The translations under genes were made by a program, and so were the position numbers. Below, one piece after another: positions 1-64,000 of a stretch of DNA of 64,000 bases. Each line of letters begins with the position of its first letter. Position 1 is the stretch's first letter. Origin of the DNA: an uncultured bacterium (GTDB taxonomy: Bacteria; Cyanobacteriota; Vampirovibrionia; Gastranaerophilales; Gastranaerophilaceae); assembly GCA_949284415.1 (NCBI GenBank), contig CASDVM010000027.1, forward strand, positions 28,016 to 92,015. Reading direction: 5' to 3'. The notes below the pieces were generated by a model. That model saw only the letters and a list, made by a program, of their open reading frames with translations. It had not been told where the DNA came from and did no database searches.

Positions 1-1271
1 ACAAATTCCTGTAAGAATAATCCTGCAGTAGATGCTCCGCCGTAGCGCGATCCTGTGTTTTTCATATCAGCGATATCAGATTTCAGGCTGTCCGTATATT
101 CTTTAAACATCGGCAGCTGCCAGTAAGTTTCGCCGGAATCTTTTGCTGTCTGGATTAATCTTTCAATCATTTGTTCATCGTTGCCCATAATACCTGATGC
201 TACGGTTCCGAGAGCTACCATACAGGCGCCTGTAAGAGTTGCAATATCTATAACTTCATCAACTCCGAGTTCGCAGGCATAACAGAGTGCATCTGCAAGA
301 GTTAATCTGCCCTCCGCATCGGTGTTATCTACTTCAATTGTTTTTCCGTTTTTGGCAGTTAAGATATCACCGGGTTTGTAAGATGAACCTGACGGCATAT
401 TTTCGCAGGCTGCAATAATTCCATGGACTTCCATATCAGGTTTAAGTTCCGTTAAAGCTCTCATTACACCTAAAATACATGCTGCGCCAGACATATCATC
501 TTTCATTGTCAGCATTGATGATGGCGGTTTAATATCAAGTCCGCCTGAGTCAAAGCAGATGCCTTTTCCGATAAGGGCGATTTTTTTCTTAACGTTTTTG
601 CCTGTGTATTTCATGTGTATGAATTTCGGCGGCCGTACGCTTCCCTGTCCTACGGCTAAATAAGCGCCCATCCCCATTCTTTCGATTTCATCTTTATCAA
701 ATATTTTTGTTTCAATACCTTCCAAACTTTTAGCGATTTCCGCAAGTTTTGAAGGTGTCGCAATTTGAGCAGGCGTATTTGCAAGATCTCTTGTGAATTT
801 CATTGCTTCACCAAACACAATTCCTTCCTTAACATCGCTTTCGGAAAATCTTGCGAATGTGATTTCATCAAGATGGTGTGCTTTTTCGGATTTGTATTTG
901 TCGTAGGCATAATCTGCAATCATTGCACCTATTGCAGCAGATTTTCCGTAATCTGCATTTACATCAAAATCAAATACTGCATTTTTTGCTTTAATTTGCT
1001 GAAGTTTTTTAACAGCTTTTGCAACAGCTTCTCTCATTTTATTATGGTCAAATTCTTCTTTTTTGCCGAAACCTATAACAAGGATTTTACCTGCAGGAAT
1101 TTGTCCTAAGGTATGTAATAAATATGTTTGACCGAATTTGCCTTCAAAATGATCTTTTTCTACAGCATAAGTATTGGCAAGCTCCTGAGAAGTTTTTTCA
1201 CCTTCAAATTTGTTGATCACAATAACTTCTGCAGGAGTGTTTTTTACGTCTTGTGAAACTTTAATTTCCAT
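1..1271 (-). CDS. pepA: Leucyl aminopeptidase, M17 family; the C-terminus runs off the window start
   Basis: Absent from the ORF track because it is truncated. Reverse translation from the ATG at 1271 (GGAGAG SD upstream) gives MEIKVSQDV... and contains the GKGICFDSGG and NTDAEGRL M17 signatures. Confidence 0.85.
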   Translation of the reverse strand, partial: MEIKVSQDVKNTPAEVIVINKFEGEKTSQELANTYAVEKDHFEGKFGQTYLLHTLGQIPAGKILVIGFGKKEEFDHNKMREAVAKAVKKLQQIKAKNAVFDFDVNADYGKSAAIGAMIADYAYDKYKSEKAHHLDEITFARFSESDVKEGIVFGEAMKFTRDLANTPAQIATPSKLAEIAKSLEGIETKIFDKDEIERMGMGAYLAVGQGSVRPPKFIHMKYTGKNVKKKIALIGKGICFDSGGLDIKPPSSMLTMKDDMSGAACILGVMRALTELKPDMEVHGIIAACENMPSGSSYKPGDILTAKNGKTIEVDNTDAEGRLTLADALCYACELGVDEVIDIATLTGACMVALGTVASGIMGNDEQMIERLIQTAKDSGETYWQLPMFKEYTDSLKSDIADMKNTGSRYGGASTAGLFLQEF

Positions 1272-1396
1272 ATATGTCTCTCTCCTTTTAACAATTTAAG
1301 TATACACTTTTTTTAAAGAATTGTAAATTAAAAATTTATGTAAGTGGCAAAATTTTGCTTTTACATATTTTTATAAAATGAAAATGAGGTAATAAA

Positions 1397-1966
1397 ATGG
1401 ATTTAAAAGTAAATAATAATTATAAAAATGCCCGCAAACCTTCTTTTACGGCTCAGTTAAGGGGTACCGCAATAAGATCCGCAATTAGAAATGCTAAAGA
1501 CGGTTTTCAAATTGGAGAAATCAGCGAAATAATCAGCAATGTGCAGGAGATGGGTGATAAAGCTACAGTAATTAACTGCTGTGCTGACGGCACAGTTATA
1601 GTAAGCAATAATAAGTTTGGAATTTCCGCTCATAAATATAAATTAAAAAAATATGAACAATCTGACAATCCTGCTTTAGATTTGTTGAGAAATTTTAGCA
1701 ATGAAAACGGTGTATTGAAAGCTGAATATAATTTATTTAATTATATTTTTGAACATAGTAAAAATACGGCTTCTAAAAAGGCTAAATACAAGTTTTATTC
1801 ATCATTACCGTTAAGCGGGACAACAAAAGGGATACTGGATGCCGCCGCGAAAAAGCAGGGAATTATTCCTGCTACTCCTATGCCTGGTATAAATGCAAAA
1901 AATCCTGAAGAAGAGTTTGAAAAATTTAAGTCAATTATTTTGAAAAACTTTGAGAAATATATTTAA
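1397..1966 (+). CDS. Hypothetical protein, 189 aa
   Basis: Long ORF in AT-rich DNA with GAGG SD-like purines before the ATG. No motif recognised. Confidence 0.5.
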   Translation: MDLKVNNNYKNARKPSFTAQLRGTAIRSAIRNAKDGFQIGEISEIISNVQEMGDKATVINCCADGTVIVSNNKFGISAHKYKLKKYEQSDNPALDLLRNFSNENGVLKAEYNLFNYIFEHSKNTASKKAKYKFYSSLPLSGTTKGILDAAAKKQGIIPATPMPGINAKNPEEEFEKFKSIILKNFEKYI

Positions 1967-2198
1967 TTACACACATAAAATATAAGAATTTTATGTAATG
2001 TATCAAAAAATAAATTTAGACTATACAAATATATATTTACATGCTATCATATTGACAGATGTAGTAGGTAAATATTTTTTGGAAATATATGCAATAAAAT
2101 TTATTTATATAGTTAAATAGTTTGAGGCTCGATAGGTTATATGTATCGGGCATTGCGTGTATTATTAAAAAATAGAAAAGGATAAGGTATAAAACTTT

Positions 2199-3719
2199 AT
2201 GGACTTTTTATTGATTATTGCGGTTATTGCGGTAATAGCATTAATCGCCGTGCTGTTTGTCCAGCAGAGCAAAACCAAATCCGTGCTTCAATCCGTTGAA
2301 AAAGACAGGAAGGCATTGGAAGAAAAAGAAAAACTGCTTCTTAAAGAGGCAAAAATCAAAGCAATCGAAGAATTGCAGGATGACAGAGAAAAACTTAACG
2401 AAGAAGAAAGAGAAAGACGTCAGGAGCTTGCAAGACAGGAACAAAAATTAGCAAAACGTGAAGATATGCTGGAAGATAAAATTCAGGAATATACTGAAAA
2501 AGATCTGCAGGCTCAAAGAAAGTTGGATGAACTTCTGGAAAAAGAAGATTATCTTGCTGAAATTGTTCAAAAACAGACAACCGAGCTTGAGAGAATTTCG
2601 GGAATGTCTGCAGAAGATGCTAAAAATATGCTTCTTGACCAGCTTAAACATGATCTGGCACAGGAGCAGATGCAGCTTATCAGAGAAAATGAAGCCAAGA
2701 TAAAAGAAACATCATTAGAAAAGGCAAAAGAAATTTTATCAACAACAATGCAGAGATGTATGATTGAGCAGGTGGTCGAAACAACTGTTTCTGTTGTTGC
2801 CTTGCCCAATGATGAAATGAAAGGCCGTATAATAGGACGTGAAGGACGTAATATCAGAGCGTTAGAAACTTTGACAGGCGTTGATTTGATTATTGATGAT
2901 ACACCTGAAGCCGTTGTATTATCAAGTTTTGATCCCGTAAGACGCGAGATTGCTAAACTGGCTCTTGAAAAACTTATTGTAGACGGTCGTATTCACCCTG
3001 TCCGTATTGAGGAAATGGTTGAAAAAGCTCAGGATGAAATTGATAAAAAAATCTGGGAAGAAGGCGAAAATGCTGCTCTTGAAATGGGTGTTATGGGCTT
3101 GAATAAAGAGCTTATCAAGACTCTAGGTCGACTTTATTACAGAACAAGCTACGGGCAGAATGTATTGAAGCATTCTCTTGAAGTCGGGCACATAGCAGGC
3201 ATGCTGGCCGCAGAAATCGGCGCGAATGAAAAAATTGCAAAACGTGCAGGTCTTTTGCATGATATTGGTAAGGCTGTTGATCAAACTCAGGAAGGCACCC
3301 ATATTCAGCTCGGGGTTGAACTTGCATCAAGATACGGTGAACGTCCTGAAGTAATTCATGCAATAGAAGCCCACCACGATGATGTTGTCGCCAATACAAT
3401 TGAAGCAGTTCTGGTAAAAGTTGCCGACGCAATTTCCGCAGGCAGACCGGGTGCGAGACGCGACACGCTTGAAATTTATATTAAACGTCTTCAAAAGATC
3501 GAAGAAATAGTTAACAGTTATGAAGGTATTAAGCAATCATTTGCGGTTCAAGCGGGACGCGAGGTCAGAATTATTGTTGAATCTGAAAGATTTGATGATC
3601 TTGCATCACAGAAACTGGCAAGAGATATTGCAAAACGTATAGAAGACGAACTTGATTACCCGGGACAAATCAGAGTTACGGTAGTAAGAGAGTTCAGAAC
3701 AACTGAAATAGCAAAATAG
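2199..3719 (+). CDS. rny: Ribonuclease Y
   Basis: N-terminal TM helix, Lys/Glu-rich coiled coil, KH motif [15 protein letters not shown] and HD domain LLHDIGK...HH. Confidence 0.95.
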
Positions 3720-3721
3720 AA

Positions 3722-3793
3722 GGCAAGAAGTTCAGAAGACAGGAAGGCAAGCTGATACAGATAACGCCTGACTTCCTGCCCTCCTGATCTTCG
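3722..3793 (+). terminator. Long imperfect palindrome after rny, built from the GGCAAGAAGTCAGG-type repeat unit
   Basis: GGCAAGAAGTTCAGAAGACAGGAAGGCA pairs imperfectly with GCCTGACTTCCTGCCCTCCTGATCTTC. The same unit recurs inside the pilin leaders at 9436-9463, 22636-22663 and 63976-64000. Confidence 0.5.
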
Positions 3794-3806
3794 GATATAT
3801 AAATGT

Positions 3807-4667
3807 ATGATAAAGAGTGATGATGAAACATTAAAAATATTATTTTTCGGCGATCTTGTGGGCAGACCCGGAAGATTTGCCGTACGTGATTTTCTGATGC
3901 AGGATGATTATGCTGCTCTGCCGCTGGCTGCCCGGGAAAAGTATGATTTTATAATCGCTAATGTTGAAAATGCATCTCATGGTTTCGGACTTACTGAAAA
4001 GAATTATAATGAATTATCCGAATACGGGATTGATTGTATGACATCAGGCAATCATATCTGGGATAAAAAAGAAATTTTTAACTACATAGATAAAGCTGAT
4101 AAATTAATCAGACCTTTTAATTACCCTGAAAATACTCCGGGTTTCGGAAGCCGTATTTTTGAAACGGATAACGGTGTTAAAATAGGGGTTATAAATGTTC
4201 TTGGCAGAGTTTTTATGGCGCCTGTTGAATCTCAGTGGACTGTTGTAAAAGAAGAAATAGAACGCTTAAAATCAATTACCCCTGTCGTGATAGTTGATTT
4301 TCATGCAGAAGCTACGGCAGAAAAAATCTGTTTCGGAAAATTTTGTTCAGAACTCGGCGCCAGCGCATTTTTTGGGACTCATACACATGTGCAGACAGCC
4401 GATGAACAAATTATTAATAATATGGGATATATAACAGACGCGGGTTTTTGCGGTGCGGCTGAAAGTGTTATCGGAATGGACTATAAAACTTCTCTTAACC
4501 GTTTCACAACTGTTATTCCCGAGCGGTACGATGTAGCGGACAGTAATGTCGTCCAAATAAATGCTGTTGAAGTGGAAATTAATTCAATAAGCGGGCATAC
4601 TGTAGCTGTAAAAAGAGTTTTTTGTTATGCAGATAAGAGTAAAAAGGAAGAGGAAAATGAAAAGTGA
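3807..4667 (+). CDS. ymdB: YmdB-like metallophosphoesterase (TIGR00282 type)
   Basis: FFGDLVGRPGR, ANVENASHGFG and SGNHIWDKKE motifs. The rny-ymdB gene order matches that in Firmicutes. Confidence 0.85.
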   Translation: MIKSDDETLKILFFGDLVGRPGRFAVRDFLMQDDYAALPLAAREKYDFIIANVENASHGFGLTEKNYNELSEYGIDCMTSGNHIWDKKEIFNYIDKADKLIRPFNYPENTPGFGSRIFETDNGVKIGVINVLGRVFMAPVESQWTVVKEEIERLKSITPVVIVDFHAEATAEKICFGKFCSELGASAFFGTHTHVQTADEQIINNMGYITDAGFCGAAESVIGMDYKTSLNRFTTVIPERYDVADSNVVQINAVEVEINSISGHTVAVKRVFCYADKSKKEEENEK

Positions 4668-5511
4668 TTTGCACATTCATACATTCTACTCGGACGGAGT
4701 TTTCTCGCCTGAAAAGATTGTCGATACCGCAATTGATGTAGGACTTCAGGCAATTGCTTTGACCGATCACGATAATGTTTTGTCGTATAAAGTCGCAAAA
4801 GACTATTTGAAAAAACAAAATAAAGAAGATAAACTGGAGATTATTCAGGGTATTGAAGTAAATACGCTTTATAAAAATTACGAAGTTCATATTTTAGGTT
4901 ACTTTATGGATGTAACTGATAATGATTTTCAGGAATTGTTAAAAATTCAGCAGCAGGCGCGTGTCAAACAGACAAAAGAGATTCTCGCGCTTCTTGCTAA
5001 AAAAGAAGGTATCAGAATAAAATTTGACGATATAAAAAAACAGGTTGCCGAAGGCGGAAGTATCGGCCGTCCGCATATTGCGAAAGCTATTACAAATGCC
5101 GGCGGTACAACAAGCGTTATGGAAGCTTATGCAAAGTATATCCATGATGATTCTCCTGTTTATGTACAGAGAAAAACGGTTACTCCGCAGGATGCTGTTG
5201 AAATTATCTATGATGCAGGCGGTGTTCCTGTAATAGCTCACCCTCATGATCTCGATATTGCGGAAAGTTTGATTAAAGAACTTATGCAGTACGGTTTAAG
5301 AGGAATTGAAGCTTACCACAGAAAACATACTCCTGCATGTGTTGAATATTTTTCATCAATGGCGGAAGAACTCGGGCTTATTGTAACCGGAGGATCGGAT
5401 TTCCATGCGCCGAATATTATGAACGGACAGATAATTCTCGGTAAAAACTTTGTTCCTGAATGGGTTTACGATAAATTAACCGAAGAAAAAAAACGTATTG
5501 ATATGGCGTAA
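4657..5511 (+). CDS. PHP-domain phosphoesterase (TrpH/YciV-like)
   Basis: SDLHIHTFYSDG at the N-terminus and GGSDFH near the C-terminus. The ATG at 4657 has a GGAAGAGG SD; the ORF track start at 4627 is less likely. Confidence 0.8.
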   Translation: MKSDLHIHTFYSDGVFSPEKIVDTAIDVGLQAIALTDHDNVLSYKVAKDYLKKQNKEDKLEIIQGIEVNTLYKNYEVHILGYFMDVTDNDFQELLKIQQQARVKQTKEILALLAKKEGIRIKFDDIKKQVAEGGSIGRPHIAKAITNAGGTTSVMEAYAKYIHDDSPVYVQRKTVTPQDAVEIIYDAGGVPVIAHPHDLDIAESLIKELMQYGLRGIEAYHRKHTPACVEYFSSMAEELGLIVTGGSDFHAPNIMNGQIILGKNFVPEWVYDKLTEEKKRIDMA

Positions 5512-5525
5512 TAAGAGGTTTTTTT

Positions 5526-6167
5526 ATGACAGTTAAAAACAGGTGGAAACTTGAATATTCTATAGCTCTGTTTGTAATGTTCGGAGTAATCTTGCTTATA
5601 ATGCCTTTTTCTATAGAAAATACAAGGCAGGCAAATTTTATTTCAAAGTGGAACGAAAAATTAAACCGCGTAGAATATATGTTTTCGGTTATTAATGCCC
5701 ATATAACGGACGATATGATAAAAAGTATGAATAAGTCTAATACTTCCCGTGAACGTGAAGAGTTGTTATTGACCGTTATAAAGCCGTATTTGCGTGTAAA
5801 TACTGATAATTATCCTATAAAACATTACAAACCGCGTTATATGAACGGTTCACATGTTTATAAAGGACAGACTTATTATTTTAATGATTTTTATTTCGCG
5901 GAAAACAATACTATTATCGGCTTTAAAGATATTAAAACAGACAAATCATCAGATATATGGTTTTTAATGATGTTTGATATAAACGGTCTTTTACCGCCGA
6001 ACAGGTGGGGGAAGGATATTTTTGGCATAAATATTTATGACGGCGGGAAAATAGAACCTTTTGGATATGATAAAAGTATGGAAGAATTACGAAAAGATTG
6101 TTCTTCATCGGGAACGGGGATAAGCTGCTCATATTATTATAAAATAGGCGGTGGTTTTGATGAATGA
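5526..6167 (+). CDS. Membrane-anchored protein with the C-terminal module of the pilin-like family but no canonical prepilin motif
   Basis: One N-terminal hydrophobic helix. DINGLLPPNRWGKDIFGINIY matches the family motif DxNG..PN..G.D.F seen in the six canonical paralogs. Confidence 0.45.
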   Translation: MTVKNRWKLEYSIALFVMFGVILLIMPFSIENTRQANFISKWNEKLNRVEYMFSVINAHITDDMIKSMNKSNTSREREELLLTVIKPYLRVNTDNYPIKHYKPRYMNGSHVYKGQTYYFNDFYFAENNTIIGFKDIKTDKSSDIWFLMMFDINGLLPPNRWGKDIFGINIYDGGKIEPFGYDKSMEELRKDCSSSGTGISCSYYYKIGGGFDE

Positions 6168-6753
6168 TATAAAGCGTGTTTGCGTATTCGCATCTTCCTG
6201 TAATTATCTTGAAAAATCATTCTACGGTGAAGCTGAAAAATTCGGGGATTTGTTAGGCAAATTCGGTTTTGATATGGTATATGGCGGAAGTTCTCTGGGA
6301 CTTATGTGGGCTTGTGCTAAAAAAGTTAAAGAAAACGGCGGGCAAATAATCGGTGTTATGCCTGAGAAATTACATAATATGGGAGTTAATACAGATGAAT
6401 GTGTTGAGCTGTATATTACTCCGTGTATGCGGAGCCGAAAAGCCAAAATGGACGAAATATCGGATGCTGTTGTCGCACTCCCGGGAGGTTTCGGCACTCT
6501 TGAAGAGTTATCGGAAATGATTGTGCAAAAACAATTAGGTTATAATAACAAACCTGTAGTAATTTTAAACACAAACAATTTTTATGATAAATTAATCGAA
6601 TTTTTAGATGAAGTAATTGAAAAGAAATTTGCATCCAAAAATTCCCGCACACTATTTTTTGTAGCTTCAACGCCTTTGCAAGCCGTGGAATATTTGAAAA
6701 ATTATATCCCGCAGAGTGCTCAGGTTACAAAAGAACATATTTACAACAGGTAA
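6160..6753 (+). CDS. LOG family (TIGR00730) nucleotide phosphoribohydrolase
   Basis: GGSSLGLMW and PGGFGTLEEL motifs. Confidence 0.85.
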   Translation: MNDIKRVCVFASSCNYLEKSFYGEAEKFGDLLGKFGFDMVYGGSSLGLMWACAKKVKENGGQIIGVMPEKLHNMGVNTDECVELYITPCMRSRKAKMDEISDAVVALPGGFGTLEELSEMIVQKQLGYNNKPVVILNTNNFYDKLIEFLDEVIEKKFASKNSRTLFFVASTPLQAVEYLKNYIPQSAQVTKEHIYNR

Positions 6754-6759
6754 ATCTGT

Positions 6760-7293
6760 TTAATATTGCAGCATTGAAACAGTTCTTGGGGAATCCGTTA
6801 ATTTTTCTCTGCCGTTAAGATCTGTCAGTTCGATTAAAAATGCTATACCGACTAAATTTGCGCCTGTTTTTTTGACAAGTTTGCATGCAGCTTCCGCTGT
6901 TCCGCCTGTTGCAAGCAAATCATCCACAATTAGCACATTTGCGCCTTTTTCAAAAGCATCTTTATGAACTTCAATTTTATCTGTGCCGTACTCAAGAGAA
7001 TATTCCTGAGAATACGTTTCGGCAGGTAATTTGTTGGGTTTTCTGATAGGAACAAAGCCTGCATTGAGTTTGTAAGCCATAGGCATGCCGAATATAAAAC
7101 CTCTGCTTTCTATCCCTGCGACATAATCAATTTTTACATCTTTAAATTGTGTACACAGATAGTCTATCATCACCTTTAATGTTTCAGGATCTTTCAGTGC
7201 TGTTGTTATATCGCGGAATATAATCCCTTCTTTTGGGAAATTAGGGACTGATCTGATTTTATTTCTTACGTCTATAATTGTTTCTGTAGCCAT
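6760..7293 (-). CDS. apt: Adenine phosphoribosyltransferase
   Basis: 177 aa with PRPP-binding motif VLIVDDLLATGGT. Confidence 0.92.
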   Translation of the reverse strand: MATETIIDVRNKIRSVPNFPKEGIIFRDITTALKDPETLKVMIDYLCTQFKDVKIDYVAGIESRGFIFGMPMAYKLNAGFVPIRKPNKLPAETYSQEYSLEYGTDKIEVHKDAFEKGANVLIVDDLLATGGTAEAACKLVKKTGANLVGIAFLIELTDLNGREKLTDSPRTVSMLQY

Positions 7294-7314
7294 TTTTATT
7301 TTTCTCCTTTTATT

Positions 7315-8775
7315 TTAATCCTCTTTGCCGGATTTTGTGTAGTTTTTAAATTCTCCTTCAGAGGTTCTTTCGGCAAGTATTTGTTTTAATTTTTCTCTGT
7401 ATTTTTCGGTATACTCTTTAGTATATTTTTTAGTTTTCTCTAATTCGTTTTTGATGAATGCTTTAATGCTTGCTTCTTCTTCCAGAACAAGGCCGTGTGC
7501 GGTTTTGCCCCAATTCATATCTTTTTTCATGAAAAGTATTTTAAAGCATATATATAAAACAAGCGGGAACCATATTATAAAAAGATAAATAGAGGTTTCT
7601 AATGCTTCAAATGTTGCATCGAATCTCGGCATGTAATCGTAGCGCCTCAAAGCATATCTGGCTCCGAAAAAGAAGCCGAATCCGATAGCACATCCGATAA
7701 CTATGGATGAGTAAAGCATGTGAGGCGGTGCCTGTTTGGCGAGAACTTTAAAACCGCGGATAAGAATCTCCATGACAAACCAGCCCGGCATGATAAACTG
7801 AGTTATATATGCTGTCATATCAAGGCTTGCGCGCAGGGACATATCTTTTGAAAACAAAACATCCCCCGCATATTCAAGATATCTTCTGATTGTTCCTTCC
7901 AGCCAGCGTCTTCTCTGTCTGTAAAGCGGTCTTAAATATATAATTCCTTCTTCATAAACAACAGCATCAGGACAAAATCTTATATCCCAGCCTTTTATGT
8001 GCAATCTTGTAGACATATCAAGATCGTCAACAAGTGTATAGTTATTCCATCCCCCGATATCATCAAGCGCCTGGCGTTTAATAAGCTCTCCGTTGCCTCT
8101 TAATTCTACAGCGCCTTTAATAGAGTCTCTTCCTACTTGAAAATGTGTATCCATTGTGTATTCATTGTTTTGGCATCTGGTTAGAAGATTTACGTTTTTG
8201 TTTCTTATAACTTTTCTTGCCTGAACAGCTCCTACATCTTTAGGTTCAAGATACGGTATAAGTTTTGAAAGGAAGTCGGGTTCTACTGTGGCATCAGCGT
8301 CAAATACAAGTATTGCTTCACCTTTTGCAATATTAAAAGCGTCATTTAATACGGCAGATTTCCCCGGAAATGCATCTTTAGGTCTTATCATTGCTGTAAC
8401 TTTTTCATATTTCTGTTCCAGATCTTTGATTACTGATGCTGTGTTATCGGTGCTTCTGTCATCAATTACGATAATATCAAAATTTTCATAATCCATGTTT
8501 AATATGTTACGTACAGTGTTAGAAATTACACTTTCTTCATTGTGAGCCGGTATCATGACAGTAACTGACGGTTTATAGCTTTCGTTAATTATTTGAGGGT
8601 ATTTTTCAAGTTTACGTTTTTTAAGTTTGTAAGAAAGGTTCAAAAATAACGCGTATATGAACATGAACGTGCATAAAAGCGCAAGCCCCCAAACCGTATT
8701 AAAATAGCTTTGAAATATGTAAATAAAAACTCCGAGTCCAAAAACTATGGTAAATAAAAGAATTCGTTCTTTCAT
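7315..8775 (-). CDS. Membrane glycosyltransferase family 2, processive type
   Basis: VMIPAHNEE, DDRSTDNT, DAD and QRRRW motifs, with flanking TM helices. Confidence 0.85.
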   Translation of the reverse strand: MKERILLFTIVFGLGVFIYIFQSYFNTVWGLALLCTFMFIYALFLNLSYKLKKRKLEKYPQIINESYKPSVTVMIPAHNEESVISNTVRNILNMDYENFDIIVIDDRSTDNTASVIKDLEQKYEKVTAMIRPKDAFPGKSAVLNDAFNIAKGEAILVFDADATVEPDFLSKLIPYLEPKDVGAVQARKVIRNKNVNLLTRCQNNEYTMDTHFQVGRDSIKGAVELRGNGELIKRQALDDIGGWNNYTLVDDLDMSTRLHIKGWDIRFCPDAVVYEEGIIYLRPLYRQRRRWLEGTIRRYLEYAGDVLFSKDMSLRASLDMTAYITQFIMPGWFVMEILIRGFKVLAKQAPPHMLYSSIVIGCAIGFGFFFGARYALRRYDYMPRFDATFEALETSIYLFIIWFPLVLYICFKILFMKKDMNWGKTAHGLVLEEEASIKAFIKNELEKTKKYTKEYTEKYREKLKQILAERTSEGEFKNYTKSGKED

Positions 8776-8996
8776 GCTGTCAATACCTTTTTATACTCCC
8801 GTTTTAATTCCTATAATATTATAGCAAAAACTAATTTTTCCCGTCCAAAATAAAAGAAATTTATTACTTTTTGTAATACAAATTCGTACGTTTGTATGTT
8901 TTATCGGCAAAAAAGTGTTAAAAAACGTAAAAATACTTGCTTTTAAAATAAATTACGCTATAATTAAGGATGTACAAAGAGAGAAGGAGTTTTATT

Positions 8997-9275
8997 ATGA
9001 ACAAAGAAGAATTAGTACAAGAAATTGCAAAAAAATCTAACGTAACTCAAAAAGAAGCATCAGAAGTTTTGGGTGCTTTAATTGAAACTATTCAGAAAAC
9101 GGTTTCAAAAGGCAAAAAAGTTACATTAGTAGGCTTCGGTACTTTTGAATCAAGAAAAAGAGCAGCAAGAGTCGGCCGTAACCCTCAAACCGGCAAGGAA
9201 CTTAAAATCCCTGCAAGAACAGTTCCGGCATTTTCAGCTGGTAAAAAATTCAAAGAAGCTGTTAACAAAAAATAA
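8997..9275 (+). CDS. hup: HU family DNA-binding protein
   Basis: MNKEELV...GFGTFE...RNPQTG..I motifs. AGAAGGAG SD before the ATG at 8997. Confidence 0.93.
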   Translation: MNKEELVQEIAKKSNVTQKEASEVLGALIETIQKTVSKGKKVTLVGFGTFESRKRAARVGRNPQTGKELKIPARTVPAFSAGKKFKEAVNKK

Positions 9276-9297
9276 GCAGTTTTTTGAAAGCTTTGTA

Positions 9298-9333
9298 AAC
9301 AACGGACTTAACAATATTGTTAAGTCCGTTGTT
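9298..9333 (+). terminator. Hairpin after hup
   Basis: AACAACGGACTTAACA-ATAT-TGTTAAGTCCGTTGTT, a perfect 16-bp stem. It overlaps the -35 of the next promoter. Confidence 0.6.
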
Positions 9334-9345
9334 GTATGATATAAT
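9317..9345 (+). promoter_or_regulatory. Sigma70-like promoter of pilin locus A
   Basis: TTGTTA, 17-nt spacer, then TGATATAAT (extended -10), about 35 nt upstream of the leader ATG. Confidence 0.55.
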
Positions 9346-9379
9346 AATATTAAAATTGAATTTAAGAAAGGAGCAAAGT

Positions 9380-9472
9380 ATGGGAAGTTTATTAAGAAAT
9401 GTAAATCGGGGGGGGGGGGCATTCTCGGCTGACAGGTGGCAAGAAGTCAGGAAGTCAGGTTGTTTACATTAA
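9380..9472 (+). other. Leader ORF of pilin locus A, containing a G12 tract at 9408-9419
   Basis: AGGAG at 9369-9373, ATG at 9380, sequence MGSLLRNVNRGGG, then the tract. As assembled it stops at 9470-9472. With 11 G it reads into the stop-free frame that continues as ORF 9489..10481. Confidence 0.7.
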
Positions 9473-9488
9473 TGTCATTGCGTATTTA

Positions 9489-10481
9489 TTGCGCAATCCG
9501 GAATTTTTCATAAAAAGGTCGCATACCATATGCGCGATGCCGGGTCTTAATATTAAATTCCTCGCCCTTTGGAAGAGAGTGTCCGAAGGACAGGGGATGG
9601 GCTTGTTACAAAGAAGGATGTCCTTGTTTAATGACTCAAAAGAGTCTCGTTATTACACAGAAAGTTCATGCAAAACTGATGTTGCGGGTGCAGCGGCTAC
9701 GATTCCGAAACGAACTTATTCACTTATTAACCTATTCTCTTATTCTCTTCATAAAAAAGCAGCGTTTACGCTTGCAGAGGTCTTGATAACATTAGGAATT
9801 ATCGGAATCGTAGCCGCTATGACTATGCCGTCTCTTATTTCGAATTACAGACATAAAGTTTTAGAAACCCAATTTAAAAAGGCATATTCTGTTATCAGCC
9901 GGCTTGGTTCAATGATTATTTCAGAGTATGGTGATTGTTCGTATAGTCAAACTGAAGATATAAAGGAGTTTATTTTATCTAATCTTATTAAGGCGGATCA
10001 GACGAGTTCTTCGGATAAATATACTAACTTTTTTACGTATACCAAAAACAAGGCATCTGTCGGAATTCATTTTAACTGTTTGGATAATGTTTCTTGGACA
10101 AACAGCAAAAGCGGTTCAACACCGGATGGAATGCAATTCGCTCTCTGTTCTCATAACAGCGGTATTGGAACAATAGTTGCAGTTGATACTAACGGAGCGG
10201 GAAAAAGACCTAATGCATTCGGTCATGATATATTTTTCTTTCATTTTAATACGGGAAATTGCAGGCTTGAACCTATAACATATACTATCCGCAATTGTAC
10301 TGATGAAGAAAAAGACAGTTGCACACAATCTTCAGATACATATAACGGATGGAAGAGTGTTAATGGAGAATGTTCTCATACAAGTACATCTTCTACAAAC
10401 GGATTTGCCTGTGCACGGTATGCTATTGCAAATGTATGTCCTGACAGTTCGGGCAAAGGATATTTTGATTGTCTGCCTTAG
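9489..10481 (+). CDS. Type IV pilin-like / pseudopilin-like protein A. The true start is probably the leader ATG at 9380, in frame only when the tract is in phase
   Basis: KKAAFTLAEVLITLGIIGIVAAMTMPSLISNYR prepilin-type motif at residue 91 of the tracked ORF; VDTNGAGKRPNAFGHDIFFFHF family motif. The frame is open back to 9405. Confidence 0.8.
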   Translation: MRNPEFFIKRSHTICAMPGLNIKFLALWKRVSEGQGMGLLQRRMSLFNDSKESRYYTESSCKTDVAGAAATIPKRTYSLINLFSYSLHKKAAFTLAEVLITLGIIGIVAAMTMPSLISNYRHKVLETQFKKAYSVISRLGSMIISEYGDCSYSQTEDIKEFILSNLIKADQTSSSDKYTNFFTYTKNKASVGIHFNCLDNVSWTNSKSGSTPDGMQFALCSHNSGIGTIVAVDTNGAGKRPNAFGHDIFFFHFNTGNCRLEPITYTIRNCTDEEKDSCTQSSDTYNGWKSVNGECSHTSTSSTNGFACARYAIANVCPDSSGKGYFDCLP

Positions 10482-11071
10482 AACTTTACTTTTTCAGCCT
10501 GTCTTGCTTCTTTTTCAAGAAGATTTGATTTATATAATATTTTTTTCTTTAATTTATTTTTTATCATAGCTTTAATACCTTTTTCATAGTAAACTTCCAA
10601 GTCGTTAATAAAAGTTAGATCAGGATACTGTCTTAGGGCTTTTGTATATTCTTTAGCTTTTTCAAATAACGGATGGCCTCTTTTGATTACACCGTCTTTT
10701 GCGATTGTTTGTTTATAAAATTTTTCGTTAAATTCCAGATGATTATACATCGGGAATTTTTGCAATATAAAACCTTTGAAATTATTCAGTCCTTTATCGA
10801 TATTTTTTGAAAGACCTGCAAAATATCTGGCAATAATCTGATATTGTTCAATATGTTTTGCTTCATGTTTTATAAATTTTTTAATAAGCGGACGGAATAA
10901 TCTGTTGTTATAAATAAAGTTCAAATTAATTTCGGCAGTATACGGATTTGCGCTGGCTGCTGTATTATCAAGGAATAAACTTGTATGGATTTTCGGTTTT
11001 ACGGGTAATTTATTTTTTTCAGCAACTTGATTTAGAGTATTTAGTATAAACCTGCACTGTTTGATTTTCAT
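10478..11071 (-). CDS. Hypothetical protein with an HExxH motif (HEAKH)
   Basis: 197-aa ORF. Its stop overlaps the stop of pilin A in convergent orientation. No family recognised beyond HExxH. Confidence 0.5.
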   Translation of the reverse strand: MKIKQCRFILNTLNQVAEKNKLPVKPKIHTSLFLDNTAASANPYTAEINLNFIYNNRLFRPLIKKFIKHEAKHIEQYQIIARYFAGLSKNIDKGLNNFKGFILQKFPMYNHLEFNEKFYKQTIAKDGVIKRGHPLFEKAKEYTKALRQYPDLTFINDLEVYYEKGIKAMIKNKLKKKILYKSNLLEKEARQAEKVKF

Positions 11072-11187
11072 TTTAAACTCCTGTATACTTAAAAGATTAA
11101 AAATATAAAAAATGCTGAAAATAATATTGATTTTAATAAAACTTTATGATTTACAAATAAGGTAAGATTTAATTTAATATCAATTTA

Positions 11188-11196
11188 TGTTATAAT
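11188..11196 (+). promoter_or_regulatory. Extended -10 element of pilin locus B
   Basis: TGTTATAAT, about 40 nt upstream of the leader ATG. Confidence 0.45.
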
Positions 11197-11237
11197 AAAA
11201 ATATAATTAATAATTCAGCAAGAAAGAGGAGAGAAGT

Positions 11238-11285
11238 ATGAAAGATTTATTAAGAATTGTGAACGCGGGGGGGGGCGCTTCTTAG
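11238..11285 (+). other. Leader ORF of pilin locus B, containing a G9 tract at 11267-11275
   Basis: AGGAG at 11227-11231, ATG at 11238, sequence MKDLLRIVNAGGG. It stops at 11283-11285 as assembled. With 8 or 11 G it is in frame with ORF 11371..12219, and there is no stop between them. Confidence 0.7.
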
Positions 11286-11370
11286 CTCCTTATCAATAAT
11301 TTTAACTTGTCAAAATAAAAAAAACTGTTATAATAGTGATAAAATACATCACAATTATAAGGGATTTAAC

Positions 11371-12219
11371 TTGGAAAAATTAAAAGGTTTTACCCGTGCG
11401 GAAGGTGCGCATGTAAGCGACTTTGACAAGATACGCAGAGCAGCATTTACTTTGGCAGAAGTTTTGATAACATTAGGAATTGTAGGAGTTGTAGCAGCCA
11501 TGACAATGCCCGCGCTGATAAATAATTACAGGGCAAAAGTCTTAGAAATAAGTTTTAAAAAAGCTGATTCCATTATTACCCAAGCAATGCAAACAACAAT
11601 GTATGAATACGGGTTTACAAGGTATTATGATTTCGGGATATTTTGTAGCGGTGAGTATTGTAAAGATACAAAACCTGAAGTTTACTTACCTCTGAACAAT
11701 TTATGGAAAAAGCAATTCAGCGGTTTAGAAGAGACAGGTTGGCAGCAAATAAAATCTAAAAATTATCCGTTTGCTAAATTTTGGGGAGAAAAAGCTAATT
11801 TTAATTACGTATTTATGGTTGCCGGTGCCAAGAATAATACTTCTCTAAAGGCATATTTTATGAAAGATGGAATGTTAATCAGTGAAATTATTTTTGAGGC
11901 AAATAATGCTTCGGAATTGGGTGATAAAAGTCATAGGTATACAATATTTCCATTTATATTTGTAGATACAAACGGACCGGCAAAAGGTCCGAATCGTTTA
12001 GGTTATGATATGTTCTATTGGGTTAAAATGACATGTTATTTTACATACTGCGATCCTTTATCTGATAATGTAAGAGGTTGTTATTTATGGGCAAGAAAAG
12101 ATCAAAATCCTTATGATAATTCGGTCAGTTATTGGAAATCATTGTATAAATCAAAGAGTTACTGGGAAAAATTAAAATCTATAGGCGGTGGTAATGGAGA
12201 ACCCAAAGAATTATATTAA
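11371..12219 (+). CDS. Type IV pilin-like / pseudopilin-like protein B
   Basis: RRAAFTLAEVLITLGIVGVVAAMTMPALINNYR and VDTNGPAKGPNRLGYDMFYW. A degenerate first motif MEKLKGFTRAE lies at the tracked TTG start. Confidence 0.8.
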   Translation: MEKLKGFTRAEGAHVSDFDKIRRAAFTLAEVLITLGIVGVVAAMTMPALINNYRAKVLEISFKKADSIITQAMQTTMYEYGFTRYYDFGIFCSGEYCKDTKPEVYLPLNNLWKKQFSGLEETGWQQIKSKNYPFAKFWGEKANFNYVFMVAGAKNNTSLKAYFMKDGMLISEIIFEANNASELGDKSHRYTIFPFIFVDTNGPAKGPNRLGYDMFYWVKMTCYFTYCDPLSDNVRGCYLWARKDQNPYDNSVSYWKSLYKSKSYWEKLKSIGGGNGEPKELY

Positions 12220-12285
12220 AATAAATTTGATTTCCGATTCTTGTTTTTTATACATTTTAGAGGATGAATACAGTACCTATGCCGC

Positions 12286-15200
12286 CTAGTCAACGGAGAA
12301 GATTTCTTTGATATCGTCCATTGTAAGAGATTTAACGATATTTCTGTCAACGGAAATTACACTGTCAACAAGGTTGCGCTTAACGGTTTTGAGCTTTTGA
12401 ATTTTTTCTTCAACGGTATTTTTCGTAATAAGTCTGTATACAAAAACTTTTTTAGTCTGGCCGATACGGTAGGCTCTGTCTGTTGCCTGATCTTCAACCG
12501 CAGGATTCCACCAAGGATCGTAATGGATTACGTAATCCGCTCCTGTCAAATTCAAACCTGTTCCGCCTGCTTTCAAACTGATTAAGAATATCGGAATAGA
12601 CGGGGTTGAATTAAATCTTTCAACAGCTCCCTGCCTGTCTTTGGTTTTACCTGTCAGATACTCGTAAGGAATTCCTTCTCTTTCAAGCCACGCTTTAATT
12701 ATATCGAGCATATCGACAAACTGGCTGAATAGTAATATTCTGTGCCCTTCGTCAATAATTTCTTCCAGCATTCCTTTAAGTTTTTCAAATTTACCGGATT
12801 TCATAATGTTTTTGACATTATTTTTGTCGTAAAGTCTCGGATGGCAGCATATCTGGCGTAATCTCAGAAGTGCCGAGAAAATTGAAAGTCTGCTCTTTTC
12901 AAGTCCGTTTTGTTCAATGGATTTGAACAGTTCTTCTTTAGTGCTGTCAAGAACCTGCAGGTAGAAATCTCTTTGCTCATCCGTAAGTTCGCAGTATGCA
13001 ATGTTTTCGACTTTATCAGGAAGATCTTTTGCAACATCGCGTTTCATACGGCGTAAGATGAACGGATAAATCTGGAGTTTTAAACGTTTTTCAACAGTTT
13101 TATCCTGACGTTCCATAATCGGGTTGACGTATCTGTAATTAAATTCAGACATGCTGAACAAAAATCCGGGCATTAAAAAGTCAAACACTGACCATAGTTC
13201 TTCAAGTTTGTTTTCAATAGGCGTGCCTGAAAGCGCGAGTTTATGAGATGCCTGTAATTTTTTTACTGCCTGTGCAGTCTGTGACATTGCGTTTTTGATA
13301 TTCTGTGATTCATCAAGAATTACATATCTGAAATTATAATCTTTTAATTTGTTAATATCGCGTCTTATAAGCGCATAGCTTGTAATTACAACATCGTAGT
13401 TTGGAATTTCTTTAAAGAATTCTTTTCTGTCAACGCCTGACAGTTTTAATGTTGTCAGAGTCGGCGCGAATTTTTGAATTTCTGATTCCCAGTTAAATAC
13501 AACTGTTGTCGGGCATATTACAAGAGTCGGTGAAGATCCGTCTTCTTCTTTGGCTTTTTGGATTACGGCAAGAGCCTGTAATGTTTTTCCAAGCCCCATA
13601 TCATCGGCCAGAATTCCGTTCAACCCGTATTTGTACATAAACCAGAGCCAGCCGAAACCTTTTGTCTGATATTCACGGAATTCAGCATGGATTCCTTCCG
13701 GCAGTTTCAAATCTTCCGAGGTTGAGAAGTTTGACATCTGTTTCCAGAAATTTTCGAACTCTTCGCTCAAAACAAGTTCTACATTCAGGTTTTTAAGTTC
13801 ATTAATTAATCCTGCGCGATATGTTTTTACGATAAATTTATTTTCGTTGTTTCTGTAAACATCAAATGAATTAAACGCACGCATGATAGAATAAATATCC
13901 TGCGCAGGGTATTCGACAAAACCGAGACTTCTTATACGGCTGTATTTTTCTCCGCTTTGAATTGTTTCATATATTTCATCAAAATTGATAATTTCTTCAC
14001 CAACCTGACCGTACAAAAATATTTCGAAAGAATCTTCAGCCTCTTCGGAAAAATCGATTTTTGCACAGAGTCTGAACGGATCATCCATAAGCTTGAAGAA
14101 GGTCATGTCGTCTTTTTCAACAAATTTCCAGCCTTCTCCTGCCTGTTTAATATAATAATTGTAGAAATCTATAGCATTTTCTTTTTCAAGTGCAAGGTTA
14201 TTTGTCTGCATTGGAACAAATTTGCACGCCAGAAGCATTTGATAAGCTTCCTGTTCATGTTTCAAATTTCTTTTAATCCAGTAGACAAGATCTTCGCCCT
14301 GTTTTTTGATAGTGATATAAGGAGCTTTTTCTGCTGTTGTTTTTGAATACGGAACAACTACACCGTCATATTCAAATTCCAGAGAGGCTTTTAAAGATTG
14401 GTCATAATCAATGCCCATTGTTACAATATTCAACGGCGGACGTTCCTCAAGCATAAGCTTGCTTATATTATCGGCAATTTCTACGTCCATAATTTCCTGA
14501 AGTTTGGGCAGTTCTTCGTAGATAAATTTTCCGCCGTCAGCATCTTTCAAGTCCGTAAAAGAAGATTTGAGTATATTTTGCGGAATAGAACTCATGGCAA
14601 TATTAGTCGGAAAAATTATATTTTTGTATCTGCCCCATTTCAAATGTCTTGAGAAATATCTTACTTCCTCAAGCGGGTAAACATCATCTTTATCAGGCCT
14701 TTTCCATTCAAGCGAGAGAAGAATTGTACCCTGAGCGCCTGTATTAACATTCAGAATAAGCTTCCATTCTTCATCCGTAAATTTAAGTCTGTCTTTTGTT
14801 TTTTCATCAAGAACTTCATCGGCTTTTGAAAGAAGTGTAAACATCGGTCCGAACTTTGTAATCGGAATATCGTACCAGCCTGCTTTTTTATCCTGTCTTG
14901 AGATAGTTAAAAGCTGCTGGAATATTGCAACTTCAACTTTTTGGGAATTGTTGAGTTCAAAATTCGGATTTTGTTTTTGAGCTTCAATCAGTGCCCTTAA
15001 GATAGGTTCAATCTGTCTGACGACTTTCCCTGTTTCTCTTGAACGTACAAGCACCGAGAAGAAATTTGCTTTCCTTTTTGAATTAAAGTGAAAAATATAA
15101 TTTCCCTGCGGTTCTTCCGTTAAAGCTGTATTCTCATCGGGAAAATCAAATTCCATGCCGAATTTCGTCTCAAGCCAGTCCTCATAAGCGTGCTCATCGA

Positions 15201-15471
15201 TTGCTTTTAATGCAACGGCAACCGAATGCTTGCACCATTCTTCTTTCAGCGGGCAGTTACAACGGGCTTCTACCTTATTTTTCTTAAAGATTAAATCAGT
15301 GTTATAATGATCCTGAAAATTTCCTTTGACTTTAGCCATGTAGAAATTTTTTTCAGGATACGAGTCAAACACCATGTCTTTAAGATGGTATTCATAACCT
15401 CTGCGCCAGCTTCCGGGGCTTGCATTCTCTTTTATGAATTTGTAGTTAAATTCCTGCGGTTTCGCACTCAT
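12286..15471 (-). CDS. SNF2-family helicase with an N-terminal SWIM zinc finger
   Basis: CNCPLKEEWCKHSVAV (SWIM), ADDMGLGKT, ILDESQNIKN, SLKAGGTGLNLT and QATDRAYRIGQ. Confidence 0.9.
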   Translation of the reverse strand: MSAKPQEFNYKFIKENASPGSWRRGYEYHLKDMVFDSYPEKNFYMAKVKGNFQDHYNTDLIFKKNKVEARCNCPLKEEWCKHSVAVALKAIDEHAYEDWLETKFGMEFDFPDENTALTEEPQGNYIFHFNSKRKANFFSVLVRSRETGKVVRQIEPILRALIEAQKQNPNFELNNSQKVEVAIFQQLLTISRQDKKAGWYDIPITKFGPMFTLLSKADEVLDEKTKDRLKFTDEEWKLILNVNTGAQGTILLSLEWKRPDKDDVYPLEEVRYFSRHLKWGRYKNIIFPTNIAMSSIPQNILKSSFTDLKDADGGKFIYEELPKLQEIMDVEIADNISKLMLEERPPLNIVTMGIDYDQSLKASLEFEYDGVVVPYSKTTAEKAPYITIKKQGEDLVYWIKRNLKHEQEAYQMLLACKFVPMQTNNLALEKENAIDFYNYYIKQAGEGWKFVEKDDMTFFKLMDDPFRLCAKIDFSEEAEDSFEIFLYGQVGEEIINFDEIYETIQSGEKYSRIRSLGFVEYPAQDIYSIMRAFNSFDVYRNNENKFIVKTYRAGLINELKNLNVELVLSEEFENFWKQMSNFSTSEDLKLPEGIHAEFREYQTKGFGWLWFMYKYGLNGILADDMGLGKTLQALAVIQKAKEEDGSSPTLVICPTTVVFNWESEIQKFAPTLTTLKLSGVDRKEFFKEIPNYDVVITSYALIRRDINKLKDYNFRYVILDESQNIKNAMSQTAQAVKKLQASHKLALSGTPIENKLEELWSVFDFLMPGFLFSMSEFNYRYVNPIMERQDKTVEKRLKLQIYPFILRRMKRDVAKDLPDKVENIAYCELTDEQRDFYLQVLDSTKEELFKSIEQNGLEKSRLSIFSALLRLRQICCHPRLYDKNNVKNIMKSGKFEKLKGMLEEIIDEGHRILLFSQFVDMLDIIKAWLEREGIPYEYLTGKTKDRQGAVERFNSTPSIPIFLISLKAGGTGLNLTGADYVIHYDPWWNPAVEDQATDRAYRIGQTKKVFVYRLITKNTVEEKIQKLKTVKRNLVDSVISVDRNIVKSLTMDDIKEIFSVD

Positions 15472-15590
15472 TATGTTTTGAGTATCTCTTTCTTTCCCTA
15501 AGGGTACAAACTTTCGGATATAGAGTTAAATCTATAAGCCCTTATTAACAATTATATTATTACATAAAAAAAATAAAACACAAGAAGTTT

Positions 15591-16052
15591 TTATCCCAGA
15601 AGATAAAAATGCAGGGCACCGGCAAATAAAATTCCGAAAATGGCTCCTGCAATGACTTCCAAAGGGGTGTGCCCGAGAAGTTCTTTTAATTTCCCGCCTA
15701 TTGCCTGAACATCATGTTTGTAAAAATCTTCCATCATTCTGTTTAAGCAGGCGGCTGTTTTACCTGCTGCACGGCGTACTCCTGCCGCGTCATACATTGT
15801 AATTAAAGCATACCCGATTGCGACTGCGAATATAATTGAATCCCAGCCTTCAATCAGACCGACAGAAGTTGACAATCCCATAACACCAGCTGAATGAGAG
15901 CTTGGCATGCCTCCTGTGGTTGTAAAGATTTTAAAATTTATTTTTTTTGTTTTGTATGTAAAAATAAAAAATTTAATTATCTGTGCAGAGGTGGCTGCCA
16001 GTAATCCTGCTGCTAAAGCCTCATAGCCTGTATTTAAGATGCCTGTAATCAT
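15591..16052 (-). CDS. Divergent PAP2 family membrane protein (YuiD-like)
   Basis: GGMPSSHSA and GHTPLEV motifs in a multi-TM protein. Confidence 0.8.
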   Translation of the reverse strand: MITGILNTGYEALAAGLLAATSAQIIKFFIFTYKTKKINFKIFTTTGGMPSSHSAGVMGLSTSVGLIEGWDSIIFAVAIGYALITMYDAAGVRRAAGKTAACLNRMMEDFYKHDVQAIGGKLKELLGHTPLEVIAGAIFGILFAGALHFYLLG

Positions 16053-16117
16053 TAATATCCTACTCTCTTTTTCAAGTTGCCTTTCAAGTATAGCATAAAA
16101 ACTATTTTTTGTGTATT

Positions 16118-17008
16118 TTAATTAATCCTGATTTTATTCAGAATTTGTTCAAAAACTTCTGATTTAAGATTATTTATTGACAAAATTTCAAAGCACTCAT
16201 CAATCAGTTTGCTTAAATCTTCTTTTGATTTTTTAAGTCCGTAAAGGCTAGTGTAAGTTAACTTCCCTTCTTCTTTATCTTTTCCTATAGTTTTTCCCAT
16301 TTCTTCAAAAGTTGAAGTTTCATCTAAAATGTCATCGGCTATTTGAAATGCTACCCCTAGTTTTTGTCCGAATTCTGTTATTTGTTCAAGCTGTTCATCT
16401 GTAGCATCGGCAATTATTGCCCCTGTTCGCAGTGCAAGTTTAAAAAGATCTGCTGTTTTGTGCGTATGAATATATTCCAAGATTCCGGGAAGTTGTTCAT
16501 CATCAGTATCAAACGAGCCGGCTTGAGAAAATTTTTCACTTTCAATATCAACAACCTGTCCTGCAATGACCCCGTAAGCTCCTGCTGCTTGGAAATATTC
16601 TTCCATAATTTTAATCAGTTTTTCTGCTCCGAGATGTTTAGAGTGTTTTAATATCGTCTGCGGTGCAAAAGTTAACAGAGCATCGCCTGCAAGCACCGCA
16701 TGGGCTTCTCCGAAAACCATATGGTTTGTAAGCCGGCCGCGTCTGTACATATCGTTATCCATGCAGGGAAGATCGTCATGTATAAGTGTTTGCGCGTGAA
16801 GCATCTCTATTGCACACGCTGTCGGGATTGCATCTTCATAATTCCCGCCAAACATACGGCATGCTTCAAGACACATAACAGGTCTTAAGCGTTTGCCGGG
16901 TAATGTTACCGTGTATTTCATTGATTTGAAAATCTTTTGCGGGTAACATACAGGCATATATGCATCAAGTTTTTTATCAATAAGTTCAATATATTCATTC
17001 ATTTTCAT
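16118..17008 (-). CDS. Polyprenyl diphosphate synthase (FPP/GGPP synthase type)
   Basis: LIHDDLPCMDNDMYRRG and IADDILD aspartate-rich motifs. Confidence 0.88.
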   Translation of the reverse strand: MKMNEYIELIDKKLDAYMPVCYPQKIFKSMKYTVTLPGKRLRPVMCLEACRMFGGNYEDAIPTACAIEMLHAQTLIHDDLPCMDNDMYRRGRLTNHMVFGEAHAVLAGDALLTFAPQTILKHSKHLGAEKLIKIMEEYFQAAGAYGVIAGQVVDIESEKFSQAGSFDTDDEQLPGILEYIHTHKTADLFKLALRTGAIIADATDEQLEQITEFGQKLGVAFQIADDILDETSTFEEMGKTIGKDKEEGKLTYTSLYGLKKSKEDLSKLIDECFEILSINNLKSEVFEQILNKIRIN

Positions 17009-17993
17009 ATTCGATACCTTTATAAATGTTTTGTTTTAATGTGTTTCTGGCGCTTTGCCGTTTCTTTTCGCTGATTTTTGCAATGTGTTTGTTGTGAACA
17101 AATTTTTTTGAATTTTCTTGTTTTCTGCCTTCGTATTTTATGCGTTCTTTGTATTCTCCTGCTTCTTCAATAAATGCAAGATAACTTTCATAGCGTGAAG
17201 GATTAATTTTTTCAATGTTATTTAAGACATTACACCCGTCTTCATTTATGTGAAGGCAGTCCGAGTACTTACATTCATCTCTGAATTTTGCAATATCATC
17301 AAAAAGCAAATCTACATCTGCAGGCATTATAAAATCAAATTTTACGTTGCTGAATCCGGGTGTGTCAACTATTCTTGATATATCATTGATTTTTATAATT
17401 TCACAATGTCTTGTTGTATGTGTGCCGCGTTGAGTTTTTTCGCTGACTTCTTTTGTTCTCAAATTAAGATTCGGGTTAATCGCATTTACAAGGCTGGATT
17501 TTCCTACACCGGAATTCCCGCACAAAACGCTTGTTTTGCCTTCCAGAAGCTTCTCAAAGTTTTTAATCCCTTTGTGTTCTGTTGCAGAAGTGTAGACAAT
17601 TTTGTAGCCTAGAGACTCATAAATCTTTTTAATTTTTTCTTTAAGATGTTTGTCCCATTTCAAATCTTCTTTATTAAAGCAAAGAACTGCAGGAATATTA
17701 TAATATTTCGTAAGCGAAATATAGCGGTTTAATTGATGAAGGTCTAAATCAGGCTCTTTCAGTGCTGAAACAATAATAATCTGGTCGATGTTTGCAACAC
17801 TGGGGCGTTTTATAAAATTTTTCCGCTGAATGAGTTTTTTAATTACACCGTTTTCAAACTCGACAAAATCTCCAACGAGAAATTTTTCTTTCTGCTTTTT
17901 TAAAACCTCGCGAATTTTACATTCATGCGTTTTTTGTCCGTCATCAACGTAATAAAAATCGGAATGAATTTTATAGATTTGTCCTTCAGCCAT
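16995..17993 (-). CDS. rsgA: Ribosome small-subunit-dependent GTPase A
   Basis: GNSGVGKSSL, VDTPGF and a C-terminal Cys/His cluster CKYSDCLHINEDGC. Confidence 0.9.
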   Translation of the reverse strand: MAEGQIYKIHSDFYYVDDGQKTHECKIREVLKKQKEKFLVGDFVEFENGVIKKLIQRKNFIKRPSVANIDQIIIVSALKEPDLDLHQLNRYISLTKYYNIPAVLCFNKEDLKWDKHLKEKIKKIYESLGYKIVYTSATEHKGIKNFEKLLEGKTSVLCGNSGVGKSSLVNAINPNLNLRTKEVSEKTQRGTHTTRHCEIIKINDISRIVDTPGFSNVKFDFIMPADVDLLFDDIAKFRDECKYSDCLHINEDGCNVLNNIEKINPSRYESYLAFIEEAGEYKERIKYEGRKQENSKKFVHNKHIAKISEKKRQSARNTLKQNIYKGIEYENE

Positions 17994-18081
17994 TACAGAA
18001 TTATTTTACCATGAAATTTTTTCTTAGTAAAAGATTCTAAGTTTACCAGGTAAATAAAAGAACAGGTTAATAAGAGAATAA

Positions 18082-18187
18082 GTCGTTCGCACTCTCTCCT
18101 ATGAAAGAGGGTTGAGGGCAGAGTTGATTTTTACCCACTCCCTTTACTTCCTCTGTTTTGCTCACCCGTGAATAACGGGAGTGCGAC
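18082..18187. repeat. Palindromic intergenic repeat element
   Basis: TCGCACTC at 18087-18094 pairs with GAGTGCGA at 18179-18186. The GAATAAGTC flank motif is shared with 36575-36589 and, in reverse complement, 47510-47518. Confidence 0.4.
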
Positions 18188-18310
18188 TTTATGTTATCTG
18201 TCTTTTGTTACTAATTTTGCTTTATTTTGTAACAATTATTTGAAGTTTTGAATGTTTATGATATTATCAGTTTAACAGATGATTATAATATTTATGAAAA
18301 GGGGAAAAAT

Positions 18311-18868
18311 ATGATTTCAGTAAACGATTTAAAAACAGGCTTAACGCTTCAATTGGACAACGGTTTATGGTCTGTTGTTGAATTTTTACACGTAAAACCC
18401 GGCAAAGGTGCTGCGTTTGTCAGATCAAAACTTAAAAACGTTGAAACAGGTCAGGTTGTTGAAAAAACTTTCCGTGCAGGCGAAAAAGTTGCAAAAGCTA
18501 TGCTTGACAGACGCGAAATGCAATACCTGTATAAAGAAGGCAAAGAGTACGTTATGATGGATAACGAAACTTATGAGCAGCTCCAGTTAACCGAAGAACA
18601 AATCGGAGACGGTATCAAATATTTGAAAGAAAACATGATTGTTCAGGTGTTGATGCACGATTCAAGAATTATAGGCGTTGACCTTCCTGCTCATGTAATT
18701 CTTGAAGTTACTGATACTCCTCCGTCAGAAAAGGGCAATACTGCTCAGGGCGGTACAAAACCTGCTACTCTTGAAACAGGTGCTGTTGTTAATGTTCCGT
18801 TCTTCATTTCAAACGGTGATAAAATCAGAGTAGATACAAGAACTAACGAGTATCTTGACAGAGCGTAA
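18311..18868 (+). CDS. efp: Elongation factor P
   Basis: [13 protein letters not shown]...[23 protein letters not shown] purines precede the ATG at 18311. Confidence 0.93.
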
Positions 18869-18989
18869 TTTAAGTAAACGGGTGAATAAATTAGAAATAA
18901 GGCTATTTTTTGTACTTTAAATTTGATAAGAACTTATTAGCTTATTAGCGTATTTACCTATTCACTTAATAGTTACAGAAAGGCAAAAT

Positions 18990-19439
18990 ATGAAATTTGA
19001 TATAGATTATGTTGAAAAATTGGCAAAGGTTTTAGCTGACAATTCGTTAACTGAAATTTCATTAGAAGACGGAGAACAAGCTATTACATTGAGAAAAGAA
19101 GTTATGGGCGTTGCTGCAGCTCCCGTTGCAGTCCCTGCAACTCAACCGGCACCGGCTGCTCCGTCAAATCCTGCAGCTCCTGCTGAACAAAAAGAAGTTA
19201 AAAAAGGAAAACCTCTAACTTCTCCTATGGTAGGAACTTTTTATTCAGCACCTTCTCCTGATGCGGAACCTTTTGTTAAGGTCGGTCAGACTGTTAAAGA
19301 AGGCGATGTGGTTTGTATTGTTGAAGCTATGAAGCTTATGAATGAAATTGAAGCAGAATTTTCAGGTAAAGTAGTTGAAATTTGTGTAGAAGACGGCCAG
19401 CCTGTAGAATTCGGACAAGTTTTAATGTATATAGAATGA
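18990..19439 (+). CDS. accB: Biotin carboxyl carrier protein of acetyl-CoA carboxylase
   Basis: Ala/Pro-rich linker and the biotinylation motif [13 protein letters not shown]. Confidence 0.93.
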
Positions 19440-19505
19440 AGTGAGACGTGAAGAGTGAAGTGTGAAACGAATTTCACTTTTCACTTTTCACCCTTCACCT
19501 TTTCT
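19438..19505. repeat. Hairpin built from tandem heptamers (GTGAAGN x4 and its complement x4)
   Basis: GTGAGAC GTGAAGA GTGAAGT GTGAAAC gaa TTTCACT TTTCACT TTTCACC CTTCACC. Likely an accB-accC attenuator or terminator. Confidence 0.6.
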
Positions 19506-19537
19506 TCAGAAGTATGATTATTTGAAAAGGGTTTAAA

Positions 19538-20896
19538 ATGTTTAGAAAAGTATTAATAGCAAACAGAGGCGAAATTGCTGTAAGAATTATCAGAGCGTGC
19601 AGAGAGATCGGGATTCCGACAGTCGCAATTTATTCTCAGGCTGATGCAAATTCTCTTCATGTCAGATTGGCAACGGAGGCTTATTGTATAGGTCCTGCTT
19701 CCAGTGCTAAAAGTTATTTAAGCATTCCTGCAATAATTTCGGCCGCGATCGTATCTGGCGCTGATGCTATTCACCCCGGTTACGGATTTATGTCTGAAAG
19801 AGCCGATTTCGCTGAAATTTGTGCTAAACACGGTATAAAATTTATCGGTCCGACAGCTGAAGCAATGCGTAAAATGGGTGATAAAGCAACCGCCCGTCAG
19901 ACGATGATTGATAATAACGTTCCTGTAACACCGGGGACCGGTATTTTGAAAACGCCTGAAGAAGTTAAAGAATTTGCAAACAGAGTCGGTTATCCGATTA
20001 TTTTAAAAGCGACAGCAGGCGGCGGCGGAAAAGGTATGAGAATTTGCCGTTCGGATGACGATGTGGAAACTAATATGAATTTATGCCAGTCTGAAGCCCA
20101 AAATTTCTTTGGAAATCCTGACGTTTATGCAGAAAAATATCTTGAAAATCCGCGTCATATAGAGGTTCAAATTCTTGCTGACCAGTACGGGAATGTTGTT
20201 CACTTAGGCGAAAGAGACTGCTCTATTCAAAGACGCCACCAAAAACTTCTTGAAGAAGCTCCGTCCCCTGCAATTGATGAAGCTACGCGTAAAGAAATGG
20301 GTGCAGCTGCTGTCAGAGCTGCAAAGGCAATTAATTATGAAAGCGCAGGAACCTGTGAATTTTTACTCGACCATGACGGCAAATGGTACTTTATGGAAAT
20401 GAATACCAGAATTCAGGTTGAACATTGCGTTACAGAAATGATTTCTAATATTGATTTAGTCAGAGAGCAGATAATGATTGCATCCGGCGAAAAACTTGAT
20501 TTTACTCAGGATGAAATTATGCTGCGCGGTCATGCAATTGAATGCCGTATTAATGCCGAAAATCCCGAAAAGGACTTTATGCCTAATCCGGGAACCATTA
20601 CGGGATATGTAACTCCTGGAGGTTTCGGTGTAAGAGTTGATTCTCACGCTTATCAGGATTATGCAATTCCGCCTTATTACGATTCAATGATAGGAAAACT
20701 TATCTGCTGGGGCAGAACAAGAAATGAAGCCCGCAGAAGAATGTACAGGGCATTGAAAGAGTATGTTATAACCGGTGTGGAAACAACTATTCCTTTCCAT
20801 CAGGAAATCATTGAAGATCCTGTATTTATGAGTGGGAATTTCAATACCGGATTTATAGAAGATTTCTATAAACGTACAGGAAAAGATAAAAAATAA
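19538..20896 (+). CDS. accC: Biotin carboxylase
   Basis: KVLIANRGEIAVRIIRAC, GGGGKGMR and EMNTRIQVEH. Confidence 0.96.
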   Translation: MFRKVLIANRGEIAVRIIRACREIGIPTVAIYSQADANSLHVRLATEAYCIGPASSAKSYLSIPAIISAAIVSGADAIHPGYGFMSERADFAEICAKHGIKFIGPTAEAMRKMGDKATARQTMIDNNVPVTPGTGILKTPEEVKEFANRVGYPIILKATAGGGGKGMRICRSDDDVETNMNLCQSEAQNFFGNPDVYAEKYLENPRHIEVQILADQYGNVVHLGERDCSIQRRHQKLLEEAPSPAIDEATRKEMGAAAVRAAKAINYESAGTCEFLLDHDGKWYFMEMNTRIQVEHCVTEMISNIDLVREQIMIASGEKLDFTQDEIMLRGHAIECRINAENPEKDFMPNPGTITGYVTPGGFGVRVDSHAYQDYAIPPYYDSMIGKLICWGRTRNEARRRMYRALKEYVITGVETTIPFHQEIIEDPVFMSGNFNTGFIEDFYKRTGKDKK

Positions 20897-20900
20897 AATA

Positions 20901-20931
20901 AAAAAGCCTGAGATATACCTCAGGCTTTTTT
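20901..20931. terminator. Bidirectional rho-independent terminator
   Basis: AAAAA-GCCTGAG-ATATAC-CTCAGGC-TTTTTT, lying between the convergent accC and the XRE gene. Confidence 0.8.
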
Positions 20932-21148
20932 AAAAGTCGAAGAAATCCTTAACGGGTATATCCAGTTTTTCTGCTATATCTATTAAAAGTCCTAAACTTA
21001 CGCATCTTTTGGCAGTTTCAATTTTTGCTAGGTGCTCTCTTGATATATCTAATAATTCTGCAAGCTGATTTTGCGAAAGTCCTTTTGCCTTTCTGAATTT
21101 GAAAATATTTCTGCCCAATTGTAAAATTTTTGTAGTCTTATTGTTCAC
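20930..21148 (-). CDS. XRE-family helix-turn-helix regulator, divergent from pilin D
   Basis: 72 aa, KGLSQNQLAELLDISREHLAKIETAKR. Confidence 0.85.
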   Translation of the reverse strand: MNNKTTKILQLGRNIFKFRKAKGLSQNQLAELLDISREHLAKIETAKRCVSLGLLIDIAEKLDIPVKDFFDF

Positions 21149-21202
21149 AATTTAATAATATGTGGTATATTAATAAATGTATGTAGTCTTAAAGAGAACA
21201 AA

Positions 21203-22027
21203 TTGAAGAGTTATATGAAAAACGCTTTTACGTTAACCGGAGGTGCTACACACGTAGTTATGCCGAGCAATTCTTGTCAATTCTTAACAGGGCTTTGTAC
21301 CGGTGGTACCACGCACATAACCTGCTTTGATAATATTAGTAAAGCCGCCTTCACTCTGGCAGAGGTTTTGATAACTTTAGGGATTATCGGTATTGTTGCA
21401 GCATTGACAATGCCTGCTTTAATCGGTAATTATCGCAAAAAACAGACAGTTGTGCAGTTGAAGAAGATATATTCTGCAATGTCGCAGTCTGTGCAAATGT
21501 CTCAGAGTAATTATGGAGATATTGCTGACTGGGATTGGACACTTAGTACGGAAGATTTTTTTTAAAGATATTTGAGTTATAATTTTTCTGTTCTTAAGTA
21601 TTGCGGAAAAAAAGAAGGCTGTTGGAACAAAGATGGCGGGCTAATGCCTAATGGAAATAAATACAGTGATCCTCCGACATTTGCATCTGGCAGTGATAGA
21701 GCCAAAATCAGCTTATCTGATGGTGCGTTTATTGCTATGCGTAAACAGGACAATAACCATGTGCATATCAATGTGGATATTAACGGTTTTAAACGTCCTA
21801 ATACTTATGGAGTGGATATTTTTGTATTTACATTAACGGCTGTCCCTTTTTCAGACAGTTCTCATAAGATTGCTTCACCGGGGCTGTTTATGTTTGGACA
21901 TGGATTGAATGAAAATGAAATAAAATCAAATTATAATGGCTGTTCCAAAAATTCGAACGGTCTTATGTGCGGTGAAAAAATATTAATGGACGGCTGGGAT
22001 ATTAAAGACGATTATCCGTGGAAATAA
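21203..22027 (+). pseudogene. Type IV pilin-like protein D, interrupted by one in-frame TAA at 21566-21568
   Basis: Tracked ORFs 21203..21565 and 21572..22027 are in the same frame. The N-part has KAAFTLAEVLITLGIIGIVAALTMPALIGNYR; the C-part has DINGFKRPNTYGVDIFVFTL and DGWDIKDDYPW. The stop aligns inside a conserved block of the paralogs. Confidence 0.7.
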
Positions 22028-22103
22028 TATTTAACATAAGGGTTGAAAACCTCTTCAAAATATGCTACAATAGTAACAGGAAGTATGTGTGTGAGGTTTT
22101 TGT

Positions 22104-22511
22104 ATGGCCGGAATTAATTTGTTCTATAATTTTACAAATCCTTTTGAAAAGCAGAAAGAACAGAGAAAGCAACAAAGAGATGCTTTGATAAAGAAAAATT
22201 ATGATGAAATTTATGCTCACGAACTTGCGCATAAGCGCGCGGGCGGTGATCTGGCAGGTGCAATCGTAATAGAGAGAAATGCTGACGGCATCCCGTTTGC
22301 AGGACATGTTGATATTAAAATGCCATCACTAAATCCGAATAATCCACAAAAAACCATAAATGATGCAAATACGGTAATTCGTGTAGCAATGGCGCCTTCA
22401 GATCCTTCACATCAGGATTATAAAGTCGCATCTCAGGCACAGAGTATAAAAATGCAGGCGCAGGCTGTAAAGTCTCAAAATGTGGGACAAAAACTAGATT
22501 ATAATGTATAA
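22104..22511 (+). CDS. SprA-related family putative metalloprotease
   Basis: YAHELAHKRAGGDLAG...HVDIKMP...AMAPSDPSHQDYKVASQA resembles the SprA-related (PF12118-type) pattern, recalled from memory. Confidence 0.6.
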   Translation: MAGINLFYNFTNPFEKQKEQRKQQRDALIKKNYDEIYAHELAHKRAGGDLAGAIVIERNADGIPFAGHVDIKMPSLNPNNPQKTINDANTVIRVAMAPSDPSHQDYKVASQAQSIKMQAQAVKSQNVGQKLDYNV

Positions 22512-22517
22512 TTGATA

Positions 22518-22546
22518 TTGAAAATTACATAAATTTTTGCTATAAT
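22518..22546 (+). promoter_or_regulatory. Sigma70-like promoter of pilin locus C
   Basis: TTGAAA, 17-nt spacer, then TGCTATAAT (extended -10). Confidence 0.55.
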
Positions 22547-22581
22547 AATAGTAGTAACAGTAAAAACAGAGGAGATTAATT

Positions 22582-22632
22582 ATGAAAGATTTATTAAGAT
22601 TTGTAAATCGGGGGGGGGGCATTCTCGGCTGA
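22582..22632 (+). other. Leader ORF of pilin locus C, containing a G10 tract at 22610-22619
   Basis: AGGAG at 22570-22574, ATG at 22582, sequence MKDLLRFVNRGGG. It stops at 22630-22632 as assembled. With 11 G it is in frame with ORF 22689..23615. Confidence 0.7.
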
Positions 22633-22688
22633 CAGGTGGCAAGAAGTCAGGAAGTCAGGTTGTTTACATTAATGTCATTGCGTATTTA

Positions 22689-23615
22689 TTGCGCAATCCG
22701 GAATTTTTCATAAAAAGGTCGCACACCATATGCGCGATGCCGGGTCTTAATATTAAATTCCTCGCTCATTGGAAGAGGGGGGCCGAAGGACATGAGAGGG
22801 GCTTTTTACAAAGAAGGATGTCCTTGTTTAACGACTCAAAAGAGTCTCGTTATTACACAGAAAGTTCATGCAAAACTCATATTGCGGGTGCCGCGGCTAC
22901 ACTGCCGAAACGAACTTATTCACCTGTTCACTTATTTTCTTATTCACTTCACAAAAAAGCAGCGTTTACGCTTGCAGAGGTCTTGATAACATTAGGAATT
23001 ATCGGAATCGTAGCCGCTATGACTATGCCGTCATTGATAACTAATTACCGAAAAAAACAAACTGCTGTCAGACTTGAAAGGTTTTATTCTATAATGAGTC
23101 AGGCTGTTCTCAGATGGCAGCAGGACGAAGGAATTGTGCCTGAGGATATCAGGTTTCCTGCGGAGACCGTAAAAAATGGTGTAAAAACGCAGGAGTGGTT
23201 TTCTTCTACAATCGGTAAATATATAACAACTACATATCAAACAACTAACGGGCAAAATTTTTCTGCTGCATTTAATGACGGTTCCGGATTTGATTCTTAT
23301 ATAGGCAATGAAAACCAGTTTTTTATATTTTACTGCGTAGATTATAAGTATTGTATAAATGCTAACGGAGACGGAAATTATAACGGTAAAACAGGGTTCC
23401 TGTTTGAGATAAACCGAGGCAAATTTCTAACATCTTCTCCATATTTTGATAACAAGACAAGAGAAGAAATCTTAGAATCGTGCAAATACGGAAACAGAGA
23501 TGACCCGTCTGTGAGTTCAAAAGGACGCCGTCATGCCTGTGCAAGACTTATTCAGATGGACGGCTGGGAAATAAGAAAAGACTACCCATGGGAACAAACA
23601 ATGTTAGAAAATTAA
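22689..23615 (+). CDS. Type IV pilin-like / pseudopilin-like protein C
   Basis: KKAAFTLAEVLITLGIIGIVAAMTMPSLITNYRKKQ and a C-terminal DGWEIRKDYPW. The leader is near-identical to locus A. Confidence 0.8.
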   Translation: MRNPEFFIKRSHTICAMPGLNIKFLAHWKRGAEGHERGFLQRRMSLFNDSKESRYYTESSCKTHIAGAAATLPKRTYSPVHLFSYSLHKKAAFTLAEVLITLGIIGIVAAMTMPSLITNYRKKQTAVRLERFYSIMSQAVLRWQQDEGIVPEDIRFPAETVKNGVKTQEWFSSTIGKYITTTYQTTNGQNFSAAFNDGSGFDSYIGNENQFFIFYCVDYKYCINANGDGNYNGKTGFLFEINRGKFLTSSPYFDNKTREEILESCKYGNRDDPSVSSKGRRHACARLIQMDGWEIRKDYPWEQTMLEN

Positions 23616-23651
23616 TTTACCTTTAATTGTTTGTGATATAATCATGGTCGT

Positions 23652-24965
23652 ATGAGTGTACAATTCAGGTATTATGCGAAAGAACTTTTAAACATTGCCC
23701 TGCCGATTATTATGGGTAACCTCGGTTTTATCCTGATCGGTGCAGGTGATGTGCTGGTTGCAGGGCACCATTCAACCGATACTCTTGCTGCAATCAGTAT
23801 TGCAACTGCAATTACAAATTGTATTCAGACATTCGGAGTAGGGTTGATTTCAAGCGTTTCTCCGCTTTTGTCAAATTTTCGCGGGGAAAAGAAAAGCGCT
23901 AAAAAATATTTTTATCCGACAATAAGATTTGCAATGCTTCTTGCATTTATAATTATGCTTGCGGTTCTTGCATTTATACCTGTTATAGATTATCTGCATT
24001 TCGCACCGAAGCTTGTCCCGATGATTAAGGAATATATGTTTATTACAGCATTTGCAACATTCGGCGCATATCTGCATTCGGCTTTAAAAGAATTCTTACA
24101 GGCTTTTGAAATTGTTGTGTTTCCGAATTTAATTACTGCTATAGCGGTATTTTTAAATATTGCTTTATGTTTTGCTATGGTATTCGGATTTGGTCCTATT
24201 CCTTCAATGGGAGTTGTAGGCTTAGCTGTCGCAAGTTTTATCATAAGATACTTTATGGGATTTGCACTTTTAATATATTGTTTTACATTAATGAATTTTA
24301 AGGATCATAAAGATTTTGAGTATTACAAGAGTTTGATAAGAATAGGAATACCGATATCATGTGCTGTTATGGTTGAATTTATAGCATTCAACAGTATTGC
24401 AATCCTGATGGGGCGTGTTGACGGAGTTTATGCTGCCGCTCAGAATTTGGTATGTACGTTGACGACAATTTCGTTTATGGTTCCGTTTGCTGTTTCTAAT
24501 GCTATTGCTGTTAAAGTCGGTTTTGCAAACGGTGCTGGTAATATCAAGGATTTGAAAAGATATTCTTTTGTTGGAATTGTTATTTGTACAGGATTTATGA
24601 TGCTGAGTGCGCTTGTATTCTCAACATTCCCGCATTTTCTTGTCGGATTGTTCAGTCAGGATGCAAATCTTATAAAAATTTCAGTGCCTATTTTGTATAT
24701 TTTGGCGATTTTTCAAGTATTTGACGGATTACAGATATCGCTTGCCGGAATTTTCAAGGGAATGAAAAGAACCGGAGTTGTATTACTTTCTAATTTTATC
24801 GCATACTGGCTGATTTCTATTCCCGTGGGATATACCCTTGCGTTCCATTATCACTTGAATTTAAAAGGTTTCTGGATAGGCCTTGCTTCAGCCGCGGTTA
24901 TCCTTTGCGCAATAATGTCTGCTATGCTTATTAAAAGTATTAAGAATTTGGAAACTGTTAAATAG
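23652..24965 (+). CDS. MATE family efflux transporter
   Basis: 437 aa, about 12 TM helices, and an N-terminal LLNIALPIIMGNL typical of MATE proteins. Confidence 0.8.
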   Translation: MSVQFRYYAKELLNIALPIIMGNLGFILIGAGDVLVAGHHSTDTLAAISIATAITNCIQTFGVGLISSVSPLLSNFRGEKKSAKKYFYPTIRFAMLLAFIIMLAVLAFIPVIDYLHFAPKLVPMIKEYMFITAFATFGAYLHSALKEFLQAFEIVVFPNLITAIAVFLNIALCFAMVFGFGPIPSMGVVGLAVASFIIRYFMGFALLIYCFTLMNFKDHKDFEYYKSLIRIGIPISCAVMVEFIAFNSIAILMGRVDGVYAAAQNLVCTLTTISFMVPFAVSNAIAVKVGFANGAGNIKDLKRYSFVGIVICTGFMMLSALVFSTFPHFLVGLFSQDANLIKISVPILYILAIFQVFDGLQISLAGIFKGMKRTGVVLLSNFIAYWLISIPVGYTLAFHYHLNLKGFWIGLASAAVILCAIMSAMLIKSIKNLETVK

Positions 24966-25003
24966 CTTATTTTTATGCTACAATAAACTTGAATGGAGGA
25001 ATT

Positions 25004-25480
25004 ATGCATACAGAAGAAAGAACATTTGTGGCTATCAAGCCTGACGGAGTAAAAAGAGGCTGTGTAGGCGAGATTATAAGCCGCTTTGAAAAGAAGGGTT
25101 ACAAGCTTATCGGCATGAAAATGCTTCAAGTTACGGAAGAAATAGCTGCAAAACATTATGAGGAACACATAAACAAACCATTTTACCCTAACCTTGTAAA
25201 ATATATTACAAGCGGTCCTATTATTGCTATGGTGTTTCAGGGTTATAAGGCTGTTCAGGGAATCCGTCACCTTTTAGGTGCAACAGACCCGTGTGAAGCC
25301 GATGTTGGTTCTATAAGAGCTGATTATGCACAATTAAAAGAATACAACACGATTCATGGTTCGGATAGTGTTGAAAGCGCTGAAAGAGAAATAGCTATTT
25401 ATTTCAAACCCGAAGAGCTCTGTACAAATTACAAAAATATGATGGAGCTTGTTACAGAGGATATTGATGAGGGCGAGTAA
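25004..25480 (+). CDS. ndk: Nucleoside diphosphate kinase
   Basis: ERTFVAIKPDGV and NTIHGSDS motifs. GGAGG SD before the ATG at 25004. Confidence 0.93.
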   Translation: MHTEERTFVAIKPDGVKRGCVGEIISRFEKKGYKLIGMKMLQVTEEIAAKHYEEHINKPFYPNLVKYITSGPIIAMVFQGYKAVQGIRHLLGATDPCEADVGSIRADYAQLKEYNTIHGSDSVESAEREIAIYFKPEELCTNYKNMMELVTEDIDEGE

Positions 25481-25567
25481 GCTGAGGACGGGACTTGTTA
25501 CTGCTGTGGCAAAGAGCCGTTAAGGTAACAGCCGCAGACCCGTTAAACGCGAACGAGTAAGATAAAA

Positions 25568-26683
25568 ATGGGAAACGATTATTTTAAATATGAATTAGTT
25601 CATGAATGTAAGCAGACAGGTGCAAGAGCAGGGATTTTAACAACCCCGCACGGAATGATTAAAACTCCGATTTTTATGCCTGTCGGAACTAATTCTGCCG
25701 TCAAAACCCTTACATCTGACCAAATAGCAGATACAGGCGCGCAAATTATGCTTTCAAATTCTTATCACTTGTATTTGAGGGCAGGTACAAAGCTGATAAA
25801 GCAGTTTGGCGGAATTCACGGCTGGATGAACTGGCATAAACCTGTTTTAACAGATTCCGGCGGTTTCCAGGTATTTTCACTGAGTCATTTGAACAAAATA
25901 ACTGAAGACGGCGTAGAGTTTCGTGATCCTAAAGACGGCAAAAAGCATTTTATAAATCCAGAAGTTTCAATGGAAATTCAGCAGGATATAGGTGCTGATA
26001 TAATTATGGCATTTGATCAGTGCGCGCCGTTTCCATGTGATTACGATACGGCTAAAAAAGCTATGGAGAGGACTCACCGCTGGCTTGAAAGATGTTTTAA
26101 AGCAAAAACAAACCCGCGTCAGGCGCTTTTCCCGATTGTTCAGGGCGCTTTTTATGATGATTTGAGGCGTGAAAGCGCAAATGTAATCTCATCTTATGAT
26201 GCTGTCGGATACGCAATCGGAGGATTGAGTGTCGGAGAAACAAAAGATATTATGAATCATTTTGTTGAATTTACGGCACCTCTGCTTCCTAAATATAAAC
26301 CGCGATACTTAATGGGAGTTGGGACTCCTGAAGATTTGCTTGACGGAATAAAACGCGGGATTGATATGTTTGATTGTGTATTGCCGACACGCAACGCAAG
26401 ACATGGCTCTTTCTTTACCCCAAACGGTAAATCGAATATTAAAACAAAACAGTATTATGATGACGAGCGTCCGCTTGTTGAAGGTTGTAACTGCTATGCA
26501 TGCAAAAATCATTCGAGAGCGTACATCAGACATCTGTGGAGATGCGGAGAAACAACAGCATCGACACTTTTGTCCATTCACAACATTAAATTTCTCGTAG
26601 ACTTTTCTCAAAAATGTCGTGAAGCAATTTTAAATGACACCTTCGGTGATTTTTATAACGAGAATTATAAAAATCTTATTTGA
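25568..26683 (+). CDS. tgt: Queuine tRNA-ribosyltransferase
   Basis: TPIFMPVGT, LTDSGGFQV, and CxCxxC followed by H (CNCYACKNHSRAYIRH). Confidence 0.95.
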   Translation: MGNDYFKYELVHECKQTGARAGILTTPHGMIKTPIFMPVGTNSAVKTLTSDQIADTGAQIMLSNSYHLYLRAGTKLIKQFGGIHGWMNWHKPVLTDSGGFQVFSLSHLNKITEDGVEFRDPKDGKKHFINPEVSMEIQQDIGADIIMAFDQCAPFPCDYDTAKKAMERTHRWLERCFKAKTNPRQALFPIVQGAFYDDLRRESANVISSYDAVGYAIGGLSVGETKDIMNHFVEFTAPLLPKYKPRYLMGVGTPEDLLDGIKRGIDMFDCVLPTRNARHGSFFTPNGKSNIKTKQYYDDERPLVEGCNCYACKNHSRAYIRHLWRCGETTASTLLSIHNIKFLVDFSQKCREAILNDTFGDFYNENYKNLI

Positions 26684-26737
26684 CTTTAACTGAAATATCA
26701 TTATTTATAAGTCAGAGGCAATAATGAGGTTTTAGTT

Positions 26738-26923
26738 ATGGATAAAATTGAAGATTTATCACAAACCGAAAGTGCTGTCGGCAAAACTGTCGATCATGTT
26801 ACAATCGACAACGAAGATTATGAAACTCTCGATATAGAGGATCCTCTAGTGTGGTTGTATTTGGACGGTCAAGAATCTCAAGGTCTTATGAATGCTGACT
26901 TTCTGGAATTCTTTACTATTTGA
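26738..26923 (+). CDS. Small acidic hypothetical protein, 61 aa
   Basis: ORF with a GAGG SD-like sequence upstream. No motif recognised. Confidence 0.35.
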   Translation: MDKIEDLSQTESAVGKTVDHVTIDNEDYETLDIEDPLVWLYLDGQESQGLMNADFLEFFTI

Positions 26924-26926
26924 GAC

Positions 26927-27535
26927 TTATAACCTGTGCGGATAATCTTTTCTGAATTCCCAATTGTCTATTTCCAGCAATGCAGAGCAATAAGCCCCAT
27001 TATTTTTGCATGCTTCAAGTATTTTATCTCTTGAATGCGGCTGATTTCCATAATAGTATGTGCACCATCCTTTATTTGGACACCATTCTGTTATTGATTT
27101 GTCGCAGGCTAAAAATCTGAATCTGTCCCTGCCCTCGACATTAGGTTTTTTATCTCCGTTAACATCAAAGATACAGTCCATACATCTTCCTCTGTATATA
27201 GTTAATTTTGTTCCATCAGGAAAATACATTATAGCCTGACTATTATTTTCATCAATAGACAAAGCCTTAAGATATGGAGCCCAGTATTTCGTGGCAAATT
27301 CTTTCGGAGGCAGTGATAAATCCCATTCATTAACATCACCGTTTTCTTCAACAGAAAGAATCAGTGCCTGCCCCATCATAGAATTGAATTTTTTCAACCT
27401 TGCACTTGTTTCTTGTCTTTTATAGCTAGTGATAAGACTAGGGAGTGTCAATGCTGCAACTATACCTATAATTCCGAGTGTAATCAAAACTTCAGCCAAA
27501 GTAAACCCGATTTTAGTCTCATTATTCTGTTTCAT
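26927..27535 (-). CDS. Type IV pilin-like protein G with a canonical short leader
   Basis: MKQNNETKIG-FTLAEVLITLGIIGIVAALTLPSLITSYKRQ, FDVNGDKKPNVEGRDRFRFL and C-terminal IDNWEFRKDYP. The ATG at 27535 is preferred over the tracked start at 27628. Confidence 0.85.
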   Translation of the reverse strand: MKQNNETKIGFTLAEVLITLGIIGIVAALTLPSLITSYKRQETSARLKKFNSMMGQALILSVEENGDVNEWDLSLPPKEFATKYWAPYLKALSIDENNSQAIMYFPDGTKLTIYRGRCMDCIFDVNGDKKPNVEGRDRFRFLACDKSITEWCPNKGWCTYYYGNQPHSRDKILEACKNNGAYCSALLEIDNWEFRKDYPHRL

Positions 27536-27567
27536 AATATAATTATAACTCTTTATATTATATATGT

Positions 27568-27604
27568 CAATATATAATACTACATTATATAGTATTATAT
27601 ATTG
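27568..27604. promoter_or_regulatory. Perfect 15-bp inverted repeat with a 7-nt spacer; candidate operator
   Basis: CAATATATAATACTA-cattata-TAGTATTATATATTG, in the 104-nt divergent spacer between pilin G and the XRE gene. Confidence 0.55.
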
Positions 27605-27639
27605 TTTATTGTAGTTTAAAATACTCATATTATAAAACT

Positions 27640-27864
27640 ATGGATGATAAAGAACTTTTTAGCAGAATTGGTCTGAATATTAGAGTAGAGCGTACTATAA
27701 AACGTCTCACCCAAGCCCAGCTTGCAGAAATGATTGATGTACATGAAAAATATATAGGTAAAATTGAAACAGGAAAACAAAATATAACTCTTAAAACCCT
27801 GAATAAAATTGCACAAGCTTTAAATATAGATATAACAAGACTGTTAGAAGACAAAAATCATTGA
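27640..27864 (+). CDS. XRE-family helix-turn-helix regulator, divergent from pilin G
   Basis: 74 aa, RLTQAQLAEMIDVHEKYIGKIETGKQN. Confidence 0.85.
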   Translation: MDDKELFSRIGLNIRVERTIKRLTQAQLAEMIDVHEKYIGKIETGKQNITLKTLNKIAQALNIDITRLLEDKNH

Positions 27865-27883
27865 CAATTATTTATTTTTTATG

Positions 27884-30460
27884 TTAATTAAACAGGTTTA
27901 ACTGTGGAACTTCAACAGATGGAACATCAACGGATTTTTTGCGTGTTGAAAGGTTATTGGAATAATCTTTCTGCATCCTTGTCATTAATTCCTGCGAGCG
28001 CTTAATTACAGCCTGCGGCAACCCTGCCATTTTTGCTACCTGAATTCCGTAGCTTTTGCTTGCACCGCCCTGGACTATTTTACGTAAAAATTCAATCTCT
28101 CCGTTTTCTTCCGTTATTGTAATTCTGTAATTTTTTATCTGCGGATAAGTTTTTGTCATTACGTTCAACTCATGATAATGTGTTGCAAAAATACATCTCG
28201 CTTTTATTTTTGTCGCAATGTATTCTGCAACTGACCATGCTATTGCAACACCATCGTAAGTGCTTGTACCTCTGCCGATTTCATCAAGAAGTATAAAACT
28301 CCTTTCTGTTGCGGAATTTAAAATACATGCTGTTTCAATCATCTCAACCATAAAAGTTGACTGTCCGAGTGTCAAATCATCAGATGCTCCGACACGTGTA
28401 AAGATTTTGTCAATAATACCGATTTTTGCGTAATCTGCAGGAACCCATGAACCTATCTGGGCTAAAATTGCAATCAGTGCATTCTGACGCATATAGGTTG
28501 ATTTACCTGCCATATTCGGGCCTGTCAAAATCATAAACTGTGTTGAATCAAGCGAATTACATTTTAATTCCAGGTCATTCGGAACATATTCCCCGAGCGG
28601 AAGTATTTTTTCAAGCACAGGGTGGCGCCCGTTTTTGACAATAAAATCATCTGATTCATCAATAACCGGTTTGCAGTAATTATTCTCGACAGCGGTTTGC
28701 GCAAGTCCTGTATATACATCGCATTTTGCTATGCATTCGGCAATTTCTCTGATTTTTGAGACGAATTCTTTTGAATATTCCCTGAAATCACAGAATAATT
28801 TATATTCCAATTCCGTTGATTTGAATTTTGCGGAAAGAACATCATCTTCATGTTTTTTTAACTCTTCTGTTATAAATCTTTCGCCCGTTGTCAGGGTTTG
28901 CTTTCTTACATAACCTTCGGGAATTTGATTAAGATAAGAATTTGAAATTTCGATAAAGTATCCGAATACTTTGTTAAATCCTATTTTTAAAGATTTAATG
29001 CCTGTTCTTTCTTTTTCCTTTTCTTCAAAGTTTTTCAGCCAATTTTCTCCTCCGGTCAAAAGTTCACGGAAATAATCAAGTTCACCTGATACGCCTTCTT
29101 TTAAAATTCCGCCTTCTTTTATAACCTGTGGAGCGTTTTCCGCAATTGTTCTGTCAATTAATGATGCATATTCAGATATTTCATCTCTATATTGGTTAAT
29201 CTCTGCCAGCGGGTTATATTCAAGCTTTTCTGTTGCATCTAAAAGCTGCGGAAGAATCATCAAAGATGATTTCAAACTTAGGAAGTCTCTTGGGTTTGCT
29301 GAACTGTTAGACATTCTTGTTGCAAGTCTCTGTATATCATATATTTTTTCTAAAAGATTTGATATAGTGATGCGTTCGTCTGACTTTTCAACAAGTTCGG
29401 TTATGCAATTCTGACGGTTTAGAATATCTTCAACATGTTTTAGAGGCTGGCAGACCCAGTTTTTCAAAAGCCTTGCGCCCATATTTGTTTTTGTTTTGTC
29501 AACAGACCAGAGTAATGAACCGAATTTGTTTTTATCGCGCAGAGTTTCCGTAAGCTCAAGATTTTTTCTCGTACTTCCGTCCAAAATCATGTATTCGGAA
29601 AGTTCATAAGGCTCAATTCTTTCGAATTTGGGAACATTGTCTTTTAATGTTTCCCAGATATAAGCAAGCAAGGCGCCTGCTGCTCTGAACCCTGTTTTAT
29701 ATCTGTCATAGCCGAAAGATTCAAGACTGGTCGCCTGAAAAACTGCCTTAAGGTTGTTTTCTGCAAAATTAGTTTCAAAAACTGATGACGGAATTTTTGA
29801 ACAATTGTAATTTTTGGTAATTTCTTCCGGCAAATCAATCTTTTCATCAGGTACAATCTGAAACGGCATAATTTTTTGTTTCACAGAAGGACCTACGACT
29901 TCTGCAGGTGCAATTCTTGTCAATTCTGCAAGAATAAGCTCATAAGGAGCCTGTGTAACTTTAAACTCCCCTGTTGAAATATCGGCGTATGAAAATCCCC
30001 ATATTCCGCTTTTTTCGTCTTTAAACAGTGCACAAATATAATTGTTGGAGTTCTGCTGTAGAAAGTCGCTTTCTGTCAGAGTACCTGATGTTACAATTCT
30101 TGTAACCCCTCTTTTTACAAGCCCTTTTGCAAACTTTGGATCTTCAAGCTGGTCGCATATTATAACTTTATAATTTTTTTGGACGAGTTTTTCAAGATAA
30201 TTATTTACGGCCTTTGCAGGAATTCCCGCAAGCGGAATTCTTCCGAATTTCCCCTGTTCTCTGCCGGTCAGCGTAAGTTCAAGTTCTTTAGACATCGTAA
30301 CGGCATCTTCAAAAAATGTTTCGTAAAAATCCCCGAGTCTGTATAGCAGAATTTTATCCGGATTCTGGTGTTTAATTTTTAAATACTCCTGCATTGCAGG
30401 TGTCAGCTCCTCGACTTTAATATCAGCTGTATTAATAAGATTGATTTCATTATTTTTCAT
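27884..30460 (-). CDS. mutS: DNA mismatch repair protein MutS
   Basis: TPAMQEYL, TGPNMAGKST, LLDEIGRGTSTYDG and ATHYHEL. The ATG at 30460 avoids overlap with the divergent gene at 30498. Confidence 0.95.
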   Translation of the reverse strand: MKNNEINLINTADIKVEELTPAMQEYLKIKHQNPDKILLYRLGDFYETFFEDAVTMSKELELTLTGREQGKFGRIPLAGIPAKAVNNYLEKLVQKNYKVIICDQLEDPKFAKGLVKRGVTRIVTSGTLTESDFLQQNSNNYICALFKDEKSGIWGFSYADISTGEFKVTQAPYELILAELTRIAPAEVVGPSVKQKIMPFQIVPDEKIDLPEEITKNYNCSKIPSSVFETNFAENNLKAVFQATSLESFGYDRYKTGFRAAGALLAYIWETLKDNVPKFERIEPYELSEYMILDGSTRKNLELTETLRDKNKFGSLLWSVDKTKTNMGARLLKNWVCQPLKHVEDILNRQNCITELVEKSDERITISNLLEKIYDIQRLATRMSNSSANPRDFLSLKSSLMILPQLLDATEKLEYNPLAEINQYRDEISEYASLIDRTIAENAPQVIKEGGILKEGVSGELDYFRELLTGGENWLKNFEEKEKERTGIKSLKIGFNKVFGYFIEISNSYLNQIPEGYVRKQTLTTGERFITEELKKHEDDVLSAKFKSTELEYKLFCDFREYSKEFVSKIREIAECIAKCDVYTGLAQTAVENNYCKPVIDESDDFIVKNGRHPVLEKILPLGEYVPNDLELKCNSLDSTQFMILTGPNMAGKSTYMRQNALIAILAQIGSWVPADYAKIGIIDKIFTRVGASDDLTLGQSTFMVEMIETACILNSATERSFILLDEIGRGTSTYDGVAIAWSVAEYIATKIKARCIFATHYHELNVMTKTYPQIKNYRITITEENGEIEFLRKIVQGGASKSYGIQVAKMAGLPQAVIKRSQELMTRMQKDYSNNLSTRKKSVDVPSVEVPQLNLFN

Positions 30461-30497
30461 AGTTATAATAATATTATAACATGACAAGGATTTCAAC

Positions 30498-31097
30498 ATG
30501 GGATGTTTAAAAAATATTTTACGCGCAATAATTCTTACCCTTGCAGCAGTCGGTTTTTTGGCGCTCGGCGACAAAGATTTGATAGTTTCTCTTGTCGGGA
30601 ATTATTTTAATCCGCCAAAAGATGTTGTAATGGAACGTGCGCAAAAGGTCGGTGATTTTTCAAAGATTAATGATGAATTTGAAATTGAAAAAGCCGCGGG
30701 AATAATGGGCTATAATGCGGTTGTTGCAGAACACAGAGCATCGGGGCAGAAAATGCTTGTAGTGGATTCCGGTGATAAAAAAATATTAACTGCAGATGAT
30801 ATAAAATCAGATAATGTTGAAGAAAAATTGCATAAGGCAATAAGTAAAATCAAATATCAGGCAATTTCTGTTGATGACTTAAAAGTTACAAAGCATGGTA
30901 CTATGAATTCTTACGGCAAAGAGGTTCCTTATGTGAGATTTGAAGCACGTGTTAAAAAACTCCCGATAGGCGATATCGGCGGTATAATATCTGTTGCGAG
31001 CACTAAAGACGGCGAGGAACGGATTTTGATATCCGCAAATGAAAAAAATAAATATTCACAATTGATTTCTGATGAATTTTTCAGGAAAATAAAATAG
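30498..31097 (+). CDS. Hypothetical exported protein
   Basis: N-terminal hydrophobic signal-like segment ILTLAAVGFLALG. No motif recognised. Confidence 0.5.
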   Translation: MGCLKNILRAIILTLAAVGFLALGDKDLIVSLVGNYFNPPKDVVMERAQKVGDFSKINDEFEIEKAAGIMGYNAVVAEHRASGQKMLVVDSGDKKILTADDIKSDNVEEKLHKAISKIKYQAISVDDLKVTKHGTMNSYGKEVPYVRFEARVKKLPIGDIGGIISVASTKDGEERILISANEKNKYSQLISDEFFRKIK

Positions 31098-31210
31098 GTT
31101 ATTAGGACGCAGCCCTTCTGATAAATATATTTAATTTAAGATATATGGCTTTATTATATAGACAGATTGGATTTTTTGTGTTATTTTATGGTTATAGAAA
31201 ATTTAATCAT

Positions 31211-31291
31211 GTCGGAGTGGTGGAATGGTAGACACGTACGTTTCAGGTGCGTATGGAGAAATCTGTGTGGGTTCAAGTCCCATCTCCGACA
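31211..31291 (+). tRNA. tRNA-Leu (anticodon CAG), class II with a long variable arm
   Basis: Acceptor GTCGGAG/CTCCGAC, D arm GTGGAATGGTAGACAC, anticodon loop TTCAGGT, T arm GTGGGTTCAAGTCCCAT. The architecture parallels E. coli tRNA-Leu(CAG). Confidence 0.9.
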
Positions 31292-31712
31292 ATTTTTCAA
31301 AAAAGGCCTTTTAAAGGTCTTTTTTTATTGCTATTATCCAAATATGGAAGTTCAAGCAGCGTCCAATTCTTTCAAGAAGCAGAATAGTGTCAGCTTCATT
31401 TAAAATCTTGTCAAGTATACCATTTTTTTGTAAACTGTTATATATGAAAGTTTGCTTACCAACACGACAAATTGTTCAAAAAAATTACTAAACGAAAGTG
31501 CAGAAATGAGGCACTTGCGAAGAAGATATAATATTTATAATTTCAGACAACAAAAAGCGGTTTTCAAAAATCCTGTTTATACACCTGCAAAAGCAAATAT
31601 CTTAACAGATTTTCTGACTTTGGTTGGAGTTTTGCCTATCCTAAGGCCGTAATGAATTTTGTTTTTTGTATATACTCTTGAAATATATATTAACATTTGT
31701 TATAATAATAGT

Positions 31713-31955
31713 ATGAGTGATTATGATAAACTGGTAAAAATAATTGACAAGGAAGTTATCAGCGTAAAAGAACTACAGCTTATTACAAATGACGAACTTG
31801 TAGCTCAAATGAGTGAAACAAGCCCTGATCCAAGACATAAAAATTGTTTCAGGTATGAAATTCGTCTAACTAATGGTGAAATTTATTTTGTCTTTATTAA
31901 AAAGCCATGGCATATGATTCTTTTTGGCGATAAAACTGCAGATATCAAGCAATAG
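31713..31955 (+). CDS. Small hypothetical protein, 80 aa
   Basis: ORF from the internal ATG of tracked ORF 31659..31955. No motif recognised. Confidence 0.35.
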   Translation: MSDYDKLVKIIDKEVISVKELQLITNDELVAQMSETSPDPRHKNCFRYEIRLTNGEIYFVFIKKPWHMILFGDKTADIKQ

Positions 31956-31956
31956 T

Positions 31957-32880
31957 TTAGACATTACCTGTGGAACTGTTTCTGTCATCTTCTAATTGCT
32001 TTATATCAATATTATCGTTGTCATCTGTATAAGTGTTTATGACAGGGACATCTATTTCAACGTTAACATCTGCATCAACCATTTCTATATCATTTTTCGC
32101 AAACTCTTTAGTTTTTCCGTCTTCCATTTTGACAGCTACTTTACCGCTCAAAAATTGCAGATAACAAACTTTGCCCAATCCTTCAGGTGTCATAACAGAG
32201 GAACCGACAGGAGGCATTCCTTTTGCGGCATCTATATAATTTGAATATTCATAAGTCAAACAGCACAACAATCTTCCGCAGGTGCCTGAAATTTTTCCGG
32301 GTGTAATCGGCATCCCCTGATCCTTTGCAAGTTTTACGTTAATTGTTGCAAATTTTCTTAAGAAACTTGAACAGCAAAAAGGTCTTCCGCAAATTCCTGT
32401 TCCTTCCATAATTGAAGTTTCATCTCTTACTCCGATATGGCGCAAATCTATTCTGACACGTGTAAAAACTTGTGTTAAGTCTTTTAAAAGCCCCCTGAAA
32501 TCAACGCGTTCAGGGGCAGTATAATAAAAAGTAATTTTTCTTCTGTCAAAAGTTATTCTGCACTGAACTAAATTCATATTTAATTTATGCTGTTGAACTA
32601 AGTTCTGGCATTTGAAAAAAGATGTTACTTCTTCACGTTTTATATCATCAAGAGTCTGTAAATCTCTCTGGGATAAACTTCTGATTACTTTTAGAGGTTC
32701 CGGTTTACTGATGCTTTTTTCCCATAATTCAGAAATTTTTGAATTAACGATAAATGCTTTTAGTGCTTCTTCACCTTTTTCGGTTCGGACAAGAACCATC
32801 TGCCCGTCCTCAATATGGAGTGTTTCAGGAACTTCCAGCGGGTAAAATGTGTTTTTCAAATATTTAACGGCATATTTCAT
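31957..32880 (-). CDS. PSP1 domain protein (YaaT/RicT-like)
   Basis: Cys-rich PSP1 core GICGRPFCCSSF...CGRLLCCLTYE. Confidence 0.85.
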   Translation of the reverse strand: MKYAVKYLKNTFYPLEVPETLHIEDGQMVLVRTEKGEEALKAFIVNSKISELWEKSISKPEPLKVIRSLSQRDLQTLDDIKREEVTSFFKCQNLVQQHKLNMNLVQCRITFDRRKITFYYTAPERVDFRGLLKDLTQVFTRVRIDLRHIGVRDETSIMEGTGICGRPFCCSSFLRKFATINVKLAKDQGMPITPGKISGTCGRLLCCLTYEYSNYIDAAKGMPPVGSSVMTPEGLGKVCYLQFLSGKVAVKMEDGKTKEFAKNDIEMVDADVNVEIDVPVINTYTDDNDNIDIKQLEDDRNSSTGNV

Positions 32881-33881
32881 TATACGTATCTTTCTTCTTC
32901 TTTAAGTTTTCTGTTCATTAATTTTTCCAGAAGCGCCTGCGGTGTAATATCTGTATAGACAGCTTCATATATAGCATTTGACACAGGAACTTCAATATCA
33001 AGTTTTTTTGCCAGTTCACAAATTGCTTTTGATGTTTTAACTCCCTCTGCAACTGAACCAAGTTCATTTAAAATATCATCAATTTTTTTACCTTTTGCAA
33101 GCATTGAACCGACTGTGTAATTTCTGGACATAGGGCTAGAACAGGTTGCGATTAAATCTCCCATTCCGGACAGTCCGTAAAGAGTTGAAGGATTTGCTCC
33201 TAAATTAATACTTACTCGGACGATTTCTGCCATTCCGCGCGTCAAAAGCGTTCCTGTGCAATTATCGCCGAGTCCCATTGTATGTGCAAAACCTGAAGCA
33301 ATAGCAATTACATTTTTCAATGAACCGCCGAGTTCAACGCCTGTAACATCGGAATTTGTATATAATCTGAATTTAGAAGGAACATTAAGTGCTTTTTGAA
33401 CAAATTCTGCGACTTTAATATCTTCACAGGCAACTGAGGCTGCTGTCGGAAGTCCTGCAAGTACTTCTTTGGCAAGAGTCGGCCCTGAAAGGATTGCAAG
33501 TTTTTGTTCGGGAAGAACATCTTTTATTACCTCAGACATTCTCATTAAGGAAGGAAGTTCAATACCTTTTGACGCGTTCACAAGAACTTGTTCTGATTTG
33601 ATACCTGCTTCTTTCAATTTTTCACAGACATCGCGGGTTCCTGAGGTTGCTACAACAGAAAGAATAATATCTGCATCAGATATTGCCTGTTTTAAATCAG
33701 ATGTAATTTCAACTTTTTTATCCAGCTGTACTTCAAGTGGTTTTGAAGTATGTTTATTAATTTTCAGGTCATCGGACAAATCCTGCTCACGTCCCCAGAC
33801 TGTAATATTTTCAAAATTATTTGTTAACAACCAGGCTAACGTTAATCCCCAGCATCCTGCACCAAGTACTGTTAATTTCAT
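32880..33881 (-). CDS. gpsA: NAD(P)H-dependent glycerol-3-phosphate dehydrogenase
   Basis: MKLTVLGAGCWG Rossmann start, GSLKNVIAIASG. GGAGAG SD before the ATG at 33881. Confidence 0.92.
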   Translation of the reverse strand: MKLTVLGAGCWGLTLAWLLTNNFENITVWGREQDLSDDLKINKHTSKPLEVQLDKKVEITSDLKQAISDADIILSVVATSGTRDVCEKLKEAGIKSEQVLVNASKGIELPSLMRMSEVIKDVLPEQKLAILSGPTLAKEVLAGLPTAASVACEDIKVAEFVQKALNVPSKFRLYTNSDVTGVELGGSLKNVIAIASGFAHTMGLGDNCTGTLLTRGMAEIVRVSINLGANPSTLYGLSGMGDLIATCSSPMSRNYTVGSMLAKGKKIDDILNELGSVAEGVKTSKAICELAKKLDIEVPVSNAIYEAVYTDITPQALLEKLMNRKLKEEERYV

Positions 33882-33894
33882 TATTTTTCTCTCC

Positions 33895-34788
33895 TTATGC
33901 TGTCTGAACGGTGTGAATAATTTTCCTGAGTACACCGCCGTGTTTTTTTAGCTCAAGCCTTGAATTTTCAATATCCAGTTTCATAATAATTGATATAATT
34001 GCCGTTTTAATCTCCCAATTACATTTTAACAGAGTTGCAAGAGCTTCGCTGTGTGTAACATTTGCGATTTGTGCAACAATTCTTATTGCTCTGTCTTTTA
34101 ATTTTTCATTAACAGGCTGTAAATCAATCATAAAGTTTTCATAAGTTTTTCCGATTTTTATCATAGCGCCTGTCGAAAGCATATTTAAAATCATTTTTTG
34201 AGCGGTTCCTGCTTTTAATCTTGAAGATCCTGCAATAACTTCAGGCCCGACTTCCGCACATATTACAAGCCCTGCTTCTTCTGCTATTCGTCCTTGGGGG
34301 TTGCAGGTAATACCAATTGTTTTGCAGTTAACTTCTTCAGCTCTTTTTAAGACGCCGAGAAGGTATTTAGGGTTTCCGCTTGCAGAAATGACTACTGCGA
34401 CATCGTTTTCATTTAAAACTTTTGCATCTTCATAGCCTAGATCAGGGTTATCTTCTGCTCCTTCTATGGAATGTCTGATAGCTTTATCACCGCCGCAGAT
34501 AAAGCCCTGTACCATATCATGGGAAACACTGAATGTAGGAGGACATTCAGAGGCATCTAAAATCCCGAGTCTTCCTGATGTTCCGGCTCCAAAATAGATT
34601 AATCTCCCGCCTTTTAAGAACTGTTTTGCAATCAAATCGACACCTTGTGCGATATGTTCTGTTTCTTCTTCAACAGCAAGTGCAACGAGTTTATCTTCCT
34701 CGTTCATTTTTTTTACGATTTCAATGGTAGGAAGAATATCAATATCTTTAGTATTCTCATTCCTGTACTCTGTAATAATATCTGACAT
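33895..34788 (-). CDS. murQ: N-acetylmuramic acid 6-phosphate etherase
   Basis: SIS-domain motif GAGTSGRLG, TE.RN N-terminal pattern, SRLKAGTAQK. Confidence 0.88.
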   Translation of the reverse strand: MSDIITEYRNENTKDIDILPTIEIVKKMNEEDKLVALAVEEETEHIAQGVDLIAKQFLKGGRLIYFGAGTSGRLGILDASECPPTFSVSHDMVQGFICGGDKAIRHSIEGAEDNPDLGYEDAKVLNENDVAVVISASGNPKYLLGVLKRAEEVNCKTIGITCNPQGRIAEEAGLVICAEVGPEVIAGSSRLKAGTAQKMILNMLSTGAMIKIGKTYENFMIDLQPVNEKLKDRAIRIVAQIANVTHSEALATLLKCNWEIKTAIISIIMKLDIENSRLELKKHGGVLRKIIHTVQTA

Positions 34789-34839
34789 TTTGCACCTGCT
34801 TTCTAATCGGAAAATCCGATTTCCCTTAAATAATAAACA

Positions 34840-35301
34840 CTATATTAATTTTAATAAATTAGCCATTTCAATTGCTGATTTAGCTGCATCAGAGCCTTTG
34901 TTGCCTGCTTTTGTTCCGGCTCTTTCAATTGCCTGTTCGATATTATCTGTTGTAAGAACTCCAAAAATAACAGGAACACCTGTCTGCAGACTTACCTGTG
35001 CAATACCTTTGGAAACTTCAGCGCTCACATAATCAAAGTGTGCCGTTGCACCTCTGATTACTGCTCCGAGTGTGATAATTACATTATATTTGCCTGATTG
35101 TGCGAATTTTTGTGCGGTAATCGGAATTTCAAAGGCACCCGGGACTTTTACTATATCTATATTATCGTCTGACACGCCATGGCGTTTAAGTTCATCAAGC
35201 GCGCCTGACAATAGTTTAGACCCGATAAAATCGTTAAATCTTGATAAAATTATACAAAACTTTTCATTTCCTGCTACTAACTGACCTTCATAAGTTTTCA
35301 T
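34840..35301 (-). CDS. ribH: 6,7-dimethyl-8-ribityllumazine synthase
   Basis: 153 aa, VPGAFEIP and [10 protein letters not shown] motifs. Confidence 0.93.
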
Positions 35302-35346
35302 CTTTATTCTCCATTTATAGATACAATTATTTTAGCGCATTTGTAC

Positions 35347-36051
35347 CTATTTTACAATAAGCGGAGCAAAAATCTTATAAAAAATATATATTGAGGCAAT
35401 TACAAGAAGCCCTCCGCTGATTTTTAAAAGCAGGTCCGAAAATTTGTAAAATCCTTTCCAGTTTTTAAGATGTGAAGTCAAAAATCCTGCAAGAATAAGG
35501 ATTAACCCCTGTCCCAGAGAGAATAAGAAAAGCATTAATATTGCCTGTGCAATGCTTGCTGAAAGTGATGCAAACGCCATAATGCCTGCTAAGATGGGTG
35601 TAGAACAGGGAGTGCCTGCAAGAGCAAATACTCCGCCCAGAATTATCGGATAAAGATAGGTATTTGTACCGTCATTTTTCGGCATTTCTTTTATTACGAC
35701 AGGAAGTTCAAAATCAAGCACTCCTATAAGTTTTAAACCCATAACCATTATAATCCCTGCTAAAAATATCCCGAAATATCCCCCTGCAAAAGAGATAAAA
35801 ACTTTTCCCGTTATGGCACAGATAATCCCAATAATCGAAAATACGATTGCGGTGCCGAATACAAAAAACAGCATTTGAACAAATGTTTTTAGCGGTTTTG
35901 CATCTGAATATCCGCCGATATAACCTATAATAATCGGAAGCATTGCTAAAGAGCAAGGCGAAATTGAGGCCACAAGACCGCCTAAAAATGACAAGCCCAG
36001 TAATATAGGCAAACTTCCCTGTTGAGTAAAAAGGCTGATATAGTTTTCCAT
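35347..36051 (-). CDS. ccdA: Cytochrome c biogenesis / thiol-disulfide transporter CcdA (DsbD family)
   Basis: Six TM helices with the SPCSLAMLP and GTPCSTPIL motifs. Confidence 0.85.
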   Translation of the reverse strand: MENYISLFTQQGSLPILLGLSFLGGLVASISPCSLAMLPIIIGYIGGYSDAKPLKTFVQMLFFVFGTAIVFSIIGIICAITGKVFISFAGGYFGIFLAGIIMVMGLKLIGVLDFELPVVIKEMPKNDGTNTYLYPIILGGVFALAGTPCSTPILAGIMAFASLSASIAQAILMLFLFSLGQGLILILAGFLTSHLKNWKGFYKFSDLLLKISGGLLVIASIYIFYKIFAPLIVK

Positions 36052-36053
36052 AG

Positions 36054-36440
36054 TTATTCAAGTCCCTGCAGGCATTTATCCATTTCTTCTTCTGATATGG
36101 CGCCTTCTATTCTTTTTACCTGCGCACCTTTTGAGTTGAGAAGAACAATTGTAGGTACAAGTGTTACATTATATTTTTTTATTTGTTCATCATTAAAAGA
36201 GTTTTTGTCCTGAACATGAATTTCTGTTAAAGTAATTTTGTCTTTGTATTTTGGCATAATATCTTCAAAAATTTTATTCATTGTCTGGCAGTCAAGGCAC
36301 ATTGCAGAGGTGAATTTAATAACCTGAGGCTTTCCGGTTTGAGCTATTTGTGCTGTTGTTGAACCGGATGTTGTAAGAAGCATATATGCCAATAAAGGTA
36401 TAGCAAATATTAAAGCAATAATAATTACATTTTTTTTCAT
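36054..36440 (-). CDS. Membrane-anchored thioredoxin-fold protein (TlpA/ResA-like)
   Basis: Signal anchor, then a CLDC CxxC motif. GAAAGGAG SD before the ATG at 36440. Adjacent to ccdA. Confidence 0.75.
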   Translation of the reverse strand: MKKNVIIIALIFAIPLLAYMLLTTSGSTTAQIAQTGKPQVIKFTSAMCLDCQTMNKIFEDIMPKYKDKITLTEIHVQDKNSFNDEQIKKYNVTLVPTIVLLNSKGAQVKRIEGAISEEEMDKCLQGLE

Positions 36441-36522
36441 GAAAAGAACTCCTTTCTGTTTAATATTAGCATAAACTAAAAAGGATTTTTTCAAAACCTC
36501 AGTCGGGTAGTTTTTTTTTTAC

Positions 36523-36879
36523 TACATAAGGAATGTTATTGGAAGTAAATAAGTAAATAGAAGAATAAGAGAATAAGTCTTTACGGTGCGCTGAAGCGCA
36601 CAAAAAATATAAATATCCGGCTGTTAGCGAAGTGAACAATCAATGTTTGCGAAACAATGACAAAGCCGGCTATTGTCTGAGCGTAATATTTCAAGATTCT
36701 GAAACAAGTTCAGAATGACATACGAGCGAGTTTAGCCGGCTCGAGTTGAGCAATTACAATTGATTAGTGAACTGAGTGAAAGCCGGGAGCTTCTTTGCGG
36801 TACTTTCTTGTCGGTACAAGAAAGTACCAACAAGGTATCTTTAGTAGATTGTTTTACTTCCAATAACATTCCTTATGTA
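36523..36879. mobile_element. MITE-like element, or a large structured RNA, bounded by 27-bp perfect inverted termini
   Basis: TACATAAGGAATGTTATTGGAAGTAAA at 36523-36549 is the exact reverse complement of 36853-36879. The 303-bp core has no ORF and holds three strong hairpins (36586-36601, 36696-36716, 36799-36828). Confidence 0.45.
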
Positions 36880-37044
36880 TTAAATATCTTCCGGTATATA
36901 AAAGTCTGCTTTAGATAAAAGCTCTCGTGTGTGTTCGTAACAGCAGGATTTATGACAAATCTTCTGGTATTCCCTTACAATATTTAAAATGTCGTCAACA
37001 GACATTTTGATAATCCGTCTTTCGCTTTCTATAATTCTTGCCAT
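36880..37044 (-). CDS. Small Cys-containing hypothetical protein, 54 aa (below the ORF-track cutoff)
   Basis: GGAGGT SD 4 nt before the ATG at 37044. Sequence MARIIESERRIIKMSVDDILNIVREYQKICHKSCCYEHTRELLSKADFYIPEDI. Confidence 0.45.
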   Translation of the reverse strand: MARIIESERRIIKMSVDDILNIVREYQKICHKSCCYEHTRELLSKADFYIPEDI

Positions 37045-37137
37045 TATTACCTCCAAAAATTATATCGGTAAATTTTTGGAAAAACTTTTGGCAAATCAGC
37101 TTTTGAGTGTAGAAAAATTGTTTTAAATTTGAATAAT

Positions 37138-37175
37138 AAGAACAACAGCCTCACTATAATGAGGCTGTTGTTCTT
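37138..37175 (-). terminator. Hairpin terminator after rpoC2
   Basis: AAGAACAACAGCCTCA-CTATAA-TGAGGCTGTTGTTCTT, a 16-bp perfect stem 20 nt past the rpoC2 stop. Confidence 0.75.
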
Positions 37176-37195
37176 ATAAAGAATTATTTATATAA

Positions 37196-40100
37196 TTATT
37201 CTTCGTCTTCATTACCGAGCTGGAAGTCAGGAGAACCGAACATACCTTCAATTTCTTCCAAAATCGCAGACGGTTTTCTTGCCTGATTTCTTTGAGCTAC
37301 CGCACGTTTTCTTTCTTCACGTTCTTTCTCTTCGTTCGCATTTGAAAGATGGTGGAAGCCTGTGCCTGCAGGTATCAAACGACCGATGATAACGTTTTCT
37401 TTCAAACCTCTCAACATGTCTTTTTTACCTTCAACGGCTGCTTCTGTCAGGATTCTTGTTGTTTCCTGGAATGAAGCTGCTGAAATGAAACTTTCTGTGT
37501 TCAAAGAAGCTTTTGTGATACCTAATAACATATATTCACAAGTTGCAGGTTGACCGCCTTTTTCTTCAACTTCTTTGTTTTCTTTTTCGAATGTCTGCAT
37601 TTCAATTAATTCACCCGGCAGTAATGTTGTATCACCTGCATCGACAACTTTAACTTTTTTAGTCATCTGTCTTACGATGATTTCAACGTGTTTATCGGCA
37701 ATTTCTACACCTTGAGAACGATATACTCTCTGTACTTCATCCACAAGATATTGCTGTGCGGCTTCCGGTCCGCAGAGTCTTATAACATCGTGCGGGTTCA
37801 AAGGTCCGCTTGTCAAAGGCTGACCTTTTTTGATTTTCTGTTTATTCTGAACAACGATGTTTGCATCAATTGCGTATTTGATCTCGGTTCTGCCATTGTC
37901 AGTAACAAGATAGAGTCTCGGCAAATCTTCATCCGTTTCAATTTCCGCAATACCGTCTTCTTCTGCCAGAATAGCACAATCTTTAGGTTTGCGGCCTTCA
38001 AGAAGTTCTTCAACCCTCGGAAGACCCTGAACGATATCACCTGTTTTTTGTCTTTCAAATACAAGTGTTGCAATGTTATCACCGCGGAGAACAAGTGCGC
38101 CTGCTTCAACCTGTAACATAGTACCCGGGCTGATTAAGTATGGACGACCGTTTCTGATTGTTATTTCACCTTTATTAACAGATGTTACCATACCTGAAAC
38201 GGTTGATTTTTCTCCGCTGTCCGCAATGATTGAATCAAGTTTTACAAAGTCGCCTTTTTTAACGTTTGCTTTGCCTTTTACAGACAATGTTGTTTCATAA
38301 GTTTCGCTTGTTAAAAGAAGTCTTCTTGCATCTTCTTTTTCGGATTTTATTGAAGCAACGCCGTCATTGATTGCCAGTACCTGAGTTTTAGCAACAGGTG
38401 TTTTCGGGTCAATAGTCTGGCCGTCTTTTACAAGAAGTTCTGTTTGAAGTGATGACATTGTTTTTGCATTGCCTTCAAATTCACGGCGGACGATTAAGTT
38501 TTCAAGAACAACTATTCTTAAATTATCTTTATCATCAAGTTCTACCATACCTTTAAGGTGTGATAAGTAGCCCTGCATCTGCAGAACAAGACTTGTTCTT
38601 GTAATTGTAGAACCATCGAGATTTCTAACTCTTGCACCGTCTTTGTATTGCAATTGTGTTACAGGTACAATGTCAATCAAGCTGTCAGATGTGTTGAATT
38701 TGATAGATACATTTTTTTGTTCAACATTTAATACCTGAACAGGTCTGATAAGTATCTGTATAGGCTGATTTGATATGTTATCTTCATCAAGCGAAAGACT
38801 TGAGTCAAGTTCTTCATCAAGATCATCGATATCCAGATCATCCATTGAAGAATCCATAATCGTAACGATAGAAGTTTCTTTTACTTTAATACCGTCTGCA
38901 ATTACGGTGCCTTTTTTTACAACTTCGCCTTCGTCAACCTTTAATTCCGAAACACTTGAAAGTGTATGAATTTCACCAGGGCGGATTGTTATTTCATGGA
39001 TAACATCGTTGTATTCTTTGAATTCAACAATACCGTCAATGTGGCAGTAAACATCTTTTACAACTTCGGTGCCTGCTGTAACGTGAGTTCCGTTTTCAAC
39101 CATTTTTAAAGAAGAATCTTTATTAATCTGGTGAATTTCTTCCGGAATAAATACAACAGAACCCGGTTTTGTAATAATCTGGTTTTCGTCTACTTCAACA
39201 TCAACATATCTGATTTCGCCTGATGAAGTTACTGCACATTCATCATCAATAAGTTCTGCGATAATCATACCGTTTTCAACCGTTGTATCAACAGGTGCTT
39301 TTACGATATATTTTTCACCGGTTTTGTTAACTGTCCACAACTGTTCTTTTTTAGTTTGTTCAAATGTCGCATTTTCAGGCATCAATGAAGCAATTACTAT
39401 TGTCAATTCTTTACCTTGAACAATTTTTTTGATATTTTTGCCTTCAAATTTAACATCTTCAATAACTAAATCTTCACCGAAACGGACTTCACCGCCGTGT
39501 TCAGAGATTGTTAAAGTTTCTGCGAGTTTTTCGCCTTCTTTAATTTTCTGACCGTCTTTTACAAGAACTTTAGATCCGCCGGGGAGGTTATAAACATCAC
39601 CGCCAAGAACCCAGATAATACCTTGTTTGTTGGTAGTTCTTGAGATGTTGCCCTGTCTGTCTTTCTTTTCATCAGCTACAAAATCTTCATATAACACTTC
39701 ACCGGAAAGATCTGATGTAATATCTTTTGTGGCTTTTTCTGTCAGACGTGAGCCTGAGCCTTGAGCTGACGGTTCAAACTGGGCAAGTTTAAAGCCTTTT
39801 TTAACCTGCATTCCGTTTGTAAAGAAGATTGTAGAGCCTGCCGGAATATGGTATTTTTCAGTTCTTTTGGCGCCTTTAATTTCAATGTCGGTTTCGTAAT
39901 TAGAGATATTAACAACATCGCCATGACGTGTTCTTAATTCTCTTGTTTTTACATTAGAAATTACTTCACCGTCTTGTTTTGCAATTACTTCTTTGATTGC
40001 ATCTTTAACGCCTACCGCACCGCCAGTGTGGAATGTTCTCATTGTAAGCTGTGTACCGGGTTCACCGATTGACTGCGCTGCAATAATACCGATTGCTTCC

Positions 40101-41056
40101 CCGATATCAACGAGTTTCTGGGTCGTCATTGCCCAGCCGTAGCATTTCTGGCAGATTCCGTATTCAAGACCGCAGGTTAAACCTGAACGAACTTTCAATT
40201 CCTGAAGATTCAGATGTTTAACTTTTTGAATATCATCTCTGTTCATTGTTGTTCCTGCTTTTACAAGAACTGTACCATCCGTATCAACGATATCTTCTGC
40301 AATTGTTCTGCCAAGTAACCTGTCAATCAGAGGAACAATAACATTATCACCGTCAGTAATAGGTTTCATGTTAATTGATTTTGTAGTATGGCAGTCATCG
40401 GCACGGATAATGACATCCTGAGCAACGTCTACCAGTCGTCTTGTCAAATAACCTGAGTCAGCTGTTTTCAACGCCGTATCTACAAGCCCTTTTCTTGCGC
40501 CGTATGATGAAATGATGTATTCCGTAACGGATAAGCCTTCTTTAAAGTTTGATTTAATCGGCAAGTCGATGATTTGTCCCTGCGCATCTGCCATCAAACC
40601 TCTCATTCCCACAAGCTGAGATACCTGTGATAAGTTACCTCTGGCACCTGAGAATGCCATCATATATACAGGGTTTAATTTGTCAAAGTTTTCAACTACC
40701 TGAGATGTTAATTTAGCTGTTGTTTCAGACCAGGTGTCGATAACTTTTGTATATCTTTCTACTTCGGTGATTTCACCTTTAAGATATCTGTTAGTTGATT
40801 TTTCGATTTCTTTTTCGGCTTCTTGAAGCAATTCTTTCTTTGCTTCCGGAACCTGCAAGTCTGCAATAGAAATTGTTGTTCCGGATTTCGTAGCATACTT
40901 ATAGCCGAGGTTTTTCAGGCTGTTAGCCAATTCTGCGGTTTTAGCCCCGCCAAACTCCAGATACATTTGTGAAAGCAAATTGTTTAATCCTTTTTTATCC
41001 ATTTGCTTGTTAATGAAATCTACAGTTTTTTTACCATGTGTGTATGTTGTTTCCAT
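37196..41056 (-). CDS. rpoC2: RNA polymerase beta-prime subunit, C-terminal part (cyanobacterial-type split)
   Basis: Starts after the NADFDGD-containing part and carries the trigger-loop and C-terminal beta-prime blocks (GEAIGIIAAQSIGEPGTQLTMRTFHTGG) with a large lineage-type insertion. Confidence 0.95.
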   Translation of the reverse strand: METTYTHGKKTVDFINKQMDKKGLNNLLSQMYLEFGGAKTAELANSLKNLGYKYATKSGTTISIADLQVPEAKKELLQEAEKEIEKSTNRYLKGEITEVERYTKVIDTWSETTAKLTSQVVENFDKLNPVYMMAFSGARGNLSQVSQLVGMRGLMADAQGQIIDLPIKSNFKEGLSVTEYIISSYGARKGLVDTALKTADSGYLTRRLVDVAQDVIIRADDCHTTKSINMKPITDGDNVIVPLIDRLLGRTIAEDIVDTDGTVLVKAGTTMNRDDIQKVKHLNLQELKVRSGLTCGLEYGICQKCYGWAMTTQKLVDIGEAIGIIAAQSIGEPGTQLTMRTFHTGGAVGVKDAIKEVIAKQDGEVISNVKTRELRTRHGDVVNISNYETDIEIKGAKRTEKYHIPAGSTIFFTNGMQVKKGFKLAQFEPSAQGSGSRLTEKATKDITSDLSGEVLYEDFVADEKKDRQGNISRTTNKQGIIWVLGGDVYNLPGGSKVLVKDGQKIKEGEKLAETLTISEHGGEVRFGEDLVIEDVKFEGKNIKKIVQGKELTIVIASLMPENATFEQTKKEQLWTVNKTGEKYIVKAPVDTTVENGMIIAELIDDECAVTSSGEIRYVDVEVDENQIITKPGSVVFIPEEIHQINKDSSLKMVENGTHVTAGTEVVKDVYCHIDGIVEFKEYNDVIHEITIRPGEIHTLSSVSELKVDEGEVVKKGTVIADGIKVKETSIVTIMDSSMDDLDIDDLDEELDSSLSLDEDNISNQPIQILIRPVQVLNVEQKNVSIKFNTSDSLIDIVPVTQLQYKDGARVRNLDGSTITRTSLVLQMQGYLSHLKGMVELDDKDNLRIVVLENLIVRREFEGNAKTMSSLQTELLVKDGQTIDPKTPVAKTQVLAINDGVASIKSEKEDARRLLLTSETYETTLSVKGKANVKKGDFVKLDSIIADSGEKSTVSGMVTSVNKGEITIRNGRPYLISPGTMLQVEAGALVLRGDNIATLVFERQKTGDIVQGLPRVEELLEGRKPKDCAILAEEDGIAEIETDEDLPRLYLVTDNGRTEIKYAIDANIVVQNKQKIKKGQPLTSGPLNPHDVIRLCGPEAAQQYLVDEVQRVYRSQGVEIADKHVEIIVRQMTKKVKVVDAGDTTLLPGELIEMQTFEKENKEVEEKGGQPATCEYMLLGITKASLNTESFISAASFQETTRILTEAAVEGKKDMLRGLKENVIIGRLIPAGTGFHHLSNANEEKEREERKRAVAQRNQARKPSAILEEIEGMFGSPDFQLGNEDEE

Positions 41057-41161
41057 TTATATCTATCCTTTTTTTAACTTGTCAATGCACTCGGGTGGTC
41101 TTCATAACTTGTTTCAAGATTTTGAGACTTTTCCCTCGCATCTGTTTGTTTTATCGATTTC

Positions 41162-42871
41162 CTACGCAAGAGCATTTCTTACAGCTTCGTTGAAGATAAT
41201 TCTTCCTGCTGTTGTCTCAATTCTTTCACCGTGTTCGTCTCTTACGACAATTTTGTCGTGAAGATCGATTACGCCGACTTCAAGAGCTGAAATTGCATCC
41301 TGGAAGTTGTAGAAATATCCTTTAGGTTCCATTTCAGGATTTTTAAGTATTGTCAGGTAATACATACCCAATACCATGTCCTGTGTCGGAGTGATAATAG
41401 GTTTACCTGTTGCAGGAGCTAAGATGTTGTTAGTTGCTAACATTAACATTCTTGCTTCAGTCTGAGCCTCAATTGATAAAGGTACGTGAACAGCCATCTG
41501 GTCGCCGTCAAAGTCTGCGTTGAATGCCGTACATACAAGCGGATGAAGCTGGATTGCACGTCCTTCTACCAGTTTAGGCTCAAATGCCTGAATACCCAGT
41601 CTGTGAAGAGTCGGGGCACGGTTTAGCAATACGGGGTGTCCATCGATTACTTCTTCTAATATATCCCAGACAACAGCTTCCGAGCGTTCAATTTTCTTTT
41701 TAGCTGATTTTATGTTTTGTACATATCCTCTTTCAATCAATTTATTAACAACAAACGGTTTAAATAATTCGATTGCCATTTCTTTCGGTAAACCGCACTG
41801 GTTCAATTTTAATTGAGGACCTACAACGATTACTGAACGACCTGAGTAGTCAACACGTTTTCCTAATAAGTTTTGACGGAAACGTCCCTGTTTACCTTCG
41901 ATAATGTTAGATAAGGATTTCAATGCTCTGTTGTTTGGTCCGACAACTGTTCTTCCGCGTCTGCCGTTATCAATCAGGGCATCAACCGCTTCCTGCAACA
42001 TACGTTTTTCGTTACGTACAATGATTTCGGGGGCACCCATTTCCAAAAGTCTTTGTAAACGGTTATTTCTGTTGATTACGCGTCTGTATAAGTCGTTTAA
42101 ATCTGATGTTGCAAAACGTCCGCCGTCCAATTGAACCATCGGTCTTAAATCCGGAGGAGTTACAGGCAATACGTCCATAATCATCCATGTCGGATCCGTT
42201 TCTGATGAAATCAATGAATCAAGCAATCTTAAACGTTTGATAAGCTTGCTTTTCTTTTGTACGGAATTAACCGAACCTGCAAGTTCCGATCTTATTTCTT
42301 CTGCAAGTTCTTTTGTATTAACTTCCGAAAGAAGTTCTTTTATGGCTTCGGCACCGATTCCGACTTTTAATTCAGAATCTTCATGTTCTGCCATATAATC
42401 TTCATATTCTTCTTCGGACAACAATTGTAATTTTTTGAATTCGCTTTCGCCCGGATCAAGAACCACGTAGTTGTTGAAATAGATTACCTGTTCAAGATCT
42501 TTTAAAGTCATATCAAGAAGCAAGCCAAGATAAGAAGGAATACCTTTCAAAAACCAGATATGAGAAACGGGAGCTGCAAGTTTAATATGTCCCATTCTCT
42601 GTCGTCTTACCTTACTATCCGTAACTTCAACGCCGCAGCGTTCGCAGATAATACCTTTGTGTCTTACTCTTTTATATTTACCGCAATAGCATTCCCAGTC
42701 TTTAGAAGGTCCAAAAATTCTTTCGCAGAACAGACCGTCTCTTTCCGGTTTTAATGTACGGTAATTAATTGTTTCCGGTTTAGTAACTTCGCCGTAAGAC
42801 CATTTAAGTATTCTTTCCGGTGAAGCGATACTAATTCGTATATAGTCAAAATAATCTATGCTTGTTGACAT
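41162..42871 (-). CDS. rpoC1: RNA polymerase gamma subunit (N-terminal part of beta-prime)
   Basis: Zinc-binding [23 protein letters not shown] and catalytic [12 protein letters not shown]. Ends where rpoC2 begins. Confidence 0.95.
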
Positions 42872-43049
42872 TTATATCTCCTTTTTATACCACAGCTTAC
42901 GATTATCGTAATGCCGCCTGTTTAGTAATTTTTATTTATGTTTTCCGAATATTTTTATTATCGGCTTTATTTTGTCAACGCACTCGGTGCATAGCACCTC
43001 GCACCTGTTTTGTTCGGCAGGGGATATGATATCCCCGCCTCACAAATTA

Positions 43050-46000
43050 TTAAATATCTCCGAATGTAGTCGGTGTTTCAAAGAAATTGATATTTAACAA
43101 CTCTGAATCCATATCAGAAAGGACTCTTCTCGGGGCTGATTTTCTCAAATCATCCATATCTGTCATTAAATCAACTTCCTGACCGTCTTTTTTCGCTACC
43201 GTAATATCCAAACCGATACTTTGTAATTCTCTTACAAGTACTTTGAATGATTCGGGAATACCCGGTCTTGGAATATTGTCGCCTTTGACGATTGCTTCGT
43301 AAGCTCTGTTACGTCCGTTAACATCGTCAGATTTGATTGTTAACATTTCTTGCAGAGTATATGCAGCACCGTAAGCTTCCAACGCCCAAACTTCCATTTC
43401 ACCGAATCTCTGACCGCCGAATTGAGCTTTACCGCCCAGAGGCTGTTGAGTAACAAGTGAGTATGGACCTGTAGAACGTGCGTGAATTTTGTCATCTACA
43501 AGGTGGACAAGTTTAAGGATGTAGGAAAGACCGACAGCAACAGGTTCATCAAACGGTTCACCTGTTCTTCCGTCTATCAGTCTTACTTTTCCGTCTTCGT
43601 TAACCCAATCGCAGCCTGATTCTTTGATACCTTTAAGCAATTCTGCTTTAGTTGCTTTTTCAGATTGGTTATCACCGTATCTTTCATCAAAAGACGGTGT
43701 TTCATAGTAGTTGCCTGTCAGGTATGCTGCCAAACCTAACAATAATTCATAAGTCTGGCCGACATTCATACGAGAAGGTACACCGAGCGGGTTCAAAACG
43801 ATATCAACAGGAGTTCCGTCAGGTAAGAAAGGCATATCTTCTTTCGGTAAGATTCTGGATACAATACCTTTGTTACCGTGTCTTCCCGAAAGTTTATCAC
43901 CTACAGATACTTTACGTTTTTGAGCAATATAAACTCTGATAACAGTATTTGCTCCGGGCGGTAATTCATCACCTTTTTCTCTGTCGAATACCTTAACGTC
44001 AAGTACCCTTCCGCCTTCGCCGTGAGGAACTCTTAATGAGTTATCTTTCACGTCTCTTGCTTTTTCCGCAAAGATTGCGCGCAGGAGTTTTTCTTCCGGC
44101 GGATGTTCTGATTCGCCTTTCGGTGTAACTTTACCTACCAGTATATCGTCAGCATAAACTCTTGCACCGATTCTGACAATTCCGCGTTCATCAAGGTGTC
44201 TGAGTGCATCTTCAGAAACGTTCGGAATTTCACGGGTAATTTCTTCCGGCCCGAGTTTTGTTTGACGTGCATCTATTTCTAATTTTTCAATGTGTACTGA
44301 TGTGAAGATGTCATCGTGAACGCATCTTTCTGATAGCAGGATAGCATCTTCGTAGTTGTAACCTTCCCACGGCATATAGGCAACGATTACGTTTTTACCG
44401 AGCGAAAGTTCTCCGCAGTTTGTAGAAGCACCGTCAGCGATTACATCACCTTCCTTAACCTTTTCACCTTCATGTACCAGAGGTTTCTGGTTAATGCAGG
44501 TATCCTGGTTGCTTCTTACATATTTCATTAAATTATATACATGAGGTTTGTTGTGAATATCGCGAATGATAATTTCTTCACCTACAACTCTTTCTACAAC
44601 ACCGTCGCAGTCAGAGATTATAACCATACCTGAATCTCTTGCGGCTCTTTTTTCCATACCGGTTCCTACAACAGGTCTTTCAGTAATTAAAAGAGGTACT
44701 GACTGACGCTGCATGTTAGAACCCATCAGGGCACGGTTAGCATCATCGTGTTCAATAAACGGAATTAATGAAGTCGCAACAGAGATAATCTGAATCGGAG
44801 ATACACCTACAAAGTCAACTTTGCTTGACTGATCCATTGTAAATTCAGATCTGTAACGAACAGGTACATATTCATCTTTAAATGTTCCGTCCGGATTTAG
44901 TTGAACGTCTGCAGGTGCACATCTGAATTCTTCGTCTTCGTCTGCTGTCATATAAACTACTTCATCTGTAACTTTACCGTCTTTTACAACAAAGAACGGT
45001 GCTTCAACAAATCCGTAGTCGTTAACTTTTGCGTGAGTAGCCAGAGATCCGATCAATCCTGCGTTAGGACCTTCAGGAGTTTCAATCGGACAGATACGTC
45101 CGTAGTGTGAAGGGTGAATGTCGCGGACTGCAAAGCCTGCACGTTCTCTCATCAAACCGCCGGGTCCTAATGCTGAAATACGTCTTTTATGTGTTAATTC
45201 GGCAAGCGGGTTAATCTGATCCATGAACTGTGATAACTGAGAACTTCCGAAGAATTCTTTTAATGAAGCAACTAACGGTTTAGTGTTCAATAAATTCAGC
45301 GGAGTTAAAGTTTCAGAATCCTGCAGAGTCATTCTTTCTTTTACAATTCTTTCAATTCTTGAAAGACCTACTCTGAACTGGTTCTGCAATAATTCGCCGA
45401 CTGAACGTATTCTTCTGTTTCCTAAGTGGTCGATATCATCAACGGTTCCTTCATCATAAGTTAAGTTAATTAAGTACTCGATTGATGCAACGATATCCTG
45501 AACAGTCAAAGTTCTCTGGTTTTTCGGAATGTTCAGGTTTAATTTTTTATTTAATTTATAACGGCCTACACGTCCGATATCGTATTTCTTTTCATCAAAG
45601 AAACGGGCTTCCAATATTGAACGTCCGCCTGCAGCTGATGCAGGATCGCCGGGTCTTAATTTTTTATAAACTTCAATTAAAGCATCATCTGTTGTTTCTG
45701 CGGTATCTTTATCCAGAGTTTTCTTCAAAAATTCAAAGTGAGTGAATAAAGTTTCCATTTCAGAAACAGTGATACCCATAGCTTTCAATAAAGTTGTAGC
45801 TAAAATTTTTCTGTTTTTGTCTATTTTTACGTAGATAATGTCATTTGAATCTGTTTCGATTTTAAGCCATGCACCGCGGTTAGGAATCATAGTAGCGTTA
45901 TACAATCTTTTTCCTGCCGGTGAAACTTCGCGTTTAAAATAAACACCCGGTGAACGGACGATTTGAGATACGATTACACGTTCTGCTCCGTTAACAATGA

Positions 46001-46367
46001 ATGTACCTTTGTCCGTCATTGTCGGAATATCGCCGATATAGACTTCCTGTTCTTTAATTTCGCCGCTGTCGCGGTTAACAAGTCTTACCATAACGCGTAA
46101 TTGTTTTGCATAAGTTGCGTCATGAATTCTTGCTTCTTCAATTGTATACTTTGCATTGTCGAAAGTATAGTTGGGTAAAAAATGCAGTTCCAATCTGCCT
46201 GTGTAGTCTTTAATCGGAGAGAATGAAAGTAATTCTTCCTTCAAACCTTCTTTTAAAAACCATTCAAAAGATTTTTTCTGCACTTCAATAAGGTCGGGTA
46301 AATCATCCAAACGAGTATGCGGTATACCCATTGGAGTTACTCTTTCTGCATATTTTGTGTTAGACAT
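43050..46367 (-). CDS. rpoB: RNA polymerase beta subunit
   Basis: [29 protein letters not shown] and other beta blocks. Confidence 0.97.
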
Positions 46368-46779
46368 TAATTCACCTCGTCTATGTGTACGTACTATATA
46401 TAAAAAATTGTATTATTTTTTCATTTGTTATTCTGAATTTATTTCAGGGTCTCATGAAAATTATTTACAATAATAAAAATCTAACTTGAGGCTGTAAACC
46501 TTTCATTTTACTGAATTTCAGCTTAATGAACTTTTGTGATTAAATTTAATTCGGGCACAATACACCTAACTTAAATTTATCATGTTACTTAATCATAATA
46601 CATCAATTTTTTGCGTCAAGAAAATATCGCTTAATTTAAAAAAATATGTTAAATTTTTGTTACAAAGTGTTAATTGCTTAATTTCCGCTGGCTGAAAGCT
46701 TGATTATATAATGAATAGAGTGTCAAGACTATACTTCTGGGGTGTTCATTATATGATATTAAAATAAAAAGGAGTATAT

Positions 46780-47421
46780 ATGAAAAAAATAGTAATTCTA
46801 TTATGTTTGTTAATTATAGGGAAAGCTGGACTATCAGCGGATGTTGAGCCGCCTAAAGTTATAGAAAATGTCCCTTCGGAAATTGTTCTTACAGGAAATC
46901 TTGTATTTGACTGGCTTGATATTTCACAGGTTGAAAGAGATGCTGTTATTGATAAATATCAAAAAGAGCTTTTTGATGAAAATACTGTTTATAAATATAA
47001 GAAAAAAGATTTTAGGGCAGAGTATAAAGATTTTTTGAAGGACAAAGATTTTAAAAGACATTATATGCTTGTTCAAAACGGTGTTAAAGAAACGGACACG
47101 GAAAACCTTTGCGGTTTTTATTATAAGAACAACCTGCTCATAAGTTATGCTATTCAATATAAGAATGATCTGCGGACTGTTTATTATTATGATGCTATGG
47201 GAAAACTCAGGTATATTGATAAATTCTCGGAGAATTATCCGAATTTTCCTTATATGTCAAAACAATACAGGGCAAACGGAACTTTAGTAAGCGCAATATA
47301 TTTTATATCACACGATATGCAGTATATGTATAATGATGATAAATCCTTCAGAGGTGCATGGTATAAAGATAAAATGTATGACCGTCATGCAAAGCAGACT
47401 TTGACAAGGACAAACTGGTAA
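46780..47421 (+). CDS. Hypothetical exported protein
   Basis: Signal peptide MKKIVILLCLLIIGKAG and a Tyr-rich repeat-like body. AGGAG SD. Confidence 0.6.
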   Translation: MKKIVILLCLLIIGKAGLSADVEPPKVIENVPSEIVLTGNLVFDWLDISQVERDAVIDKYQKELFDENTVYKYKKKDFRAEYKDFLKDKDFKRHYMLVQNGVKETDTENLCGFYYKNNLLISYAIQYKNDLRTVYYYDAMGKLRYIDKFSENYPNFPYMSKQYRANGTLVSAIYFISHDMQYMYNDDKSFRGAWYKDKMYDRHAKQTLTRTNW

Positions 47422-47444
47422 GTTACATAATAAATATTATTTGA

Positions 47445-47525
47445 AATGAATTTTCCCTCTCCCAAAAGGGGAGGGAGATAATATTTTGTGCGCTTTAGCG
47501 CCCCTTAAAGACTTATTCACTTCTA
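47445..47525. repeat. Composite intergenic repeat (CCCTCTCCC/GGGAGGGAG palindrome plus GTGCGCT-hairpin plus GACTTATTC)
   Basis: The reverse complement of 47489-47525 (AGAAGTGAATAAGTCTTTAAGGGGCGCTAAAGCGCAC) closely matches 36561-36601. Confidence 0.5.
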
Positions 47526-47618
47526 ATATTATTTATTCTGTAAATTTTTATTAAACATACTGACAAAAAAATTTTTTGGTGTTTTTATATATTTTAGGTA
47601 AAATGAGAAAGGAGTTAT

Positions 47619-48107
47619 ATGAGAGTAAACAGTATTCAAAATTCTCAAAATTTCGGTATGGCTTTTAGAGTAAATGCTGAAGGAGCTAAAAAACTGGCCG
47701 AAAAATTTCACGGTTTCAGCGACCCGCGTATAGCAGAAGCAGATTTTGTTAAACGTTTTGTGAAACCTGTGGAACATTTTAAAAGTGAGGTTATCTATGA
47801 CGGAAAAGATGTATTTGTAAGAGATCATAAGACTGCCGATATTTATGAGGTAGCCTCAGGAAAACCTTTAGTCGATGATACGGCAGTGTTTTATCCTGTA
47901 AAAAACAAGGCTAAAAACGATTTGCTGTTCAAAGTGGAATACTATTCCAAAGATCGTGTCCCGGACATAAAAAAAATGTCTGATTCAAATGATATGGAAA
48001 CAAGATTAAATTATGCAAAAGAAATTATGAGAGAAATCGGATTTCACGATAATACGGTTGAATCAGTAGAAGAAACGGCAGAAAGATTAAATAAGATATA
48101 CGGTTAA
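47619..48107 (+). CDS. Hypothetical protein, 162 aa, N-terminus MRVNSIQNSQN
   Basis: AGGAG SD. The N-terminal motif is shared with the protein at 55918..56778. Confidence 0.55.
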   Translation: MRVNSIQNSQNFGMAFRVNAEGAKKLAEKFHGFSDPRIAEADFVKRFVKPVEHFKSEVIYDGKDVFVRDHKTADIYEVASGKPLVDDTAVFYPVKNKAKNDLLFKVEYYSKDRVPDIKKMSDSNDMETRLNYAKEIMREIGFHDNTVESVEETAERLNKIYG

Positions 48108-48147
48108 TAGATTAATTCAATTGAATAATAAAATAAAGCCTCAATTT

Positions 48148-50730
48148 TTATTGAGGCTTTACAATTGATAAAACGTAGTTGTTGTTAAAATATTTGTTTG
48201 CTACTTCAATAATATCGGATTCCGTAACGCTGTTTATTAATTGGGCATACTGGTCATCAAATTTGTAGCCTCGGCCTGATGTTTCAAACCAGCCTATTGT
48301 TGTTGCTTTGTCAAGGTTAGTTTCCTGTCCGATTATATAGTGGCCGAGAAGTTTATCTTTGGCCTCCTGAAGTTCTTTAGATCCGACAAATTCTTTTTTT
48401 AGTCTGAAAACTTCTTCAAGCATACGGCGCTGTGCATAATCAAGGTTTTCAGGATTTGTTCCTATATAGACAATGAAAGCACCTTTCAAAACATTCGGTG
48501 AAAACTGCGAACCGAGTTGATATGCAAGTCCGTCTTTATCTCTCAAATTCTTAAACAGACGTGAACTCATGCCTGAACCGAGCAGAGAATCTATTACCTG
48601 TAGTGTTGCATACTCTTTGCGGCACAAAACTCCGGGTGTCTGCCAGCCGATTATAATCCAATCGGTTTTCAGATCTTTAACAGATGTCGTAATTTTTTTG
48701 CCTTCTTTTAGCGAGGGTATTGAATATTTGGCATAGGCAAACTTTTCGCCTTTTTTATTATTAAAGATTTTTGTAAATTCATTTATTGTTTTTTCTTTAT
48801 CAACATTGCCGTTTATTGAAATAACAACATTTTGCGGGAAGAAAGCTTTATCATAGTATGCTTTTATATCTTCCTGAGTAATTTGCGGCAGTGTTTTTGA
48901 GAGCACTTTATCCGAATTAGAATACGGAGTGTTTTCAAAGATATAAGTTTTGTAGTTATCAACTGCCAAATTTAGTGGTATATCTTTGCTTTTTTTTATC
49001 GCATTAAGCATATCTGTTCTTGATTTTTCGATTTCGTAATCATCAAGAGTTGCGTTATTTATTATTTCGTTTAAAATGCCGAGAGTTTTTTCGTATTCAT
49101 TTTTTGTTGTAAGAACGGTAACGGAGAAACTGTCAGCTTTTGCTGACGGAACAATTTTTATGCCGTTGTCTTCCAGAAGCTGTGCAAGTTCAAGAGATGA
49201 ATATTTTTTTGTCCCTTTCGTAAGAACTGACGCTGTCAATTCTGCTGTACCCGGTATAGTTTCCGTGAATTCTCCGCCTTTTGAGAAAATAGTTATTGCA
49301 ACAATGTCGTTTGCTTTATTCGGAGTAAGAAGAAGTGCTGCACCGTTTGAAAGTTCATATTTTTGAGTATTTTCATTTTCGCTTATGAGTTTTGCACTTC
49401 CTAGAGGCTTTTCCGTAATATTTGAAATTTGAACTTCTTTTGAGTCTTCCGGTAAAACTATTGATACCGCGCTTTTTTCTTTCCCCAGATATTTATTTGC
49501 AGCGCGTTTTACATCTTCTGCCGTTACTTTTTTAATATTGTCAATGTAATTTTCATAATATTTTATATCATCGGTTGTAACGTAGGTATAACCGATTTCT
49601 CCTGCAATATTTGAAATCGATTCTCTTGCATAATATGTATCGCGTTCAATAATATTTTTTGCAAGATTAAGCTGTTCTTGAGTTACTCCATGTTTTTGAA
49701 TATTTTTTATCTCATCAAATATTGTGTCTTCAAGTTTTTTGCATTTGTCAGGAATAAAATTCGCCGAGATATAGAAAATCCCATCGTCTTTAAACCCTGC
49801 ATTTGAAGCACCTATTGAATATGCAAGCTGTTTTTGTTCTTTGATTTTTTGATAAAAGACAGAAGAACGTCCGTCTCCTAAAATTGTGGAAAGGACATCG
49901 AGGGCATAAGAATCTTTGTCATCAACATCTGTCCCTCTGAAACCTATAAGCATATAGCCTGATTTAACATCCGCGTATGCAATATTTCTGGCTTGAGATG
50001 TAAGAATTTTTTCTTTAGGATAATTTTGTTTCAAAGGTTTTTTGTATTCGGCATTAAAGTCATATTTAACTTTTTCTATGGCAGATGCAGGATCAACATC
50101 CCCTACTATTACCGTAACCATATTTGAAGGATTATAGTATTTGTTATAGTAATCCATTATTTCTTCTCTCTGGATTTTGCTTATAATATCGGCTTTGCCT
50201 ATAACTTTTCTTTTATACGGGTGGTTTGTGTATAGCAGATTTATGAGATTATCATAGACCATAGTATTCGGAGAATTTGCATCTTTCATAATCTCTTCTG
50301 TTACGACTTTACGTTCTTTTTCAAGTTCTTTTCTCGGGATAAGCGGATGAAGAAGCATATCTGAGTGCATTTCAAGCGCCAGATCAAAATCTTTGGAAGG
50401 GATAGTTACATAATAGTGTGTAAAATCTTTGCTTGTAGCAGCATTTGTGATTGCACCTTTGGTCTCTAAGATTTTATCAAATTCACCTGGCGCATGGTTT
50501 GTTGAACCTTTAAAAAATAAGTGTTCAAGAAAATGCGATACTCCGTTATTTTTGTCGTTTTCGTTTATGGAGCCTGTTTTAATCCATGTGTCTATCGTAA
50601 CAATGGGATTTGTTTTCACTTCCTGAATTATAACGGTCTGCCCGTTATCAAGTTTATAGACATTAAAATCTGCCGCATTTACGATACCTGCAAATAACAG
50701 TGTTATCAATAAAACAATAAATTTTTTCAT
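48148..50730 (-). CDS. M16 (insulinase/pitrilysin) family peptidase, double-length, exported
   Basis: Signal peptide, then the inverted zinc motif HFLEH with downstream E. 860 aa, consistent with two fused M16 units. Confidence 0.85.
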   Translation of the reverse strand: MKKFIVLLITLLFAGIVNAADFNVYKLDNGQTVIIQEVKTNPIVTIDTWIKTGSINENDKNNGVSHFLEHLFFKGSTNHAPGEFDKILETKGAITNAATSKDFTHYYVTIPSKDFDLALEMHSDMLLHPLIPRKELEKERKVVTEEIMKDANSPNTMVYDNLINLLYTNHPYKRKVIGKADIISKIQREEIMDYYNKYYNPSNMVTVIVGDVDPASAIEKVKYDFNAEYKKPLKQNYPKEKILTSQARNIAYADVKSGYMLIGFRGTDVDDKDSYALDVLSTILGDGRSSVFYQKIKEQKQLAYSIGASNAGFKDDGIFYISANFIPDKCKKLEDTIFDEIKNIQKHGVTQEQLNLAKNIIERDTYYARESISNIAGEIGYTYVTTDDIKYYENYIDNIKKVTAEDVKRAANKYLGKEKSAVSIVLPEDSKEVQISNITEKPLGSAKLISENENTQKYELSNGAALLLTPNKANDIVAITIFSKGGEFTETIPGTAELTASVLTKGTKKYSSLELAQLLEDNGIKIVPSAKADSFSVTVLTTKNEYEKTLGILNEIINNATLDDYEIEKSRTDMLNAIKKSKDIPLNLAVDNYKTYIFENTPYSNSDKVLSKTLPQITQEDIKAYYDKAFFPQNVVISINGNVDKEKTINEFTKIFNNKKGEKFAYAKYSIPSLKEGKKITTSVKDLKTDWIIIGWQTPGVLCRKEYATLQVIDSLLGSGMSSRLFKNLRDKDGLAYQLGSQFSPNVLKGAFIVYIGTNPENLDYAQRRMLEEVFRLKKEFVGSKELQEAKDKLLGHYIIGQETNLDKATTIGWFETSGRGYKFDDQYAQLINSVTESDIIEVANKYFNNNYVLSIVKPQ

Positions 50731-50873
50731 TTTATCCCCTTCTTTTGAAAATACACATAACCTATATTAAACATAATACAATAAATTTGTATATAGTAAA
50801 CAGGTTTATTTTTGTCTGGCGTACAAGCTCCTAAATAAAATCGTCATTTCAAATAAAATGATGATTTGCTTAC

Positions 50874-51671
50874 TTAAAAACTAATTCTTCTGGGGTAGTT
50901 TTTCGGGATTTTCCATCCGTTGCGCTGGATTATTGCTGTACAATATGCTCCTCCACTTTCATTGTTTGTTCCGCTATTTGGGTTACACCCTATTTGGGTA
51001 TCATTGTATAATGTATCTTCATCCCCATCCCAATTGTATAGATATGGTTCCATTCCTTTCTTATACAAGTATTTCCAGAAAGGTGCATCACTAATGGGAT
51101 AGAATTCAAAAATAAATCTGCAAGATCCTATGGAGTTTTCTTTTTTTATACATTTTTCAGGATTTTTAGGTATAAAATATATATCACGGTTTTCATGCTG
51201 TGCAAAGTAAAAAGCGCTCCCGTCAGCTAAAAAGTAAAGAATAATTTTATTTCCGTCAGCATCTTTAGCTTCTTTTTTATGAGTAATTTTCATGTACGGC
51301 GCAAGGTATTCTTGAAAAGACTCGTCATTTTTGTCAGCCTGATTAACTTTATTCCCCTCATCATCTTCTATATCGTTGTTGAAATAGCTCCAGCTTTCAA
51401 CCTCACCGTTATCGACAATTGACTGTAAAATAGCCTGATTCATAACAGAGTAGAATTTTTTCAGTCTTGTTTCAGCCACGGAGTGTGTGTAATTTTGTAT
51501 TAAAGCCGGCATTGTCATAGCAGCGACAATCCCTATAATGCCTAAGGTTATTAAAACTTCGGCCAATGTAAACGCGACTCGTTTTTTAAGTGAAGTGTGA
51601 AAAGTAAAGTGTGAAGTACATTTCCCTCTCCCCTTGCGGGAGAGGGGGAACGTAGCCGTTCCATCCAACAC
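50874..51671 (-). CDS. Type IV pilin-like / pseudopilin-like protein F
   Basis: KKRVAFTLAEVLITLGIIGIVAAMTMPALIQNY and C-terminal NGWKIPKNYP. The frame stays open upstream to 51806, through the C tract. Confidence 0.8.
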   Translation of the reverse strand: MLDGTATFPLSRKGRGKCTSHFTFHTSLKKRVAFTLAEVLITLGIIGIVAAMTMPALIQNYTHSVAETRLKKFYSVMNQAILQSIVDNGEVESWSYFNNDIEDDEGNKVNQADKNDESFQEYLAPYMKITHKKEAKDADGNKIILYFLADGSAFYFAQHENRDIYFIPKNPEKCIKKENSIGSCRFIFEFYPISDAPFWKYLYKKGMEPYLYNWDGDEDTLYNDTQIGCNPNSGTNNESGGAYCTAIIQRNGWKIPKNYPRRISF

Positions 51672-51763
51672 CTTAGTCTTGCATAAAACTTTTACGATAC
51701 TTCCTACTGCCCTATTGCCATAGTATTTTACTATCTTCTTAAATACTAAATCACAATCCCTTG

Positions 51764-51814
51764 CTATACAATACTTCTCGGGGGGGGGGCGATTCTCAGC
51801 TCTTCTCTATTCAT
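51764..51814 (-). other. Leader ORF of pilin locus F, containing a C10 tract (coding sense) at 51780-51789
   Basis: AGGAGG at 51823-51828 (minus strand), ATG at 51814, sequence MNREELRIAPPP. It stops at 51764-51766 as assembled. ATG to the pilin GTG is 143 nt, so one extra C (11) restores the frame. Confidence 0.7.
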
Positions 51815-51850
51815 AATTTTTGCCTCCTAAAATTTAAAAACCATATTTTT

Positions 51851-51879
51851 ATTATTTCCGATTTTTCTATATTTGTCAA
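51851..51879 (-). promoter_or_regulatory. Sigma70-like promoter of pilin locus F
   Basis: On the minus strand: TTGACA (51879-51874), 17-nt spacer, AATAAT (51856-51851). Confidence 0.5.
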
Positions 51880-51883
51880 TATG

Positions 51884-51920
51884 AAAAAGCGGAATCTCCT
51901 GCAAGGAGATTCCGCTTTTT
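51884..51920. terminator. Bidirectional rho-independent terminator after thrS
   Basis: AAAAA-GCGGAATCTCC-TGCAA-GGAGATTCCGC-TTTTT. Confidence 0.85.
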
Positions 51921-51941
51921 ATAGTGTTAAATGTATTAAAA

Positions 51942-53747
51942 TTATGCTTTAACAAGTGATTTAGCAAAAGATTCGGAGCTTCTGGAATGTATTTCATCCT
52001 GAATTTTTTTGATAAATTCATCGACTCCCATTGTTCCGACCTGTCCGATACCGCGTGCGCGAACAGCAACCGCATCGGCTTCAATTTCTTTATCGCCTAC
52101 TACGCATACATAAGGAATTTTCTTATCCTGCAGACTTTCTCTGATTTTGTAATTCATACTTTCGGAGCGGTCATCAAGATTTACTCTGATTCCTGCATCA
52201 CGAATTTTTCTGTAGACTTTTTCTGCAAAATCTATGTGTTTTTCGTTCGAAATCGGAACGATTGCAACCTGTGTAGGAGCAAGCCAGGTCGGGAATGCGC
52301 CTGCATAGTGCTCAATTAAAATTCCGTGGAAGCGTTCCATTGAACCGAAAATTACACGGTGAAGCATAACAGGAGTTTTCATCGAGCCGTCTTTATCCTG
52401 ATATTTGATATCAAATCTTTCAGGAAGGTTAAAATCAAGCTGAATGGTTGCGCACTGCCATGTTCTGCCGATAGCATCTTTGACTTTAAAGTCAATTTTC
52501 GGGCCGTAGAATGCTCCATCACCCTCGTTAATATCGTATTTCATGCCGCGTCTGTCCATAGCTTCTTTCAAACCTGATTCAGCTCTGTTCCAGTTTTCTA
52601 TTTCCCCTACATAACTTTCAGGGCGAGTTGATAATTCAACTTCAAATTTCATATTGAAAATGTCCATTGTATCAGCTACAAAGTCAATAATTTCATTGAT
52701 TTCATCAACAAGCTGTTCCGGGGTGCAGAAAATATGCGCATCATCCTGTGTGAAGCCCTGTACTCGTGTTAAACCGGACAGTGCACCTGATTTTTCTTTT
52801 CTGTAAACAGTTCCGAGTTCTGCCATTCTCAATGGTAATGAACGGTATGAATATCTGTTTGCCTGATAAATTAAAATATGGAAAGGACAATTCATAGGTT
52901 TCAGGATAAATTGTTCGTCAGAATCTTCATCTTTTTGGATAAAGAACATATTTTCACGGTAGTGATCTGCGTGTCCCGAAATTTCCCAGAGTTTTGATTT
53001 TGCTATGTGAGGAGTGTTTACAATTACATAACCGCGTTTTCTGTGTTCTGTTCTCCAATAGTTTTCAATTTCTTCTCTGACAATTGCCAGATTAGGATGC
53101 CAGAGGACAAGTCCTCCGCCTAATTCATCTCTTGTAGAGAACAAATCAAGCTTTGCACCGATTTTTCTGTGGTCGCGTTTTTCTGCTTCTTCCAAAAAGT
53201 GAAGATAATCTGCTAAATCTTCTTTTGTCCAGAATGCAGTTGCATAAATTCTCTGGAGCATTTTATTTTTAGCATTACCTCTCCAGTATGCGCCTGCAAC
53301 TTTTAAGAGCTTAAATGCGTTTGCTTTAATATATGAAGTATTGGGAAGGTGAGGCCCTGCGCAAAGATCGTTGAATAAAACATTGCCGTCTTTATCTTTT
53401 GTCAGGTATAAAGTCGGATTGTCATTTTTGTGTTCTTCCAATAATTCTGCTTTGTAAATCTCGCCTTCTGCTTTAAATTCCGCAATTTGTTTTTCAACGT
53501 CCGGGATTACGTATTTTTCAAATGAAAGATTTTGTTTAACAATATTTTTCATTTCTTCTTCGATTTTTACAAGATCTTCCTGTGTGAAGGCATGTCCGTC
53601 AGTTAAATCAAAATCATAATAAAAACCGTTTTCAATCGCAGGTCCGATAGCCAACTTTGCTGACGGAAACAGCTTTTGAACGGCTTGTGCCATAACGTGT
53701 GATGTTGAGTGTCTTAAAACACTTAAAGTTTCATTGTTTTTTTCCAT
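51942..53747 (-). CDS. thrS: Threonine--tRNA ligase (no N-terminal TGS domain)
   Basis: LRHSTSHVMAQAV editing-domain motif, RDHRKIG, class II core and anticodon-binding domain. Confidence 0.95.
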   Translation of the reverse strand: MEKNNETLSVLRHSTSHVMAQAVQKLFPSAKLAIGPAIENGFYYDFDLTDGHAFTQEDLVKIEEEMKNIVKQNLSFEKYVIPDVEKQIAEFKAEGEIYKAELLEEHKNDNPTLYLTKDKDGNVLFNDLCAGPHLPNTSYIKANAFKLLKVAGAYWRGNAKNKMLQRIYATAFWTKEDLADYLHFLEEAEKRDHRKIGAKLDLFSTRDELGGGLVLWHPNLAIVREEIENYWRTEHRKRGYVIVNTPHIAKSKLWEISGHADHYRENMFFIQKDEDSDEQFILKPMNCPFHILIYQANRYSYRSLPLRMAELGTVYRKEKSGALSGLTRVQGFTQDDAHIFCTPEQLVDEINEIIDFVADTMDIFNMKFEVELSTRPESYVGEIENWNRAESGLKEAMDRRGMKYDINEGDGAFYGPKIDFKVKDAIGRTWQCATIQLDFNLPERFDIKYQDKDGSMKTPVMLHRVIFGSMERFHGILIEHYAGAFPTWLAPTQVAIVPISNEKHIDFAEKVYRKIRDAGIRVNLDDRSESMNYKIRESLQDKKIPYVCVVGDKEIEADAVAVRARGIGQVGTMGVDEFIKKIQDEIHSRSSESFAKSLVKA

Positions 53748-53959
53748 TTTTTATCCTTTCTTAATAAAATCTCTCCACCGCTTTTGCGGTTCCCCTCCCT
53801 TTACAAGGGAGCCCGAGAAATTTTTGGGGCGGATCCCCCTAACTGCTACAATCAAATAGTATCACCTATATAATTTAATTACAACAATAAAAAAATGTTA
53901 TTAAAAATTTGTGTTTTTTATATGATTTATTTATAATTGATAACAGGGAGATAGAGTAT

Positions 53960-54895
53960 ATGCTGAAAAAGATTTTTTCGATAGACACAAAGTATTATGA
54001 TAACGGGAATGTAAAATTTAATGTTGTAAAAATATTCGGGCATATTTGTCTATACTTATATCGGGGTTACAAAGTTGATTTTTCATTTGCAGATGCTTTT
54101 AAAAAGTATTTTAAATCTAATAATATGGATTTGAAGATAAAAAAATTAAAGCAAAATATGGATGAGCTTTCTTGTGAATATATTGATCATTTTATGCGAA
54201 TATCAAAATTTTGGGGGAAATATTTGACTAAAAATTATTGGAGTGCTTATGATAAAAAGCTTATAAATAAATACGAAAAAATGTCATTTGAACAGCCATA
54301 TCCTGATATTACGACATTCAACAAGCTGACTTTTTACAATAAATATGGTTTAATTAATTTATCTGATGAAGTGCTTGCATCAGTTAACGGAAAGGATATT
54401 ATTGATATCGGCGGTTTGAATGGAGATACTGCATTAATATTTAAGAGCTTATTTCCCGAGTCTGCAATCTATGTTTATGAACCTTTATCCAAAAATATTG
54501 ATGTGATAAAAAATATTGCACAGAGAGCCAATCAGGTCGGGGGAGGGGCAATTGTTCCGTTCTGCAAAGGATTAGGCGATAAACAAGAGATAATTGACAT
54601 AACATTTAATTATTCGGAGAAATGTGAAATAACAACTCTTGATAAAGATTATAAAGGAAGCTGTATTGGTTTAATTAAGATGGATACGGAAGGTTTTGAG
54701 AGCAAAATTGTTGAAGGAGCGTCAAGTTTAATAAAACAATACAAACCGGTTCTTATAATTGCAATTTATCATACACCTGAGGATTTTTTTGAAATAAAAG
54801 ATAAAATTTTAAACTTAAATCCTGATTATAAATTTATGATAAGGCGGAGTGAATTTATAAATTTTTCTACTGAGCTTGTATTGATCGCGTATTAG
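53960..54895 (+). CDS. FkbM-family methyltransferase, paralog 1
   Basis: IDIGGLNGDTALIF (SAM-binding glycine loop) and IKMDTEGFESKIVEGA. GGGAG SD before the ATG at 53960. Confidence 0.75.
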   Translation: MLKKIFSIDTKYYDNGNVKFNVVKIFGHICLYLYRGYKVDFSFADAFKKYFKSNNMDLKIKKLKQNMDELSCEYIDHFMRISKFWGKYLTKNYWSAYDKKLINKYEKMSFEQPYPDITTFNKLTFYNKYGLINLSDEVLASVNGKDIIDIGGLNGDTALIFKSLFPESAIYVYEPLSKNIDVIKNIAQRANQVGGGAIVPFCKGLGDKQEIIDITFNYSEKCEITTLDKDYKGSCIGLIKMDTEGFESKIVEGASSLIKQYKPVLIIAIYHTPEDFFEIKDKILNLNPDYKFMIRRSEFINFSTELVLIAY

Positions 54896-54896
54896 T

Positions 54897-55910
54897 ATGA
54901 ATATTTTCACGGTATTAATTTGTAGTATTTTTATAATTACGGTAACGAAAAATTTTATGAAATTAAAAAATTTATTTACAATCAGGACGCGTCATTATTA
55001 TAGAATGGGAATTAGAACAGGATTTGTAAAATTCAGAATTTTAACTGTTTTAGGATTCAGGTTTTGTATTTATGAAGGTTATAAAATAAATTTTGAATGG
55101 GCGGATGCTTTTAGAAAATATTTTAATTCACATAATATGAAATCTAAAATTAAAAATTTGAAACGGAATATGGATAGTATATCCTGTGAGTATATAGATT
55201 TTTTTATGAAATTATCAAAGGTGTGGGGAAAATACAGGTTTGCTGATTTTTGGTCAAAGTATGATAAAAAACTAATAAAAAAATACAAAGAACTTAATTT
55301 TGAACAGCCGTTTCCTGATATTACAAAATTTAATTCATTTACTTTTTTGCATAAGTATGGTTTGGCTGACTTGCCAAAAGATGTTTTGGAATTTGTTAAC
55401 GGAAAAGATATTATTGACGCAGGCGGCTTAAACGGCGACACAGCATTGATTTTCAATAATTTATTTCCGAAATCAAATATTTATGTTTACGAACCTTTAT
55501 CTGAATATTTGAATATTATAAAAAAAGTAGCAGATAAAGTAAATTTGAATAAAGAAGAAAAGATTATTCCCATCAAAAAAGGATTAAGCAATAAACAGGA
55601 AATATGCAATATTACATTCGATAATTATTCGGAAAATTGTGCAATAACGACTCTTGATTCGGATTATAACGATGAAAATCCAGGTTTAATTAAGATGGAT
55701 ACGGAAGGTTTTGAGAGCAAAATTGTTGAAGGAGCGTCAAATTTAATAAAACAATATAAACCTGTTCTTGTAATTGCAATTTATCATACTCCGGAAGATT
55801 TTTTTGAAATGAAAGATAAAATTTTTAAATTAAACCCGGAGTATAGGTTTATGATAAGAAGAAGTGAATTTATAATTCCAACAGCTGATTTTATTTTAAT
55901 AGCATATTAA
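54897..55910 (+). CDS. FkbM-family methyltransferase, paralog 2 (start may be the ATG at 54957)
   Basis: IDAGGLNGDTALIF and IKMDTEGFESKIVEGA. Colinear with paralog 1 from MKLKNLF. Confidence 0.75.
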   Translation: MNIFTVLICSIFIITVTKNFMKLKNLFTIRTRHYYRMGIRTGFVKFRILTVLGFRFCIYEGYKINFEWADAFRKYFNSHNMKSKIKNLKRNMDSISCEYIDFFMKLSKVWGKYRFADFWSKYDKKLIKKYKELNFEQPFPDITKFNSFTFLHKYGLADLPKDVLEFVNGKDIIDAGGLNGDTALIFNNLFPKSNIYVYEPLSEYLNIIKKVADKVNLNKEEKIIPIKKGLSNKQEICNITFDNYSENCAITTLDSDYNDENPGLIKMDTEGFESKIVEGASNLIKQYKPVLVIAIYHTPEDFFEMKDKIFKLNPEYRFMIRRSEFIIPTADFILIAY

Positions 55911-55917
55911 TCAGAAA

Positions 55918-56778
55918 TTAAGTGTTTGGATTTTTATTACCTGACAATTTTACACCTGCTGCCGTAATTAGCGCCGATGCACATCCTGTTATTAATGCCC
56001 ATTTTGACTGTGCAACTTTAGGAATAAATCTTTTTACATCATTAAATGAAATATTTGTAAGCATGCTGTCAATTATGGGTTTGATGTCTTTTTTAGCCGA
56101 TTCAAGCATATCTTTTTTCAAAAGAATTCCGTTTTTCTCAACTTGTGAAAGATTTTTATACAGCTTAAGCTCCTGATTTGAAATATTTAGCGCGATATCT
56201 TTTGAAGATTTAAACATATCTGTTGTACTGTCATCAATCGGATTTACCGTTTTATATCCGTCTTCGCCTATGATATTTACGATACTTTCTTTTACTGTTT
56301 TAATTATATTTTCAGGTAAAATCTCTCTTTTGCCTAATTCTTTGAAATAATCTTCAAGAGACATGTTTGTCCCTTTTTTCTTTGTCATATCGGAGATAAA
56401 ACTATCAATTTTTTTGCCGGCTTCTTTTACCTGTTTTTCTTGCTTTTTCAATTGTTTGTTGAAATCTTTTGCGGGAATTTTATCTCCTGGGAAAGCATTA
56501 TTAAGCCTTATTTCTAAAGAATCAAGCGAGGCTTTTGCAGGGATTAAAGACCATGATTTGGCATAAGCTTCAAGAGATTTTGCATTTTGCATATTATCAA
56601 TTGTTTTACAGAAGATATCAGGTTTGCTTTGTAAAAGTTCATCCATATTTTTTGCTGCTCGCGGAGCAAAATTGTAACCTGCTAAAGCTCCTGCAGTGCC
56701 TGCACAAATCCCGGCGGATGCTGCCATTATGTTATTTTGAACTCTGTTATCGGAATTTTGTATGGAATTTACGGACAT
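55918..56778 (-). CDS. Hypothetical protein, 286 aa, N-terminus MSVNSIQNSDN, C-terminal hydrophobic segment
   Basis: GGGGAAAA purines before the ATG. No family recognised. Confidence 0.55.
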   Translation of the reverse strand: MSVNSIQNSDNRVQNNIMAASAGICAGTAGALAGYNFAPRAAKNMDELLQSKPDIFCKTIDNMQNAKSLEAYAKSWSLIPAKASLDSLEIRLNNAFPGDKIPAKDFNKQLKKQEKQVKEAGKKIDSFISDMTKKKGTNMSLEDYFKELGKREILPENIIKTVKESIVNIIGEDGYKTVNPIDDSTTDMFKSSKDIALNISNQELKLYKNLSQVEKNGILLKKDMLESAKKDIKPIIDSMLTNISFNDVKRFIPKVAQSKWALITGCASALITAAGVKLSGNKNPNT

Positions 56779-56932
56779 AATTTTTCCCCTTTTTTATACT
56801 TTTTTTATTAAAACCCGTAAATATATAAATTGCTACTATATATGCTTAATGTTACAAAAAGTTACGTATATTTTGCAGAGAAAATATTTTTTGTTGTAAA
56901 ATATCTATTATTATAAAGAAAGAGGTACAGAT

Positions 56933-57271
56933 ATGAATACGGCAGTTTTAGTAGGCAGAGTAGGACGCGATGCTGAAATAAGATATTTTGAATCCGGTAA
57001 GGTTAAGGCAAATTTTTCTATTGCAGTAAACCGCTGGGATCCTAAAACAAAATCAGAAGTTGCTGATTGGTTTAATATAGATGTTTGGGATAAACTTGCC
57101 GAATTTGCAGGAGAATATGTAAAAAAAGGTATTCAGGTTGTCGTTGACGGCAGAATCGGGCAGAATAAATGGACCGATAAAGCTACGGGCAATGAAAGAG
57201 AAAATTTTCTTATTATCGCAAACAGTATAAGATTATTAGGTTCAAAAAGGGATGTTGAGCAGGAATTATGA
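56933..57271 (+). CDS. ssb: Single-stranded DNA-binding protein (short, no acidic tail)
   Basis: NTAVLVGRVGRDAEIRYFESGKVKANFSIAVNR OB-fold pattern. Confidence 0.85.
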   Translation: MNTAVLVGRVGRDAEIRYFESGKVKANFSIAVNRWDPKTKSEVADWFNIDVWDKLAEFAGEYVKKGIQVVVDGRIGQNKWTDKATGNERENFLIIANSIRLLGSKRDVEQEL

Positions 57272-58590
57272 TAATTAATTCTAATATTGTCGGAATAATT
57301 GCCGATGATTTGACGGGGGCAAATGATACGGCATTACAGTTTCATTTGAAGGGTGCTAATACTCAGATTTTGCTGTCTGATGAGATAGAGCCTTTAAATG
57401 TTAAAAATACCCAAACCTGGGCGATTTCAACAGAATCAAGAAATGTTGAGCCTGAAATTGCTTATGAAAAAGTTTTAAAATCGACTAAAATGTTTGTAGA
57501 TAAACTTAACCCCGATTATTTTTACAAAAAAATAGATTCAACGCTGAGAGGCAATATTGCTGTAGAAGTTCTGGGTATTTTATCTGTTTTGGAATATGAT
57601 GCCGCAATTGTTGTTCCTGCATTTCCCGCGGAGATCAGAACAACGGTAGGCGGTTATCATCTTTTAAAAGGGGTGCCCATAGAAAGAACAGAAATGGCAA
57701 GAGATCCGTATTCTCCTATTTTTGAATCTCATATTCCGACATTATTAAAATCTCAGGTGCTTCCGCAGTATCAAGACCTTATTGGCAGTCTGGAGCTTAA
57801 GACAATCATGAAGGGTGCAGGTCCTATTTTGCAAAAAATTAATGAACTTGTAAGAGAGGGGAAAAAACTTATTGTTGCGGATGCTGTATCTACAGTTGAT
57901 ATTGAACAAATTGCATTAGCAATAAAGAAGTCCGAAAATAAAATTTTGCCTGCAGGAACTGCTGCTTTCGCACAGGCCCTCGGTGAATACTGGTTTGCGG
58001 ATCTGGATGCGGAACATATAATTAAGACATTTCCACGCCTTCCGAAACTTATTGTGTCAGGAAGTGCTACACAAATTACTGCCAATCAGATTGAAAAACT
58101 GGAAAACAGTGATGAATTTGATGATGTTTTGACAATAAGTCTCGATTTAAAAACAGTTCTTGACGGTGTAAAAGATGAACTTGTTGAACGTATTGTGTCA
58201 AATCTCAGATTTGAAAATACTGTAGTTGTACACACTTCAAAACTTATAAAAGAGTTTGACGGATTCTCTGAAGATTCATTGAATGCAGAATTAACTAAAG
58301 CTAATCTTGCCTGTGTTATAACAGATTTTCTTGCGGAATTAACAAGACGGGTGTTAGCCCGCAAAGAAGCTATTTTAATAACTCTCGGCGGTGAAACATC
58401 TTATAAATGCTGCAGTGCAATAGGTGCTTATCAGCTTCAGCTTATTGATGAAGTTGCTCCTGCTATTGCTCTGACGCTTGATCATAATGCTCAGTGGATT
58501 GTTACAAAATCGGGAAATCTTGGTAACGCCAATACTTTGATTGATATTTTAAAGTATTTTGAAACTCACGGCGGTTTGCAAAATGAATAA
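57268..58590 (+). CDS. Four-carbon acid sugar kinase family protein (DUF1537, OtnK/DtnK-like)
   Basis: N-terminal IIADDLTGANDTALQF motif. The ATGA overlap with the ssb stop and the pairing with a PdxA-family gene are typical. Confidence 0.8.
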   Translation: MIINSNIVGIIADDLTGANDTALQFHLKGANTQILLSDEIEPLNVKNTQTWAISTESRNVEPEIAYEKVLKSTKMFVDKLNPDYFYKKIDSTLRGNIAVEVLGILSVLEYDAAIVVPAFPAEIRTTVGGYHLLKGVPIERTEMARDPYSPIFESHIPTLLKSQVLPQYQDLIGSLELKTIMKGAGPILQKINELVREGKKLIVADAVSTVDIEQIALAIKKSENKILPAGTAAFAQALGEYWFADLDAEHIIKTFPRLPKLIVSGSATQITANQIEKLENSDEFDDVLTISLDLKTVLDGVKDELVERIVSNLRFENTVVVHTSKLIKEFDGFSEDSLNAELTKANLACVITDFLAELTRRVLARKEAILITLGGETSYKCCSAIGAYQLQLIDEVAPAIALTLDHNAQWIVTKSGNLGNANTLIDILKYFETHGGLQNE

Positions 58591-59509
58591 AATTGCTATT
58601 ACAACAGGAGATCCAAACGGTATAGGTGCAGAAATTACGATTAAAGCTCTAAAGAAGCTTGACTTACCGCCTGCAAGTATTGTTTTAATTTCTAACAAAA
58701 GGATTTTAGATTTTTACGGTAAGAGAAGTCATTCTGAACTTGTTTCAGGATCTGATACTTTAATTGCCAATAAATATCGGATTATCGAAATTCCGTATGA
58801 TGCGGATATTGAACCGGGCAAAGTTACAAAAGAAGCCGGAGAATTTTCTTTTCAATCCGTTAAAAAAGCTTGTGAAATAAATGCAAAAGCGATAGTTACT
58901 GCTCCTGTTGCCAAAAATGCTTTATATCTTGCAGGACATAATTTTAACGGTCAGACTGAAATTTTGCAAAAATATCTTGCTCATGACAATCAAATGGCAG
59001 AAATGCTTTTTGTTGCGGGAAATTTTAGAGTTCTTCTTTTGACACGCCATACCGCATTAAAAGATATTGTTCTTACAAAAGAAATGGTTGTTGAAAAAAT
59101 TCTTAATTTAAAAGAATTTTTTGTAAAACATTTAAAAATTACAGATCCGAAATTCGCACTGTGCGGCTTTAATCCTCATGCGGGCGAGGATGGAATTCTG
59201 GGACGGGAGGAAATAGATATTTTAATTCCTGCTGTTGAAGAACTGCGTTCAAGAGGTGTTAATATTACAAATCCGCTTCCTGCCGATACATTGTTTATAA
59301 AGGCTTTGGATTATGACTGTTGTATCGCAAATTATCATGATCAAGGATTAATACCTATAAAGACCATTGCAGGTGATAAGACCGTTAATATGACAATAGG
59401 ACTTGATATTATAAGAACATCGCCCGGGCATGGAACGGCTTTTGATATCGCGGGGAAAAACATTGCCGATGAAACGGGCATGATAGAGGCTATAAAAACG
59501 GTTTTGTAA
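58583..59509 (+). CDS. pdxA: PdxA-family NAD-dependent dehydrogenase (4-hydroxythreonine-4-phosphate dehydrogenase family)
   Basis: IAITTGDPNGIGAEI, NPHAGE and SPGHGTAFDIAG motifs. The ATG at 58583 overlaps the kinase stop. Confidence 0.88.
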   Translation: MNKIAITTGDPNGIGAEITIKALKKLDLPPASIVLISNKRILDFYGKRSHSELVSGSDTLIANKYRIIEIPYDADIEPGKVTKEAGEFSFQSVKKACEINAKAIVTAPVAKNALYLAGHNFNGQTEILQKYLAHDNQMAEMLFVAGNFRVLLLTRHTALKDIVLTKEMVVEKILNLKEFFVKHLKITDPKFALCGFNPHAGEDGILGREEIDILIPAVEELRSRGVNITNPLPADTLFIKALDYDCCIANYHDQGLIPIKTIAGDKTVNMTIGLDIIRTSPGHGTAFDIAGKNIADETGMIEAIKTVL

Positions 59510-59575
59510 ATTAACTTTAATTATTAGTGCAATTTTTATTGTTTTGTGATTTAATCCTTTTGGAGGTATGAAAAA

Positions 59576-59932
59576 ATGAATAGAGTAGGGCCTGTTATTA
59601 TTACAATGGCAATGCTTGCTGCAGGTTACAGTGCATATCAAGGCAAATCTAAGGTTTCTGATCTTAAGGAGAAAGTTTTAAATATTGATTCAACGCGTTA
59701 TAAAAATGCTTGTAAAAGATTGGATAAAGAACTTTTAAATAAACCTTCAAGTTTGGAAGATCATACGCATAATTATTCGGTAGAAATAAATTTCTGGCGC
59801 AATGAATATAAAGCTGCCAAGGATTCCATAGAAGCCTTGAAACTTGACGGGTTGGCTAAAAAGGCTTACATCGAAGGTGCTCAACTTGTAAAAGACAGAT
59901 TTAAGGCCGCAGCTAAATTGAGCTGTAAATAG
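59576..59932 (+). CDS. Small membrane-anchored hypothetical protein
   Basis: GGAGG SD and one N-terminal TM helix. Confidence 0.5.
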   Translation: MNRVGPVIITMAMLAAGYSAYQGKSKVSDLKEKVLNIDSTRYKNACKRLDKELLNKPSSLEDHTHNYSVEINFWRNEYKAAKDSIEALKLDGLAKKAYIEGAQLVKDRFKAAAKLSCK

Positions 59933-60003
59933 CATCAGTATTAAAAGCTAATTTGTCCTCGTTCGAGATATTTTTATTTATTTTAACAATATAAATTGAT
60001 TTT

Positions 60004-60272
60004 ATGCAAGAGTCAAAGTTAAAAAAGAACAGAGAAATTTGTAGGCTGCTTGGTACCGTTGTTAAGGAATTGAGCGGGGAAAAGAAAAAATCAATTCTTG
60101 CTTATGAGAGTGATTTGTCCAGAAGTGTATTATACTATATTTTGGACGGGAAAAAGATCCTCAGCTGACTACATTTTGGAGACTTGCATCAGGGCTTGAT
60201 ATGAGACCATCCGAGCTTTTAAAAATTTTGGAAGACAGAATAGAAGGTGGCTGGGATTCTTTTTTTGATTAG
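60004..60272 (+). pseudogene. XRE-family HTH gene broken by a frameshift at an A5 run
   Basis: Frame 1 gives MQESKLKKNREICRLLG...ESDLSRSVLYYILDGKK, then a stop at 60166-60168. The next frame continues DPQLTTFWRLASGLDMRPSELLKILEDR... to 60272. One extra A in GGGAAAAAG would join the two frames. Confidence 0.6.
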
Positions 60273-60277
60273 GATAA

Positions 60278-60328
60278 GCCCCTCTCTCTAACTCTCTCCC
60301 TTTTGGGGAGAGAGTTAGAGAGAGGGGC
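60278..60328. repeat. Perfect 22-bp-stem palindrome of the CCCTCTC...GAGAGGG repeat class
   Basis: GCCCCTCTCTCTAACTCTCTCC-loop-GGAGAGAGTTAGAGAGAGGGGC, followed by a second hairpin AGACCTCT-AAAAAG-AGAGGTCT at 60336-60357. Confidence 0.7.
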
Positions 60329-60468
60329 TGAAAAAAGACCTCTAAAAAGAGAGGTCTTTATAGTATGTTTGTTATAAAACTTCAGTTAAAACAGTGTAGG
60401 GGCGTGTTAAGCGGCACGCTTATCTTTAGTTAAGACTATGTAAGTTTATCCGAAACCTGTATGGTGGG

Positions 60469-61437
60469 TTAAGCGGCACGCTTATCGTTCCAGAAATCAA
60501 CGAGCATTGAACAGAAGAATATACTTGAATATGTTCCGATAGCAATACCGAGTATCATACATAGAACGAAATCTTTTGTTGTTACACCGCCGAAGAAATA
60601 CAACGCAAGAAGTGTTATCAACGTTGTTAATGAAGTATTAATACTTCTGGTCAATGTCTGATTTACCGATGCGTCTACAATTTCTCCGAATGACATTTTC
60701 TTTGAATAATATCTTAAGTTTTCTCTGATTCTGTCAAATACAACGATTGTATCGTGAACGGAGAAACCTATAACCGTCAAAATTGCTGTAATAAATAATC
60801 CGTCAATTTGAACATTGTAAATAAGACCGAGTATTGAAAAGATTCCGCATACAAAGATTACGTCATGCAATACACCTAAAATTGCGGCAAGTGCATAGTC
60901 AAATCTGAACCTGAATGAAAGATATGCAACAATTCCTAAAAACGCAAGTGTTACTGCAAGTAAAGAGTTTTTGAACAATTCTTTACCCATTGTTGGTCCG
61001 ACTGAACTTACCGAGATAAGCTCGGGATTCGTGTAATCTTTTTTTAGCTGTTCCGTAATAACTTCTGTTGTATTTGAATTTTTGTCAATAAATTTTGTTC
61101 TTATTGAAATTATTGAATTAATATTTGATTTTGTTTTTTTCTGCTGGTCGTTATTGACGTTTAAAATTTGTATGTAAGGGTTTTCAATTCCGGCTTTTTC
61201 GAGGCTTTCTCTTGTTTTTGCAACATCGCTGTTTGCAAGTTTTTGTTCAAGCCCGTACTGCAAAATTGTTCCGCCAGTATAGTCAATTCCGACTTTCATC
61301 GGAGCGTGGTTCGGGTAAGTTACGGATGAATAAATCATCGCGATAATACCGGGAACCAGCAGAAGGCAGGTTAAAGCCATCCACCACCATCTGAATTTAA
61401 CTATATGAACTAAATGTTTTCTACCTGTATTTATCAT
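60469..61437 (-). CDS. secF: Protein translocase subunit SecF
   Basis: IDYTGGT N-terminal motif, six TM helices, HDTIVVFDRIREN. Confidence 0.93.
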   Translation of the reverse strand: MINTGRKHLVHIVKFRWWWMALTCLLLVPGIIAMIYSSVTYPNHAPMKVGIDYTGGTILQYGLEQKLANSDVAKTRESLEKAGIENPYIQILNVNNDQQKKTKSNINSIISIRTKFIDKNSNTTEVITEQLKKDYTNPELISVSSVGPTMGKELFKNSLLAVTLAFLGIVAYLSFRFRFDYALAAILGVLHDVIFVCGIFSILGLIYNVQIDGLFITAILTVIGFSVHDTIVVFDRIRENLRYYSKKMSFGEIVDASVNQTLTRSINTSLTTLITLLALYFFGGVTTKDFVLCMILGIAIGTYSSIFFCSMLVDFWNDKRAA

Positions 61438-61479
61438 TTTTTTATCCTCTTTATTAATTTTCGTCAGATTTATTGAGTA

Positions 61480-62787
61480 TTAATCAAGAATACCGAAACG
61501 AGCTTTTTCTCGTTTTGTTTCGGTTGCTTCATAGCTCTGTCCTATTTCATCTTTTCTTAATCCGAACAGTGCAGGGTGTTTAAGCTCGCCTGTACCGAAG
61601 ATTAAGTGCATGAAGTTTTTGGTTACGGTAATTGCACTGAACATAGAAACAATAACACCGATTGCAAGAGTCAGGGCAAAACCTTTAACAACGCTTGTCC
61701 CTAACAGATAAAGAATTGTACATGTGATTATTGTTGTCATGTTTGAGTCAAAAATACTTGTAAATGCTCTGTCAAAACCGGAATTAATTGCCGTAAACAG
61801 ATTTCTGCCTGCTCTTAATTCTTCTTTAGTTCTTTCAAAAATAAGAATATTGGCATCAACAGCCATACCTATTGAAAGAATAAAACCTGCAATACCTGCA
61901 AGAGTTAAAGTTACAGGGATTGTTTTAAACAGTGCAAATAATATTAAACTGTATATTACTAAGGCGATATCAGCAATCAAACCGGGAACGTGATAGAAGA
62001 CTATCATAAACAGCATAACTGCCGAAAGACCTATTATACCTGCTTTTTTTGATTTTTCAATACTGTCTGCACCGAGTGTCGGACCTACAGTATTTTCTTC
62101 AACGATTTTGGCAGGAACAGGTAAAGCACCTGCGTTAAGAAGGTTTACCATTCTTTCGGCTTCTTCATAAGCGAAACCGCTTTCTCCGCCTGAGATCTGG
62201 GCTTTGCCGCCATAAATCGCTTCATTTACACGAGGTGCAGATTGAAGTTCACCGTCAAAGAATATTGCCATCTGCTGACCTACAAGAGCTTTTGTTAAAT
62301 CTGCGAATTTTTTAGCTCCTTCCGAATTAAACTCCAGTGATACAACCCACTGTCCCGTAGTATCGGTGCTTAAGGTTGATTTTGCAAGATCGCGTCCCGT
62401 AATGCCTGTTGAAACCCATACAGGTGAACCGTCTGCAGCTTTCCCTTCTTTTTTGAATTCCAGCTGGGCAGTTTCCCCGATAAAAGCTTTGGCTTCTTTT
62501 AAATCGGTTACGTTTGGAATTTCAATCAGCAGTCTTTTGTCGCCTACCTGTTGAACTACCGTTTCCGCAACACCGAGTTTGTTTACACGCTGTTCAATCG
62601 CAAATTGCAGTCTGTTCATTACGTCAGGTGTAATTTTTGCAATACTGTCTGTTGTTTCGGCTTCAAGAACCAATCTTGACCCGCCGACAAGGTCAAGCCC
62701 GAGTTTTGTCGGTTTAATAAGGATAAGAGCTATTGATACAATAACTATTGCCACAATAAACCAGAACATTAAAATTTTGTTTTTCAT
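61480..62787 (-). CDS. secD: Protein translocase subunit SecD
   Basis: LGLDLVGG, periplasmic domain, C-terminal TM bundle with VDANILIFERTKEE. Confidence 0.93.
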   Translation of the reverse strand: MKNKILMFWFIVAIVIVSIALILIKPTKLGLDLVGGSRLVLEAETTDSIAKITPDVMNRLQFAIEQRVNKLGVAETVVQQVGDKRLLIEIPNVTDLKEAKAFIGETAQLEFKKEGKAADGSPVWVSTGITGRDLAKSTLSTDTTGQWVVSLEFNSEGAKKFADLTKALVGQQMAIFFDGELQSAPRVNEAIYGGKAQISGGESGFAYEEAERMVNLLNAGALPVPAKIVEENTVGPTLGADSIEKSKKAGIIGLSAVMLFMIVFYHVPGLIADIALVIYSLILFALFKTIPVTLTLAGIAGFILSIGMAVDANILIFERTKEELRAGRNLFTAINSGFDRAFTSIFDSNMTTIITCTILYLLGTSVVKGFALTLAIGVIVSMFSAITVTKNFMHLIFGTGELKHPALFGLRKDEIGQSYEATETKREKARFGILD

Positions 62788-62864
62788 TTTTTATCCTCTT
62801 TATTAACTGTTTTTTATTTTTTATTTTACTTGTAATTTTAAATTTTATTTATAGTTCCGTCAGG

Positions 62865-63758
62865 CTAATCGTTATTAACTTCATCTATAACCATAAATAA
62901 ATCTTTTTTTTCTATTTGTGTAAGTTCTACAAGCGGTCGTCTTACAAAATCTTCCATAATTCCTTTATGAGCAAGCGCTGCCTTTACCGGAACAGGATTA
63001 GGCGCCATAAATAATTTTCTGAAAACAGGGTAGAGTTTTTTGTGCATATTAACAGCGGCAAGAAATTCTCCTGTTTTGTAATTTCTAATCATAGATTTTA
63101 TTTCCGAACCGAAAATATGTGATGCAACGGAAATTACACCTCTGGCGCCTAAAGACATCATTGGAAGCGTTAAGCTGTCATCTCCCGAATATACCGAAAA
63201 ATTCTCGGGACAGCATATTTTCATTTCGGTAATCATATCCATATCTGCATAACTTTGTTTAACAGCAACAATATTTTCATATTTTTCTGCAAGTGCGGCA
63301 ACGGTTTCGGGGAGCATATTAACTCCTGTTCTTCCCGGAATATTATAAATAATTACGGGTAAATCAACACTTTCTGCCACTGCTGAAAAATGTTCAATCA
63401 TACCTTTTTGAGATGGTTTGTTATAGTATGGAACAACCGAAAGTATTGCATCAACACCTTCTTTTTGAGCCCATTTTGCAGACAAGACAGCTGTTTCTGT
63501 TGAATTTGAACCTGCATTCATAATAACTTTTGCTTTATTTGCAACGGCTCTTTTTATTGTGCTTAAAAGCTCAAATTCTTCTTCATGTGTTAAAGTCGGA
63601 CCTTCCCCTGTTGTTCCGGCAACAAGAAGGGCATCGCTTCCATGACTAATCAAATATCTGGCAAGTTCTTCGGCTTTGTTATAATCGATTTCTCTTTTTG
63701 AATTAAACGGAGTAACCATAGCTGTTATAACTTCGCCCGCATCGTATCTTAATGCCAT
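62865..63758 (-). CDS. dapA: 4-hydroxy-tetrahydrodipicolinate synthase
   Basis: ITAMVTPF, VAGTTGEGPTLTHEE, YNIPGRTG and the active-site K in VAVKQS. Confidence 0.93.
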   Translation of the reverse strand: MALRYDAGEVITAMVTPFNSKREIDYNKAEELARYLISHGSDALLVAGTTGEGPTLTHEEEFELLSTIKRAVANKAKVIMNAGSNSTETAVLSAKWAQKEGVDAILSVVPYYNKPSQKGMIEHFSAVAESVDLPVIIYNIPGRTGVNMLPETVAALAEKYENIVAVKQSYADMDMITEMKICCPENFSVYSGDDSLTLPMMSLGARGVISVASHIFGSEIKSMIRNYKTGEFLAAVNMHKKLYPVFRKLFMAPNPVPVKAALAHKGIMEDFVRRPLVELTQIEKKDLFMVIDEVNND

Positions 63759-63921
63759 ATAAACCTCTTTCCCTTTTTCAGTCTGTATAACTATCTTTAA
63801 AAATTATAAAACAAACGGTTTGAAAAAACATAAAATATTAAGTTATTTATTGAAATATAAAACAATATATGTTATATTGTTTATATAATAGTTTTTATAA
63901 TAATAAGAGGAGTTTAAAATT

Positions 63922-63972
63922 ATGAAAAGATCAGATTATTCAAGAGTTCGGGGGGGGGGCACTCTCAGTTAG
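63922..63972 (+). other. Leader ORF of a fifth phase-variable locus (E), containing a G10 tract at 63950-63959. The downstream gene lies beyond the window
   Basis: AGGAG at 63908-63912, ATG at 63922, sequence MKRSDYSRVRGGG, stop at 63970-63972. The alternative frame HSQLAEGKKSGSQ matches the in-phase frame of loci A and C. Confidence 0.6.
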
Positions 63973-64000
63973 CTGAGGGCAAGAAGTCAGGAAGTCAAGT

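What the first reader, a model, noticed from the sequence alone, without database searches (positions are those of the whole stretch)
51671..51879. Locus F: the same switch logic, but the tract is poly-C in coding sense, and the tract plus flank looks inverted relative to the other loci
**Seen.** On the minus strand: TTGACA-17-AATAAT, AGGAGG, ATG at 51814, sequence MNREELRIA, then 10 C and a stop at 51764.
- ATG to the pilin GTG (51671) is 143 nt, so 11 C restores the frame. The product would be ...APPPEKYCIARDCDLVFKKIVKYYGNRAVGSIVKVLCKTKVLDGTATFPLSRKGRG...RVAFTLAEV.
- Read on the plus strand, the tract context TCTC-G10-CGATTCTCAGCTC resembles the sense-strand context of the other loci (AATC-Gn-CATTCTCGGCTG and GTTC-G10-CACTCTCAGTTAGCTG), although gene F is on the other strand.

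**Inference.** The tract module may have been acquired or inverted as a unit. The ON length of 11 is nevertheless preserved, which argues that selection acts on the switch itself.
Basis: partly seen in the sequence, partly recalled or inferred. Interest (0 to 1): 0.65.

Follow-up and report, generated by a model that had tools for sequence, protein, structure and literature searches.

The report
Phase-variable pilin gene, poly-C switch
Locus F is a pilin-like gene of an uncultured gut bacterium (Gastranaerophilales) that a run of ten C's just after its start codon keeps out of frame; one more C would turn it on, and dozens of sister genes use the same switch inside an unusually long, probably discarded, leader peptide.

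Summary
On the minus strand: TTGACA-17-AATAAT, AGGAGG, ATG 51814, nine codons, C10 (51780-51789), stop at 51766-51764. Only C8, C11 or C14 join the ATG to a 313-aa ORF with a prepilin motif and a DUF6613 domain.

It is one of five such loci in the window and of about 44 among 91 pilin genes in 80 Gastranaerophilales loci. Spacers are open in the pilin frame in 42 of 44 loci; the other two frames close after a median of 3 codons. At a neighbouring-gene counterpart in another species, identical flanks carry G9, G10 and G11 (ON) in different samples, so length varies. ON alleles are rare (4 of 42; 12 expected).

The poly-C-in-sense form is an old leader class. Four true ortholog assemblies (thrS-pilin-M16) carry the same module, same orientation, C10; a fifth has C11 with a replaced 5' flank. 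The inverted-flank resemblance is real but short (12-15 nt, up to 40 nt against locus B; p about 0.001-0.01) and limited to this subclass. No flanking inverted repeats and no orientation polymorphism were found, so this is not a reversible inversion.

Best reading: slipped-strand translational phase variation inside an 81-aa leader presumed to be cleaved off. No ON allele or length change within one population was seen for the poly-C class.

The parts
51884..51920 (-). Terminator-like hairpin of the upstream thrS gene (17-bp perfect arms, 3-nt gap, then T run). It isolates locus F transcriptionally.
   Evidence: inverted repeat I1; sequence. The consensus terminator scan did not list it.
51851..51879 (-). 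Promoter-like site TTGACA-17-AATAAT
   Evidence: 11/12, best in region; conserved in orthologs L101-L103 and L105
51823..51828 (-). Shine-Dalgarno AGGAGG, 8 nt before the ATG
   Evidence: identical in orthologs
51790..51814 (-). Start codon plus pre-tract codons (MNREELRIA). The 19 nt next to the tract are identical in the ortholog. This is the segment whose reverse complement resembles G-type 3' flanks.
51780..51789 (-). Poly-C tract (C10 in coding sense, G10 on the + strand), flanked G-C10-G. OFF as assembled; ON at 8, 11 or 14.
51764..51766 (-). TAG that ends the 16-codon OFF-frame peptide. The other OFF frame ends 20-21 codons from the ATG.
   Evidence: family-wide median of 3 codons from tract to first OFF-frame stop
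51573..51779 (-). Spacer: 69 codons open only in the pilin frame. This is the putative extended prepilin leader. Its first ~110 nt are homologous to the ortholog leader; its 3' part is built from different modules.
   Evidence: P of being open by chance 0.02; substitutions 6/6/6 by codon position
51624..51646 (-). GC-rich hairpin module (CCCTCTCCC / GGGAGAGGG) translated in frame as PLSRKGRG. Copies occur in other leaders in both orientations.
50874..51572 (-). Mature pilin-like protein (232 aa): FTLAEVLITLGIIGIVAAMTMP N-terminal helix plus a DUF6613 domain. Ala is at -1 (51573-51575).
   Evidence: DUF6613 E=7e-27; N_methyl 21.3 bits against a cutoff of 21.2; AF2 pLDDT 83, helix then beta-sheet; third-position substitution excess
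9380..10481 (+). Locus A: the same switch with G12 (9408-9419), OFF, ON at 8/11/14; 128-aa leader
11238..12219 (+). Locus B: the same switch with G9 (11267-11275), OFF; 70-aa leader. Its post-tract flank is the best inverted match to F.
22582..23615 (+). Locus C: the same switch with G10 (22610-22619), OFF; leader nearly identical to A
63922..64000 (+). Locus E: start of the same switch with G10 (63950-63959), OFF. The gene runs off the window.

Best explanation
Locus F is a contingency locus. It encodes a type-IV-pilin-like protein (prepilin N-terminal domain plus DUF6613) of a gut Gastranaerophilales (Melainabacteria) bacterium.

Shown by sequence and comparison:
- Translation can only reach the pilin from ATG 51814.
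- The C-run at codons 9-12 sets the frame. C10, as assembled, terminates after 16 codons (OFF). C11, C8 or C14 gives a 313-aa precursor (ON).
- The architecture is shared by about half of the family's genes.
- Tract length differs between samples at a related locus.

Inferred:
- Length changes arise by slipped-strand mispairing during replication, giving heritable and reversible ON/OFF switching.
- The 81 residues before Phe+1 are an over-long class III (prepilin) leader. It stays in the cytoplasm and is cut off by prepilin peptidase, so its sequence is free to host the repeat and in-frame hairpin modules.
- With many such loci per genome, most are OFF in the bulk population at any time.

Poly-C rather than poly-G in the sense strand marks an old, conserved leader class, not a flipped copy that arose in this genome.
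For: - Anatomy and frame arithmetic.
- Five tracts of 9-12 in the window and no other G/C run longer than 6.
- Family-wide: 44 of 91 pilin genes carry a G/C tract of at least 8 placed 24-35 nt after an RBS and ATG. The spacer is open in the pilin frame in 42/44; the other frames are open in 4/84, with a median of 3 codons to the first OFF-frame stop.
- Length polymorphism with identical flanks at the pilin upstream of M16 in another species: G9 (L094), G10 (L095) and G11 = ON in three separate samples (L097-L099).
- F orthologs: C10 in four assemblies, C11 in one.
- ON alleles are depleted: 4/42 against 12.1 +/- 2.3 expected, P=0.0009. This fits one-of-many expression.
- Switch module conserved (93%), against a leader that drifts neutrally (substitutions 6/6/6 by codon position, 4 synonymous to 11 non-synonymous codons) and a mature part under purifying selection (25/15/70; 56 to 33). 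Fisher p=0.02 and 0.011.
- Short-leader relatives (MKKAFTMAEV, MKNRKINAFTLAEV) fix the cleavage site before Phe and show that Ala at -1 is normal in this family.
- The prepilin leader stays cytoplasmic (PMC4471445).
- Gastranaerophilales encode pilB, pilC, pilD and pilT (PMC5877343). A T2SSE ATPase lies beside the pilin-M16 counterpart locus.
Against: - No ON allele was seen for the poly-C class. 14 of 16 instances are C10. The one C11 ortholog has a rearranged 5' flank and is still OFF.
- All the data are assembly consensus sequences. No read-level heterogeneity within one population was examined.
- Cleavage of an 81-aa leader with Ala at -1 is unprecedented for bacteria: reviewed leaders are 6-26 aa and end in Gly (PMC4471445). 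It is untested here.
- Foldseek found no solved pilin resembling the DUF6613 model (best E=0.27).
- The N_methyl Pfam score only just clears its cutoff (21.3 against 21.2).
- mutS is intact in the window, so slippage is not boosted by loss of mismatch repair.
Confidence: 0.72

Rival explanations
1. Expression is by polymerase or ribosome slippage rather than by heritable switching. The out-of-frame length is the selected, stable state, and RNA polymerase slippage (or ribosomal frameshifting) on the 10-11-nt run supplies a constant small fraction of in-frame product.
For: ON alleles are strongly depleted (4/42) and the modal length of 10 is one short of ON at most loci. The poly-C class is almost fixed at C10.
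Against: DNA-level G9, G10 and G11 alleles exist with identical flanks, including ON. The correction needed differs by locus: +1 in the 8/11/14 class at n=10, and -1 in the 7/10/13 class at n=11. That does not fit a directional programmed shift. From general knowledge, efficient transcriptional slippage is documented mainly for A/T runs.
Confidence: 0.12
2. The tract and short ORF are only an upstream leader (uORF). The pilin is translated independently from an internal start such as GTG 51671, so tract length does not gate expression.
For: Gene callers report the 265-aa GTG ORF and similar short forms in most assemblies. Locus B does have an internal TTGTCA-16-TATAAT plus an AAGGGA-TTG start.
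Against: The spacer is open in the pilin frame in 42/44 loci against 4/84 for the other frames. There is no spaced RBS before GTG 51671 and no internal promoter on the minus strand of F's spacer. In-frame indels of whole modules (48 nt in L100) show that the frame is maintained.
Confidence: 0.08
3. Invertible cassette: the tract plus flank flips by recombination, so the G-sense and C-sense forms interconvert.
For: Short inverted resemblance between F's 5' flank and G-type 3' flanks. Both classes are C-Gn-C on the G strand.
Against: No inverted repeats bracket 51770-51810. The window plus five ortholog assemblies all have the same orientation. Other poly-C loci lack the resemblance. None of the ten large window ORFs scanned is a recombinase.
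Confidence: 0.03
4. Decaying pseudogene or assembly error: the frame break is a dead gene or a miscounted homopolymer.
For: The gene is OFF in the window and in all five ortholog assemblies. Homopolymers are error-prone, and several contigs end at tracts.
Against: The mature part shows a purifying-selection pattern (25/15/70). Promoter, RBS, ATG and pre-tract are the best-conserved part of the locus. The same design is seen at about 44 loci in many species. G11 assembled without trouble in three samples.
Confidence: 0.05

Closest known systems
Neisseria pilC1/pilC2 phase variation (homopolymeric G/C tract inside the reading frame)
   Same: An ON/OFF frameshift switch by a G/C run of about 9 or more near the 5' end of a pilus-related gene. 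Modal tract lengths of 9-10 (PMC5953494) are like the mode of 10 seen here. From my own knowledge (Jonsson et al. 1991, not retrieved here), the pilC tract lies in the signal-peptide coding region.
   Different: PilC is a Sec-exported pilus-associated protein with one or two copies. Here the switched genes are the pilin-like subunits themselves, in dozens of paralogs, and the tract lies in a class III leader of 70-130 aa.
Neisseria opa gene family (CTCTT/CTTCT repeats in the leader-peptide coding region)
   Same: A multigene family of surface proteins in which each copy has its own translational repeat switch in the part of the precursor that is removed. Most copies are OFF at any time (repeat and copy numbers in PMC5953494; the rest from general knowledge).
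   Different: A pentanucleotide repeat rather than a homopolymer, outer-membrane proteins with a Sec signal peptide, and a different phylum.
Campylobacter jejuni poly-G phasome
   Same: Many independent poly-G/C tracts of about 8-11 in coding regions of surface-structure genes, read out as population-level ON/OFF mixtures (general knowledge, not checked here).
   Different: Campylobacter lacks MutS/MutL mismatch repair, whereas this window encodes an intact MutS. The Campylobacter targets are mostly glycosylation and capsule genes, not pilins.
Site-specific pilin or fimbrial inversion systems (E. coli fimS, Moraxella Piv)
   Different: Those systems need flanking inverted repeats and a recombinase and show both orientations in a population. 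None of these was found here.
Canonical class III (prepilin) signal peptides
   Same: Phe+1, Glu+5, about 21 hydrophobic residues, and basic residues just before the cleavage site.
   Different: The leader is 81 aa (70-128 in sister loci) against 6-26 aa, and Ala rather than the 'invariable' Gly is at -1 (PMC4471445).

Membership tests
Simple-sequence-repeat contingency locus (translational phase variation) | Homopolymeric G/C tract at or above the length treated as hypermutable (9 or more in PhasomeIt) | tested here: met
   C10 at 51780-51789; threshold from PMC5953494
Simple-sequence-repeat contingency locus (translational phase variation) | The tract lies inside the ORF, so a +/-1 change switches between a full-length product and early termination | tested here: met
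   313 aa at 8/11/14, 15-22 aa otherwise
Simple-sequence-repeat contingency locus (translational phase variation) | Tract length differs between strains or samples at the same locus while the flanks stay the same | tested here: inconclusive
   Met for the G-type pilin-M16 counterpart (G9, G10, G11). For F orthologs, C10 in four assemblies and C11 in one whose 5' flank is replaced.
Simple-sequence-repeat contingency locus (translational phase variation) | Reversible switching within a clonal population, with a matching change in expression | not testable with these tools
   No reads, cultures or expression data were available
Type IV pilin / class III signal peptide protein | N-terminal motif: Phe+1, Glu+5, about 21 hydrophobic residues | tested here: met
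   AFTLAEVLITLGIIGIVAAMTMP; Pfam N_methyl 21.3 bits against a cutoff of 21.2; TIGR02532 hits for loci A and B
Type IV pilin / class III signal peptide protein | Short hydrophilic leader (6-26 aa) ending in Gly-1 | tested here: not met
   81 aa before Phe+1, with Ala at -1. Short-leader relatives in the same family also use Ala or Gly at -1.
Type IV pilin / class III signal peptide protein | Pilin fold: long alpha-1 helix packed on an antiparallel beta-sheet | tested here: inconclusive
   The AF2 model has helix 36-88 followed by five strands, pLDDT 83. No significant Foldseek match to any PDB chain.
Type IV pilin / class III signal peptide protein | Prepilin peptidase and assembly ATPase encoded in the genome | not tested
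   Not found among the ten large window ORFs scanned. A T2SSE gene lies beside the related locus L094. pilB, pilC, pilD and pilT are reported for the order (PMC5877343).
Pfam DUF6613 | Match above the gathering threshold | tested here: met
   E=7e-27, 95.1 bits against a cutoff of 24.3, residues 105-310 of the ON form
Invertible DNA switch (inverton) | Inverted repeats flanking the invertible segment | tested here: not met
   no inverted-repeat pair brackets the tract module
Invertible DNA switch (inverton) | Both orientations found among assemblies of the same locus | tested here: not met
   The window plus L100-L103 and L105 all have poly-C in sense

The most novel reading that the evidence does not exclude
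Gastranaerophilales may have evolved a dedicated 'switch platform'. This would be a class III prepilin leader enlarged to 70-200 aa, whose sequence is selectively neutral and is built from in-frame, stop-free hairpin repeat modules. At its start sits a portable homopolymer cassette (C-Gn-C plus about 12-30 nt) that has been transplanted between paralogs in either orientation. The result would be dozens of independently switching pilin genes, of which each cell expresses only a few. In poly-C loci the ON state would also encode Pro-Pro-Pro at residues 10-12, adding an EF-P-dependent layer of control.
Probability: 0.3. Interest if true: 0.72.

Novelty: new variant of a known kind. Interest (0 to 1): 0.55.

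Why it matters
Melainabacteria are uncultured, non-photosynthetic relatives of Cyanobacteria that live in human and animal guts, and almost nothing is known about how they present their surface to the host or to phages. This would be a large family of pilin-like genes, each gated by its own homopolymer switch and mostly OFF in bulk populations. That implies bet-hedging or immune and phage evasion of the kind known from Neisseria and Campylobacter, in a commensal lineage where I found no paper describing it.

The apparent 70-130-aa prepilin leaders, several times the accepted 6-26 aa, would, if processed, widen what prepilin peptidases are thought to accept. There is also a practical consequence: gene callers systematically mis-start or truncate these genes, producing artefacts such as 'MHRGGGN…' and 'MPPPR…'.

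Tried and rejected
- **Known RNA:** an Rfam gathering scan of the window found only a tRNA. The leader as RNA folds no better than shuffles (z=-1.4), so a riboswitch or structured-leader reading was dropped.
- **F-specific metagenome scan:** the flanks with a variable gap gave 0 hits in metagenome contigs. The A/C-type pattern gave only 3 contigs, one of which duplicates L075.
- **P0007 (81% identical, 14 contigs):** fetched for strain-level tract data, but it is a tract-less paralog next to hisS.
- **'MPPPR…' and 'MHRGGGN…' proteins:** they looked like ON forms but are gene-caller TTG/GTG starts beside the tract. Relative to the RBS-ATG these loci are OFF.
- **Replication-strand explanation for G always lying on the + strand:** GC skew is uninformative, and L038 has two G-type genes on opposite strands.
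- **Fold assignment of DUF6613:** Foldseek against the PDB found nothing significant.
- **Class-wide inverted-flank test:** negative for five of the six poly-C loci tested.
- **Literature:** searches for Melainabacteria or Gastranaerophilales with phase variation, homopolymeric or pilin, and for DUF6613, found nothing on this system.

Full report
**1. What is in the sequence**

On the minus strand, downstream of the thrS terminator-like hairpin (51884-51920), lie these elements:
- TTGACA-17-AATAAT at 51879-51851, 11 of 12 matches and the best promoter-like site in the region.
- AGGAGG at 51828-51823.
- ATG at 51814.
- Codons for MNREELRIA, then ten C (51789-51780), then a TAG at 51766-51764.

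Varying the tract in silico gives a long ORF (313 aa) only at 8, 11 or 14 C. All other lengths stop after 15-22 codons.

The window is 36% GC. It contains five G/C runs of 9-12 and no other run longer than 6, so the tracts are not a composition effect.

**2. What the gene is**

The ON-form protein has a prokaryotic N-terminal methylation motif at residues 81-101, which only just clears the Pfam cutoff. It also has a strong DUF6613 domain (E=7e-27), and weak pilin or pseudopilin NCBIfam hits confined to the N-terminal helix.

An AlphaFold model of the 265-aa form is confident (pLDDT 83). It shows a disordered leader, a 53-residue N-terminal helix and a beta-sheet domain. Foldseek finds no significant PDB relative. 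'Pilin-like' therefore rests on the motif and the topology, not on a fold match.

Homologs are almost all from gut Gastranaerophilales/Melainabacteria MAGs. The window itself carries rpoB, a split rpoC1/rpoC2, mutS and thrS, so this is core chromosome of that lineage.

**3. The switch is a family trait**

In the window, loci A, B, C and E on the + strand have the same layout: promoter, RBS, ATG, about 9 codons, and G12, G9, G10 and G10 respectively. Loci A, B and C also have a spacer that is open only in the pilin frame, followed by K/R-x-A-A-FTLAEV. Locus E runs off the window before its spacer and pilin domain. All are OFF, and all would be ON at 8/11/14.

Across 80 loci from GTDB species representatives plus the window, 44 of 91 pilin genes have a tract of at least 8 within 1 kb upstream (36 G-in-sense, 8 C-in-sense). 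After adding strain-level contigs and removing duplicates:

| Measure | Result |
|---|---|
| Spacer open in the pilin frame | 42 of 44 |
| The two other frames open through to the pilin | 4 of 84 |
| Median distance from tract to first stop in OFF frames | 3 codons |
| Tract lengths (n: count) | 8:2, 9:4, 10:30, 11:13, 12:3, 13:1 |

F's 69-codon spacer would be open by chance with P about 0.02, and A's 115 codons with P about 0.0015. The design therefore requires translation to run from the upstream ATG through the tract into the pilin.

**4. Does tract length vary?**

Yes, in the family. One pilin in another species is 64% identical to F and, like F, sits directly upstream of the ~860-aa M16 peptidase gene. 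With identical flanks it carries G9 (L094), G10 (L095) and G11 (L097, L098 and L099, from three different samples). G11 is the in-frame state, which gene callers report as the 346-aa protein P0050.

For F itself I found the true orthologs, which share the Methyltransf_21-thrS-pilin-M16 gene order. Four assemblies (L101, L102, L103, L105) have the same module and C10. L100 has C11, but there the sequence 5' of the tract is replaced right at the tract, and a 48-nt module is missing in frame from the spacer.

Over all poly-C loci, 14 of 16 are C10 and two are C11; none is demonstrably ON. Direct evidence for switching at F is therefore thin; the family-level evidence is good.

**5. ON alleles are rare**

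Only 4 of 42 well-formed loci are in frame. Shuffling lengths among loci predicts 12.1 +/- 2.3 (P=0.0009; binomial against 1/3, 3.5e-4).

The mode shifts with the frame class: 10 where ON is 8/11/14, 11 where ON is 7/10/13, and 10 where ON is 6/9/12. This looks like a mutational equilibrium near 10-11 with the ON lengths removed. That is the expected pattern if each cell expresses few of many loci, or if expression is selected against in bulk. It argues against a systematic miscount and against a directional programmed frameshift.

**6. The leader**

Family members with ordinary short leaders (MKKAFTMAEV, MKNRKINAFTLAEV, MKHHINRNGFTLAEV) place the cleavage site before Phe and show Ala or Gly at -1.

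In tract-bearing loci, 70-128 residues precede Phe+1 (81 in F). Reviewed bacterial leaders are 6-26 aa and end in Gly (PMC4471445). The same review notes that the leader stays in the cytoplasm and is cut there, so length is not topologically forbidden.

F compared with its ortholog L101:

| Segment | Identity | Differences by codon position | Synonymous : non-synonymous codons |
|---|---|---|---|
| Promoter to tract | 93% (19 nt next to the tract identical) | – | – |
| First 96 nt of the spacer | 81% | 6/6/6 | 4 : 11 |
| Mature coding part | 84% | 25/15/70 | 56 : 33 |

Fisher tests give p=0.02 (third position against first and second) and p=0.011 (synonymous against non-synonymous). The leader's amino-acid sequence therefore seems unconstrained; only its frame is kept.

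Leaders are mosaics of short GC-rich hairpin modules that recur in other leaders in either orientation. F's CCCTCTCCC/GGGAGAGGG hairpin at 51624-51646 is one of them. Modules come and go in multiples of three (48 nt in L100, 177 nt between L092 and L093). Cleavage of such a precursor is inferred, not shown.

**7. The 'inverted module' idea**

- *The resemblance.* On the G strand both classes read C-Gn-C. The reverse complement of F's pre-tract codons (CGATTCTCAGCTCTTC) matches G-type post-tract flanks. Against the family z=3.7 and p=0.006; against locus B p=0.0008; against A/C p=0.011; against E it is not significant.
- *BLAST.* It finds the same inverted matches in other species (L030 24/25, L075 23/24, L028, L072) and a 40-nt inverted alignment to locus B. 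Ten of those bases are the tract, so the informative part is 12-15 nt, or about 30 nt for B.
- *Other poly-C loci.* The five others tested show nothing (z from -1.0 to 0.8).
- *No inversion machinery.* No inverted repeats bracket the tract, and orientation is identical in the window and in five ortholog assemblies.
- *An old class.* Poly-C leaders with a shared consensus (ATG…GAAGCT(TT)GAGA.TG-C10-G…TAGCAAGGGATT) occur at unrelated loci in at least six species.
- *Conclusion.* The more distant pilin-M16 counterpart is G-type. An ancient inversion or transplant of a small cassette is therefore possible. A recent or reversible flip is not supported, and leader replacement between paralogs is the simpler account of why this locus is C-type.

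**8. Comparison with known systems**

The mechanism is the classical homopolymer contingency switch. The closest parallels are Neisseria pilC, where a homopolymer sits inside the ORF and modal lengths are 9-10 (PMC5953494), and the opa family, where repeats lie in the removed leader of a multigene family.

What differs here:
- The lineage.
- The switched genes are the pilin-like subunits themselves, in many paralogs.
- The tract sits in an over-long class III leader that appears to be disposable.

No paper in the searchable library describes phase variation, homopolymers or DUF6613 in Melainabacteria.

**9. Verdict**

The switch interpretation is well supported at family level and plausible but not directly shown for F. 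The inversion inference is only weakly supported, as an ancient event. This is a new variant of a known kind and is moderately interesting.

Noticed in passing
window 11305-11371 (+): Locus B has an internal TTGTCA-16-TATAAT, then AAGGGA and a TTG start (MEKLKGFTRAEGAHV…RRAAFTLAEV), downstream of its G9 tract. This pilin may be expressed independently of the switch.
   Followed up: partly
window ~21216-21370 (+, locus D); also locus B, and P0007, P0009, P0010, P0063: A 'pseudo-pilin start' (K-x-AFTLAEGATHVA, whose DNA holds the palindrome GCTACGCACGTAGC) precedes the real AFTLAEV by about 12-35 residues. It looks like a hairpin element inserted into the first pilin codons, with duplication of the target.
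   Followed up: no
window 51624-51646; L022, L023 (same orientation); L037, L061 (inverted): The GC-rich hairpin in F's spacer is a repeat module found in other pilin leaders in both orientations, always read through in frame (PLSRKGRG and similar).
   Followed up: partly
window 9408, 11267, 22610, 51780, 63950: All five tracts are poly-G on the + strand, although gene F is on the minus strand. GC skew gave no explanation, and L038 has G-type genes on both strands, so this may be coincidence.
   Followed up: partly
L032, L052, L077, L093 (contig ends): Four contigs begin or end exactly at a G/C tract (G13, G10, C10, C11). This fits assembly breaks caused by length heterogeneity or poor reads at the homopolymer.
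   Followed up: no
L100 2718-2817 compared with L101 2670-2769: In one ortholog assembly the whole promoter/RBS/ATG segment is replaced by unrelated sequence, with the breakpoint exactly at the C tract (C11 there). thrS is 616 aa rather than 601 aa.
   Followed up: partly
window 51588-51615: A tandem 14-nt direct repeat (AAGTGAAGTGTGAA twice, on the + strand) lies just upstream of the prepilin motif. It encodes the HFTFHTS stretch of the leader.
   Followed up: no
window 37196-42871 (-), 27884-30574 (-): rpoC is split into rpoC1 (569 aa) and rpoC2 (1286 aa, with an M23-peptidase-like insert hit), as in Cyanobacteria. An intact mutS is present, so the hypermutable tracts coexist with mismatch repair.
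   Followed up: partly
P0027, P0028, P0044 (MHRGGGN…); P0063, P0071 (MPPPR…): Public protein predictions for this family often start at a TTG or GTG next to the tract, or at internal codons. The databases therefore hold many artefactual N-termini for these genes.
   Followed up: yes
window 51780-51789 (ON form, residues 10-12): In-frame poly-C alleles encode Pro-Pro-Pro right after the start. From general knowledge this is a ribosome-stalling motif that needs EF-P. Poly-G alleles encode Gly-Gly-Gly instead.
   Followed up: no
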